Source of the DNA: an uncultured Candidatus Saccharibacteria bacterium
GTDB taxonomy: Bacteria; Patescibacteriota; Minisyncoccia; UBA6257; 2-01-FULL-56-20
Length of the DNA stretch: 51,226 nt
Assembly (NCBI GenBank): GCA_964555255.1
Contig: CAZKRG010000001.1
Coordinates: 1-51,226 of the forward strand
Direction of reading: 5' to 3'
The notes beneath the pieces were generated by a model, which was not told the DNA's origin, did not search any database, and was given only the letters and a program-made list of their open reading frames with translations. Numbering within the stretch: position 1 is the first letter of the stretch; every line of letters starts with the position of its first letter. The position numbers and the translations under genes are program-made. Below, in pieces: positions 1 through 51,226 of the stretch.

Positions 1-77
1 TTACTACCGCTCCGATCCGGATATGATCGAACTCTACGATCCGGATGTGGATGCGCTAGGATACGTGAGAACGAAAA

Positions 78-710
78 ATGAAAGCATTTAGAAACGGTTT
101 AGCAACAGGATTAATTCTTCAGCTAGCGGTTGGACCAGTGTTCTTTTTTATTATGAACTTAGTGCTGCAGAAATCATTTGTAGATGGTTTCGCTGGTGTA
201 ATTGCAGTAACTTTAGTTGACTACTTTTATATTTCACTTGCGATTCTGGGGATTGGGAAAGTATTAGAGAATAAAAAGTTTAAAAATATTTTTGGAATTA
301 TCAGTTCGATTGTTCTTGCAATCTTCGGAGTGGTGATCATAGGAAGTACTACTGACATCGAAACATCTTCGACTATAATTTCGACAAGTTTATTTTCAAG
401 CTTTCTCTCCGTCTTTCTGCTGACAATCTCAAGTCCGATGACTATAGTTTTCTTCACGAGTTTATTTACCGCAAAAGCTCTTGAATATAACTACACCCCA
501 AAAGAACTACTGACCTTTGGTCTCGGAACCGGATTCGCCACCTTTCTTTTTATGGGATTGTCCACGGTGATATTTTCTCTAATAAGAGGAGCGGTCCCAT
601 CATTATTGATCCAAATTCTAAACTTAATAATAGGAAGTCTACTAATTGGATATGGAACAGTAAGATTGGTAAAAGTTTTAAAACTTCCCACACAACATGA
701 ACACCGATAA
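78..710 (+). CDS. LysE/ArgO-family amino-acid exporter (multi-pass membrane protein)
   Basis: 210-aa hydrophobic ORF. N-terminus GLATGLILQLAVGPVFFF resembles the LysE/RhtB exporter signature. Locally AT-rich compared with the next genes. Confidence 0.65.
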   Translation: MKAFRNGLATGLILQLAVGPVFFFIMNLVLQKSFVDGFAGVIAVTLVDYFYISLAILGIGKVLENKKFKNIFGIISSIVLAIFGVVIIGSTTDIETSSTIISTSLFSSFLSVFLLTISSPMTIVFFTSLFTAKALEYNYTPKELLTFGLGTGFATFLFMGLSTVIFSLIRGAVPSLLIQILNLIIGSLLIGYGTVRLVKVLKLPTQHEHR

Positions 711-1248
711 ACCAATCCTCAAAGAACTGAACCAGCGCAAATCGGTGCGCGCGTTTCTGCCGAAAGAAATCGAACCGGAAAAATTGGAATGCCTTTGGGC
801 GGCAGCGCAGTGGGCGCCGTCGAGTTCCAACAAGCAAGAATGGCGCTACTATGCCGTGACCGGAAAAGAACGGGAAAAGTTCGCGGAGATTCTAACCCCC
901 GGAAACCACTGGGCACTCAAAGCTCCCCTCCTCCTCTGCGTCACCCGCGACACCTCAATTGAAAACAAAGTGGAAACGCGCGAGTACGGCACCTACGACG
1001 TAGCGCTCTCCGTAATGTCACTCGTCACCGAAGCCGAACACCAAGGCCTCCGCGCGCACCAGATGGCCGGATTTAAAGAAGAACCTTGCCGAGAAATTTT
1101 GAATATCCCCACGAACGAGTTTCCGCTCGTGATCGTCGCCGTGGGCTACGAAGGAAAAATAGAAGACCTCGATCCAGTGAATCAAGAAAAGGAACGCCGT
1201 CCACGCACCAGAAAGCCGATCGAGCAAGTGGTAAAATTCGTAAGGTAA
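697..1248 (+). CDS. Nitroreductase-family oxidoreductase
   Basis: 183 aa. RKSVRAFLPKEI...WAPSSSNKQEWRYYAV matches the nitroreductase N-terminal FMN-binding pattern. Start overlaps the upstream stop by 14 nt. Confidence 0.75.
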   Translation: MNTDKPILKELNQRKSVRAFLPKEIEPEKLECLWAAAQWAPSSSNKQEWRYYAVTGKEREKFAEILTPGNHWALKAPLLLCVTRDTSIENKVETREYGTYDVALSVMSLVTEAEHQGLRAHQMAGFKEEPCREILNIPTNEFPLVIVAVGYEGKIEDLDPVNQEKERRPRTRKPIEQVVKFVR

Positions 1249-1264
1249 GAATAGTGCGGAAAAA

Positions 1265-1858
1265 ATGGACATTAAATTTTACACCGGAATTATCGCGGGT
1301 ATTATCTCGCTGGTTTCCTACCTGATTTACTTCCGATCAATCCTCAAAGGTGAAACGAAACCAAATCGGGTTACCTGGTGGATATGGATTTTTATGGGCG
1401 CGGTACTAACCTCCAGTTACTACGCCTCAGGCGCCCGAGACACGATTTGGTCGCCGCTCGCTGAATTTTTAGGCCCGCTCGTCACCGCGATACTTGCGAT
1501 TAAGTATGACGAAGGAAATATGGCAGACAAAACTGATCTCGTGTGTTTTGCGGGAGGAATCGGAAGTCTCGTGCTGTGGGGAATCACCGGCGATCCTGCG
1601 CTCGCATTGGCGTTAAGCTTGCTCATTGATTTCTTTGCAATCGTACCCACGATGAAAAAATCATACGTGCGACCCAAGGGCGAGAGTTTCACCGCATGGA
1701 CCTGCACCAGTCTCGGCGATTTCTTAAATTTGCTCTCAGTAGAAACCTATACGTTCGTCATAATTCTCTATCCTGCTTGGATGCTCTTCACCGATCTCAT
1801 CATCGTAGGTCTCTTGGGAAGAAAGCAAAAACCGAAGCGACGTGTCGCGTTGGCGTAA
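1265..1858 (+). CDS. Integral membrane protein, unknown function
   Basis: 197-aa ORF with about 6 predicted hydrophobic helices. No motif I can name. Confidence 0.5.
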   Translation: MDIKFYTGIIAGIISLVSYLIYFRSILKGETKPNRVTWWIWIFMGAVLTSSYYASGARDTIWSPLAEFLGPLVTAILAIKYDEGNMADKTDLVCFAGGIGSLVLWGITGDPALALALSLLIDFFAIVPTMKKSYVRPKGESFTAWTCTSLGDFLNLLSVETYTFVIILYPAWMLFTDLIIVGLLGRKQKPKRRVALA

Positions 1859-1861
1859 CTC

Positions 1862-2614
1862 CTACCCCGCGAGCCGCACAATAATATAGAGCATGAGCAT
1901 CCCCGCAATCGTCATATACGTGGTGAACCGCACCGGATGCGCGTGATGACTTTCGGGAATGAGATCACTCGCGCCGATGTAAAGGAAAAATCCCGCGAAG
2001 AGTGCGAGGAAAAGCGCCAGAGTTTCTTGAGGCACGGCGAAAAAGAATGTCACTGTGACTCCAAGCACGGGCGCCAAGGCGTCCACAAAAAGCCAGCGCA
2101 TGGCACGCGCACGATCTCCGGCATTTTTTAAAATCATATTCACCGTATTGATGCCGTCCGAGAAATCATGGGTGAGTACCGCCGCTGCCACGACCACTCC
2201 CACCGCTGCCGATACTTGGAACGCCAACCCAATACCGATCCCATCCAAAAAACTGTGGAACGAGAGACTCCCCGCACCCGCAGTGCCACGAGGGTGTATG
2301 TGGTGGATATGCTCCTCTCCCTCATGCACATGTCCGTGGAGGAGCACTAGCCGATCCACCATCAAGTAAAAAATAAATCCGAGCGCGGTGAGAGAAAGGA
2401 TCGTCGCGGGACTATAAAAACGGTCACCAAGTTCCACGGCTTCGGGAAGTATATCGAAAAAAGCCACGCCCACAATCGCGCCGGCACTGAATCCTAAAAT
2501 AAGATGGAGTTTATCACGCAACCGAAGCGCGAACACTCCTCCGAGAAACGTCGCTGCAAAGGCGGCAACCGCTATCCAAAACACTGAGGGCATATCTCTA
2601 TAATACCACTCCAT
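1862..2614 (-). CDS. zupT: ZIP-family divalent metal transporter (ZupT-like)
   Basis: 250 aa. His-rich loop HGHVHEGEEHIHHIH, HDFSDG and HHAHP motifs, 8-TM-like profile typical of ZIP/ZupT. Confidence 0.8.
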   Translation of the reverse strand: MEWYYRDMPSVFWIAVAAFAATFLGGVFALRLRDKLHLILGFSAGAIVGVAFFDILPEAVELGDRFYSPATILSLTALGFIFYLMVDRLVLLHGHVHEGEEHIHHIHPRGTAGAGSLSFHSFLDGIGIGLAFQVSAAVGVVVAAAVLTHDFSDGINTVNMILKNAGDRARAMRWLFVDALAPVLGVTVTFFFAVPQETLALFLALFAGFFLYIGASDLIPESHHAHPVRFTTYMTIAGMLMLYIIVRLAG

Positions 2615-2619
2615 TCCCC

Positions 2620-2672
2620 GTCTTGCGATGTCCCCAAATTCCCCTCATATTTTTTTTCGGACATCGCAAGAC
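2620..2672 (-). promoter_or_regulatory. Perfect 14-bp inverted repeat in the zupT 5' leader
   Basis: gtcttgcgatgtcc (2620-2633) and ggacatcgcaagac (2659-2672) with a 25-nt spacer. The hairpin ends 6 nt before the zupT ATG (2614) and would overlap the RBS. Confidence 0.35.
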
Positions 2673-2929
2673 TAAAAATTTGCTTTTCCTGCTTACTCTG
2701 ATTCCGAAAGATGTTTTTCACACGAACACTGCAACCGCCACCCGGAAAAATAGGAAGCATAAGGATCATTCGGCACATAGCGCACTTCACACCACCATAT
2801 CGGTCGAGACCATACCGGTTCTGAAACCACCGGATCCTCTCTCCTAAAGAACACGCGCGCTTTCTTTAAGGTAGTCCACATGTCCTCGATTATCTTTATC
2901 TTGAGTGAAAGTACAGTTAAAATAGATGT

Positions 2930-3319
2930 ATGGACTGGAATACAGTGGAAAATGAAGTAGCCGCACTCAGAGAGAAAATTACTATTCATCCCGAGGTGCT
3001 TGTAGGCATCGTACGAGGCGGCGTAGTACCAACCCGGCTACTCTCAAACCACCTTAACGTACCCACGATGTACTGCATTTCAGTGGAAAAGCGAAAACAC
3101 ATACTCACGGAAATAATAGAAAATCTGGAGGGGAAAATGGTGCTACTCATTGAGGACGCGATCGATACAGGAAGAAACCTCATCATGGTCAAAAAATATC
3201 TGGAGGGAAAAGGAGCCACAGTCAAAACCGCTTGCCTCTACACTACTTCCCGCTCCGAAATTGCACCGGACTATTTCCTGCGACAAGTAGATTCCATCCC
3301 GGAATTTCCGTGGGAATAA
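2930..3319 (+). CDS. Phosphoribosyltransferase (purine PRTase-like)
   Basis: 129 aa. PRPP-binding motif VLLIEDAIDTGRNL and IVRGGVVP loop. Confidence 0.7.
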   Translation: MDWNTVENEVAALREKITIHPEVLVGIVRGGVVPTRLLSNHLNVPTMYCISVEKRKHILTEIIENLEGKMVLLIEDAIDTGRNLIMVKKYLEGKGATVKTACLYTTSRSEIAPDYFLRQVDSIPEFPWE

Positions 3320-3324
3320 GTCAA

Positions 3325-3370
3325 AAAGGGGCGCGGGGCAAAAGCGGCGCACCCCTTTATATTTATTTGT
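3325..3370. terminator. Likely bidirectional intrinsic terminator
   Basis: aaaggggcgc...gcgcacccctttat stem (one C/A mismatch), followed by a T-rich tract and preceded by an A tract. Lies between convergent ORFs. Confidence 0.5.
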
Positions 3371-3485
3371 CTTTTTCCGAAGGTTCCCAGTCCTCACCTC
3401 CTAAATCTGAAGTGCCTCTACAAAACCAATTGGCAAACCAGAAAAAAGCGACGATAACCGCTACTGCCAACAATATCCATTTCAA
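3363..3485 (-). CDS. Candidate 40-aa small membrane protein (not in the ORF track)
   Basis: TTG start 9 nt after an AAGGAGG Shine-Dalgarno. Translation (M)KWILLAVAVIVAFFWFANWFCRGTSDLGGEDWEPSEKDK has one TM helix and an acidic tail. Confidence 0.3.
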   Translation of the reverse strand: MKWILLAVAVIVAFFWFANWFCRGTSDLGGEDWEPSEKDK

Positions 3486-3592
3486 GGTGCATCACCTCCT
3501 TTCTTAAGAAAACCCTACCATCAAAACCACTAGAAATCCACCTATTTCCATGCTAGAATACAAACGTGCCCAAAGGGCTTTTTTCATGATTC

Positions 3593-5626
3593 ATGGCTAA
3601 AAAAGAAGATAAAGAAAAAGCAAAATCCTCCTACGGCGCCAAGGACATTCAGGTGCTCGAAGGGTTGGAACCCGTCCGCAAACGGCCGGGAATGTACATC
3701 GGCTCCACGGGCACCGATGGCTTCCATCACCTCATCTGGGAAATCGTCGACAACTCGATCGACGAAGCGATGGCGGGCCGGGCAAAAAATATCACCGTAG
3801 AACTTTTGAAGGATGGCAAAGTGAGCGTTACGGACGATGGCGCCGGAATTCCGGTAGAAACTCATCACCAAACAAAGAAGTCCACGCTCGAGACAGTCAT
3901 GACCACCCTCCACGCGGGAGGCAAATTCGGCGGAGAATCCTACAAAGTCTCCGGAGGATTGCATGGCGTGGGTGCCTCGGTAGTGAATGCACTTTCGGAA
4001 CATCTCGTGGCGGAAGTGTGGCGCGATGGCGGCCACTTTATTCAAGAGTATAAACGCGGGATACCGACGGCAAAAGTGAAAAAGGTGGGGAGCGGCGATC
4101 ACACCGGCACAAAAGTCACGTTCTTCCCCGATGCGCAAATCTTCTCGGAACGGGAATGGAATCCGAAGCGGATTATGGATCACTTGCGCCAGCAGGCGTA
4201 CCTCACGAAAGGAGTACGCATCAATTTCTATGACTGGCGCGGAGAATTCCCACTCTTCTATGGTTTCTACTTTGAAGGTGGTCTCCTCTCCTTTGCAAAA
4301 CATCTCACGCGCAACAAAAAAACATTACAGGAAGAAGTATTCCATGTAATAAAAACCCAAAACAACATCGAGATTGAAGCCGCATTTCTTTACGTCGACG
4401 ACACCAAAACCGAAGAACTTTCTTTTGCAAACAACATCTACACTCCCGATGGCGGTATGCATCTCACGGGCTTCCGCTCCGCCTTGACCCGAACCTTAAA
4501 CAACTACGCCCGCGCGGAAGGATACCTCAAGGAAAAAGAAGAGAATTTTACCGCAGATGACGTGCGCGAGGGTCTCGTCGCCGTCCTCTTAGTGAAACTC
4601 CGCGAACCGCAGTTCGAAGGGCAAACAAAAGCCCGCCTCGGAAATCCCGAAGCCCGCACCGCAAGCGAAGCAGTCATCAACGAGAGTCTCAAAGAATTTC
4701 TCGAACGCCATCCGCAAGAAGCGCGCCATGTGGTGGAAAAAGTACTCCTCACTGCCAAAGCAAGAATTGCCGCAAAAGCCGCCAAAGAAACCGTGCTTCG
4801 CAAAGGCGCCCTCGAGGGACTCACCCTTCCTGGCAAACTTGCCGATTGCACTTCGAAGGACCCGAGCGAATCTGAACTCTTTATTGTAGAGGGAGATTCC
4901 GCCGGCGGTTCGGCTAAGCAAGGCCGCGAACGGCGCACCCAAGCAATCTTCCCCCTCCGCGGGAAACCATTAAATGTAGAACGCGCCCGGATGGACAAAA
5001 TGCTTGCAAACAATGAAATTCGCTCGCTCGTCATCGCTATCGGTACTGCAATCGCGGAAGAATTTAATATGACGAGTCTCCGCTATCACAAAATAATTCT
5101 TATGAGTGATGCGGACGTAGACGGCGCGCACATCCGCACACTTCTTCTCACGCTCTTCTATCGCCACTTCCGCCCTGTGGTAGAAGGAGGATTCCTCTAC
5201 ATCGCCCAACCTCCTCTCTACCGCCTCCAAAGAGGAAAAGAAATTCAGTACGCATGGAGCGACACTCAAAAAGATAAAATTTTAAAGGAGCTCACAGATG
5301 CAAAAGCAGCAAAAGGAGGGAAGGTAAAGAAGGTGGAAGCTCCTGCGGATCAAGAACAAGAAGCTGAGGGCGGACCCTCAGATTCGGAGGGTGGAGAAAA
5401 GATCGCGGGAGTGAATGTGCAACGGTACAAAGGATTGGGAGAAATGAACCCCGAACAACTCTGGGAAACCACCATGAATCCCGAGCACCGTACCCTCCGG
5501 CAAGTGAGTGTCGCAGATGCAGAAGAAGCCGATCATCTTTTTGACATTCTTATGGGCGACGAAGTGGAACCGCGCAAAAAATTCATCCAAACGCACGCAA
5601 CTTCGGTACAAAACCTTGATATATAA
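3593..5626 (+). CDS. gyrB: DNA gyrase subunit B
   Basis: 677 aa. GHKL ATPase motifs (LEGLEPVRKRPGMYIGS, HLIWEIVDNSIDEA), Toprim EGDSAGG and PLRGKPLNV, C-terminal QRYKGLGEMNPEQLWETTM. Confidence 0.97.
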   Translation: MAKKEDKEKAKSSYGAKDIQVLEGLEPVRKRPGMYIGSTGTDGFHHLIWEIVDNSIDEAMAGRAKNITVELLKDGKVSVTDDGAGIPVETHHQTKKSTLETVMTTLHAGGKFGGESYKVSGGLHGVGASVVNALSEHLVAEVWRDGGHFIQEYKRGIPTAKVKKVGSGDHTGTKVTFFPDAQIFSEREWNPKRIMDHLRQQAYLTKGVRINFYDWRGEFPLFYGFYFEGGLLSFAKHLTRNKKTLQEEVFHVIKTQNNIEIEAAFLYVDDTKTEELSFANNIYTPDGGMHLTGFRSALTRTLNNYARAEGYLKEKEENFTADDVREGLVAVLLVKLREPQFEGQTKARLGNPEARTASEAVINESLKEFLERHPQEARHVVEKVLLTAKARIAAKAAKETVLRKGALEGLTLPGKLADCTSKDPSESELFIVEGDSAGGSAKQGRERRTQAIFPLRGKPLNVERARMDKMLANNEIRSLVIAIGTAIAEEFNMTSLRYHKIILMSDADVDGAHIRTLLLTLFYRHFRPVVEGGFLYIAQPPLYRLQRGKEIQYAWSDTQKDKILKELTDAKAAKGGKVKKVEAPADQEQEAEGGPSDSEGGEKIAGVNVQRYKGLGEMNPEQLWETTMNPEHRTLRQVSVADAEEADHLFDILMGDEVEPRKKFIQTHATSVQNLDI

Positions 5627-5682
5627 TGCAACTTATAATGAATAACATTCTTTTTCATAAGTCATAAGTACTTGTATTTTTA

Positions 5683-5715
5683 GAGTTATGATGATATAAA
5701 GAACCATCATAACTC
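5683..5715 (+). terminator. 11-bp perfect hairpin downstream of gyrB
   Basis: gagttatgatg (5683-5693) and catcataactc (5705-5715), followed by ctttctt. A plausible gyrB terminator just upstream of secE. Confidence 0.4.
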
Positions 5716-5729
5716 CTTTCTTAGGTATA

Positions 5730-5915
5730 ATGAGTAGATTAAAAAAATTTTTACAGGAATCTCGCGAGGAATTCCGGCATGTAAACTGGCCCACGCGCCA
5801 AGAAGCAACCCGCCTCACTACCATCGTAGTAGGACTCTCCGTAGGACTCTCGGCATTCCTCGGATTTTTCGATTTTGTGTTTACCACGGTCGTGCGAACA
5901 ATCATTACGCGTTAA
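5730..5915 (+). CDS. secE: Preprotein translocase subunit SecE
   Basis: 61 aa. ESREEFRHVNWPTRQEA followed by a single TM helix. Canonical position directly upstream of nusG. Confidence 0.85.
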   Translation: MSRLKKFLQESREEFRHVNWPTRQEATRLTTIVVGLSVGLSAFLGFFDFVFTTVVRTIITR

Positions 5916-5938
5916 TCACTAATTATTAACAATACACC

Positions 5939-6496
5939 ATGCCTAAACTCGAAGCCCAACAAGAAAACGGGAAGCGAGAATGGTACGCTGTCCAAACATA
6001 CTCTGGATATGAAGAAGCAGTTGCACGCTACTTGAAACAGCGCATCGAATCGCTCACTATGAGCGATAAGATATTTAATGTAATCGTTCCTAAAGAAAAG
6101 AGGATCAGAGTAAAAAGTGGCCGCCGTCAAACTATTGAGGAAAAAATCTATCCAGGATACGTACTCGTGGACATGATCCTCACCGAAGATTCCTGGTATG
6201 TAGTGCGAAACACCCCCCGCGTGACCGGATTTGTAGGTCCCGACAACACGAAACCCACCCCTCTCTCAAAAACAGAGGTGGAATCCTTGCTTTCGCGCAT
6301 CGGCAAAGACGAAAATAAATTTACAATGGATCTTAAAATAGGAGATCTCATAAAAATTATCGACGGCCCATTCAAAGAGTACGATGGTAAAATTGCAGAA
6401 GTGGATGAAACGCGGAATCGCGTGAAAGTGATGGTGCCCATCTTCGGTCGAGATACCGCAGTCGAGCTTGATTCCTTGCAAGTCAAGAAACTTTGA
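5939..6496 (+). CDS. nusG: Transcription termination/antitermination factor NusG
   Basis: 185 aa. WYAVQTYSGYEE NGN domain and C-terminal KOW (GDLIKIIDGPFKEYDGKIAEVD). Confidence 0.95.
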   Translation: MPKLEAQQENGKREWYAVQTYSGYEEAVARYLKQRIESLTMSDKIFNVIVPKEKRIRVKSGRRQTIEEKIYPGYVLVDMILTEDSWYVVRNTPRVTGFVGPDNTKPTPLSKTEVESLLSRIGKDENKFTMDLKIGDLIKIIDGPFKEYDGKIAEVDETRNRVKVMVPIFGRDTAVELDSLQVKKL

Positions 6497-6608
6497 TGGG
6501 AAATAAAAAAGAAAAGGTCAAAAAGAAAGAATATGAAGCTTCGTCCCGAAAGAGCTTCTAAAATTAACCCTCTTTACTTTTTTCTATTTACTATTTACAT
6601 TTCCTCCC

Positions 6609-6812
6609 ATGGCGCAACAGTGCTTTTTCTGCTCCCAAAATTTGAAAACAATCGATTATAAAGAAATCGATCTTTTGAAACGATTTATCTCGAGTCAGGC
6701 AAAAATCATCGACCCCAAACACACGGGAATCTGTGCCTCGCACCAACGAAAGCTCGCGGAAGCCATCAAACGCGCACGCTTCATGGCACTCCTCCCCTTC
6801 GTGCGAAGATAA
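6609..6812 (+). CDS. rpsR: 30S ribosomal protein S18
   Basis: 67 aa. IDYKEIDLLKRFISSQAKIIDPKHTGICASHQRKLAEAIKRARFMALLPF is the S18 core. Confidence 0.9.
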   Translation: MAQQCFFCSQNLKTIDYKEIDLLKRFISSQAKIIDPKHTGICASHQRKLAEAIKRARFMALLPFVRR

Positions 6813-6845
6813 AACCGAAAATAGCACTCTTTCTCCCAAGATGAT

Positions 6846-7406
6846 ATGAATGAAGCCCTCGCACAATGGCTTTTCAATGCAAGCTTTAAGAACAGCTTCC
6901 TAGATTTTTTCATAATATTTTTTTCGAACTATTTTCCCTATCTTATCGGTCTCGGATTTCTAACATTTCTCGCGGTTAAAGAACGCGGCCGCAAACGCCT
7001 TTTTATACTCCTCGAGACTACACTCACCATACTTCTCTCACGAGGAATACTCACTGAAGCCATCCGCTTTTTTCATCCTGTGGCACGCCCCTTCCAGGTT
7101 TGGCAAGTCACCCCCTTAGTTCACGAAACACTCAATACCTCATTTCCTTCTGGACATGCTACCTTTTTCTTTGCACTCGCAACCACCCTCCTTTTTTACA
7201 ACCGCACATGGGGAAGTTGGTTTCTTCTCTTCGCAATTATGAATGGGATTGCGCGTGTTACAGCGGGAGTGCATTGGCCATTAGACATCGTAGGGGGTGC
7301 GGGAATTGGCATAGTTTCCAGTCTCGTAATCAACCTTCTTCTCCACAATTCATGGAAAATGCTCACATATAAAACTGATTCACTGTCCAAAAAAGAGCTG
7401 ATGTAA
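6846..7406 (+). CDS. PAP2-family lipid phosphatase (undecaprenyl-diphosphatase-like)
   Basis: 186 aa membrane protein with PAP2 motifs SFPSGHATFFF and ARVTAGVHWPLDIVGG. Confidence 0.8.
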   Translation: MNEALAQWLFNASFKNSFLDFFIIFFSNYFPYLIGLGFLTFLAVKERGRKRLFILLETTLTILLSRGILTEAIRFFHPVARPFQVWQVTPLVHETLNTSFPSGHATFFFALATTLLFYNRTWGSWFLLFAIMNGIARVTAGVHWPLDIVGGAGIGIVSSLVINLLLHNSWKMLTYKTDSLSKKELM

Positions 7407-7949
7407 TCGGACCCTCGCAGAAGAATCGAAACGCGCGCGAAGGAGATCCAGTTTTAAATCCCGATCGTGGAAGCGCGGCTCATTTGCGAGCGCGAGAAAC
7501 TCCTCAAAAGAGATGGGGAGAATTGTTATCTTTTCACCCGGATCAAGATGGGGAACCTGTTGCGGCACGCAATTTCGAGCAATATACACAGAGATAGTCC
7601 AATCAATTTTTCCTACCGGCTGCTGCTCGTTCCATAATTCCCAATCTTTAGAAACATATCCCAGCTCTTCGAGCAATTCCCGCTGCGCGGCGGCTAATGA
7701 ACGTTCCCCCTTCTCCACACGCCCCCCGGGAAGAGCGAGGTACGGCCTCACCGAATCCGGCTGCTCCTCTTCTATAATCAAAATTTTTTCCCCGACGGTA
7801 GCAATAACCTCCACCGTATCTGGACGCTTCAGTTTCTCGAACGTAGCGGTAGTGCCATCATACATCTTTTGCTCCCATTGCCATACCTCAAAAATTTCTC
7901 CCTGAAACACACACTTCGCCTGCGGGGGAATCTTTTTTTTAGACATCAT
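7380..7949 (-). CDS. NUDIX hydrolase
   Basis: 189 aa. Nudix box GGRVEKGERSLAAAQRELLEELG. Confidence 0.8.
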   Translation of the reverse strand: MMSKKKIPPQAKCVFQGEIFEVWQWEQKMYDGTTATFEKLKRPDTVEVIATVGEKILIIEEEQPDSVRPYLALPGGRVEKGERSLAAAQRELLEELGYVSKDWELWNEQQPVGKIDWTISVYIARNCVPQQVPHLDPGEKITILPISFEEFLALANEPRFHDRDLKLDLLRARFDSSARVRLHQLFFGQ

Positions 7950-8389
7950 TTTTTAACCTTCTTGTTTTTCTCAAGTCCTCCAAAAAATTCATTGAAAATT
8001 TGTGTAAGCTCATCGATGACAATATAGGGTGCCACTCGGAAATTCGGATTCCCCGCAATCATGGGGGAAAGATTCCTATCGTCATGCTCGCGGAAGAGAC
8101 ACAACACTAGCTTTCGCAAACTTTCTGCACACCGAAGCTCATATCCCACCCCCAGACTCGCGGTCGTCACCTCGGCCACAATTACATCTGCCTCCTCCAA
8201 CCAGCGCATATCGCGATCGTAAATCTCCTCATCACTGATATTGGTCTCTTTCCCCTCTTCGGTAAACCGTCCAGCTTCTACGTGTTCAGTTACCACCTCA
8301 CCATATTTTCGGAGCAAAGGAATAATTTGGAGATACCATTGCCGATCTCCTCGACCTCCTCGGATTGCTGCAATAAAATAAATTTTCAT
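7946..8389 (-). CDS. 2'-deoxynucleoside 5'-phosphate N-hydrolase (DNPH1/Rcl-like, nucleoside 2-deoxyribosyltransferase fold)
   Basis: 147 aa. IYFIAAIRGGRGDR...EHV...DMRWLEEADVIVAEVTTASLGVGYEL...LCLF is collinear with the DNPH1 family core as I recall it. Confidence 0.8.
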   Translation of the reverse strand: MKIYFIAAIRGGRGDRQWYLQIIPLLRKYGEVVTEHVEAGRFTEEGKETNISDEEIYDRDMRWLEEADVIVAEVTTASLGVGYELRCAESLRKLVLCLFREHDDRNLSPMIAGNPNFRVAPYIVIDELTQIFNEFFGGLEKNKKVKK

Positions 8390-8437
8390 CCTTGTGCTAT
8401 AGTTACTCCATTTCCCAAAGGTGTCAACTGAAAAACA

Positions 8438-9490
8438 CTATCTCTCCTTCCCCCCTCCCAATCGCTGCAGAATATTTTTAAGCTCTTCCGGAGAATAGAA
8501 AAGAATGGTAATTTTCCCCCCCATCTCACTCTGTGCAATCTTCACGGGAGTACCCAACTCTGCTGATAACTGCTCCTCAAGCGTAATAAACTCTGGAGAA
8601 AGTATGGAGGTTTTTTTTTCTTGAGATGCCACTTCTAATATTCCTACTCCCTGATTCCGTACCGCAATGCGCTGGCGCAATTCTCGGGTGGTAAAATGCC
8701 TATCTAGAAGATCTCGGAACAATTTCTCTTGTGTTTCTGGATCCATCACTGCAAGAAGGAGACGCGCATGGCTTTCGCTAATCTCCCCCTTACTCACCGC
8801 TTCTTGAATATAAGAGGGAAGATCGAGAAGCCGAAGGGTGTTCGCAACTACCTCGCGGCTCTTCCCTAAACGAGTGGCAATTTCTCGCTGGGTAAGGCGA
8901 AATTCGTCTTGCAAGCGCGCAAATGCGCGGGCCATCTCCAGAGGATTAAGATTTTCCCGCTGGATGTTTTCAATAACTGCCATTTCAAGCCGATCCCGTT
9001 CAGCTTCTATGGTACGCACAATCGCGGGAACCCGCGGAAGCCCCAAGCGCTTCGCCGCCATAAGACGACGCTCCCCTGCAATCAATTCGTAGGAAACGGA
9101 AATACCACTCAGAGTCTCTCGTTCCACCTTCGTCACTACAAGCGGCTGGAGAATTCCAAATTCCCGGATGGACTGCGCAAGTTCAAGAAGCGGTCCCTCC
9201 TCAAACTCCTTCCGAGGCTGGTGCGGGTTGGGAGCAATTTTATCGGTTTCAATTTGAAATATTGCGAACTGTCCACTACGTTCCGCATGTGTTTCGCTGG
9301 GACGCTCAGAATGCGTAACAACGGGAGCTACGAGTGGAGGAGTAGAAGAAGCCTCTTGGGAAAATCCCAATGCCGCCGAGAAATTGGGCTGCTGCGGAAG
9401 CGCCTGCTGCGCTTCTGGTTCTCCCGGGGGAAGCTTCGGCTCTTCCGGATCCGACGGGGGTATAAGTGATTCTAATCCTTTACCCAACAT
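8438..9490 (-). CDS. parB: Chromosome partitioning protein ParB/Spo0J
   Basis: 350 aa. ParB box motifs IAPNPHQPRKEF, GILQPLVV, LIAGERRLMAAKRLGL and an HTH (TQREIATRLGKSREVVANTLRLL). Confidence 0.9.
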   Translation of the reverse strand: MLGKGLESLIPPSDPEEPKLPPGEPEAQQALPQQPNFSAALGFSQEASSTPPLVAPVVTHSERPSETHAERSGQFAIFQIETDKIAPNPHQPRKEFEEGPLLELAQSIREFGILQPLVVTKVERETLSGISVSYELIAGERRLMAAKRLGLPRVPAIVRTIEAERDRLEMAVIENIQRENLNPLEMARAFARLQDEFRLTQREIATRLGKSREVVANTLRLLDLPSYIQEAVSKGEISESHARLLLAVMDPETQEKLFRDLLDRHFTTRELRQRIAVRNQGVGILEVASQEKKTSILSPEFITLEEQLSAELGTPVKIAQSEMGGKITILFYSPEELKNILQRLGGGKER

Positions 9491-9511
9491 AGATATTGTA
9501 ATTCTACGCTA

Positions 9512-10351
9512 TTATGCAACAACTCCGAAATTGCCAAAATCTGGACTCATGAGCAGCGTATGTGGGGCAGCCACATCATGATGAGAAACATGTTCCTCCG
9601 CAAGAATCTCCTGCGCTAATCGCTCGTAGGCGAGCGCTCCCGCGGAATCGGGGCGGTAGAGTGCCACTGGTTTTGAAAAACTGGGGGCTTCAGCTAACGC
9701 TACGCTTCGCGGAATCTCGGTAATAAATACTTTGTGGGGAAAATTGGCGCGCAAGTTTGCGGCTACCTCTCGACTAAATCGCTCCCGAGTATTGAGCATG
9801 GTAACAAGCGCCCCGGCAACCTTGAGTGGATGTTTTAAGTGAGCACGAATCAGTTTCACCGTCTCAAGGAGCTGCCCGATCCCCTCCAAGCTGTAATACT
9901 CTGCTTGCACCGGAATAAGCACCTCATCCGATGCCACGAGGCCATTGACGGTGAGAAGACTCAAACTCGGAGGAAGATCAATCAACACATAATGATACTT
10001 GTGTCGCACCCGATGGAGAAATTTCCGCAGATATGACTCCCTTGCGGGAACATTCACGAGTTCCACGAGTGCCCCTGCAAGATGAGGCGCCGCGGGTACC
10101 AGCTGCAAATGGGTAAGAGTAGTGGCGCACGTCACTGCTTCCGGTGAAGTAAGTCCGAGCATCCCGTGATACACGCTCTTTTGTAATTTCATCGGCGAGG
10201 TTCCGAGCGCCGAACTTGCATTGCCTTGCGGATCAAAGTCCACGAGAAGCACCTTGCGTCCTAAAATTGCGAGATACGCGGCAAGGTTCACCGCGGTCGT
10301 GGTTTTCCCCACGCCCCCCTTCTGATTACAGATTGCGATCACCCGCGCCAT
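9512..10351 (-). CDS. parA: Chromosome partitioning ATPase ParA/Soj
   Basis: Deviant Walker A in MARVIAICNQKGGVGKTT. I place the start at the ATG at 10351 (MARVIA...). The longer ORF to 10423 adds a non-conserved extension that overlaps an inverted repeat. Confidence 0.9.
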   Translation of the reverse strand: MARVIAICNQKGGVGKTTTAVNLAAYLAILGRKVLLVDFDPQGNASSALGTSPMKLQKSVYHGMLGLTSPEAVTCATTLTHLQLVPAAPHLAGALVELVNVPARESYLRKFLHRVRHKYHYVLIDLPPSLSLLTVNGLVASDEVLIPVQAEYYSLEGIGQLLETVKLIRAHLKHPLKVAGALVTMLNTRERFSREVAANLRANFPHKVFITEIPRSVALAEAPSFSKPVALYRPDSAGALAYERLAQEILAEEHVSHHDVAAPHTLLMSPDFGNFGVVA

Positions 10352-10466
10352 ATGAGTTGATTTTACGGGATTTTTCGTCATAATCAACCCGGTAGTAGAA
10401 CTGCGAACAGAAAAATCAAACAATTCGCAGTTTCACTACCGGGTAAACCCGAAACTGTTAAAAGTT

Positions 10467-10599
10467 TCGAGGCCTCGCCGAGAATAGTATGCCGCGGTGG
10501 GCTGGATGTGAAGCATTCAGCGGGCACAAAAGTGCCCAGGGCCACCACCGCATACAGTTTTTTGCTCGAGGCTCAGCCGAGATGTATATGCCGCGGTGG
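10467..10599 (+). repeat. Direct duplication of the tRNA-Leu leader plus the first 10 nt of the tRNA
   Basis: tcgaggcctcgccgagaatagtatgccgcggtgg (10467-10500) versus tcgaggctcagccgagatgtatatgccgcggtgg (10566-10599). Confidence 0.8.
10491..10561 (+). ncRNA. Candidate ~65-nt structured RNA that starts with the tRNA-Leu 5' sequence
   Basis: Closing stem GCGGTGG/CCACCGC encloses two hairpins (GCTGGATG-TGAAG-CATTCAGC and GGGCAC-AAAA-GTGCCC). It ends ...CCGCA and is followed by a T6 run. Not a cloverleaf. Confidence 0.3.
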
Positions 10600-10673
10600 C
10601 GGAACTGGCAGACGCACAGGATTCAAAACCCTGCGATCGCAAGGTCATGTGGGTTCAACTCCCACCCGCGGCA
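10590..10673 (+). tRNA. tRNA-Leu (anticodon CAA)
   Basis: Acceptor GCCGCGG/CCGCGGC plus A73, loop TTCAAAA, long variable arm, T arm GTGGG-TTCAACT-CCCAC. CCA is not encoded. Confidence 0.9.
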
Positions 10674-10696
10674 CATTAACTCAATCATGTTTAATT

Positions 10697-10876
10697 CGCG
10701 GGTGGGAGTTGGACAAAGGGTGGGCTGGCCCGCCTCGCCGGAGCTCCAGCGATGCGAGAGGGAAGGCTATCGGATTCCCTCCGTGAAGGAAAACCGCGGA
10801 GCGGATGTGAAAAACCGTGGGTTTCTCAAGCGCAATCCCGAATACGTCGAGGGTGAGCAGTGAAACTCCCACCCGC
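10697..10876 (+). other. GC-rich ~180-nt structured non-coding segment closed by a 13-14-bp helix
   Basis: cgcgggtgggagtt (10697-10710) pairs with aaactcccacccgc (10863-10876). It can alternatively pair with the tRNA-Leu 3' end (10656-10670). Internal 7-bp stem GAGGGAA/TTCCCTC and others. ORFs in the track here lack any protein-like features. Confidence 0.35.
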
Positions 10877-10886
10877 AGAACATTAA
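10864..10886 (+). repeat. Second copy of the tRNA-Leu 3' end (att-like direct repeat)
   Basis: aactcccacccgcagaacattaa versus the tRNA 3' end and flank aactcccacccgcggcacattaa (10657-10679): 21/23 identical. Confidence 0.7.
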
Positions 10887-10895
10887 TCTAGCAAC

Positions 10896-11332
10896 TTACA
10901 GGTCACGGTCGGAACTTTCTCCTCCAACATAAGGCAAAATAAGAACTTGGTATTTAAAAACCAAATCATCACCTTCCCCATCGAAAATCCTTTTTTGACA
11001 GCAACCATAGGGAAAAATTGTTTGTCCATTCCATTCAAACGGAAAAGTATCCTTACCAAAGTCAGCATGATCGCGATGCCACTTTCCCTTTTTTGTATTA
11101 GTTCGAATAGTTTTCACAATGTAAGCAGCAAATTCAAGGGCAATGCCATTAAGCCCTTCCATGTTCTTTGTTTTGTGAAAGTCAACACTTACATCGTTAA
11201 GAATTTTCTCAACATTTTTGATCGATGAATGAGAAAATCCAATGTTAGTCCAAAACCACTCGCTATCTTAAGAGCGAGTTCGCAAAGGCAATTTTCAAGC
11301 ACTTCCTCAACTGGGTTAGTAGATTTGTCCAT
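10896..11332 (-). pseudogene. Frameshifted hypothetical gene in an AT-rich islet
   Basis: MDKSTNPVEEVLENCLCELALKIA... (ATG at 11332) stops after 47 codons. The +1 frame continues ...WFWTNIGFSHSSIKNVEKILNDVSVDFHKTKNMEGLNG...GGESSDRDL to 10896. No family recognised. Confidence 0.4.
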
Positions 11333-11335
11333 TTG

Positions 11336-11407
11336 TGCCGACGGGAGGAATCGGACCTCCGACCCGACGCTTATGAAACGTCTGCTCTGCCACTGAGCTA
11401 CGTCGGC
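11336..11407 (-). tRNA. tRNA with CAT anticodon (elongator Met or lysidine-dependent Ile2)
   Basis: GCCGACG TA GCTC AGTGGCA GAGC A GACGT TTCATAA GCGTC GGGTC GGAGG TCCGATT CCTCC CGTCGGC A. G1-C72 is paired. Confidence 0.85.
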
Positions 11408-11413
11408 AATCTG

Positions 11414-11485
11414 TTGCGGGGGCGGGAATTGAACCCACTACCTCAAGCTTATGGGGCTTGCGAGCAACCGTTGCTCCTCCCCGCG
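11414..11485 (-). tRNA. Initiator-type tRNA-fMet (CAT)
   Basis: CGCGGGG...CCCCGCA A gives the bacterial initiator C1/A72 mismatch. Anticodon arm CAAGC CCCATAA GCTTG, T arm GTGGG TTCAATT CCCGC. Confidence 0.8.
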
Positions 11486-11572
11486 GGAAAATTCTATAGT
11501 AAATACCTGAATTGTCAAAATCAGGGAAAATCCTAGCTTTTTTGATGTTCCGTCTTTTGCTCGAAAAGTCTA

Positions 11573-12463
11573 CTAATCTCTAATTCGGGACAGCCAAACC
11601 TTTCCTCCTGATCGTATATTGTTTTTTAGCTTCTCTACGAGCTGGGGGTCTAAATTGCAAGCCGTAAAGGAATTAAGGTCTGTGGGTTGTGGCACTTTCT
11701 CGCTATTGAATCCATTCTGTTCAAAAAAGCTATCGGCATCTGCTTCGCTCTTAAAGCCGTAATCGTCATATTTTTGTTTAGTAATATCTTCAACCCTTTT
11801 TATCTGTTGTGACCAAGAATCTGGAAGTATCTGTCTAATGGATTTCCTGCGTTCGGCGGATAGTGCTGGATCAGGCGTAATCCAAATGCCAACCCGATCC
11901 TTTAATAGTTCGCGCACAATTGTGGCTAAACGGTTCTTTTCGTCATCCGAGAGGTACGACATTAATCCTTCGTTATAAATAGCAAGAGGTCGTGCAGAAT
12001 CAGAAACCAGCTTTCGTAAGGCATCTAAATCTAAAGCGTTCGCAGAAGCAAATCGTAAGTTTGGACGAGCCATCGAAAGTTTTTTGAGAACATCTATTTT
12101 TGTGGCAACCATATCGGGCAGATCAGTTTCTATGTATTCGATTGATGGATATTGTAGAGATAAGTTTGTACCATGCAGTGAAAATCCAGAAGCCAATTCA
12201 AGAATCTGAGCCTCAGGATTTTCCTTTATAAAATCCACGATACACGATTCTCCGCCTTTATATCTGGCTTCCATTACAGGAACCATTAAAACTTTGCCGT
12301 ACATCTCAGATGTTTTCTTCTCTGCTTCCATCAGGTCAGCCATTTCGGAGGCAAGCGGTATGCTGTAGAAAGATCTAAAATAAATATGCCCAAAAGCAGT
12401 AGGGCTAATATTTTTAAACCCTCTTTTTTCAGTAGTATTTTCTTGATTAGGAGTATATTCCAT
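11573..12463 (-). CDS. Class I SAM-dependent methyltransferase (LCM/TcmP-like O-methyltransferase)
   Basis: 296 aa. ILELASGFSLHG (motif I-like), IETDLPDMV, AIYNEGLMSYL pattern as in leucine carboxyl/TcmP methyltransferases. AT-rich, atypical composition. Confidence 0.55.
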   Translation of the reverse strand: MEYTPNQENTTEKRGFKNISPTAFGHIYFRSFYSIPLASEMADLMEAEKKTSEMYGKVLMVPVMEARYKGGESCIVDFIKENPEAQILELASGFSLHGTNLSLQYPSIEYIETDLPDMVATKIDVLKKLSMARPNLRFASANALDLDALRKLVSDSARPLAIYNEGLMSYLSDDEKNRLATIVRELLKDRVGIWITPDPALSAERRKSIRQILPDSWSQQIKRVEDITKQKYDDYGFKSEADADSFFEQNGFNSEKVPQPTDLNSFTACNLDPQLVEKLKNNIRSGGKVWLSRIRD

Positions 12464-12516
12464 AAAAATATTATACGTCTTTTGACTGTTCTTATCAGTA
12501 ACCGACTACCCTGAAG

Positions 12517-13117
12517 TGCCCGCACTTTTGAATACGGTAGAATAGTAAGGAACCATAATAAAACAAGGCATTCCCCGTTCTCCGAGACCACTTCTCATCA
12601 CTTTTCTGCCTCGAAAACCGTGGAACGCCTTGTTCCTCATGAATATCATACTCCAGAAGTGGCGTTTCTTGAACGCCACGGTTCCTTGTGTCCCGAAGCA
12701 AATCAGAAAACTGTACGAATTTGGTTTGGGCATCATCGTCGACCGGAAGGGCGGCATGCCTGAGTCGTGGTTCCTGATCACGAATGATACGGCTTCCTCC
12801 CGAGACGAGATCATCGCCTGCTACTATCACCGTTTCGAGATCGAGGAGTTCTTCCGCGATGCAAAGCGGCTTCTTGACCTCGAATGGGTCACATGGAAAT
12901 CCGAGGCCAGTATTGCCGCCACGCTCTGGTTCGTGATCCTCGGCATCTGGTGCCTCCGGCATATCACGGATGGCATGGACGATCTCATGAAAGCGGCCCG
13001 CGGGAAAATGCGGCTCAGCGAAAGCCGGACGTGCTCGAAGCGCTCAAATCAGCGGCGCTTCAAGCTTCCGAAGGTGAATATGTACATTCTTACGATACAT
13101 GAAAAAAAGTGCGGGCA
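12517..13117. mobile_element. Truncated IS4-like element remnant bounded by a 13-bp inverted repeat
   Basis: tgcccgcactttt (12517-12529) and aaaagtgcgggca (13105-13117) flank a C-terminal transposase fragment. Confidence 0.6.
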
Positions 13118-13157
13118 TTTTAGCATAGCCAACGTCGGGCTTTTTCTTTTTTCCTGA
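12630..13157 (+). pseudogene. DDE transposase C-terminal fragment (IS4-like)
   Basis: Contains YYHRFEIEEFFRDAKRLL, the Y-x2-R-x3-E-x6-K signature of IS4-type transposases. The N-terminal two-thirds is missing. Confidence 0.65.
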
Positions 13158-13177
13158 CTTGCATTACAATCACGGCA

Positions 13178-13474
13178 ATGGCAACTCCGCTCGACAAAAA
13201 AACGTTAGAACATCTCGCTGCACTTGCGCGAATACAATTAGGAGAAAAAGAAGAAGAAAAACTCCTCCGCGATCTTCAAGGGATTCTTGCGCACATCGAA
13301 TCCCTGAACACACTCGACACTAAAAATGTGGCACCTCTCACCGGCGGCACAGAACTTCAAAACATATTCCGCGGTGACACCGACCACCAAAACACCAACC
13401 AAGGAGCGGGAACGGAAAGTTTTCCTGAACAACAAGAAAAATATCTCAAAGTTCCCCCAGTATTTGAAAAATAA
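13178..13474 (+). CDS. gatC: Asp/Glu-tRNA amidotransferase subunit C
   Basis: 98 aa. LEHLAALARIQLGEKEEEKLLRDLQGILAHIESLNTLDT. Immediately precedes gatA. Confidence 0.9.
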   Translation: MATPLDKKTLEHLAALARIQLGEKEEEKLLRDLQGILAHIESLNTLDTKNVAPLTGGTELQNIFRGDTDHQNTNQGAGTESFPEQQEKYLKVPPVFEK

Positions 13475-13475
13475 T

Positions 13476-14945
13476 ATGGAACTCTCCTCGCTTACAATCA
13501 AAAAAGTCCACGAAGGGTTACTGAATAAAGAGTTTTCGGCATTGGAACTGACCCAAGCCCACCTTGATGCTATTCGAGCAACGGACACAACCATCAAAGC
13601 GTTCCTCCATATTCGTGAAGAGGCAGCGTTGTGCGAAGCCGAAGCAGTAGATCTCGCAATCGCAAATGAAGAAGAAATTGCTCCTTTAGCAGGCATCCCG
13701 CTCGCCATCAAAGACAATATACTCTTCAAAGGAGAAGTAACCACTGCGGCTTCGAAAATCCTCGAAACCCACGTGGGAAGCTATGACGCCACGGTGATAC
13801 AAAAACTAAAAAAGCAGCATGCGGTGTTTCTTGGAAAAACAAACATGGATGATTCGGCTATGGGTTCGTCCACGGAAAACTCGGCATTCCAAATCACAAA
13901 AAATCCCCATGACTACTCACGCGTGCCCGGAGGAAGTTCCGGAGGCTCCGCAGCCGCAGTCGCGGGACACATGGCAGTGGGCGCATTAGGATCAGATACC
14001 GGCGGCTCGATTCGCCAACCCGCAGCCTTCTGCGGCGTGGTCGGTTTCAAACCCACCTATGGCGCCGTCTCTCGCTCGGGACTCATCGCGATGGCATCGA
14101 GCTTGGAACAAATCGGTCCTCTTACGAAAACCGTAGAAGATGCGGCGATCCTTTTTGATGCTATTCGAGGAAAAGATTCGCTCGACGCTACAAGTACCGA
14201 TATTGAAAACGAGGAACGTTACCACGAGGAACTTCTCTCCCCTCGCCAAGAAAAAATAAGAAAACTCCGTGTGGGATTGCCAAAGGAATATTTTAAAGAG
14301 GGACTATCCAAAGAAGTAGCAGAGGCAGTAGAAAAAACGATTGCAAAAATAAAAAAGCTTGGGCTCACCATAGAAGAAGTTTCCCTTCCCCACACTTCTT
14401 ACGCTATCCCGTCATATTACATTATCGTTCCCGCGGAAGTTTCCTCTAATCTTGCTCGCTACGACGGCATTCGTTGGCAAGGAGTAAAAAATAAAGTGGA
14501 AGAAAAAGGCTTATCCGAGAAATACCTTCGCACTCGCGGAGAAGGGTTCGGTCCAGAACCCAAACGGCGCATCATCCTCGGCACGTTTGTACTTTCCTCC
14601 GGTTATTACGATGCGTACTACGACAAAGCCCAACGCGTACGCGCATTGATTAAACAGGATTTTGAAAACGCCTTCGAAAAAGTAGACATACTCCTTACTC
14701 CGGTCACCCCCACGCTTCCCTTCAAAATCGGAGAAAAGGTAAGCGACCCTCTCGCAATGTATCTCGAAGATATCTTCACCGTACCAATAAATCTTGCCGG
14801 CCTCCCCGGACTCTCATTGCCCGTAGAAAATCACACATGCGAACCAATTTCGGGGAAATTACCTATCGGGTTTCAGCTCATCGGTAAACCCTTCCACGAA
14901 CCCGATATCTTAGGGCTAGGCCGTCTTTACGAAAACTCGCAATAG
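13476..14945 (+). CDS. gatA: Asp/Glu-tRNA amidotransferase subunit A
   Basis: Amidase signature GGSSGGSAAAVA and GSDTGGSIRQPAAFCG. Start set at the ATG at 13476 (MELSSLTIKK), 1 nt after the gatC stop, not at the longer ORF start 13326. Confidence 0.95.
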   Translation: MELSSLTIKKVHEGLLNKEFSALELTQAHLDAIRATDTTIKAFLHIREEAALCEAEAVDLAIANEEEIAPLAGIPLAIKDNILFKGEVTTAASKILETHVGSYDATVIQKLKKQHAVFLGKTNMDDSAMGSSTENSAFQITKNPHDYSRVPGGSSGGSAAAVAGHMAVGALGSDTGGSIRQPAAFCGVVGFKPTYGAVSRSGLIAMASSLEQIGPLTKTVEDAAILFDAIRGKDSLDATSTDIENEERYHEELLSPRQEKIRKLRVGLPKEYFKEGLSKEVAEAVEKTIAKIKKLGLTIEEVSLPHTSYAIPSYYIIVPAEVSSNLARYDGIRWQGVKNKVEEKGLSEKYLRTRGEGFGPEPKRRIILGTFVLSSGYYDAYYDKAQRVRALIKQDFENAFEKVDILLTPVTPTLPFKIGEKVSDPLAMYLEDIFTVPINLAGLPGLSLPVENHTCEPISGKLPIGFQLIGKPFHEPDILGLGRLYENSQ

Positions 14946-14946
14946 A

Positions 14947-15282
14947 ATGGATCCCATAGCAAAGAATCTTTCTCCCGGAGATAAATCGCAAACTTTCTTA
15001 GATGGAAGTAAACGATCTGTAGTTATCCTTGATTCTATAATAATCGGCCGAGGAGAATACCTGCCGGGGTGGAAATGGTCCTTACATGTTGGAAAGCAAA
15101 CAAACAAACCCTCTGCAGCTCACACTGGGTACATTCTTTCGGGTCATATGACAATCAAAAGTGCAGATGGCCTCCAAATCGATATAGGACCTGGAGATGC
15201 ATTTGAAGTGCTACCCGGACATGATGCATGGGTAACTGGCAATGAGACCTGCGTTGCGCTCGATTTCGAGAACCTGAAGTAG
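14947..15282 (+). CDS. Cupin-domain protein
   Basis: 111 aa. GYILSGHMTI...GPGDAFEVLPGHDAWVTGNE fits a cupin beta-barrel pattern. Confidence 0.65.
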   Translation: MDPIAKNLSPGDKSQTFLDGSKRSVVILDSIIIGRGEYLPGWKWSLHVGKQTNKPSAAHTGYILSGHMTIKSADGLQIDIGPGDAFEVLPGHDAWVTGNETCVALDFENLK

Positions 15283-15342
15283 TCGAAATAGCCATTACGT
15301 ACCCTTGATTTTTCAACGGTTTTCTTTTGTGGATAACTGGTT

Positions 15343-15370
15343 TTGACGCACCTTGTCAAAAAAGTATCAT
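15343..15370 (+). promoter_or_regulatory. Sigma70-like promoter candidate
   Basis: TTGACG, 16 nt, TATCAT. The 8-nt direct repeat gcaccttg occurs at 15348 and 15377, flanking the -10. Confidence 0.4.
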
Positions 15371-15376
15371 TATGAG

Positions 15377-15556
15377 GCACCTTGCAAATACCCATATGAG
15401 CGCGGACTGGAGTCTGTTTTAAGGAATTCCACAAGATTTCTTAAAACAGACTCTTAGTAGCCCGCACCCTCTAATAACTCTCCCGCGTAGCGGGAACAAT
15501 CAGAAAACCGAACCCTCAGCAATATATTTTTTATGCAGAGGGCGGTTTTATTTTTT
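15377..15556 (+). ncRNA. Candidate ~180-nt small RNA (promoter to intrinsic terminator, no credible ORF)
   Basis: Perfect 14-bp hairpin gagtctgttttaag/cttaaaacagactc (15410-15453), hairpin tcccgc-gta-gcggga, and a terminator stem aaaaccg(aa)ccctc...gagggcggtttt followed by ATTTTTT (15504-15556). Confidence 0.35.
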
Positions 15557-15677
15557 GAGTACCATCACTCCGTCGTCTTCCCCTCGAAATGTTCTCCTTC
15601 GTCTTTTTCTGCGTCCGCTTTCGTCACGTGCATCACCCCGTCCCAATGATTCGGTGGCGCATACACCGTATACAATT

Positions 15678-16672
15678 TCATGGGTAAGGGAACTTTCGTG
15701 TTGGTTTTTCTCTCATCGGCCGCTTCAAATTTGAGAGGACAATCGATACGAGCGTTTTCTTTTGAATAAGAGTCAATCCCCGGTGCCTGCCCAGACCTTC
15801 GGCGATGGCGGTATTCACCCAGCCTTCCACAAGGTTCGTGGTATTGGGGCACCCCCCGGAACGTCAAGATAGGTGAAAAGACTCGGCAGTGATCGCCGCA
15901 TCACGGTGCTTACGCTCCGCAGCTTCCGATACCGATATCCGCCCGACTCGGTTTTCTCATTGAATACCTTTTCGTATTGATGTTCCCAGATACGGTAGAG
16001 GAGAAGCCAATGACGCTTCTCCTCATGGGGAGCGATCATTTTCAAACGATGTGCAAGGTCGAGCACCTCGCGCCCGGCCTGCTCTTTGGGGTTGCGCGAA
16101 AGATAGTGCGTCACGAGCAGTACCATGTGAAAATGGCACCGCTGGAAGGCAGTACCCGGCCAATGGCGTTTGACAAAGTGCCACATACCTTTGTGGCCGT
16201 CTGCGACCACAATCTTTGGCTGCGAAAATTGCCTGAGGAACTTCCCCAGGTGCCGTATCGTTCCTCGGGAGCGAATTGCCAGAAGATACGGCCTCCTCAG
16301 TCACCGCGATAAGGACGCAGAGCACCCGATGGATGGTGGATGTATTTTGCATCCACGATGAGGAGATCAATCTTCAGAATAGCGGGATTGGAGGACTCTC
16401 GACTGGTTCCAGGAAAAACCTCTGAATTCTTTCGTGAGTGCGCGGCGGCTCACGCCATAGCGCTTTGCGATGTCCGTCTTGCTCTGTACGCCGGTGAGCC
16501 AAGTGACGAAGCGATCCCGATCATGGCGGAGACGTGTATCCTGGCGATGGAGAGTGCTTGAGCGGCAGCACCGCGGGCATCGATACCGCTCCGTTCCCGC
16601 TGCCGTCCGGCCCCATTTCTGCATCTCCTTCCCGCATTGCACACAGTGTTTGTTATGCATGCAAACAGACAA
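15678..16672 (-). pseudogene. DDE transposase, multiply frameshifted (N-terminal Zn-ribbon plus HTH; IS256/Mutator-like core)
   Basis: ORF 16672-16367 has CxxC...CxxC plus an HTH. Catalytic-core pieces LIVDAKYI, VLCVLIAVTEE, IVVADGHKGMW...FQRCHFH and PNTTNLVEGW lie in different frames. One shift is at a G6 run. The stop falls at the left IR. Family assignment uncertain. Confidence 0.65.
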
Positions 16673-16777
16673 ATCGATGTTTATTTGCAGATCAAGGCAG
16701 GCGAAAAAGCTTGATGCTATCGAGCGTTTTCGTCTGCCCGTCGATCAGAAAACCAACACGAAAGTTCCCTTAACCCA
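15681..16777 (-). mobile_element. ~1.1-kb insertion sequence with intact terminal inverted repeats
   Basis: Perfect 24-bp IRs taagggaactttcgtgttggtttt (15685-15708) and aaaaccaacacgaaagttccctta (16749-16772), extendable to about 28 bp with one indel. They enclose a Zn-ribbon/HTH ORF and DDE transposase fragments. Confidence 0.8.
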
Positions 16778-16786
16778 ACAAAGACT

Positions 16787-16824
16787 GCCGCCACGTTTTC
16801 GAACATGGCGGCGGTTCTTTTTTT
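16787..16824 (+). terminator. Intrinsic terminator-like hairpin
   Basis: gccgccacg-ttttcgaa-catggcggc followed by ggttcttttttt. Confidence 0.5.
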
Positions 16825-16900
16825 GCGAGCATTTGAACCGGCAAAACTCCACATTCCACAAGGACAAAACGAGGTTTTGGCCTCAATAAGTCCCGACTTG

Positions 16901-17100
16901 CGCGGGTGATGGGATTTGAACCCATGGCCTTCCCTCGCGATCCCGCACCAAATGTACTTACTGCGGGTCCGACCGGATTTGAACCGGCGATCTTCCCCGT
17001 GACAGGGGGACGTGTTAAACCGGGCTACACCACGGACCCATTTGTATTTGGTGCGGGACGGGGCAGGGGGACGCTCTAGACCGGACTGAGCTACGCCCGC
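16901..17100 (-). other. Split tRNA-like gene (5' half 17100-17059, 3' half 16940-16901) enclosing tRNA-Asp
   Basis: 5' half GCGGGCG TA GCTC AGTCCGGTCTA GAGC G TCCCC CTG...; 3' half ...AGGGA AGGCC ATGGG TTCAAAT CCCAT CACCCGC G. The inner ends carry a 13-nt perfect complement, TCCCGCACCAAAT/ATTTGGTGCGGGA (plus-strand 16941-16953 and 17046-17058). Confidence 0.4.
16964..17039 (-). tRNA. tRNA-Asp (anticodon GTC)
   Basis: GGGTCCG TG GTGT AGCCCGGTTTA ACAC G TCCCC CTGTCAC GGGGA AGATC GCCGG TTCAAAT CCGGT CGGACCC G. All stems pair. G73 fits Asp identity. Confidence 0.92.
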
Positions 17101-17231
17101 AAACGAGAAGCGGGGATGAATACGGAAGTATTCATATTTGCTTCAAGTGCAGCGGGCGAAAACTTTGTTTACACCCGCAGGCATCCACTAGTATACGGAA
17201 CCTTAAAACACTTTTCAATATTTCCTCGCAA

Positions 17232-17281
17232 TCCCACTACTCCATTAATTTGCCGATCGGCAAATTAATGGAGTAGTGGGA
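17232..17281. repeat. Perfect 50-bp palindrome (25-bp arms, no spacer)
   Basis: tcccactactccattaatttgccga|tcggcaaattaatggagtagtggga. Lies 14 nt downstream of the ligA stop. No U-tract on either strand after the hairpin. Confidence 0.9.
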
Positions 17282-17294
17282 AAAAGCAGGGAAA

Positions 17295-19878
<2,584 letters not shown>

Positions 19879-19882
<4 letters not shown>

Positions 19883-20886
19883 TTGAAGATATTTTGTACC
19901 GTACACACTCTTTGCTGGTTCACGAGAACCGAATCGTAGGTAGGAGGAGTAGCGTTCTCCCCGCGCGGGGGAGTAGTTTCTCCACAAGCTCGCGCAAAAC
20001 TCTTATTGTAAAACGTGGTCGGAAGTTCATCCACACAGTATTGTCCTTCAGCCATGTTAAAAACTGTTCCTTTGATATCTCCCCCGAAAAGACAAATATC
20101 CGCGTCCGCATTGGCAGTATAGTAATTTTTACATACCCCTTTATTAGTAAGGTAATCTCGATCCTTGCTGATTTCGCTCTGTTGATCTATCAGAGAAAGC
20201 GGATTCCCATTTTTATCTCGAAGAGACGCCACGTAATTCTCAAGGGTAAGGCAGGGACGAACGCGACGCCCCATAATGGTCAAAACGAACGCATCAGGAG
20301 TGGCAGTTCCCCCCGAAACAAATTTTTGTACTACAACCGTGGGGGGAATATCATCAATCAACCGGGCGCTTACCGTAGTTTGAAACTGAATAATATCCTG
20401 AGTAATCGCGGGATCTGACGAATTTGGTGCGGCTTTGAGCGCAAGAGTGACCCGAGGTGGATATCCATCGTTCAAAGGGCTACTCCCCTGCACCAGAAGA
20501 AAACTGGCATTCACGATCAAAACATTATCGCTTGTGATCTTTTTTTCCGATCCTCCAACCGCCCGCCAAAGCGCCTGATCATGCCACAAATAAGTAACAC
20601 TCTCCTGTCGAGCATTGGTAAATTGCAGGGTGGAAGGTCCCGAAGGATTCGAGAATTCCCCCCCCGTACGAACCTCCCGTGCAAAAATCTCGAGCGCCTG
20701 ATTCAAACTAGTATTTACAGAAAGTAATGATTGCGTTTGCCGTTGAAGCCGAAGCGCGCGCGTAAATCCACCCACCGCAATTGTTACAACCACGCTGAAG
20801 AGCGCAATTGAAATAAGCAGCTCAATAATAGTGAACCCTTCTCGGCGACGCGAATTGAAAATTGAATGCTTCATCTCCGTCGCCAA
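19879..20886 (-). CDS. Type IV minor pilin/pseudopilin (PilW-like)
   Basis: Prepilin N-terminus MKHSIFNSRRREG|FTIIELLISIALFSVV, with G/F cleavage and E+5. Confidence 0.7.
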
Positions 20887-21485
20887 TTAAAAAAACGATC
20901 CTCGACCGTGGCGCTAAAAGTGCCCCCTCCTCGCGTCACCCACCTTACAAGAGATTCCACCTTAATTTCGTCGGGGTTCCCGATTGGGTTACTAGAACTC
21001 TTGCTCGGATTCGGAGTGACAGTAATTTTCCGGGTAAAAATAGTAGGCGTTCCTCCGTTCGCATATCCATAATGCCCAGTACTGTCAAGTAAAAGATATC
21101 TCCCCTGATACGAATTTCCAGCAGTGAAAACTGCCCCTGGACATTCATTTGCACTCCGCACCGCAAAGTAGGATGTCCAATCAGCTTCATACGATCCCTC
21201 ACTTTGAAAACCACTATTCCATACGCAATTTTGATTGAAATTCTGCAGGAATGCAATATTCGCATCCACCACATTTTTTACCAGTTCCACTCCCTCCAAC
21301 GCCAAGTAGTTCCCAACATAAGAATCCGCAACCACCCGGTTTAAACTCAAGGATTTGGCGAGAAGAGTAATCATTCCTAGAAAAGAGAACACCAGCACCC
21401 CCAATGCGATCATAGCTTCCACAATGTAGAACCCATGACGTTGAGTGGGAAGTGGGAAATGGGAAATGGGAAATACTCGATGCAT
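20871..21485 (-). CDS. Type IV minor pilin/pseudopilin (PilV-like)
   Basis: Leader MHRVFPISHFPLPTQRHG|FYIVEAMIALGVLVF. The leader contains a 4x heptanucleotide repeat. Confidence 0.7.
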   Translation of the reverse strand: MHRVFPISHFPLPTQRHGFYIVEAMIALGVLVFSFLGMITLLAKSLSLNRVVADSYVGNYLALEGVELVKNVVDANIAFLQNFNQNCVWNSGFQSEGSYEADWTSYFAVRSANECPGAVFTAGNSYQGRYLLLDSTGHYGYANGGTPTIFTRKITVTPNPSKSSSNPIGNPDEIKVESLVRWVTRGGGTFSATVEDRFFNWRRR

Positions 21486-21530
21486 ACAGTTATATTATAA
21501 CCCTCTTCGCAAGACGAAGGCATGCCGAGT

Positions 21531-22154
21531 TTAAAAACTGACCTCTCCTCCCGACGTCACCGTCACCGTCCCCGTCGCGTTCCCCTGTATGGTTTGGAGA
21601 CTCACCAACCCCCGATCACCGGCAACCCTCGCACCGTCCGCCCACACGAGCGTGGTAGGGTCCGGGGTAAGGAAAAATACCATGTCGAGCCGCGGAGAAG
21701 GGGAAGGGGAAACAAAACGCACTCCCTCTTCCAAAGTAAGGGATTCCATTTGTTGATAATTATTCGCATTCGTTACGTCAAGACGCTGGCTGCCGGCTCG
21801 CAAGGCACTACAAGGCGACTGCGCTCCCGATGGGGAAGCAGGTAAGGAGTAGGAAAAAAGATAGAGAGGGGAACCAGAAGCGGAATAATCAATCCACACT
21901 CCGTATCCGCACGGCCGGCTCAAGTTGCTTCGTAAGCGAGTGGATAATGTGAGCGCCTTCGCTTTTAGGATAAACTGCCCCACTTCCACCCGCTCGATAG
22001 AAAGCGCGGTCGTATATTGGCTCACGAGAGAATATTGCAGCGCAAACGCCGAAAGAATAATAGAAACTGACACTACTACTAATATTTCGACGAGAGTAAA
22101 CCCTCCATGCCGAGTGGAAGGTGGGAAGCGAGGAGAGAGAAGGAATCGGAACAT
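21531..22154 (-). CDS. Type IV minor pilin/pseudopilin (GspH/FimT-like)
   Basis: Leader MFRFLLSPRFPPSTRHGG|FTLVEILVVVSVSII. Confidence 0.7.
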   Translation of the reverse strand: MFRFLLSPRFPPSTRHGGFTLVEILVVVSVSIILSAFALQYSLVSQYTTALSIERVEVGQFILKAKALTLSTRLRSNLSRPCGYGVWIDYSASGSPLYLFSYSLPASPSGAQSPCSALRAGSQRLDVTNANNYQQMESLTLEEGVRFVSPSPSPRLDMVFFLTPDPTTLVWADGARVAGDRGLVSLQTIQGNATGTVTVTSGGEVSF

Positions 22155-22196
22155 ACATATAGTATATCTTCTTTATAAAAAATCCGAGAAGGGGGA

Positions 22197-23072
22197 CTAT
22201 CCAAGAAACACTCCCAAATACCACCGGATGAACTCAAATCCGCCGAAAAACACAAAGGTACTCGCTAGCGCGAGGAACGGCCCAAATGCCAATGAACTCT
22301 TTAAAGTTTTCCTTCCCCACGCCATCCCCGCGACCCCCGCAAGTGCCCCGAACACAAACGCAACTCCAAGAAGTACGACAATGTCCGGCCAGCTGAAGAG
22401 CAACCCTAATGCCGCCGCCAACTTTACATCTCCCATACCCATCCCCCGTCCACGACTCACTATAAAAATAAATCCTGTGAGCGCTCCCCCTATAAATAAC
22501 CCTGCCAACTTATTCACCCACACGACGGGCGATAGCCAAAAAAGAAGTCCGTACGACCCGAGAAATGATTCGCCAGTCGCTCCCGAGGGGAAAATAATCA
22601 ACAACGCAAGAGCTGCAACGCAAAGGAGAACAATGTGAATTTCATCGGGAATAATCCGGAGGCGGAAGTCGATTGCGGCCATAAGGAGGAGAAGAAGGAA
22701 CACAATTATCCAAAGCGCCGAGAGCTCCACGAGCGGTAGAGGAGTAAGAAAAGGAAAAAGAAAATGAAGACGGATCGGCACGAACAAAAATAAAAGGCCA
22801 GCAAGAAGCTCCACGAGCGGATACTGCACACTCAACCTCGCGCGGCACGCCCGACACCTCCCCCGCTGGACAACATAGCTCACCACCGGGATAAGCTCAT
22901 ACCACCGGAGCGCTTTCCCGCAATGTATACACCGCGATCGTCGGGACGCTCGTCTTGGAACCAACCCAAGCGCCTCTCGGGAAAAAAGAAACCTGTCAGA
23001 ATCGTAGCGAAACGCAAGCACATTGAGGAAACTTCCCACCGCGAGGCCAAATATGAATAAAATAAACTCCAT
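22197..23072 (-). CDS. pilD: Prepilin peptidase / N-methyltransferase (A24 family)
   Basis: 291 aa. N-terminal GSFLNVLAFRY, Cys cluster CIHCGKAL...CRACRARL, multi-TM with the GMGMGDVKL aspartyl protease motif. Confidence 0.9.
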   Translation of the reverse strand: MEFILFIFGLAVGSFLNVLAFRYDSDRFLFSREALGLVPRRASRRSRCIHCGKALRWYELIPVVSYVVQRGRCRACRARLSVQYPLVELLAGLLFLFVPIRLHFLFPFLTPLPLVELSALWIIVFLLLLLMAAIDFRLRIIPDEIHIVLLCVAALALLIIFPSGATGESFLGSYGLLFWLSPVVWVNKLAGLFIGGALTGFIFIVSRGRGMGMGDVKLAAALGLLFSWPDIVVLLGVAFVFGALAGVAGMAWGRKTLKSSLAFGPFLALASTFVFFGGFEFIRWYLGVFLG

Positions 23073-23082
23073 TGCGGAGCCG

Positions 23083-23382
23083 TTATTTCACGATACTATT
23101 TTTCTTCTCCAGACGATTCACGCGCGAATAAAGTGCATGAATGTCCACTTCCATGAGAGAAACAACTCTCGCAAGCGGACCGAGAATGCTTTTTACTTCC
23201 CGAATTTCAAATTCCAATACATCCAAACGATAATCTACCCCATCAAGCCGACCGTCTATCCCATTAAGCCGTTCGTCTATACCCTTAAAGTGCACATCAT
23301 TTTCCGCAAACCCACGTTGCACCATGCGCGAAAGCTGTTCCATTGTAACATCTTGTCTTTGAACCACAAAGAGAGCATACAT
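23083..23382 (-). CDS. Small coiled-coil protein, unknown function
   Basis: 99 aa. Contains three tandem 7-aa (21-nt) units GIDERLN/GIDGRLD/GVDYRLD. Sits between pilD and the IS200-like remnant. Confidence 0.45.
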   Translation of the reverse strand: MYALFVVQRQDVTMEQLSRMVQRGFAENDVHFKGIDERLNGIDGRLDGVDYRLDVLEFEIREVKSILGPLARVVSLMEVDIHALYSRVNRLEKKNSIVK

Positions 23383-23553
23383 CCTCCACCCTCACTGTCA
23401 AACTTCTCTCTCTAAATTTCTCCCAACTTGCTCTTGTAAGAAAAGTAAGGATCATAGCGAAACACAAGCATATTCAAAAACTCTCGAACGAAGGTCAAAC
23501 CAAAAATAAAGAGAATTGCGGTAAACACAAAAATAATAATAACTTAATAAACC

Positions 23554-23996
23554 ACTCCGCACTGAAAGTGCGGAGTATTCTTTGTGGCGGCTCATATCTG
23601 CTCGTTCGGATGGAATCCGAACTAGCTCATCACAATAAACGTTTTGTCCTCGTCCTCCTCCTTCTTGCCTTGTTCCTCTATATAGTATTTGGCGATGGTG
23701 CTCTCGGTGATAGTTCCGGTGGTGCAGCAGAAATACCCGATCTGCCACATATACTGTCCCCAGAAGGTCTTCCCAAGTTTGAGGAACTCCATCTGGAGTT
23801 TGCGGGAGGATTCCCCCTTGAGATGCTGGACGATCCTGCTCACAGCAATGTACGGTGGTATTTCGAGGAGCATATGCACATGGTCGGAACCAATAGCGCC
23901 TTTCAAGATGTCCGCTTTCTCGGTGCTGCAGATTTGCCGGAGGATGTCGCGGAGTCGCTGGGCAATAACCCACCCGCCGAAAGGCGGGTGGGTTAT
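23554..23996 (-). mobile_element. IS200/IS605-family (Y1 HUH transposase) remnant with subterminal hairpins
   Basis: Perfect 14-bp stem ataacccacccgcc-gaaa-ggcgggtgggttat (23965-23996) and 9-bp stem actccgcac-tgaaa-gtgcggagt (23554-23576) bracket a tnpA fragment. Confidence 0.65.
23622..23992 (-). pseudogene. tnpA: IS200-like TnpA lacking its N-terminal ~30-40 residues
   Basis: ...IAQRLRDILRQICSTEKADILKGAIGSDHVHMLLEIPPYIAVSRIVQHLKGESSRKL...WGQYMWQIGYFCCTTG...YYIEEQ has the HUH motif and a C-terminal Tyr region. An in-frame TAA at 23993-23995 sits inside the hairpin and no ATG lies upstream. Confidence 0.65.
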
Positions 23997-24023
23997 ACAA
24001 CATACAAGAAAGCAAGAACACTC

Positions 24024-24512
24024 TTAAAGAGTCACACAATACTTTACACCAGTACCATTACCTCCAGTACCATCACTGCCACTATTACACTTAGTAACAA
24101 CCGAATCCGTGTAACTACTCTTGAGGAGTGGGCTATTGGCATCTTCAAGATAGGCTTCTAAAACATATTGAGATCCATCTGAATTGAGATAATACCAATA
24201 GCTGGATCCTGAAGTTGGATCGGACGGCACCTGATAAATACCTATATTCGCATTCGTAAGGATCGAACCAAGACCGTTAGCTCCACTCACAGTTATTGAA
24301 CTGTTCCTCGCACCCGGATACGCACCAGTCTTGTTATAATACAAGGCAATCCCATTCTGAAGATTCCGTAAGTCCGCAACTCGCCGCGCATCACGCCCCG
24401 CACGCTGTGTAGGCCCAAGCCCCACCAAGATGACCGAGGCCAAAATACCAATGATGGCGACCACGATCAAAAGTTCGATGAGTGTAAACCCCTTCTTCGA
24501 TAATAATTGCAT
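24024..24512 (-). CDS. Type IV major pilin
   Basis: Start set at ATG 24512: MQLLSKKG|FTLIELLIVVAIIGILASV is a canonical class III signal peptide. 162 aa. Confidence 0.8.
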   Translation of the reverse strand: MQLLSKKGFTLIELLIVVAIIGILASVILVGLGPTQRAGRDARRVADLRNLQNGIALYYNKTGAYPGARNSSITVSGANGLGSILTNANIGIYQVPSDPTSGSSYWYYLNSDGSQYVLEAYLEDANSPLLKSSYTDSVVTKCNSGSDGTGGNGTGVKYCVTL

Positions 24513-24610
24513 AATCTGAGTATACCACACTCGACCTTTCCTGATTGCTACAATTATAGCATAAATACCATACGCCAATGTGGATAACCCCTCACTAGAA
24601 ATAGCCAAAT

Positions 24611-25822
24611 TTAGCCGAATGAAGTGGTGAGTTGGTAAAGCGGCATAAGAATGGACGCGAAGAGAAATCCCACAAGGATACCGATACCCGCAATCATGAG
24701 CGGTTGGATTAAATTCACAATGTTATTGATCGCATCATCCGCCTCTCGTTCATAAAACGTGGCAATGCGTCCAAACATCTGGCTCAACTGTCCGCTCGCT
24801 TCCCCTACCGCCACCATTTGGGAAATAAGCGACGGGAAATAATCGGGGTACCGCGCAATGGTTTGCGACATCGTTTCTCCCCCGCGCACCCCCTCCGAAA
24901 CTTCATGGAGAAGATCTTCGTAGAGCGCGTTCGACACCACATGACTCACAATTTCTAACGCCTGTGCCACAGGAATACCTCCCTTCAAAAGCAGCGATAT
25001 AGTATACGAAAATCGCGAGAGCACGATGGGGAGATAAATCCGGTTCACGAATGGCAGCCTCACTTTAGCATCATCCAAAATCGCGCGTCCCTCTGGAGAG
25101 CGAAAGTAATCCACTCCCATGAGCGTTGCAAATACTCCGCCAAGCAAAACAAGAGGCCACCATACTCCAAAGAAATCCCCTGCCCCGAGAAGGATTTTTG
25201 TAAGGATCGGCAAGTCAACCTTAGAGTTTTGGAAAATTGGTTTGATTTGGGGAAATACAAACGTAACCAGAATGAATGCCACAACAATGAAAAGTCCCAC
25301 AATGAGCGCCGGATAGGTAAGTGCACTCAAGGTCTTACTGATAAGCAAATCTTCTTTCTCGGTATAGTCGGCAAGAAATTGCATCACCTCCTCGAGTTTC
25401 CCGGTAGTCTCCGACGCCCGCACCATCGCCACATAAAATTCCGAGAATATCTCCCCGCGGCGCTCCATCGCTTGTGAAAAAGGCAGCCCGGAATCTATGT
25501 CTTCCGCCACTGCAAATACCGCTTCCTTGAGCGCAGGATTCGCCGTTTGCTTCTGAAGGTTACGCAGTGCCGCCGCCAAAGGGATCCGCGCTTCGAGAAG
25601 AGTTGAAAGCTGGCGAAAAAAAATCACTTTATCCTTCCGCCGCACACGATTAAAATATGCCAAGAAACGATCAGTCCAGCTCTTCCCTTGCGCCGAAGTG
25701 ATGCTTAAAACAAAAAGATTATGGCTCGAAAGGATAGCAACGGCGGCTTCCCGGTTAGGGGCTTCCACAAATCCCACCTGATCCTCTCCTTCCTTGGTTT
25801 TTGCCTGATATTTAAACTTCAT
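24611..25822 (-). CDS. pilC: Type IV pilus platform protein PilC (GspF family)
   Basis: 403 aa with two GspF-type repeats (FFRQLSTLLEARIPL..., FSYTISLLLKGGIPV...) and 3 TM segments. Confidence 0.9.
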   Translation of the reverse strand: MKFKYQAKTKEGEDQVGFVEAPNREAAVAILSSHNLFVLSITSAQGKSWTDRFLAYFNRVRRKDKVIFFRQLSTLLEARIPLAAALRNLQKQTANPALKEAVFAVAEDIDSGLPFSQAMERRGEIFSEFYVAMVRASETTGKLEEVMQFLADYTEKEDLLISKTLSALTYPALIVGLFIVVAFILVTFVFPQIKPIFQNSKVDLPILTKILLGAGDFFGVWWPLVLLGGVFATLMGVDYFRSPEGRAILDDAKVRLPFVNRIYLPIVLSRFSYTISLLLKGGIPVAQALEIVSHVVSNALYEDLLHEVSEGVRGGETMSQTIARYPDYFPSLISQMVAVGEASGQLSQMFGRIATFYEREADDAINNIVNLIQPLMIAGIGILVGFLFASILMPLYQLTTSFG

Positions 25823-25872
25823 AATACCAATATACTAATTGTACCAATGATACGAATAATACAAATAAAGAG

Positions 25873-26283
25873 TTATGCGAACTTGGAACGCGATGCAGTA
25901 TCGATACGCACGACACGCACGGGTTTTATATACTTATTCCGAAAATTAACGAGAAACCCCAGCTTTAACTCGGTCACTTGCAGGTAATGCCGGATCTGAA
26001 AATAATCTTCTTTAGTAACGAACCGTTTTGCCTTTGTTTCTAAAACAATTTTGTCGTCTATTAAAAAATCAGTTGTGTTGCCAATGCCTGCAATGGAAAA
26101 TTCTCTTTGATAAGGAACTCTCGATTCTTGCAACTTCCTTTCAAGGGCATCGCAATACTGCTTTTCTCGGGCGAATCCACCTTCATCATTCTGAACCGTA
26201 AAACACATACCGGTGACGAGATGCGACAATTCCGGATATGTTATTTTGTTCTTATTCGTATTATTTGTAACATTCGCATACAT
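25873..26283 (-). CDS. GxxExxY family protein (PD-(D/E)xK-like)
   Basis: 136 aa. GGFAREKQYCDALERKL (G-x2-E-x2-Y), DFLIDDKIVLETKA, LGFLVNF. Inserted between pilC and pilT. Confidence 0.75.
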   Translation of the reverse strand: MYANVTNNTNKNKITYPELSHLVTGMCFTVQNDEGGFAREKQYCDALERKLQESRVPYQREFSIAGIGNTTDFLIDDKIVLETKAKRFVTKEDYFQIRHYLQVTELKLGFLVNFRNKYIKPVRVVRIDTASRSKFA

Positions 26284-26296
26284 TCGTATATTGGTA

Positions 26297-27370
26297 TCAC
26301 AGTCGCTCCAAAAGTATCCGCAACTCCGCCGGATTTAGAGAATACAACTCCGCATTTTCGAGGGAAATTTCTTTGCTTTTCACGAGGAGCGCAAGCGACC
26401 GGTTCAGCGTAATCATCCCCTCCTGAAGACTTGTCTCAATCACGAGATCGATCTGATATACTTTCCGTTCGCGGATAAGGTTCCGGATCGCAGGATTCAC
26501 CAACATGATTTCGTTCGCTGGAATTCTGCCTCCGGAAGTTCTCGGCAAAAGCCGCTGAGAAACGATTGCCACGAGTGTAGCAGCGAGCTGCGAAATGACT
26601 TGTCCCTGCTGCTCCGCGGGGAATGTGTCGATAATGCGGTCAATGGTCTGCGAGGCGGAGTTGGTGTGGAGCGTAGAAAACACAAGGTGTCCCGTCTCCG
26701 CTGCGGTCATTGCAGTTGCAATGGAAGCTGCATCGCGCATTTCTCCAATCATAATAACGTCAGGATCCTGCCGAAGCACAGTGCGCAAGGCATCGTGGAA
26801 AGTTGACGTATCACTCCCCACCTCTCGCTGGGAAATGATGCTCTTGTCCTGCGTAAAAAGATATTCAATCGGATCTTCGACGGTGATAAGGTGATCGGCC
26901 CGAGTATGATTCACCTCATCTAAAAGTGCTGCGAGCGTGGTAGATTTTCCATGTCCTGCGGGGCCTACCACCAGCACAAATCCCTGTGAGAGCTTTGGGA
27001 ACTCATGTAAAATCGGCGGAAGATTTAATTCTTCGAGCGTCCGGATCCGTGCGGGAATAACACGCAACGCCGCCGCGGCATACCCTCGCTGATAATATAC
27101 ATTCACCCGGAACCGTACCTTGTCTTCGAGATTGTATGCAAAGTCAAGTTGCCGTTCTTTTTCGAACCGCGCTTTCTGTTCCGATGTGAGAAGTACTGTA
27201 ACCAACCCCTCTGCCGCTTCCGGCGTCATAATCTGTTCTTTTTGTAACGGAACAAGTACCCCGTCTATCCGGAGCGTAGGCCTCCTCCCCACGGCCAAAT
27301 GCAAATCCGACGCATTCTGTTGGGCAGCCGCGACGAGTAATTCTTTAAGTTGTACTCGATAATCCATCAC
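26297..27370 (-). CDS. pilT: Twitching-motility retraction ATPase PilT
   Basis: 357 aa. Walker A GPAGHGKST, Asp box, Walker B VIMIGEMRD, His box TGHLVFSTLHT. Confidence 0.92.
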   Translation of the reverse strand: MMDYRVQLKELLVAAAQQNASDLHLAVGRRPTLRIDGVLVPLQKEQIMTPEAAEGLVTVLLTSEQKARFEKERQLDFAYNLEDKVRFRVNVYYQRGYAAAALRVIPARIRTLEELNLPPILHEFPKLSQGFVLVVGPAGHGKSTTLAALLDEVNHTRADHLITVEDPIEYLFTQDKSIISQREVGSDTSTFHDALRTVLRQDPDVIMIGEMRDAASIATAMTAAETGHLVFSTLHTNSASQTIDRIIDTFPAEQQGQVISQLAATLVAIVSQRLLPRTSGGRIPANEIMLVNPAIRNLIRERKVYQIDLVIETSLQEGMITLNRSLALLVKSKEISLENAELYSLNPAELRILLERL

Positions 27371-27381
27371 TCACTATTCTA

Positions 27382-29109
27382 TCATACTCCTTCAGTCTCC
27401 CTTACCACTTCCTCAAGCATAACAAACCCCTGAAGGGCCTTCAGCACGCCATCCTGCCGCAACGTAATCATCCCCTGCGCTTTCGCTTCTTGGATGATAG
27501 CTTCAAGAGTAGGTCCTCGCACTACGATTTCTTTGAGCCGATCCGTCATTTCCAACACCTCAAAAAGCGCCGCTCGTCCTATAATCCCTTTCCCCTTGCA
27601 CACGGTGCACCCCGGCGCATGGAATATCTTATACGGTTCTCTGAATCGAGACCTAATCTCTTCCGGAATCTCTTCAAGCGTGGATTGAATAATTTTTGCA
27701 AGTTCCGGAGAAGGAACAGTCCCTGTCTTACATGCTGTGCAAAGCTCCCCCACAAGCCGCTGCGCGATCATCACATTCACCGACACGGGGAGAAGAAATG
27801 CTTCTACTCCCATGTCTAATAACCGGGATACCACACTTGATGCATTGTTCGTATGGAGTGTGGAAAGCACAATATGCCCCGTGAGTGCTGCCCGCACCGC
27901 GAGTTCTGCCGTATCATTATCCCGAATTTCCCCCACCATAATTACATCAGGATCTTGCCGGAGAATTTGCCGCAGCCCCGCCGCAAAATCATACCCGATT
28001 TCGGGGTGCACTTGTGATTGATTCACTCCGGGAACGAGGTATTCCACAGGATCTTCCAAACTTACAATATTTACTTCATTATTATTGAGTCGCTGCAACA
28101 CCGCATAAAGCGTCGTCGTTTTCCCCGATCCTGTAGGCCCTGTGACCAAGACCATCCCATACGGCTTCTGGAGATTTCGCTCAACCACCGAGAGACTCCT
28201 TCCCACAAGTCCTAGAGTTTCAAATGATTTAATTCCCACAGAAGGATCAAGCACCCGCACTGCCGCCTTTTCGCCGGAAGGAGTAGGAAACGTCGCTACC
28301 CGGAAGTCGATCTCTCGATCTTGTACCGTGGTACGGAAACGCCCATCCTGAGGTACGCGCGCTTCGTCAATCTTAAGATTAGAAAGTACCTTGATGCGGG
28401 ACACGATCGGCTGCGCAAGTTCGATCGGCAAAGAAGCTACCTCTTGAAGATCCCCATTGATGCGAAACCGTACACGAAGATATTCCTGTTGAGGCTCGAT
28501 ATGCACATCGGACGCGCGCTGCACCACTGCTTCTTCGAACGTGCGCGCCACAATATTAATCACCGGCGCATCCTCAATCTCTCCCTCGTTCATTTGTTTA
28601 AGCTGAACCACTTTTGTAGGCTTTGCCCCAGGCTGCTCCCGAATCGCAGTGAGTGCTTTCTCGATTTCATTGCGATAGGGAGAATATTTTTGGAGCACGC
28701 GCTGCCAATCACTCCAAGAAATAATGTATACTCCGAGACTTGCGCGGTTTGAACGAGCTACAAATTTAAGCGCTTCCTGGGCTTTCACATCATCGGGGTT
28801 AAGCATTCCCACTACAAGCAAATTCTCTTTCTTTTGAAGAGGAGCTACTCCGTACGTTCGCGCAGTAGTCTCCGGGACCACACGCAAAAGTGACTCATCA
28901 AAATGATCAATATCAATCTTCTGATAGGGAACATTGAGCATTTTGCTTTTAAGCTCCGCTACTTCCCCATCATCGACGATGCGCTTCACGTAAAGCGCCT
29001 CTTCGAGAGGACGGTTAGCGAGCAACGCCTCTCGCTGTATCCTTTGAGCAGTAGCCCCATCAATCATTTGAGCCTTTTGAAGTTCTGCAAGCAGTTGTTC
29101 TCCAGTCAT
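27382..29109 (-). CDS. pilB: Type IV pilus assembly ATPase PilB (GspE family)
   Basis: Walker A GPTGSGKTT, VIMVGEIRD, TGHIVLSTLHT, tetracysteine CTACK...CTVCKGKG. Start at ATG 29109 (MTGEQLL) avoids overlap with the upstream ORF. Confidence 0.92.
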   Translation of the reverse strand: MTGEQLLAELQKAQMIDGATAQRIQREALLANRPLEEALYVKRIVDDGEVAELKSKMLNVPYQKIDIDHFDESLLRVVPETTARTYGVAPLQKKENLLVVGMLNPDDVKAQEALKFVARSNRASLGVYIISWSDWQRVLQKYSPYRNEIEKALTAIREQPGAKPTKVVQLKQMNEGEIEDAPVINIVARTFEEAVVQRASDVHIEPQQEYLRVRFRINGDLQEVASLPIELAQPIVSRIKVLSNLKIDEARVPQDGRFRTTVQDREIDFRVATFPTPSGEKAAVRVLDPSVGIKSFETLGLVGRSLSVVERNLQKPYGMVLVTGPTGSGKTTTLYAVLQRLNNNEVNIVSLEDPVEYLVPGVNQSQVHPEIGYDFAAGLRQILRQDPDVIMVGEIRDNDTAELAVRAALTGHIVLSTLHTNNASSVVSRLLDMGVEAFLLPVSVNVMIAQRLVGELCTACKTGTVPSPELAKIIQSTLEEIPEEIRSRFREPYKIFHAPGCTVCKGKGIIGRAALFEVLEMTDRLKEIVVRGPTLEAIIQEAKAQGMITLRQDGVLKALQGFVMLEEVVRETEGV

Positions 29110-29113
29110 AGGA

Positions 29114-29407
29114 TTAAAATCCCAAAAAAGGATTCTTCCTCCCCGCTCTACTCGTGTCCGGGGGAGCCACATATTGCTTCAGAATTTGAAACTGCGGACT
29201 ACGCACCACCCCCTCCGGATTCAGATCAATTTTCGACACCGCCTCCGTATTTTTGAATCCTGAAGGTGCTGTAAAAGAAATGAGTTCGGGATTTTTGAAG
29301 AAAAGATAGTACCCGGCAGTCCCCACTACCCCGATGACAATCACCCATACCACCAAGGTCATAAGACTTATGGAATGACTCTGTTCTTCTTCAATGACAA
29401 TAGCCAT
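29114..29407 (-). CDS. Small single-pass membrane protein in the pilus operon
   Basis: 97 aa, one TM (LMTLVVWVIVIGVVGTAGYYLFF). Position between pilO-like and pilB. No named family. Confidence 0.45.
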   Translation of the reverse strand: MAIVIEEEQSHSISLMTLVVWVIVIGVVGTAGYYLFFKNPELISFTAPSGFKNTEAVSKIDLNPEGVVRSPQFQILKQYVAPPDTSRAGRKNPFLGF

Positions 29408-29412
29408 AATTG

Positions 29413-30000
29413 TTACTGCTTCGGCTGATAATAGGTAACCACAGTCAAATCGACTTTATAAATATCTTGGGTGGATTTTCCTACCGGCACAAGAGAAAGA
29501 GTTCTCACGTCGAAAATACGGACATTGGATTCCAGCTTTTCCAGAAAGCTTTTTAAATTATCATAACTCCCCGAGAAAGAAAATTGGAATAGTAGGGTGC
29601 CGAGAGGGCGATTGAGGATTGACCCACTCGGAGGAGCGATTGCCGTAGGAGCATCGTTTTGTTGCGGAGTAATTGCGAAGGACTGAGCTCCCAGTGTTTG
29701 GTCCTGTACAAGACCTCCCAATTGAGTAAGTGCTCCCGACACATCTCTCTCGAGAGGAAGGGTGAGGCTCACTAGATTCCGAAGATCGGCTTCATTATTA
29801 TAACTACTAACAAGTTGCTGGACTTTCCGCACCACTTCCTGCTGTTGTAATACAAATTGCTGCCGGGCTTGCACATCCCCCTTAATTTTTTGCGCTTCTT
29901 GGTACGCGGGCCGGATAAAGTTAGAAAAGAGGAGAAAAGCCCCTCCTATGAGAAAAAGGGAGAAAAGCACACTAAAAAGTCGTTTGGTACTCTGCTTCAT
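29413..30000 (-). CDS. pilO: PilO-like pilus assembly protein
   Basis: Start ATG 30000 (MKQSTKRLFSVLFSLFLIGGAFLLF) overlaps the pilN-like stop (ATGA). N-terminal TM plus coiled coil plus C-terminal domain, in syntenic position. Confidence 0.6.
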   Translation of the reverse strand: MKQSTKRLFSVLFSLFLIGGAFLLFSNFIRPAYQEAQKIKGDVQARQQFVLQQQEVVRKVQQLVSSYNNEADLRNLVSLTLPLERDVSGALTQLGGLVQDQTLGAQSFAITPQQNDAPTAIAPPSGSILNRPLGTLLFQFSFSGSYDNLKSFLEKLESNVRIFDVRTLSLVPVGKSTQDIYKVDLTVVTYYQPKQ

Positions 30001-30566
30001 GAAGAAGAAAGGGTAGAAGTAGCGACAAATACCGAGGGCAAGAGAAGGAGGGTACCCGAAAATTCCCACGTCTTATCGTTTGTGAAAGAAGCGCGATCCA
30101 TCGCTGCCGATTGAATCTCGGGAATACGTTCAAAAATCGCGAGTTGCTCTTCAACATCGGTGAGATTTTTCGCCACCCCCACAAAATTTACCTTCCCCGA
30201 AGGAACATCTATCGAAAGCTGCCGAAAATATACATTTTGTTGGGTCACACGCTCCAGCCACGCGAAGAATGCGCTGAGCGACACGCGACGGTCGAGAAGA
30301 TTACGGATATTCTCGAGTTGTGAATAAAATGAAATGATCTTATCTTGCTCTGTTGCGGGGATTTCTTGAACAAAAGCTTGAATTTTATCGTTTAAAGATT
30401 TCCGTTGTCTCTCAAAATACGGCCGATAGCCGAAAACAATCCCTCCATACACAAATAATCCAATGAGAAAAAGAGTGCCGGAAAAAAGGAGTAGCTGCCC
30501 CGCAAGTCCTGGTGTAGTCACTGATCCTTGGGTCAATCGATCTACTACTTTTTGAGGAAGAGGCAT
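29997..30566 (-). CDS. pilN: PilN-like pilus assembly protein
   Basis: 189 aa. Cytoplasmic N-terminus, one TM (LLLFSGTLFLIGLFVYGGIVF), periplasmic domain. Follows pilM. Confidence 0.6.
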   Translation of the reverse strand: MPLPQKVVDRLTQGSVTTPGLAGQLLLFSGTLFLIGLFVYGGIVFGYRPYFERQRKSLNDKIQAFVQEIPATEQDKIISFYSQLENIRNLLDRRVSLSAFFAWLERVTQQNVYFRQLSIDVPSGKVNFVGVAKNLTDVEEQLAIFERIPEIQSAAMDRASFTNDKTWEFSGTLLLLPSVFVATSTLSSS

Positions 30567-30616
30567 GAAATAATTTTCGAAGTTACTTGAGGATTATGGA
30601 TTGAAAATTTCGATTA

Positions 30617-31708
30617 CTATATGAATTCTCTCATAACAAGTCCCATTGCTACAGAGAGTATGGAACCTACCTCCGGAAGGAGAGGCTCCAATTCAGGAGC
30701 ATATTCGAAACGGGTAAAGGGAGCAGCCTTTACTACTGGAAGACCTACTTCCTTCTCAAAATATCCAGCAACCCCCGCAAGGTTAGCGCCCCCCCCAGTG
30801 AGGATCACCCGTTCGGGATCGGAAACTCCAGAGAACTGGCTTCTGTAGTTAAATTGAGCCCTTTTCACCTCATTAATTATAGCATCCAAAAATGGCAACA
30901 TGATTGTGGATAATTCGTAGCTTTGACCCGCCTGCGCCACTCCGCGTTCCCGTTTAAGTTCTTCAGCGCGAAGTGGATTGATATTTAGCCCCTGTGCAAG
31001 AGCTTGCGTGAGAGACGCTCCCGCAAAATCGCTCTGAGAAATATAGCGAAGCATCCCCTGAGCCGCGAAAGCAATATTTGTGGAACGGCTTCCAATATCC
31101 ACTACAATAGTAGGAGTAGGATCTTGAGCAGTAAGAAGCCGTGCAAGACCCAAACTTTCAATTTCGAGCACTCTGAGATTTAAGCCAGCTGCAGCGAAAA
31201 GCTGACGATACCGCTGAATCTGCTCGCGCGATACGGAGATAAGCAAAATCTGGTCATGCTTGTATCCCTTACTTTCGAACTCCCCCACCTTCAGCCAATC
31301 GATTGCCACTTCTGAAAGAGGTTGGGGTATATATTCCTTGGCTTGAAATGCAATCGTTTTTTTAAGTTCTTCCGGCGTCATCGAGGGAAAATCCAAAACG
31401 GTTGTGAAAGCAGAAAATATGGGGAGAGAAGCGATAACCTCGCGGGCCCGCGGCTTCATTTTCCGCATAAGTACCTGTAATAGTTCAGCAGCTTCTTCCT
31501 CAAAAAGTTTGAGCGTGCTCGTTTGAAGCACATTATTGGACCGGAGAAGATAACCTCCAAGTTCAAGTATTCCGTAGTTCAGCAATGCCGGGAGTTTCTC
31601 TCCTCGCTTCACTTCCACTGCTTTAATCGAAGTGGTACCAATATCTATCCCAAGATAAGAAGGAAAGGTTCTCTGTCGCAAGTTGTAAAACACACTCCAC
31701 ATATCCAT
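30617..31708 (-). CDS. pilM: PilM (actin-like ATPase fold) pilus assembly protein
   Basis: Start set at ATG 31708 (MDMWSVF...SYLGIDIGTTSIKAVEV). VVDIGSRSTNIA and ILTGGGANLAGV motifs of the ASKHA fold. Confidence 0.8.
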   Translation of the reverse strand: MDMWSVFYNLRQRTFPSYLGIDIGTTSIKAVEVKRGEKLPALLNYGILELGGYLLRSNNVLQTSTLKLFEEEAAELLQVLMRKMKPRAREVIASLPIFSAFTTVLDFPSMTPEELKKTIAFQAKEYIPQPLSEVAIDWLKVGEFESKGYKHDQILLISVSREQIQRYRQLFAAAGLNLRVLEIESLGLARLLTAQDPTPTIVVDIGSRSTNIAFAAQGMLRYISQSDFAGASLTQALAQGLNINPLRAEELKRERGVAQAGQSYELSTIMLPFLDAIINEVKRAQFNYRSQFSGVSDPERVILTGGGANLAGVAGYFEKEVGLPVVKAAPFTRFEYAPELEPLLPEVGSILSVAMGLVMREFI

Positions 31709-31826
31709 AGTATACCGCAAACCCTCAAGAGAAATTTTCAATGGAGACAACTCGCATACTGAATCAAGAACCCATAGCCACGGGAAGTAAAATGGCATAC
31801 AAAAATACAGAAGAGTATTATGGTAA

Positions 31827-32522
31827 GTGATGCTCGGCTCACTTCTTAATTTTCTCTTCCCTCCCCGCTGCCTCTTCTGCCATACTCCACTCCCCTCCGC
31901 GAAAGAAGCATTATGCAAAGAATGTACCGCCGCTATCCCTATTGAATCGACCCTCCGCTGCGGTGAATGTTTTGCACGCATACCCGAAACCACTAAAATA
32001 TGCCACAGAGACTTTCCCTATCTTTTAGGCGCTGCTTCTTCCTATCACGACCCGCGCATCCGCACGCTCGTACACCATTTAAAATTCCGCCACGCGCATG
32101 CAGCAGCAAGCACACTTGCGAAATGTATCGAAAAATATTTTCAGCAACTTCCACTACTCACAGATTCCTTCATTGTGGTTCCTATGCCACTCTCTCCAAA
32201 ACGAAAAAGGGAACGTGGTTATAACCAAGTAGAGCTCATCGCACAACACCTCTATACAACATACAAACTCCCCATAATTTCAGACGTCCTCCTTCGCACG
32301 ACCAACACCAAACCTCAAAGTGAACTCCCTACCTGGAACGAACGCCGGACAAATATAGTGAATGCATTCTCGGTAATATCTCCGGAAAAGGTGCGATCAC
32401 AAAACTGTCTCCTCTTAGACGATGTTTCCACCTCCGGAGCAACCTTCTTCGAAGCAGCGACTACACTCAAACGCGCCGGCGCCCACAAAATCATCGCCCT
32501 CGCCGCCGCGAGAGCGAGATAA
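31827..32522 (+). CDS. comFC: ComF-family protein (ComFC, PRTase domain)
   Basis: 231 aa. N-terminal CxxC...CxxC, RGYNQVE, and C-terminal PRTase motif LLLDDVSTSGATF. Confidence 0.8.
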   Translation: MMLGSLLNFLFPPRCLFCHTPLPSAKEALCKECTAAIPIESTLRCGECFARIPETTKICHRDFPYLLGAASSYHDPRIRTLVHHLKFRHAHAAASTLAKCIEKYFQQLPLLTDSFIVVPMPLSPKRKRERGYNQVELIAQHLYTTYKLPIISDVLLRTTNTKPQSELPTWNERRTNIVNAFSVISPEKVRSQNCLLLDDVSTSGATFFEAATTLKRAGAHKIIALAAARAR

Positions 32523-32694
32523 ATGCAACGAGAAATTCTTCATCTATTCGCTCCCCTGCCTCTTCAAGAATAAGCCAACACCCTCCATTTCCCCCTTTAT
32601 ATCAATAATTAAGAAGAGAGAAAAAATAACTTTGCAAACTTCAATACACATCACAGAGCATTTTATGACTGCGCTCGAACTATAAGTTTGATTA

Positions 32695-32769
32695 TGGAGC
32701 GGGTGAGCGGAATCGAACCGCCGTATCATGCTTGGCAAGCATGCGCACTAACCACTGTGCTACACCCGC
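32695..32769 (-). tRNA. tRNA-Gly (anticodon GCC), CCA encoded
   Basis: GCGGGTG TA GCAC AGTGGTTA GTGC G CATGC TTGCCAA GCATG ATAC GGCGG TTCGATT CCGCT CACCCGC T CCA. Confidence 0.92.
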
Positions 32770-32913
32770 TAAACAAAGCTATTGTAGTAATTTCCGACTA
32801 AGCAAGTCAATCCAAACTAGTATTTTCTCTTACAACTGTCATCCTCCGCCAACTACCTTGCATATTCTGTTTGATTTACAATCTTTTCCTGTAACTATAC
32901 AACAATTCAAAAC

Positions 32914-33114
32914 TTATTGCGGCGGAGGCCCGGAAGGGCCCTTAATGAAAGGCGCTCCGGTAGGTCCATGAAAAATAGTAGAAGAAACAGAGGAAGGCGG
33001 GCTCCAAGCAGAAGAAGGCGCGAGAGTCTGCTCTCGGCGAGAAAAAAATGCGAGTAGAACAAAAACCCCGAGAAGTATTATGACCCCCACTCCCACTAAA
33101 ATACGCTTTTGCAT
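32914..33114 (-). CDS. Possible small membrane-anchored Pro/Ser-rich protein
   Basis: MQKRILVGVGVIILLGVFVLLAFF then a low-complexity tail ending GPSGPPPQ. No RBS verified. Confidence 0.3.
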   Translation of the reverse strand: MQKRILVGVGVIILLGVFVLLAFFSRREQTLAPSSAWSPPSSVSSTIFHGPTGAPFIKGPSGPPPQ

Positions 33115-33149
33115 ACAATAAGTATACACAATTCCACTCTCATTTGCAG

Positions 33150-33715
33150 CGTCCCCTCACAAGAGCCACACCTATTATCGGTGCTAGAGCAAGGGATGGA
33201 CCCAGTCACATGCGTTCGTGAAGAAGCGGTGCCGCGGCATTCGAGTAGAAGCTGGAGATCCTGCAATTCAATGGGGTGGAGAAAACTTACTTCCAGAGTC
33301 AACTGGCAACGCCTCATGTGGATTGGGAATACCAGCGAGATGAGGAGATCAAGGCGCTCACGCTGCGAGGGGGTCAACTCAGTGACCGTCTGGGCCTGCT
33401 GACCGACGCGTTCCTTGATGACACAATCGAAAAGCAGTTGTTTGGAGAGCGGAAGGCGGCCTTACTCCATGGGCGCAAGGGACTGGAGGAAAAAACAGCA
33501 GAATTACGACAGACTGGATAGGAGAGGCAAGACAAGCTCGCCGAATTCCTTGAACTCGCCGGAACCGCGTCGTTGCTATATAAAATGGCTCTGGCGAGTG
33601 AAAAACGTGATTTGGTCAAAATTTTCACCTCGAACCGGGTTTGTTGACGGAAAAAACGTTATATTTACGCTCTCAAATCCGTTTCGAGACGCGCAAAACG
33701 CACCAAAAGTTCAAA
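33150..33715 (+). pseudogene. Large serine recombinase C-terminal remnants in three frames
   Basis: Fragments ...TCVREEAV..., ...LSDRLGLLTDAFLDDTIEKQLFGERKAALLHGRKGLEEKTAELRQ... and ...LAEFLELAGTASLLYKMALASEKRDLVKIFTSNRV.DGKNVIFTLSNPF... resemble the Zn-ribbon/coiled-coil tail of recombinase-family proteins. They abut tRNA-Arg. Confidence 0.5.
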
Positions 33716-33718
33716 CGG

Positions 33719-33790
33719 TGTCCCCACGAGGAATTGAACCTCGATTTCATCCTCCGCAGGGATGCGCTCTATCCGTTGAGCTATGGGGAC
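33719..33790 (-). tRNA. tRNA-Arg (anticodon GCG)
   Basis: GTCCCCA TA GCTC AACGGATA GAGC G CATCC CTGCGGA GGATG AAAT CGAGG TTCAATT CCTCG TGGGGAC A. Confidence 0.85.
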
Positions 33791-33816
33791 AATACTGCAT
33801 CCTCACAACATCGAAG

Positions 33817-34296
33817 CTAAAAACGAAAAAATTCTTCAATTACTTCGACAAAGGAGCGGAAATCTTGCGTCTCCGGGCACCATAGAGAAATTTTCTTCTT
33901 AAACCCAGCGAACACATCTCGGGGAATAAAAATTCGAAGAGGTGGCCGCAATCCATTACGAAAGCGGAGAAATACCGTGAACCCGCCCTCTTCTTCCTCT
34001 GTGCTAAAACTTGCGAAATCCTGCCAAGCATAATGCATCCGATCATTAATATTCAATTCTTTCATCTCCGCCCGGAATGTCACAAACTCTGGAGTACGAC
34101 TCCCCCAGGTAAGTACCAATATTTCAGCAATCACCACAAACACTCCAAAAAGAAAGTTTCTTCCCCATGCTGCTACCGCAAGTAAGAGTACCGCAACAAT
34201 AATGGTAAGCCAATACCAGGAAACCCCTTTATGCCAATAGGTAAATTCAGGGGCCCGCCACTCAATACGGTCATTATTAGGATTGGAATCAGGCAC
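33817..34296 (-). CDS. Two-TM membrane protein, unknown function
   Basis: 159 aa. WYWLTIIVAVLLLAVAAW and FLFGVFVVIAEILVL helices followed by a soluble domain. Confidence 0.5.
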   Translation of the reverse strand: MPDSNPNNDRIEWRAPEFTYWHKGVSWYWLTIIVAVLLLAVAAWGRNFLFGVFVVIAEILVLTWGSRTPEFVTFRAEMKELNINDRMHYAWQDFASFSTEEEEGGFTVFLRFRNGLRPPLRIFIPRDVFAGFKKKISLWCPETQDFRSFVEVIEEFFRF

Positions 34297-34470
34297 TTCT
34301 CCATCCTAGACCCTCTCCTTAAATTAATCCAGTACCACCGGAATTACGACAAAATCTTTGACGCAAAAGATCAAAAACAATATTATTAAGATCACAAGAA
34401 CGTTACCGCGGAGGTGAAATAACATAAGCAAAAAACGTATAGTAACTAAGACTGATTATATTCGTTTTCT

Positions 34471-35001
34471 ATGGTGGATGAGCGCAAAATAATTAAAAGC
34501 GCCGTCGCGGGTGAGGCCTCGGCTTTTGGCAAACTCTATGATCAATATCAACCGCAAATTTATCGGTTTATATTGTTCAAAGTAGGCCATCGTGAGGAAG
34601 CAGAAGACCTCACCCATGAGGTATTTGTGAGCGCATGGCAAAATATAAGTAAGTACCGAGATTTCGGTTTCCCTTTCTCAGGATGGTTGTACCGGATCGC
34701 CCGGAATCGAGTTATCGACCATTATCGAACAAAAAAAACTCCTGCCTCAATTGATGATATAGATCCAGAATATTTTGCAGTCCCTACCGCCACTCCAACC
34801 ACACTTGAGGAAAAATTGGAAATCGAACGTGTGCGGAAGGCGCTCACACACCTGAAACCCGAGTATCAAGATGTTCTTATTATGCGTTTCATCGAAGAAC
34901 TTTCCCTTAAAGAAACTGCTGCTGCCCTCGGTAAAACCGAAGGCGCAGTAAAACTTATGCAGTACAGAGCTATGAAATCCCTCCAAGAATTAGTGCAATA
35001 A
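34471..35001 (+). CDS. ECF-type RNA polymerase sigma-70 family factor
   Basis: 176 aa. Region 2 (FGKLYDQYQPQIYRFILFKV...AEDLTHEVFVSAW...WLYRIARNRVIDHYR) and region 4 HTH (LSLKETAAALGKTEGAVKLMQYRAMKSL). Confidence 0.85.
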   Translation: MVDERKIIKSAVAGEASAFGKLYDQYQPQIYRFILFKVGHREEAEDLTHEVFVSAWQNISKYRDFGFPFSGWLYRIARNRVIDHYRTKKTPASIDDIDPEYFAVPTATPTTLEEKLEIERVRKALTHLKPEYQDVLIMRFIEELSLKETAAALGKTEGAVKLMQYRAMKSLQELVQ

Positions 35002-35012
35002 AATAACATATC

Positions 35013-35507
35013 ATGAGTCTGCTCACCACCCTAAAAAAGATGCGCGAAATACAACCCGACCCGCATTACCAAGCACGGTCCAGGAGCATCGTGTTGCGCA
35101 CGGCCTTTCCGCAACCCCCTATTCGTGCTGTATGGAAATGGTTCATAATAAACATAGAATCTGCAGCTTCGCTTGCGCTTGCAGGGACACTCCTCTTTCT
35201 TGTATTTTCGGGATTTTCAATTTGGAAGTCACTCTCTCCCCTAGGAATTGCCCGACCAGATCTGAATGCACTACGAGCAGAAGCAGAAGCTATCGATATT
35301 CAAATTCAACTCGCCAACCTCAGTTATCAAGAATCCACAGTCTCCCTCCTCGCCCCCGCATCATCCCCAAAAATTTTAGAATTAGAAAAAGAATCAGCAA
35401 CAAATGCCTCCAATAATTCACTTTCGACAACCTCCTCAAGATTTACCGACACGCTTTCCACCTCCACTCTTTCTATCGACAGCGCGCTCGAAAAATTAGC
35501 GCAATAA
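35013..35507 (+). CDS. Membrane protein, possible anti-sigma factor partner
   Basis: 164 aa, a single central TM. Located immediately downstream of the ECF sigma gene. Inferred from position only. Confidence 0.4.
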   Translation: MSLLTTLKKMREIQPDPHYQARSRSIVLRTAFPQPPIRAVWKWFIINIESAASLALAGTLLFLVFSGFSIWKSLSPLGIARPDLNALRAEAEAIDIQIQLANLSYQESTVSLLAPASSPKILELEKESATNASNNSLSTTSSRFTDTLSTSTLSIDSALEKLAQ

Positions 35508-35511
35508 AAAT

Positions 35512-36267
35512 ATGAAGCGTTTTTTTGCTATCCACGTGCCGTGGCTTGCGCTTCTTCTCTCCCTATACACCACCCATGCGAGTGCCGCCGCGACAAATTC
35601 CTTCTGTGCACTAGATGCACAATCATTCGCGGCACTCCAAAAAATGAATTCGAATGCTCCCGACTCCATTCAGATTGAACTCCAAACCAGAAAAGAACTC
35701 CTCCAAAAAGTGCTCGCCTGCCTTCAAAATGAAGCAGAGGCCGCTCGTGAGAATATTACGAGCGTCTCCACCGCTGACTCAAACATGCAAGTGATACAAA
35801 ATAATCTCATTGCCGCCCTCGATAACGCCGATCGGTTCTACGCCAACGAAAAAAATACGGTGCCGGATGCCGGTTTGTATTCTGCTAAGGAAATCGCTGC
35901 CACCACAAGAGAATGGCGCGCGAATACCTTCCTCCCAGAACTCGAGCGGATAGACATGTTCGTCACTTGGGCAAATAATGAGAGCTTTCTCACCACTGCA
36001 AAAAACCGCCTTCAAGATTTGAACCGTAGCGTGCAAATACTACAACTTGTGGAGTACTCCGACGATATCCAAGCACTCCTTAGTAAAGCCGGAAGAAGCT
36101 ATTCTTCAGCCCGCTCCTTCGAAGACCAAGCGCGTGCTGCATTTATAAACGGCACCGACCCCTCTTCTCCCTTAAAACTCTCTCTCGAAGCGCTCGCAAA
36201 CACCTACAACTCTTTTTTGGATCTTAGCAATACCATCACCACGCTCCTCCCGCGAGGTAAAAAATAA
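35512..36267 (+). CDS. Secreted helical protein, unknown function
   Basis: 251 aa with signal peptide MKRFFAIHVPWLALLLSLYTTHASA. Third gene of the sigma module. Confidence 0.45.
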   Translation: MKRFFAIHVPWLALLLSLYTTHASAAATNSFCALDAQSFAALQKMNSNAPDSIQIELQTRKELLQKVLACLQNEAEAARENITSVSTADSNMQVIQNNLIAALDNADRFYANEKNTVPDAGLYSAKEIAATTREWRANTFLPELERIDMFVTWANNESFLTTAKNRLQDLNRSVQILQLVEYSDDIQALLSKAGRSYSSARSFEDQARAAFINGTDPSSPLKLSLEALANTYNSFLDLSNTITTLLPRGKK

Positions 36268-36292
36268 AAACTCCCCAGGAAGGGGAGTTTTT
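36266..36292. terminator. Bidirectional intrinsic terminator
   Basis: aaaaactcccc-aggaa-ggggagttttt between convergent genes. Confidence 0.65.
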
Positions 36293-36308
36293 GAAGAGAT
36301 CAAAAAAC

Positions 36309-36584
36309 TTACTTTACCGCCTCCTTAAGCATTTTCCCAGCTCGGAACTTTGGTTTCACGGAGGCAGGAATTTGGATAGTTTCCCCGGTTTTGGGGTTCC
36401 GCCCCTGTCGAGCGGCCCGCTTCGCTACGCGAAAAGTCCCGAAACCCGTAATTGCCACATCTTCACCACGGCCAAGAGACTTCGTAATCGTATCGAAAAC
36501 AGCCTCTACCGCGCGGTGTGCTGCCACTTTGGTTTCAATTTCCGCAGCTTTCATTACTGCATCCACCAATCCGTCTTTGGTCAT
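36309..36584 (-). CDS. hup: HU-family DNA-binding protein
   Basis: Start at ATG 36584 (MTKDGLVDAV...). GFGTFRVAKRAARQGRNPKTGETIQIPA is the HU arm. Confidence 0.9.
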   Translation of the reverse strand: MTKDGLVDAVMKAAEIETKVAAHRAVEAVFDTITKSLGRGEDVAITGFGTFRVAKRAARQGRNPKTGETIQIPASVKPKFRAGKMLKEAVK

Positions 36585-36796
36585 AAGAAATAGTTTATTA
36601 TTAGATAAAAGATTAAAGGCCAAAAGTGAACATGGTTACTTATCACCTCCAACTTTTAATCTATACATTCCGACCTTTTTCCCTCAATATGATGCTCTGA
36701 AGTACCCACTCACTGTACCTAAGTAGTATAGCAAAATCAAGGAATATTCGCGAATAAAGAAGACTTGACTAACCCTATGAATCCATGCGTCTTAAT

Positions 36797-39046
36797 TTAC
36801 TTCTCTATACCTAGCGCATTAAGAATTGGCTTGAGGGAAGCGAAAGAGGGACTCGTGCGGAAATCAAAGTACCGACTCACTTCGAGAAGGTTCTCGCGAG
36901 CTCCCGCCATATCCCCCTTTATATATTTTGCAACCCCAAGTTTAGTCCGAGCTTCAAGATCAAAGGGATTTAAGGCAAGCGCTGCAGAATAAGCAGTGAT
37001 TGCCTCTTCTAAGTATCCCGAGTCTGCAAAAAAATTTCCTGCCACGCGGGCCTCGTTGTAGTTTTTCCAAGATCGCCCCAAGGCGAGGGACTTTTGAAGC
37101 TCGCGATACCCCGTATCATTATCCCCGAGCGCATAAGCAATAAGTCCATAGTAGAAATGAGCATCGGGCACCTGAGGATCCAGCGCAAGTGCTTTCTGGA
37201 GAAGCTTTAAAGCTGCTGGATTATCCCCCTCTAAAGATTTGGTCTTTGCAAGAGAGAAATAAACCTCCTGGCGGTTGGGGCTCAAGACCAATGCAGTAGC
37301 TGCCTCTTTTTCTGCAGCGGGAAGATAGCGCGAAGGGTCGATGTTCGACACTTGGTTATAAATATCCACAAGTGCATAATGGCCATATGCATCGAGAGGA
37401 TGCGCTCGAACGCTCGCCTCCATAGCACGCACCGCCTGCTTTGCTTCCTCGGCAGAAACTTTATCTGGATTATAAAAATACGCCTGTGCAACCGCGATTG
37501 CATAATCCCGTTCCATATTCCAGCGGTACGGACCCCACAGGGAAATTCCTTGCATAAAACTTTTGATGGCTTCCTCCGGCCGGTTATTCAAAAAATAATT
37601 AAACCCCCAGAATTGATAGGAGGAAGCAATAACCGATTGAATGTTGATAAAATAGACGAAGAACGCCGCAGGTAAAAATGCTGCAAGTGCGGCTCCAAGA
37701 GAAACGCGGGAACTCGGCAGAACACTTTTGCTCCCCGATACTTTCCCCTCCTTCTCCTCCGCATACGCCGCATCAACAAGTCCCATATATACTGCCCAGA
37801 GAAGTAAGGGCCCGATCGTTTCAAAAAGAAAAAGATTTTGTACCACATATGCCCCTGCTGCTGCGATCGCGAGATTCCCCCACAAACGATCCCGTATCCG
37901 TGAAGCCTCCCAATAGAACGCGGCGAACACGGCAATATACGCGAGCACAAGAGGCAAACCTCCTGCGTCCATATATTCGAGTATAAAATTGTGCGGTTTA
38001 TCGAATCTAGTTTCCTGATAATTCGCCTCGAGCGCCCGCGGATCATAAAATTTATTAAATATCACATTAAAGTTCTCCCACCCCCACCCCACAAGCGGTC
38101 GCTCTTTAAACCCTTTCCAACCCGCCTCAAGAGCAATGAGCCGAGGCGCCAAAGCATCACTCTGGAGGGAAAGCCCCTGGAACCTCCCAAGTCCTGGCAC
38201 TTCCTTCCATAAAAGATTCCCGCGCGTACCCCAGAAAAAAAGACCGAAAAGTACAAAACTTCCCAGCACAACAAGAACAACACGCCGAGTTTGCTGAGAG
38301 GTGCTCCACGCCAAAAGCCCAAGAAAAAGAAAAGCTCCTGCGGCCGCTCCGAGAAGCGCTCCCCGTGTCCCAGTGAGAAAAAGAACAATTCCATCCGCCA
38401 AAAAACAAACAGAGAGGAACCACGCGGCAAAAGAAGATGTGGTTCCCCGCCGTTCCATCCGCAAGCGATACCGGCGATACCAAAGATATCCTGCAAGAAA
38501 AATGCTAAAAATCAGATATCCCGCAAGAAACGAGGGGTTCCCAAAGGTACTCCCCGGCCGAAACTGGATACCCTCATTAGGAAGTAAGAGACGGGGAACA
38601 AAAAGCTGGAGAAACCCCAGAAGAGAAACGAGGAGCGAGGCCCCAAGCGAAACATACAACAAGCGCTCGACGCGGAGCTCACGTACCACAGAACGGAGAA
38701 CAAAAACGAGCGCGATGATATGGAGAAGCGTAAATACTCCCACCGCCCGCTCCTGTGTAGACCAGAAACTGCGCCACGGATCCACTCCGGTAAACACGGT
38801 GAGAAGAAGAATCCCTGCAAATAAGGAAAGTGCAATGATGAGCGGTGTTGAGCGCGGCCGGAATCGAGGCTCCCGCCACGCAAGGAGAACCCATGCCACA
38901 AAAAGGAGCTCCACAACAGCCTGGAAGAAAAAGGTTTTCGAAAGTCCATAGGGGTAGACCGTGCGGGAAAGATAAAAAAGCGGCGTGCCGGCAATAAGCA
39001 GGTAGAGGAGCCCCTGTACGATTCGGAATAAGGTTCGAGAAGACAT
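36797..39046 (-). CDS. O-antigen ligase-like (Wzy_C) polytopic membrane protein fused to C-terminal TPR repeats
   Basis: Start set at ATG 39046 (MSSRTLFRIV). About 12 TM segments with an LTGTRGALLG-type loop, then about 300 aa of TPR-like repeats (ALALNPFDLEARTKLGVAKY...). Confidence 0.7.
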   Translation of the reverse strand: MSSRTLFRIVQGLLYLLIAGTPLFYLSRTVYPYGLSKTFFFQAVVELLFVAWVLLAWREPRFRPRSTPLIIALSLFAGILLLTVFTGVDPWRSFWSTQERAVGVFTLLHIIALVFVLRSVVRELRVERLLYVSLGASLLVSLLGFLQLFVPRLLLPNEGIQFRPGSTFGNPSFLAGYLIFSIFLAGYLWYRRYRLRMERRGTTSSFAAWFLSVCFLADGIVLFLTGTRGALLGAAAGAFLFLGLLAWSTSQQTRRVVLVVLGSFVLFGLFFWGTRGNLLWKEVPGLGRFQGLSLQSDALAPRLIALEAGWKGFKERPLVGWGWENFNVIFNKFYDPRALEANYQETRFDKPHNFILEYMDAGGLPLVLAYIAVFAAFYWEASRIRDRLWGNLAIAAAGAYVVQNLFLFETIGPLLLWAVYMGLVDAAYAEEKEGKVSGSKSVLPSSRVSLGAALAAFLPAAFFVYFINIQSVIASSYQFWGFNYFLNNRPEEAIKSFMQGISLWGPYRWNMERDYAIAVAQAYFYNPDKVSAEEAKQAVRAMEASVRAHPLDAYGHYALVDIYNQVSNIDPSRYLPAAEKEAATALVLSPNRQEVYFSLAKTKSLEGDNPAALKLLQKALALDPQVPDAHFYYGLIAYALGDNDTGYRELQKSLALGRSWKNYNEARVAGNFFADSGYLEEAITAYSAALALNPFDLEARTKLGVAKYIKGDMAGARENLLEVSRYFDFRTSPSFASLKPILNALGIEK

Positions 39047-39184
39047 CGCGGGAAAATTATACGAATTAAAACGGCAAATGAATACCCCGCCCCGCATCCG
39101 CCAACTGGCGGAGCGGGGCGGGGTATTGCACATCCGGTTCAATCCTTTTCGCCGCGCGATCAGGATAACCGGTGCAGCCAATCA

Positions 39185-42100
39185 CTACGTACCTTGTGCG
39201 TAGGTAACGGAGTTGACGGTAATCGGCACGGCATTCGAAGGCAAGTTTACGTTGCTCTTCGCGGACGTGTCGAGTCCATCGGTGTAGGCGACATCCGTGT
39301 TGGCGTTGATCGTCGCCGTGAGTACTGCAGAGGTACCAGAACCAGCGGCAAAAGTCTTCGTGGAATCTGTCCGCACCTTGAAGGTGTAGGATTGACCCGC
39401 GCTGATTTGCCAACCGCCGGTCGTCGCCCCCAAACTCCACGTCTTCGAACAGGTTCCAGTGCCGTTACAGGTACCAGCAGTGGACGAAGCCACGCCGGAA
39501 GTCTGCATGACCGAGTTCCCATTCTGATCGAGGAGGTCTACCCCGCCCATGAAGGTCGAGATAGAAGGCGCAGTTCCACCGAAGGTTACGGTAACCGTGT
39601 TCAAAGACACCACTCCTGCGCTGTTTGCAGTAAAGGTGATCGTGCCAAGGTCATCCGTCGCCGACTTCGCCCGTCCCGTCGCTGAACCCAATCCTGCTGC
39701 CGAGGCCGTAAGCACTGTCCGTAAGGTGGTCAGTGTGTTGCCGTTCGGAGAGGAGAGAGAAACCGAAGAAGAGTTGTTCGAAGTCGAACCCAATGCAGTT
39801 ACAATGCCCCCCGTTGTGCTAAGTCCGGTGTCCGTCGAAGTCGCGATCTTGAAAATACTGGTTGTGTTATCCGAAGCCCCCGAAGAAGCGTAGGACGACA
39901 CATTCCCCTTCAAGACAAGAGTAACCGAATTCGACTGGGGCACTACGATCGGCGTCCCAAAGTGGAACGCGTAGTAATAACCCATACCAGGAGTAGAAGT
40001 AGCGACCGAAGTATTCGCCGATCCTGCCGAAGCAAGCGGAGTCGAGAGGTCACTTGCACTGTAGAGCGTGAGACCCGAGAACCCAGCTTTGGTCGTCGTG
40101 GTAGAAGCCACCTGTTGGAAGATATCCAAGTCAGTGATTTTCACGTCTTCAATATTCGTTGTCTCCGTAAGCCGGTAGGCCGCGAGCGTTACACCGCTCG
40201 ATCCCATCACAATCTGCCCAGCTGCGGGAGCAAGAGCAGAATCAAGCGCTACGGTAACCGTAGACTGCCCGGCGACAGACACACTCTGCCCGTTGGTGCC
40301 GCTGCAGCTTACTGCCGCGTATGACAAGGCTCCGGATCCGGAACACCCGTCGACACGCGTAATTGTAGCATCAGTCCCAACACTCGCTCCGGAGAGCACA
40401 TCCACGTAGACATCGACGTAGGTCGTCCCTCCCGCCGGCACCGTAAACGGAGTGCCAGAGAACGAGTACGAACCGCTGTTCGCAAGCGTCGCTTGCGTGG
40501 AACCGAATTGGCTCGACCCGATCTTCACCTTCAAGTTCTGGAAATCCGCGCCGTTCGCACCCATCTTCACCGTCACGTTCGAAATGGTCACGCCTTCCGC
40601 CGAAGAAGCAGTAAATGCGTAGGAACCAATCTTCACGTTCGCGGCTCCCTTAGACACAGTAACGGTACCTACTCCAGTGTTCTGCGCCACGGTAAGCGAG
40701 TTCGAAGCGAGCGTAAGCGCGCTGCCCGACGCCGCTCCTGTAGACGCGGTATTCGCCGAAATCAATCCTTGCACGTTCGAGGATCCCGTCACGAGCGCGG
40801 CCTTGACTGTCGAGAAATCAGTCCCCGCGTACGACTGGACATCGCCCTTCAAGGAAAGCACCCGAGTGGTGTTCGCCGGGATGATGTAGTTGATGGGGGA
40901 TCCGGAAGAACCGAAACAGTCGGTCGCCGTAGAAGTGGCTGCCGAGTAGTTCTGGTCGGTACATGTGGCCGACGTCGCAAGCGACGAAATCGTCGATCCC
41001 ACCTGTCCGCCTGCATCGTCATCCAAGTGCACGTTCTTTATATACGTGTCCAAGGTGGATGTAGAGGAAACACCGCCCGTGAAGGCGAGGGTGAAGGTAA
41101 GCCATTTTACCTTAACCGGTTCACCCGACGCGAGCACATCGAATCTCGCGAGGGTTACATTCGTCTGCCCCTTGGCAATGTTGCCCGTGGGGGTGTTGGA
41201 ATCCGCAGTGACTGTCACCGTTCCTGCGTTGATCGAAACCTTAGTACCAGTGTTCGAAGATGCAGTAACCGGCACATTATACTGTGAATCCACTGCCAGC
41301 ACATCGTAGGCGTTCAAGATCTCAAACTGGAAGTCGTAGTTCGGAGAACCCATCACGTCTGCATAGAGCTGAATATTGTTCGCCCCCGTGTTGATAGTCG
41401 CCGGAGCCGCTGAGAGATCGAAGTAGGCGGTCCCGTCCGCCGCTACCGACGGAAGAGTCTGCCCCACCTGCGATCCATTCACATAGAGCTTCACATTCTG
41501 GAGATCGGATTTGTTCGCTGATCCGATTACCTTGAAGTTGATGCCCTTGAGCCAAATTTTGCTGTTAGACCCCGTGAAGCTCCAAGCTCCCGTGATGACG
41601 TTCGTGGAACCGGCATACACCGTAGTCCCGATAGAGCTGGACGCGATTGTAAGAGACGCGATCGAAGGATTCGATACGGACGTCACCGTGAACGTATTTC
41701 CGTTCAAGGGAAATACTCCCGACGGACTCACTACTGTTCCCGTCGCATCAATTGCGGTTACATCAGACGCCATCGTCATCGCAAACCCCACTGTGTTGCC
41801 CGCAGACAAATTCTGCGCCGGATCGATCGCGAGGGTAATATTCTTAGTTTGCCCCGCCGCAATATTGATTGCGAGTCCAGGGAAGGAAATCACCCCATTA
41901 GAAATCGAGGTGTATTGTGCCAAAACCTTCCCGGACGGATCGACAATGTAAGCACCAGAAATGGAGCTATCCGAAAGCACCCCTGTCTTGCGGAATTTGA
42001 CTCCCGTAACAGTGACCCCGCTTCCCACCCCCGCCGTGAGAGCTACAGTGAGCACGGGTACACGTGCCGCCGCGCTCGACGCGGATGAGATCAAGGATCC

Positions 42101-42649
42101 CGCTGCTGGGTTCGAGCTCGACAAACTTACTGCGAGTCCCGATGCCGGAGCCGGAGTTCCGCCCGTTGGGGGAGGAGTGGTTCCGCCCGTTGGGGGAGGA
42201 AGTACAACTGCCATCGCTGCTACTGCGGCGCGGGTTTTAGAACCAAAAAACCCCGCTACGGGCGTAATGCCCTTTGCGGTTTGGAATTTCTTCACTGCCG
42301 CTTTCGTGGCAGGTCCAAAATATGTAGATTCACGTCCAGGAGACCCAGCGCCAGTCGACGCAACCGTGTATCCGTTCGCATTCAACCACTGCTGAAGTGC
42401 CTTCACGTCCGCGCCAGTACTTCCCACGGTGAGGTCGCGGGTAAAGGTATAGGCGGGAGACACTGAGGCCCCCGAAGTGTTGAGCTGGGATTGAAGTTGC
42501 GCGATTTGTGCCATAAGCTGCGCAATCTGCGCCTGAATATCGGAAGATTGAGCGCTCGCTACCGGCACGAAGAGAAACGCTCCCGACGCAGATACTGCAA
42601 CCGTCGCCGTGAGCGCAATCGAAAGAAACTTCTTGCCGAATATACTCAT
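39185..42649 (-). CDS. Large secreted surface protein: signal peptide, PG_binding_1 domain, Pro-rich linker, long Ser/Thr/Gly/Ala-rich beta-repeat region
   Basis: 1154 aa. Signal MSIFGKKFLSIALTATVAVSASGAFLFVPVASA, coiled-coil QAQIAQLMAQIAQLQ, PG-binding LTVGSTGADVKALQQWLNANGY...KKFQTAKGI, and PPPTGGTTPPPTGGTP encoded by a 21-nt direct repeat. Confidence 0.8.
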   Translation of the reverse strand: MSIFGKKFLSIALTATVAVSASGAFLFVPVASAQSSDIQAQIAQLMAQIAQLQSQLNTSGASVSPAYTFTRDLTVGSTGADVKALQQWLNANGYTVASTGAGSPGRESTYFGPATKAAVKKFQTAKGITPVAGFFGSKTRAAVAAMAVVLPPPTGGTTPPPTGGTPAPASGLAVSLSSSNPAAGSLISSASSAAARVPVLTVALTAGVGSGVTVTGVKFRKTGVLSDSSISGAYIVDPSGKVLAQYTSISNGVISFPGLAINIAAGQTKNITLAIDPAQNLSAGNTVGFAMTMASDVTAIDATGTVVSPSGVFPLNGNTFTVTSVSNPSIASLTIASSSIGTTVYAGSTNVITGAWSFTGSNSKIWLKGINFKVIGSANKSDLQNVKLYVNGSQVGQTLPSVAADGTAYFDLSAAPATINTGANNIQLYADVMGSPNYDFQFEILNAYDVLAVDSQYNVPVTASSNTGTKVSINAGTVTVTADSNTPTGNIAKGQTNVTLARFDVLASGEPVKVKWLTFTLAFTGGVSSTSTLDTYIKNVHLDDDAGGQVGSTISSLATSATCTDQNYSAATSTATDCFGSSGSPINYIIPANTTRVLSLKGDVQSYAGTDFSTVKAALVTGSSNVQGLISANTASTGAASGSALTLASNSLTVAQNTGVGTVTVSKGAANVKIGSYAFTASSAEGVTISNVTVKMGANGADFQNLKVKIGSSQFGSTQATLANSGSYSFSGTPFTVPAGGTTYVDVYVDVLSGASVGTDATITRVDGCSGSGALSYAAVSCSGTNGQSVSVAGQSTVTVALDSALAPAAGQIVMGSSGVTLAAYRLTETTNIEDVKITDLDIFQQVASTTTTKAGFSGLTLYSASDLSTPLASAGSANTSVATSTPGMGYYYAFHFGTPIVVPQSNSVTLVLKGNVSSYASSGASDNTTSIFKIATSTDTGLSTTGGIVTALGSTSNNSSSVSLSSPNGNTLTTLRTVLTASAAGLGSATGRAKSATDDLGTITFTANSAGVVSLNTVTVTFGGTAPSISTFMGGVDLLDQNGNSVMQTSGVASSTAGTCNGTGTCSKTWSLGATTGGWQISAGQSYTFKVRTDSTKTFAAGSGTSAVLTATINANTDVAYTDGLDTSAKSNVNLPSNAVPITVNSVTYAQGT

Positions 42650-42849
42650 TATTGATTAATTAACATTATTTCGACTTACTTTTTCGTGTTATCGACCTTG
42701 TGCTAATGATTATTGATCATCCGCCAAATGGCGAAATCAACAACATTAACATGGCCGTCGACCTTTCAGATCAGAAGTCCTCCTCAAACCAATTCGACCC
42801 TCTCCATCTTGTGAGGATGGGTGAAGAGGAATGGCAAGAGAAGAACCGT

Positions 42850-42879
42850 AAATAACAAAAACTCGCTTGTAAAAGCGAG
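42850..42879 (-). terminator. Intrinsic terminator inside the long region upstream of the 1154-aa gene
   Basis: On the minus strand: CTCGCT-TTTACA-AGCGAG followed by TTTTTGTTATTT. Confidence 0.55.
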
Positions 42880-43038
42880 ACTGAACATTCGCAAAAGCTG
42901 AAAAAAGTTGGAAGAGCGAAAGAAACAGAGAACATTCCCTATTTCTTTTTACCCCCTTACAACCTTCTCGCCTATGCTGCTGGTTCAGCCTCACGTCCAC
43001 ATCTCCCCTAAAGGAGCAGGACCTGAACCGCACACAAC
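42852..43038 (-). ncRNA. Candidate ~185-nt sRNA, or a terminator-controlled 5' leader
   Basis: Bounded by the promoter and terminator above. Nested stems GGTTCAG/CTGAACC, GTCC/GGAC and CTCC/GGAG. The only overlapping ORF (98 aa) has no protein-like features. Confidence 0.35.
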
Positions 43039-43044
43039 GCACTT

Positions 43045-43073
43045 ACTATACCACAGTTCCTGTATCAAGCCAA
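43045..43073 (-). promoter_or_regulatory. Sigma70-like promoter with extended -10
   Basis: On the minus strand: TTGGCT, 17 nt, (TGg)TATAGT. Lies about 40 nt downstream of the upstream gene stop. Confidence 0.5.
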
Positions 43074-43115
43074 GAACCACGGCTATTGAATAAAACGAGC
43101 TCTCCTTCATAAAAG

Positions 43116-43847
43116 TTACTGATTCCCAAGAACAGAGGGGCTCCCTTGACTAGAAGGACTAGAAGGATAAGAAGTCACAATCTTAGGTTTATAAAATGTG
43201 CCCGGGCCCCCTTCTCCCACCCGTTCGATCACCCCACGTTCCACCAAAGATTGAAGATCATACCTCAAAGTTCGCTCACTCGTGGAAGAAAATTTATCCA
43301 GCAAATCTTTCATACGGCAAATGCCGGATTTATTAATTAAAGCGAGTATTGCCGATTGTCTATCTGCGGAAGATTGCCTATCATCCTGCGAAACTTCCTT
43401 ATGCTTTTCTTGAACAGCATAGCCAGAATTTCCTCTCTTTTTCCCTTCTCCATATTCTAAAGTTGGCCAGGGGGAGAAGGAAGCATCGAAATTAACCCTA
43501 GTAGAAAGATTCATATTTTCCAAAGAAAGCAAGAATGAATCGAACCGAGAAATTTCTTGCAAAATCAAATCGGCATTCATTTTGTGAAGAATAGAAGCAT
43601 CCGAACCAATCCGAACATAGTTTTTTGCCAAGTTAAGAAAATTCCTGATACCGGCAACGTCCAAATTAGTTGCTGATTCAATAATTGAAAAGGCACACCC
43701 CTCCAACCGAAACGACAAAGAAGAATTGGTCTTTGAGGAGACTCTGCAAAGGGCGTAACTTATTTCATAAGATTTCTTGCTTATGAACTTTGATGCCTCT
43801 TCTTCCCGCATATTGCCGAATATATTCCCTAGCATCCCTCTTGTCAA
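43116..43847 (-). CDS. Winged-helix (DeoR-type HTH) domain protein with a helical N-terminal domain
   Basis: 243 aa. C-terminal RQSAILALINKSGICRMKDLLDKFSSTSERTLRYDLQSLVERGVIERVG is a DeoR-like HTH. Confidence 0.55.
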   Translation of the reverse strand: MTRGMLGNIFGNMREEEASKFISKKSYEISYALCRVSSKTNSSLSFRLEGCAFSIIESATNLDVAGIRNFLNLAKNYVRIGSDASILHKMNADLILQEISRFDSFLLSLENMNLSTRVNFDASFSPWPTLEYGEGKKRGNSGYAVQEKHKEVSQDDRQSSADRQSAILALINKSGICRMKDLLDKFSSTSERTLRYDLQSLVERGVIERVGEGGPGTFYKPKIVTSYPSSPSSQGSPSVLGNQ

Positions 43848-43882
43848 CCAAATGCCAAAACAACTATTCTCCTCATCTCCCC

Positions 43883-44644
43883 CTAATACAATTCTTTTTG
43901 CCTCAATGGCTGAAAAATCCTGTCGGCTTTTTCAAGGGTTTCTTTAGACCCAATATCATACCATTCCCCCGGCACCTTCCATGTATACACAGATACCTGA
44001 GGATAAAGCCACTGAATAAGTCTGCCGGGTTGGTCTGGGCTGTTTCCCAAGGCCACGTACTGTCGGATCAAATGGAGCACCTCTCGAGGATAAAAATAAA
44101 GTGCAATTCCAATAAGAGTAGAGGAAGGATGTGAAGGCTTCTCTTCAAAACGAACGATCATTCCTTGGGAATTGATCTCCACTACTCCAAACTTCTTTGC
44201 CTCCTCGAGGGTCCCCACGTCGTAGATGCCAAGCACGGGAGTCCGTTGGGCTAGTACAAAGGAAAAAAAATCCTCTATAGGATTGGTAAATAAATTGTCT
44301 CCCGCAACGATAATAAGGTCATCCTCAATATATTGAGACTCCAAAGCAAAAAGGATATCTCCAATTGCCCCCCGCTTCCCCGCCTCTTCAAGAGAACCAT
44401 CGTTGATAACGGAGAGAGGGGGAAGAGAGGGGGAAATACGGGCACGTGCCCACGTAGAGAAATGAGAAAAAAATTTTGCATTAGAAATCACAATGATCTC
44501 GTCCACCTCTCGCATCGCTCCAAATGCACGAAGGGTATAGTCAATCATCGGCCTTCCCCCCACAGGAAGAAGGGGTTTTGGTTGAGTAAGTGTGAGCGGA
44601 TAAAGACGGGTAGCATATCCTGCAGCTAAAATGAGTAATTTCAT
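43883..44644 (-). CDS. Sugar-phosphate nucleotidyltransferase (glucose-1-phosphate thymidylyl/uridylyltransferase-like)
   Basis: Start at ATG 44644: MKLLILAAGYATRLYPLTLTQPKPLLPVGGRPMIDY is the canonical NTP-transferase N-terminus. Confidence 0.8.
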   Translation of the reverse strand: MKLLILAAGYATRLYPLTLTQPKPLLPVGGRPMIDYTLRAFGAMREVDEIIVISNAKFFSHFSTWARARISPSLPPLSVINDGSLEEAGKRGAIGDILFALESQYIEDDLIIVAGDNLFTNPIEDFFSFVLAQRTPVLGIYDVGTLEEAKKFGVVEINSQGMIVRFEEKPSHPSSTLIGIALYFYPREVLHLIRQYVALGNSPDQPGRLIQWLYPQVSVYTWKVPGEWYDIGSKETLEKADRIFQPLRQKELY

Positions 44645-44711
44645 GGAAAAACAGTTTAATATATAAGAATAATTCTTCAGAGTAGGTGAGAAAATTGTGA
44701 AAAGCAAGTGG

Positions 44712-45440
44712 CTACAATGTCCAACTGGAGGTAATAAGAATAAGCAAGATCCCTAAGAGAAACGCCCCAACATAACGCCCAAACAACCGAGGTGGAACCA
44801 TAGCTCTTTTATAAGGGGTGAGCAGAAAAAAAGCTGCTGCTCCTGCAAAAAGAGCCCCTGCCCGAGGAATAGGATCAAGTGCCAAACCGCCAAGCACTAC
44901 TCCATATTCCCAAAAAAGAAGTGCGGGAATCACACTCGCTATAAACCGTTGCCGGGGCAAAGAGGAAAGAACACCTTGCGCTCCTTGAGACTGCTCTGCA
45001 TACCGAAATGCACTTTCCCGAAGTGCAAAAAAGAATATCCCTGCAAAAAAGAAAAGGAATGGCAAATCTATCTGCGAAATTTCTTGTATAAAATAAGCGA
45101 GATAAAAAACTCCAAAAAAAAGAACGAGAAGAGAGAGAATTTCATAGATATGAGTACGCTGCACAAAAAGAAGTTCCTTGACTCCTAGAATAAGGAAAAA
45201 GATAAGGGCTATCCCGAGTGCTCCCCACCATCCCGGCGGACTCACAAACCCCAATCCAAGTAAAAAAAGAAAGGGAACGAGGAATGCTCGCACTTCAAAA
45301 AAAGGCACCCAATAAAAATAGTTTACCACGAGGAAGAAAACCCAAAACGGGAACCACCACCACGTGAGTGCGGCAAGCCCCGCTCTACACACCAACCACC
45401 AGGGAATTTGACTTAAAGTGGACTTTAACTTTATCTCCAT
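44712..45440 (-). CDS. Polytopic membrane protein, unknown function (start uncertain)
   Basis: Hydrophobic ORF. Every ATG start overlaps the clpB 3' end by at least 56 nt. Alternative TTG/GVG-type starts (TTG 45395, GTG 45392) would reduce the overlap to about 10 nt. Confidence 0.45.
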   Translation of the reverse strand: MEIKLKSTLSQIPWWLVCRAGLAALTWWWFPFWVFFLVVNYFYWVPFFEVRAFLVPFLFLLGLGFVSPPGWWGALGIALIFFLILGVKELLFVQRTHIYEILSLLVLFFGVFYLAYFIQEISQIDLPFLFFFAGIFFFALRESAFRYAEQSQGAQGVLSSLPRQRFIASVIPALLFWEYGVVLGGLALDPIPRAGALFAGAAAFFLLTPYKRAMVPPRLFGRYVGAFLLGILLILITSSWTL

Positions 45441-48030
45441 CTTTAATCTCTCCACGAATAATCTTGTCCGCAAGCTTGTCTAATATAACCTTTTGAAGCA
45501 GCCGCTTCAAAGGTCGGGCCCCATATTCAGCACTAAACCCTTCCCGCGCAAGATATTCTCTCGCTGCAGCTTCCACCTTAATAGTGATATTATTCTCCCG
45601 CAAACGTTCCTCGAGAAGTTGAATCTGGATATCCACAATATGCTCGATATCTTCCTTTGTAAGAGGATTAAAAATAATAATCTCGTCGATTCGGTTCAAA
45701 AATTCCGGCCGGAAACTTTCCCGAAGTGCCCCGAGCACCTTGCCTTTATATGCCTCCTCATCAGGTCCTCGCACCCCTTCCTTTCCTACTGAAAATCCGA
45801 GCGAGGACATAGCACGGAGATGTTCACTCCCTACGTTAGAAGTCATAATAATAATCGCATTCTTAAAATTTACTGTCTTGCCTTTCGCATCGGTGAGTCT
45901 TCCATTATCGAGAATCTGAAGAAGAAGATTAAACACCTCCGGATGTGCTTTCTCGATTTCGTCAAAAAGGATGATGCTGTAGGGTCGATGTCGGAGAATC
46001 TCGGTAAGCTGCCCGCCTTCTTCATGTCCCACATATCCAGGAGGGGACCCGACGAGGCGGCTCACTGCATGCCGCTCCATATATTCTGACATGTCAATGC
46101 GGACTAATGCCTTTTCATCATTAAACATGAACTCTGCAAGCGCCCGTGCAAGTTCGGTTTTCCCAACTCCCGTAGGCCCCAAAAACATAAATGATCCCAA
46201 AGGTCGATGGACGTCGGAAAGTCCTGCGCGCGCGCGTCGCAATGCGTTCGCCACTGCTTCAATAGCTTCAGTCTGTCCAACCACACGTGTACGAAGCACC
46301 TCTTCTATTTTAGTCAGTTTCGCACTCTCGTTTTCAAGGACGCGGGAGATGGGGATACCTGTCCATACCGAAACCACCGCCGCGACATCCTCTTTATCAA
46401 CTGCCTCTTTCAAGAAACGCTCATCCGTGTGTTCTGATTTTTTGCGCCGTCGAGCAACAATTCCAAAATGCTTCTTCTCAAAAAGGGAGTAGTCTTTTTC
46501 TGCTTGAGGAAGTTCACCATACACCACCTGAGCCACACGCTCCAAATTTCCTTCTCGTTCGGCGATTTCCGCTTCTCGCTTAAGCGAATCAATTTTCCGA
46601 CGCAACTCGTGCAAGGTCTCAAATTTTATTTTCTCCGTGTGCCAACGAGCTGAAAGTTCATCGTTTCTATCCTTAAGAGTTTTTAAACTTTCGTCGATTT
46701 CTTTAAGCCTCAGCGAAAACTTATCTTCTCGAGAAAGTGCCTGACGCTCTACCTCTAAACGGGTAATCTCCCGCCGCACCGAATCAATTTCTTTAGGAAG
46801 ACTCTCGGATTCGAGCCGGCGCGCTGCTGCGGCCTCATCGATTAAATCTACTGCCTTGTCGGGCAAAAAACGATCGGTGATATACCGGGAAGAAAGGTTC
46901 ACTGCCTCTACAATCGCTTCGTCGCTAATACGCAATCCGTGGTGAATTTCATATTTTTCCTTAAGCCCTCGCAAAATTGCAATACTGTCTTCGAGAGAAG
47001 GTTCTTCCACAATAATGGGCTGGAACCGCCGCTCAAGTGCTGGATCTTTCTCAATGTAGCGTTGATATTCTCGGATGGTAGTGGCTCCAATGGCATGAAG
47101 TTCTCCACGCGCTAAGGCAGGCTTTAAAAGGTTCGACGCATCCACTGCCCCTTCAGCAGCTCCCGCACCCACAATCGCATGAATTTCATCAATAAAAAGC
47201 ACCAATTTCCCACTTGCACTCTTGATCTCCTTCATAAATGCTTTAAGTCGATCTTCAAATTCTCCACGAAATTTCGTCCCTGCAATGAGCGCTCCGAGAT
47301 CGAGCATAAGAATTTCTTTTCCTTTCAAAGGTTCCGGCACATCTCCATGCATAATCTGCTGCGCTAACCCTTCTACAATCGCGGTTTTTCCAACTCCTGG
47401 TTCCCCGATAAGCACCGGGTTATTTTTAGTACGCCGGGAAAGTACCTGCATAACCCGCCGAAGTTCTTCTTCGCGACCAATCACTGGATCAAGTTCCCCT
47501 GCGCGCGCTTTTTCAGTAAGATTAATCGCATACTTTTCGAGCACTTGGAATTTGCTCTCCGGAGTTTCGTCGGTAACGCGCACCGATCCTCGAAGCTGGG
47601 CAAGCACTCGGAATGCAGCCTCACGCCGCACTCCAAATTGGTCGAGCACTGCCTTTGCCGCCGCAGGCACATCAAGAATAGCAAGGAGCAGATGCTCGCA
47701 CGAAACAAACTCGTCTTTCTGCTGTGCTGCCACTTTTGCTGCCTGGTCGAGTACACGCATGATTTCGTGGGAAAGATACAACTGCCCGACATTCGAATTC
47801 CCCACAATTTTAGGAATCCGATCGAGTTCTAGCTCAATTTGTTCTTGAAGTTTCTCGAGATTCACCCCTAGTCGCGTGAGTACGGGAACAACCAATGACT
47901 GCTGATCCTCAAGAAGCGCAGCGAGGAGGTGGAGCACTTTAAGTTCTCCATGATTTTTCCTTCCTGCAAGCTCTTGAGCATTTTGTAACGCCTCTTGAGC
48001 TTTAATAGTAAATCGATGAAAATGTGGCAT
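45385..48030 (-). CDS. clpB: ATP-dependent chaperone ClpB
   Basis: 881 aa. Clp_N repeats, two AAA+ modules ([18 protein letters not shown]), long middle coiled coil. Confidence 0.97.
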
Positions 48031-48041
48031 TGTTTTATAAA

Positions 48042-49292
48042 TTATTCGCCAGGTCGCTTTGCGAGAATCACAGATAACGTCAGCGTCTGAGATCCTCGAC
48101 GCACGGTAAGTTTTATTTCATCTCCTACTGAATGCTGGGCAATCAGCAACCCAAGCGGATGACCGCTATCTATTTTTTGGTCATCCACCTGTAAAATAAT
48201 GTCTTCTACTACAATACCTGCCTTCTCTGCGGGAGACTGGGGAATAACCCCTGGTCCCTCCCCGGATCCCCTCACAAGCGCCCCGTAGTCTACAGGCAAA
48301 CGCTGCTTCTTGGCAAATTCGGGAGTCACTGCGGTATAGCGCACTCCGAGAAAAGGGGTCTGTATGGTGCCAGTGGCGCGGACCGAGGCAATCGCTCGTT
48401 TCACTGCGTTAATAGGCAAGGCAAATCCTATATTCTGAGCTCCAGACGCCACCGCGGTATCAATACCTATAACCTCTCCCCGAAGATTAAGGAGCGGCCC
48501 TCCGGAATTACCTAAATTAATTGCCGCATCTGTTTGGAGTACTCCTGAAATAGTTTCTTCGAGTCCCACCCCCGATGCAGTAACGGTACGGGAAAGTCCG
48601 GAAATAACCCCCACCGACACCGTATTACGGAACTCCCCCAATGCATTCCCGATAGCAATAGCAGTCTGCCCAAGTTCTACTGCATCAGAATCTCCTAACA
48701 CAACAGTGGACAGTCCCTGCGCACTAATTTTGACAATCGCGAGATCTTGGACTGGATCCTGAGCCAACACTTTTGCACTATATTTTTTCCCATCGTTGGT
48801 GAAAACGGTGTATGAAGATTGAGAATCGCTCACAACATGTTTATTGGTCACAATAAGCCCATCTGCGGAAATAATAAACCCGCTCCCTCCACCTACGTCT
48901 TGGAGTTGTGTCCCCTTTTCACAGGAAGTAAAGAATTGATCTCCTCCAAAAAAATGTTGAAATTCCGGTGGAAGATCTCCAAAAGGATTCCCGGGACAAT
49001 TTTCGAGAATAGGCACATTCTTGGAAATGACGATCGAGACCACGGCGGGTTCTGCGCGTTTCACTGCCTCAACCACTGCCCGCTCATAATCTAACGCAGG
49101 TTTATAAAGAGAAGAAACTACGGGGGGAGAAGATTGAGATGTAGTACTCGTTCCCCGAGAAACAAAGAAAGAAGAGACCCCACGCAAGAAATCCCCTAAA
49201 AAACTCGCGCGCGCGGAAGAAACTCCTACTACAAAAACCGTAGCGAGTGCAATACTTCCAAGAAGAATACCGATGGATTTTTTAGTATACAT
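48042..49292 (-). CDS. htrA: HtrA/DegP-family serine protease with PDZ domain
   Basis: 416 aa. N-terminal TM/signal, trypsin-like core (TNKHVV, DLAIVKI, GNSGGPLLN), C-terminal PDZ. Confidence 0.9.
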   Translation of the reverse strand: MYTKKSIGILLGSIALATVFVVGVSSARASFLGDFLRGVSSFFVSRGTSTTSQSSPPVVSSLYKPALDYERAVVEAVKRAEPAVVSIVISKNVPILENCPGNPFGDLPPEFQHFFGGDQFFTSCEKGTQLQDVGGGSGFIISADGLIVTNKHVVSDSQSSYTVFTNDGKKYSAKVLAQDPVQDLAIVKISAQGLSTVVLGDSDAVELGQTAIAIGNALGEFRNTVSVGVISGLSRTVTASGVGLEETISGVLQTDAAINLGNSGGPLLNLRGEVIGIDTAVASGAQNIGFALPINAVKRAIASVRATGTIQTPFLGVRYTAVTPEFAKKQRLPVDYGALVRGSGEGPGVIPQSPAEKAGIVVEDIILQVDDQKIDSGHPLGLLIAQHSVGDEIKLTVRRGSQTLTLSVILAKRPGE

Positions 49293-49352
49293 AGCCTGCG
49301 AAAATGTACAAAATATAGTATAGTCCCCGTCCCCACCCCTCGCAACCGCTCG

Positions 49353-50627
49353 TTACCAATCTTTTGAGAAAAGCCGCTGCAGAACCGAAATTGTCTTTCG
49401 CACCTCTGCCGGATAGGTAAATTTCCCTAAACTAAAACGAATGCTCTCGCGTGCCTGAATCTCGGAAAGGCCCAATGCGCGTAAGGTCCTCGATCCTTGA
49501 GAAGACCGACTGCTACACGCAGGCCCCCCGGAAATCGCTATCCCTGCGATATCAAGTCGAATAAGCAGTTCCTCAGCGCGGACATGAGGGAAGTGCACGC
49601 TAAGAATATTAGGCAACGTGAGAAGTGAGCCGGAGGTGAAGGGAGAAAACGCCACTCCATTTACTACCGCGGAGGGAACACTTGCCAGAATACCTCTCCA
49701 TAACTCCTGCCGCAAGAGGGAGACGCGACGGGTCTCTTTCTCCCGAAGAGTACTCGCGATTCGGAAAGCTTCGGCAAATCCTGCAAGTCCTGCAACATTG
49801 TGAGTGCCAGAACGCAATCCAAACTCTTGCCCTCCTCCAGTAAATACAGGAGAGAGAACATCTTTATTTCGATGTCTTCTCACATAAAGAACTCCTACCC
49901 CTTTCGGCCCATATATCTTGTGAGCCGACAATGTCATAAGGTCTATTCCTAATCGATTGACATCACAATCAAAAAATTGAAATGCTTGTGCAGCATCGGT
50001 ATGAAATAGCGGATATGTGGTACGTGGTGCATGGTATATGGGTTTCTTTTGGAAATTGGAAATTGGAAATTGGAAATTCCCATTTCTAAAATTGCTGATA
50101 ATTTTAGCAATTTCAGAAATGGGCTGCATTGTTCCAACTTCGTTATTCGCATACATCACCGAAACAAGCGCAGTCTGTGGAGTGAGTGCTTGCTCGAGCG
50201 CGCGAAGATTTACCACTCCTTCATGAGTGACTGGTACTTCCACCACTTCAACTCCTTCCCGCTCAAGGTCTCGCGCCGTCTCCCTCACCGATTCATGCTC
50301 AATCGCGGAAATGACAATGCGCGGTCGGATCTTTTTTTCTCTATTTCCTATTCCTAAACCCGATACCCTAAGCCCCTTGAGCACTCCTCGCAACGCGAGA
50401 TTATTCGCCTCCGTAGCCGATCCGGTAAATATAATCTCCCGAAATTCCGCGCCAATTCCTCGCGCCACCGTTTCCCGCGCAGCATCTACCGCCGCGATGG
50501 CTTGCTGCCCAAAAGAATGGAGTGAACTTGGATTGCCAAATTCTTTGAAAAAATAAGGCTCCATTGCCCTGCGCACCGCAGGATCAAGCGGCGTAGTCGC
50601 CGCATAATCGAGGTAAATTCTCTTCAT
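49353..50627 (-). CDS. nifS: Cysteine desulfurase (NifS/IscS class V aminotransferase) with an internal low-complexity insert
   Basis: 424 aa. YLDYAATTP, HTDAAQ, SAHKIYGPKGVG (PLP lysine), GGPACSS active-site Cys loop. About 25 extra residues (ISNFRNGNFQFPISNFQKKPIYHAPRTTYP) lie between IAKI and LFHTDAAQ. Confidence 0.9.
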   Translation of the reverse strand: MKRIYLDYAATTPLDPAVRRAMEPYFFKEFGNPSSLHSFGQQAIAAVDAARETVARGIGAEFREIIFTGSATEANNLALRGVLKGLRVSGLGIGNREKKIRPRIVISAIEHESVRETARDLEREGVEVVEVPVTHEGVVNLRALEQALTPQTALVSVMYANNEVGTMQPISEIAKIISNFRNGNFQFPISNFQKKPIYHAPRTTYPLFHTDAAQAFQFFDCDVNRLGIDLMTLSAHKIYGPKGVGVLYVRRHRNKDVLSPVFTGGGQEFGLRSGTHNVAGLAGFAEAFRIASTLREKETRRVSLLRQELWRGILASVPSAVVNGVAFSPFTSGSLLTLPNILSVHFPHVRAEELLIRLDIAGIAISGGPACSSRSSQGSRTLRALGLSEIQARESIRFSLGKFTYPAEVRKTISVLQRLFSKDW

Positions 50628-50632
50628 CGCTC

Positions 50633-51226
50633 CTAGAATGTAGCGCGTGAAATAGAATTACTCAACTTCCGCGCATTTCCATAACTCAAAAGCCCGCGAT
50701 ATGAAGCAATACTTTCCTGAGTTGGATAAGTAATGATTCTTTTGAACATCCGGTGTTTGGTTGCGGTTCGCAACACGCGGTGTTCAGGAAAATGCACCCA
50801 ACCCAAAACATCCACACCAGACGCGAGGGTATTTATAAAAACCTTATCGGGATGCAGCGAAAGTTTCAACCGGCTGGAAAGAAAATTGCGGATTTCGGTG
50901 AGAACAATTTCCAACCATGCCTTATTTTCCGAAAGCACCAAAAAATCATCCGCGTAGCGAAGATAATATTTCGCCCGAATATTATGTTTTACAAATTGAT
51001 CGAATTCATTCATATAAATATTCACAAGGAGCTGCGAGGTGAGATTTCCAAGTGGCAACCCTATTCCTCCTTTAGAAAAGGAGGTGCTCCCCGACTTAAG
51101 TCGGGGAGCGGAGGATTTCTCCCCTTCACTTGAAAAACTCTCTATCACTTCTTTGAGAAGCGTGAGGATTTTTGGATCGGAAATAGAGGAACGGAGAATT
51201 TCTAAAAGAACCTCGTGATCTATATT
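50633..51226 (-). CDS. Reverse transcriptase, DGR type, 5'-truncated by the window edge
   Basis: In frame from 51226: NIDHEVLLEIL...GLPLGNLTSQLLVNIYMNEFD (LGxxxSQ motif 4 typical of diversity-generating retroelement RTs), YLRYADDFLVL (YADD), VDVLGWVHFPEHRVLR thumb-like region. The stop lies 5 nt before the nifS start. Confidence 0.75.
   Translation of the reverse strand, partial: NIDHEVLLEILRSSISDPKILTLLKEVIESFSSEGEKSSAPRLKSGSTSFSKGGIGLPLGNLTSQLLVNIYMNEFDQFVKHNIRAKYYLRYADDFLVLSENKAWLEIVLTEIRNFLSSRLKLSLHPDKVFINTLASGVDVLGWVHFPEHRVLRTATKHRMFKRIITYPTQESIASYRGLLSYGNARKLSNSISRATF

Follow-up and report, generated by a model that had tools for sequence, protein, structure and literature searches.

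A tRNA-Asp gene nested between the halves of a second tRNA-Asp-like gene, probably as the cargo of a palindrome-bounded cassette

On the minus strand of the window (the whole stretch of DNA analysed, 51,226 nucleotides), an intact tRNA-Asp(GTC) gene lies between the two halves of a second, tRNA-Asp-like gene, enclosed by the two arms of a palindrome. The preferred explanation, to which a probability of about 0.6 is given, is that a palindrome-bounded cassette with its own tRNA-Asp has disrupted the resident gene and now uses the resident promoter. The same kind of nesting recurs in other Parcubacteria, and most likely it is the work of selfish DNA cassettes, each of which destroys a tRNA gene and brings a substitute for it.

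The nested arrangement spans 17100–16901 (Table 1), and all segments listed in the earlier note, including the tRNA-Asp(GTC), were recovered base by base. The two 13-mers, which that note took for perfect complements, are a 100% complementary inverted repeat in the repeat search. The 51 kb hold just 11 inverted repeats with arms of 13 nt or longer and no more than 200 nt apart, this pair among them, and by the author's own estimate some 0.15 perfect 13-mers would be expected by chance at that spacing. The insert of 123 nt separates the outer halves, which are on the same strand, at position 34|35 of the outer gene. The 5' part comprises positions 1–34 (acceptor 5' strand, D arm, anticodon-stem 5' strand, C32 T33 G34), and the 3' part, 16901..16940, comprises T35 C36 G37 C38, the anticodon-stem 3' strand with an extra A (G-A-GGGA), the variable loop, the T arm, the acceptor 3' strand (A67 opposite C6) and G73. 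The inner tRNA is presumed to be the working gene. It matches that of related locus L138 at 75/76 nt, the sole difference being a 1-nt indel in the D loop, and in the alignment the 10-nt 3' spacer is mostly missing from both L138 and L139. By consensus scan, it is the outer gene, and not the inner one, that is enclosed by a promoter-like site some 90 nt before its 5' end, which may function as its promoter, and by a terminator-like hairpin 15 nt past its 3' end.

Two tRNA-Met genes 6 nt apart are present in the window. Remnants of IS256/Mutator adjoin the nested locus, with no evident link to the palindromic element. There is also a separate 50-nt perfect palindrome close to the locus, in which contig L003, from the same organism, ends. 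The organism is present in SRR5161805 as well.

Table 1. Features of the nested tRNA locus in the window
Feature	Coordinates	Strand	Basis or remark
Predicted promoter-like site, TTGAAA / 17 nt / TATACT	17190..17218	-	consensus scan, 10/12 matches, pattern only
Outer tRNA-Asp-like gene, 5' part, GCGGGCG TA GCTC AGTCCGGTCTA GAGC G TCCCC CTG	17064..17100	-	sequence
Insert tail, CCCCG	17059..17063	-	counterpart of the family CYTG tail, by comparison with 13 other members
Palindrome left arm, TCCCGCACCAAAT	17046..17058	-	100% complementary to 16941–16953
6-nt spacer ACAAAT, 5' leader of inner tRNA	17040..17045	-	sequence
Inner intact tRNA-Asp(GTC), 76 nt, CCA not encoded	16964..17039	-	ARAGORN; Rfam RF00005, 63 bits
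10-nt spacer CAGTAAGTAC, 3' trailer of inner tRNA	16954..16963	-	sequence
Palindrome right arm, ATTTGGTGCGGGA	16941..16953	-	inverted-repeat search; homology
TCGCG, start of outer 3' part	16936..16940	-	sequence
Outer 3' half, AGGGA AGGCC ATGGG TTCAAAT CCCAT CACCCGC G	16901..16935	-	sequence
Predicted terminator-like hairpin, then T run	16870..16885	-	consensus scan, pattern only

In the native sequence the outer gene is called by neither ARAGORN nor Rfam, and ARAGORN with long-intron settings, a search of the intron-tolerant kind that the earlier note had suggested, does not find it either. Once the insert is deleted in silico, ARAGORN at default settings calls a tRNA-Asp(GTC). The acceptor stem of the spliced gene is paired at 6/7 positions (C6/A67), the D stem at 4/4 and the T stem at 5/5, in keeping with what the earlier note had given together with G73, and the single anticodon-stem defect it described (4/5) can be drawn either as a C.A mismatch or as a bulged A. 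The earlier note was also right to take the outer gene for a paralogue of tRNA-Asp: after removal of the insert the loop reads CTG|TCGC (anticodon GTC), and in relatives it is exactly CTG|TCAC. The in-silico exon junction is ...CCCCCTG joined to TCGCGAGGG... in the window and ...CTCCCTG joined to TCACGGAGA... in L129 and L137. These two become tRNA-Asp(GTC) genes by the same procedure, with flawless 7-nt CTGTCAC loops, and L133 becomes tRNA-Glu(CTC). Across the five reconstructable outer genes, pairing is kept at 104/105 stem positions, 12 of the 21 pairs show double-sided changes, and even the triply interrupted outer gene of L139 is fully paired. The GAGGGA peculiarity of the outer 3' part in the window is also seen in L135; the two share the anticodon-arm sequences TCCCC / G-A-GGGA, while the remainder of their outer genes differs.

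The arms belong to a family of palindromic elements, of which 14 copies in 8 distinct loci were tabulated. The shared sequence consists of a CYTG tail of 4–5 nt, CCCCG[C/T]A... on the left and ...T[G/A]CGGGG on the right, with GC-clamped arms (CCCCGYACC.../...GGTRCGGGG), and all 14 copies form hairpins, of 7–17 bp. The left arm in the window is homologous to CCCCGCACCAAAA in L129 and L135, and the right arm to those of L124, L129, L135, L138 and L139. In sharing the sequence of the arms, and not their structure alone, the copies behave as RPE/REP-like selfish palindromic repeats do. A T follows on the 3' side in 14/14 copies and a G precedes on the 5' side in 12/14. There are no direct repeats at the element ends in the 14 copies, and hence no target-site duplication of the kind by which MITEs and mobile insertion cassettes are recognised. 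Exact removal of the tail and arms restores an uninterrupted tRNA or PheT sequence with no residue. Without cargo the element is about 31–44 nt long, and with cargo the insert is 104–127 nt, most of it tRNA. A covariance model (R1) built from 12 copies recovers the cargo-free copies at 27–40 bits. In viral contigs, the hairpin-foot pattern returned generic terminators only.

Thirteen of the 14 tabulated copies are in tRNA sequences, at 34/35, 53/54, the D loop and 64/65. The cargo-free copies are confined to tRNA remnants, mostly to their T loops, and to a protein loop that tolerates the insertion; in the loci examined, none was found within an otherwise complete tRNA. In L137, a 36-nt copy lies in frame in pheT, where it encodes PAPYRTGGSGAG, and it is absent from all 18 nearest PheT homologues. 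The copies occur in both orientations relative to the host gene, one of them, in L139, being reversed within the outer gene's D loop, where its removal restores GTGT AGCCTGGTTTA ACAC; the third interruption of that gene is AT-rich and does not form a hairpin. The reversed copy and the in-frame pheT copy demonstrate that this is a family of DNA insertions, not of BHB or group I introns. The 13-nt arms of the window, L129, L135 and L124 are more alike than are the accompanying cargo tRNAs or the outer genes, which means that the cassette cannot simply have moved as one unit.

The related loci all come from one metagenome pattern scan that demanded particular T arms, and are a small and biased sample. 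Besides decayed versions, they include four further sequence-distinct Parcubacteria loci with nesting, tRNA-Asp within tRNA-Asp in L135 (the same as L126), L129 and L137, and tRNA-Glu(CTC) within a tRNA-Glu-like gene in L133. In these four and in the window the insertion point is always 34|35, and the identity of the cargo matches that of the target. The inner genes stay intact and the outer genes grade from perfect to fragmentary. There are no defects in those of L129 and L137, one C.A mismatch in L133, and a damaged loop and a bulged A in L135; the window, with C6/A67, a bulged A and G37, stands in mid-series. There are three insertions in L139, the 5' half is lost in L124 and L138, and the 3' third alone is left in L127. 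In L124 the left arm has been lost and the right arm kept, with the inner tRNA still intact. The alignment of relatives that the earlier note had proposed gave both compensatory changes, at the 12 of 21 pairs, and decay of the outer gene, in L124, L127 and L138.

At the orthologous site after pyrH there is a plain tRNA-Asp in L147 and L148 and a nest in L137. The synteny of gatCA and tRNA-Asp is common to the window, L124 and L127. No tRNA-Asp is found after gatA in the nearest GatA relatives (Liptonbacteria, 71–79% identity), which makes gatA synteny unusable for tracing the locus. A LigA-based search of GTDB genomes returned no relatives; the one exact LigA match is Logan contig L003, which stops short of the locus, 53 nt past ligA. 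When an exact 22-mer from the D arm of the outer gene was sought in GTDB genomes, the only matches were a Streptomyces tRNA-Thr, which is unrelated, and a Chloroflexota tRNA-Gly, and BLAST against phages matched the inner tRNA alone. A generic scan of viral contigs for two T loops 40–58 nt apart was swamped by phage tRNA arrays and att-like remnants, the pattern being too broad.

In some relatives the tRNA genes are associated with GIY-YIG endonuclease genes. The order in L138 is left arm, 15-nt tRNA 5' fragment, GIY-YIG ORF (PF01541, E = 3e-18), tRNA-Asp, right arm, outer 3' half, and it is through this one relative that the window is linked to the GIY-YIG cassettes. Such ORFs also abut an intact tRNA in L125, L130 and L136, each flanked by dead tRNA pieces, which are Gly-like in L130, Glu-like in L136 and, in L125, an Asp-type body with a GAA-like loop. 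In L130, L136 and L138 the intact tRNA is overlapped by the ORF at its 5' end, the stop codon being taken from tRNA U8-A9-G10, and in L125 the ORF is just upstream. The dead pieces of L136 and L125 duplicate the target directly, with overlap. A GIY-YIG gene also lies between two tRNA-Met genes in L140. There is no GIY-YIG gene within reach in the window, L129, L133, L135, L137 or L139, and no transposase, integrase or GIY-YIG gene tied to the element in the window. Among the neighbours examined by Pfam there is neither a mobility gene common to the nest neighbourhoods nor a RAYT or Y1 (HUH) gene. The membership of the helix in a repeat family, the recurrence of the nested architecture in other Parcubacteria and this GIY-YIG link lay beyond what the earlier note could read from a single sequence.

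These GIY-YIG genes suggest a somewhat different origin, which is possible though doubtful, in which a homing endonuclease cuts the resident tRNA gene and repair copies a donor, consisting of the endonuclease gene and a resistant tRNA allele, by way of tRNA homology, the arms being passive passengers or scars of the repair, and the locus in the window having since lost its endonuclease gene. The ORFs beside dead tRNA pieces in L130, L136, L138 and L125 are consistent with this, as are the overlapping direct duplications in L136 and L125, which recombination would be expected to leave. The GIY-YIG gene of L140 parts the tRNA-Met pair that adjoins in the window, and the anticodon-arm peculiarities common to the window and L135 are what co-conversion of flanks would produce. 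However, most nests, including that of the window, are without such a gene in reach, the precise and duplication-free insertions resemble transposition more than repair, the pheT copy has no evident flanking homology, and the arms are a conserved family rather than random scars. The probability that the nesting came about through chance similarity or a chimeric assembly is negligible. The break in the L003 contig does indicate that the region is hard to assemble, but it falls in the separate 50-nt palindrome, and the joined outer halves are called as a tRNA at default settings. Homologous nests in independent metagenome assemblies from several projects exclude both chance and assembly artefact. 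Among other candidates, an RNA-level origin by anticodon-nuclease cutting at 34/35, mis-ligation and reverse transcription was rejected on the reversed copy and the copy in pheT, and tyrosine-integrase models were rejected as giving direct, not nested, arrangements. A derivation of the arms from a tRNA 3' end and its complement (CCCCGC-A-CCA) was unproven and was dropped.

The earlier note had also raised an archaeal-type intron or split tRNA. In such a reading, which is unlikely, one precursor would yield two tRNA-Asp, RNase P and RNase Z freeing the inner tRNA, an endonuclease recognising the CYUG tail and helix, and a ligase such as RtcB joining the outer halves, so that the elements would be mobile introns like those of the Thermoproteales; or the halves would be a split tRNA held together by the helix. 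Exact removal does leave a perfect tRNA in L129 and in L137, and one close to perfect in L133 and in the window; pairing holds at 99% of the stem positions of the outer genes, where compensatory differences are numerous, and the insert positions recall archaeal non-canonical introns. The arm and tail stay conserved between lineages that share only about 60% identity in GatA, as for a recognition site, and the tRNA sequences hold nearly all the copies, the cargo-free ones being recovered by the R1 model search as well. The high outer-stem pairing fits a relic only if the disruptions are all recent or the covariation predates them, and functional outer genes would show equally high pairing. The fold, on the other hand, contains no BHB, with its two 3-nt bulges 4 bp apart. 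With the whole locus, and with the halves joined by a tetraloop, it is a 14-bp helix in which the one bulge, of 3 nt (CCC), is confined to the 5' strand and the anticodon stem is shifted, and no register tried by hand, for anticodon-loop and T-loop copies, gave a BHB. Nothing like the tRNA splicing endonuclease EndA is present among the ORFs examined, which are part of those in the 51 kb. The host is bacterial, a group I core is absent by Rfam, and one copy is reversed, another is translated in pheT and the third interruption of L139 has no hairpin. The outer gene is lost or fragmented in L124, L127 and L138 and the inner gene kept (since the two read the same codons, a cell is not obliged to keep the outer one), the window and L135 have an extra anticodon-arm nucleotide, and no cargo-free copy was found in a complete tRNA. 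A new, protein-dependent tRNA intron system in Parcubacteria, neither BHB nor group I, is improbable. If it did exist, CYUG-tail hairpin introns would be excised and the exons ligated, some introns would carry a full tRNA and one transcript would give two tRNAs; for Bacteria it would be the first case both of a tRNA-in-tRNA gene and of a tRNA intron that does not splice itself. Very improbable is the remaining suggestion of the earlier note, that the arms are a leader–trailer processing stem selected for tRNA-Asp maturation, as an entry site for RNase III or RNase P, with the outer halves incidental. The helix is kept in every nested locus despite sequence change (the first pair is T-A in the window and C-G in the others, and the arms of L137, L139 and L133 differ in sequence yet still pair), and in L137 and L139 it stacks straight onto the inner acceptor stem. 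Against it as a primary function, the un-nested tRNA-Asp genes of L147, L148, L125 and L131 have no leader–trailer pairing, the inner tRNA of L124 is intact without the left arm, and in pheT and elsewhere such arms enclose no tRNA, but a tiny loop. Of the three readings that the earlier note set side by side with no preference, the evidence favours the one in which a tRNA pseudogene has been disrupted by an inverted-repeat-flanked tRNA-Asp cassette.

In the disruption that is preferred here, the outer "tRNA" would be the former resident tRNA-Asp(GUC) gene, inactivated by insertion of DNA between G34 and U35, and the copy of the element in the window would have brought a complete tRNA-Asp(GUC) gene between its arms, which may now serve as the working tRNA-Asp of the cell. 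Transcription would run from the promoter of the old gene through to its terminator, RNase P and a 3' nuclease would excise the inner tRNA, and the CCA end would then be added; this expression and processing are inferred from the arrangement. The 13-bp helix would be the pairing of the two arms of the element as leader and trailer, nothing more, and the outer halves would be left as debris of a gene that is apparently decaying (C6/A67, the extra anticodon-stem A, G37). Selection for replacement would account for the matched identity of cargo and target. Movement may have been by endonuclease-driven gene conversion or by a hairpin-recognising single-strand transposase, either route being a best guess.

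As far as the literature searched goes, a tRNA in the anticodon loop of another tRNA is undescribed in Bacteria, and here it is recurrent; a full-text search for nested tRNAs, or for tRNA introns or palindromic elements in CPR bacteria, found nothing. Disruption of this kind suggests a turnover route for essential single-copy tRNA genes in very small genomes, in which the gene is broken, a copy is supplied and remnants are left, which for a tRNA gene would be a kind of "poison and antidote" strategy. Standard tRNA finders report the inner gene alone, and with searches that allow for introns or split tRNAs there is a risk that the outer relic is annotated as functional. The intact L129 and L137 are natural counterparts of the synthetic "tRNA scaffold" design and allow a sharp and cheap test for ribozyme-free tRNA splicing in bacteria.

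Several known systems resemble this arrangement in part. The halves of split tRNAs, as in Nanoarchaeum and Caldivirga, come from separate loci and are joined via complementary leaders; here they are 123 nt apart on one strand, with one promoter-like and one terminator-like site. No intron in the archaeal systems is known to enclose a second complete tRNA. BHB tRNA introns, the transposing introns of the Thermoproteales and split tRNAs are treated in PMC10714607. The elements are like these introns in being short hairpin inserts at anticodon, T and D loops whose exact removal restores the tRNA, and like split-tRNA leaders in that a GC-rich helix of 12–14 bp joins the halves. Unlike the archaeal systems, there is no BHB, the host is bacterial, both halves are in one transcription unit, copies are reversed or in a protein gene, and the outer gene decays.

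The site at 34/35 is also that of the group I intron of tRNA-Leu(UAA). Group I introns in bacterial tRNA anticodon loops, some with homing endonuclease genes, are described in 10.1101/2020.01.27.920355. Unlike these, the insert of 104–127 nt is mainly tRNA, and Rfam RF00028 finds no core in the window at the gathering score, in 16700–17300 at E up to 10, or in 15 related loci.

Free-standing GIY-YIG homing endonucleases are known in tRNA clusters, for example SegB of phage T4. The small GIY-YIG genes between or against tRNA genes, linked with preferential replacement of the tRNA region, are similar, except that they are in a cellular Parcubacteria genome and that the ORFs overlap the tRNA 5' end.

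Rickettsia palindromic elements (RPE) reportedly insert in frame into genes (Ogata et al. 2000). The family described here is likewise short and palindromic, with copies within genes, including in-frame ones and ones in RNA genes, no transposase and a patchy presence; the likeness is one of architecture, and these elements, in Parcubacteria rather than Rickettsia, are much shorter, have a fixed asymmetric tail, favour the loops of tRNAs and may have an entire tRNA gene between their arms. REP elements, which have a 5' tetranucleotide and are mobilised by RAYT or IS200-IS605-type Y1 transposases, are extragenic and carry no cargo. The 4-nt tail beside a GC-rich hairpin, the absence of target duplication, the occurrence in either orientation and the fixed adjacent nucleotide are all shared with REP, although the tail is CYTG rather than GTAG, there is tRNA cargo, and no RAYT or Y1 gene is present in the loci examined.

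Integrative elements are said (Williams 2002) to target tRNA genes and to bring a replacement tRNA segment. Like them, the cassette would break an essential tRNA gene, at the anticodon loop or T loop, provide for its function and leave a remnant. They differ in that they replace only the 3' part of the gene, encode an integrase and are bounded by direct repeats that lie kilobases from each other; here the insert is of 123 nt with no integrase nearby, a whole tRNA is supplied, the remnants are within 200 nt of each other, and the boundaries are inverted repeats.

The earlier note had claimed a complete tRNA-Asp lying between the two halves of a second, tRNA-Asp-like gene on the minus strand (17100-16901), with a 13-bp helix joining them, and this anatomy is confirmed base for base (see table). 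The outer gene, not the inner gene, is bracketed by a promoter-like site and a terminator-like hairpin. Standard tools (ARAGORN and Rfam), with long-intron settings included, miss the outer gene at the locus and detect the inner gene alone. On exact removal of the tail, arms and cargo (the inner gene), ARAGORN at its default settings returns tRNA-Asp(GTC), and it accepts a cloverleaf for all plausible ways of splicing the outer halves in silico. [quoted passage not shown] The window has only 11 inverted repeats of 13 nt or longer within 200 nt, and the 13-mer pair is one of these.

Features of the nested tRNA locus, the palindromic element and the small GIY-YIG ORFs
Feature	Sequence	Position	Strand or remark
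Promoter-like site	window	17218-17190	5' of outer gene
Outer tRNA 5' part	window	17100-17064	minus
Tail CCCCG	window	17063-17059	minus
Left arm, 13-mer TCCCGCACCAAAT	window	17058-17046	minus
Six-base spacer	window	between left arm and inner tRNA	minus
Inner complete tRNA-Asp(GTC)	window	17039-16964	minus; ARAGORN; Rfam 63 bits
Ten-base spacer	window	between inner tRNA and right arm	minus
Right arm ATTTGGTGCGGGA	window	16953-16941	minus; perfect complement of left arm
TCGCG	window	directly 3' of right arm	minus
Outer tRNA 3' part	window	16935-16901	minus; last base G73
Terminator-like hairpin	window	16885-16870	3' of outer gene
Copy of tRNA-Leu(CAA) first 13 nt and leader	window	about 10488-10500	
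Inverted copy of tRNA-Leu(CAA) 3' end	window	10697-10714	
Direct copy, 13 nt of tRNA-Leu(CAA) 3' end	window	10864-10876	
Cargo-free element	L124, L127, L129, L135	position 53/54	T loops of tRNA 3' remnants
Cargo-free element	L127, L129	position 64/65	
Cargo-free element	L139	D loop of outer gene	reverse orientation
Cargo-free element, 36 nt	L137	about 866-902 (-)	in frame in pheT, inside ORF 378-2498
GIY-YIG ORF at tRNA 5' end, 85-88 aa	L138	880-1143	minus
GIY-YIG ORF at tRNA 5' end, 85-88 aa	L130	3893-4123	
GIY-YIG ORF at tRNA 5' end, 85-88 aa	L136	5380-5604	
GIY-YIG ORF at tRNA 5' end, 85-88 aa	L125	122-301	
GIY-YIG ORF at tRNA 5' end, 85-88 aa	L140	2574-2831	minus

The window encodes an NAD-dependent DNA ligase, GatC, GatA and type IV pilins, and the best named GatA homologues are those of Candidatus Liptonbacteria and other Patescibacteria; the host is therefore a bacterium of the CPR and no archaeon. 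The ligA stop codon is closely followed by a 50-nt perfect palindrome (17232-17281; 25-nt arms, no loop) that has no counterpart elsewhere in the window. A Logan assembly from this organism (L003) stops inside it, and the promoter-like site of the tRNA unit follows it immediately. Broken transposase ORFs are present at 15565-16672 and 12630-13157, with an IS256/Mutator-family fragment (PF00872) in a GC-richer stretch just downstream of the nested tRNA, and a DDE_Tnp_1 fragment near gatC. There is no evident link between the adjacent IS256/Mutator remnants and the element described below.

Searches of GTDB genomes yielded nothing useful. A metagenome scan for a second T loop 35-56 nt beyond a tRNA-Asp-type T arm matched 16 contigs, five of which have the same nesting, as four distinct sequences (L126 being identical to L135 here). 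In L135, L129 and L137 a tRNA-Asp lies within a tRNA-Asp gene, and in L133 a tRNA-Glu(CTC) lies within a tRNA-Glu-like gene, with the insert at position 34/35 in all of these. Without their inserts, L129 and L137 give flawless tRNA-Asp genes with the loop CTGTCAC, and L133 gives a tRNA-Glu(CTC) with one C.A mismatch. L139 is also nested, with two further insertions in its outer 5' half. The right arm and outer 3' half are kept in L124 and L138, where the outer 5' half is lost, and in L127 the older tRNA-Asp is reduced to its last third. The window, L124 and L127 share a convergent gatCA / tRNA-Asp arrangement. In two relatives of L137 (L147 and L148), the orthologous site downstream of pyrH has an ordinary, un-nested tRNA-Asp, around which there is no leader-trailer pairing. 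The recurrence of the nesting in independent metagenome assemblies rules out both chance and an assembly artefact. In many IMG/VR viral contigs (L004-L123) a second T-loop motif lies 40-58 nt beyond a tRNA, and ARAGORN finds no second tRNA there; these motifs may be att-site or remnant 3' fragments.

All of the inserts have similar boundaries: a tail of 4-5 nt (CYTG; CCCCG in the window), arms that start CCCCG(C/T)A and end T(G/A)CGGGG, and a T immediately 3' of the insert. Judged by its sequence, the window helix belongs to a repeat family, of which there are also copies of about 31-44 nt that carry no tRNA gene (cargo-free). The copy in pheT codes for the twelve residues PAPYRTGGSGAG, which are absent from 18 out of 18 nearest PheT homologues. 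At none of the copies was a target duplication seen, exact removal restoring the host sequence. Known intron classes were rejected for the insert, which has no bulge-helix-bulge and no group I core. A covariance model of the family detected no additional copies in some 230 kb of CPR DNA, which included the remaining window sequence and the nearest Liptonbacteria and Sungbacteria contigs, and the family is therefore patchy. The GC-rich hairpin AATACCCCGCCCCGC...GCGGGGCGGGGTATT at 39081-39127 of the window matches the model weakly (22 bits), without a tail, and is probably an ordinary terminator. In L135 (5616-5722) and L124 (about 1035-945, minus strand) a conserved tRNA-like 3' piece ending ACCA follows the tRNA-Met pair, and its T loop holds the palindromic element. 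The sequence before this piece, CGGG(G)CAAG, is the element tail and foot in reverse complement, and no matching 5' half was found on those contigs; the piece may be a remnant or part of a split gene.

The inner genes are always intact (53-70 bits, Rfam), while the outer genes grade from perfect to fragmentary. The odd additional A of the anticodon stem (TCCCC against G-A-GGGA) is common to the window and L135, although the outer genes otherwise differ. No cargo-free hairpin is present in an otherwise complete tRNA, the sites being remnants or a tolerant protein loop only, and a tRNA that is interrupted yet complete occurs only where the insert provides a tRNA of matching identity. Selection is expected to leave this pattern if an insertion destroys the gene it enters and can persist only by bringing a replacement. 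The favoured reading, at a probability of roughly 0.6, is a sharpened form of one offered in the earlier note, a tRNA pseudogene disrupted by an inverted-repeat-flanked tRNA-Asp cassette. A palindrome-bounded cassette carrying its own tRNA-Asp would have split the resident tRNA-Asp gene at G34/U35, the cargo gene would then run from the promoter of the old gene, and the outer gene would be left as a decaying relic. Since nearly identical arms in the window, L129, L135 and L124 accompany cargo tRNAs and outer genes of different types, arms, cargo and target have been reshuffled, a point that the favoured reading accommodates less easily.

A genuine RNA-level intron or split tRNA is an unlikely reading of the intact copies, though its discovery would be of major importance. 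Compensatory changes in the outer stems, proposed earlier as a check, are present and sit less easily with the favoured reading: 104 of 105 stem positions are paired in the five reconstructable outer genes, and both partners differ at 12 of 21 pairs. This shows that the outer genes derive from diverse functional tRNA-Asp genes, but such pairing does not separate ongoing constraint from recent disruption. Pairing alone is no proof of function, as the triply interrupted outer copy in L139 is paired equally well. A variant of the cassette reading, in which GIY-YIG homing and not the palindrome would drive insertion, is rather unlikely. The inner tRNA-Asp of L138 differs from that of the window solely by a 1-nt D-loop indel (75/76 nt), and its right arm has the same unusual terminal A; between its left arm and tRNA are a 15-nt copy of the tRNA 5' end and an 88-codon GIY-YIG endonuclease ORF. 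The stop codon of this ORF, as in L130, is the TAG of the tRNA itself. GIY-YIG ORFs adjoin an intact tRNA in L125, L130 and L136, in the last two running into its first bases, and have dead tRNA pieces beside them (Gly-like in L130, Glu-like in L136, an Asp-type body with a GAA-like loop in L125). In L140 the ORF separates two tRNA-Met genes that are 6 nt apart in the window. This association is notable because the loci were selected by tRNA pattern alone, and it points to tRNA genes being replaced through endonuclease action. No GIY-YIG gene is present in the window itself.

The tRNA-Leu(CAA) at 10590-10674 of the window lies amid pieces of itself (10488-10876), a second tRNA 'junkyard'. A tRNA with a CAT anticodon and an odd D arm (11414-11485, minus strand), found by Rfam (49 bits) and missed by ARAGORN, is 6 nt upstream of the tRNA-Met at 11335-11407, and the same pair is present in L124, L135, L143 and L146. 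The second tRNA-Met of L135 is flanked by an imperfect inverted repeat, the left arm of which includes the 3' end of the first. In the Liptonbacteria relative L143, a 23S-rRNA-intervening-sequence / bAvd family gene (PF05635; 5569-5952) lies between gatC and gatA.

Neither a tRNA nested in a tRNA nor, for CPR bacteria, tRNA introns or palindromic elements turned up in full-text literature searches. Replacement of tRNA genes driven by a GIY-YIG endonuclease would have a parallel in T4 SegB. The properties of the element itself are those of a DNA-level selfish palindrome, not of a known intron class; they resemble those of the Rickettsia palindromic elements or of the REP elements, which carry a conserved 5' tetranucleotide.
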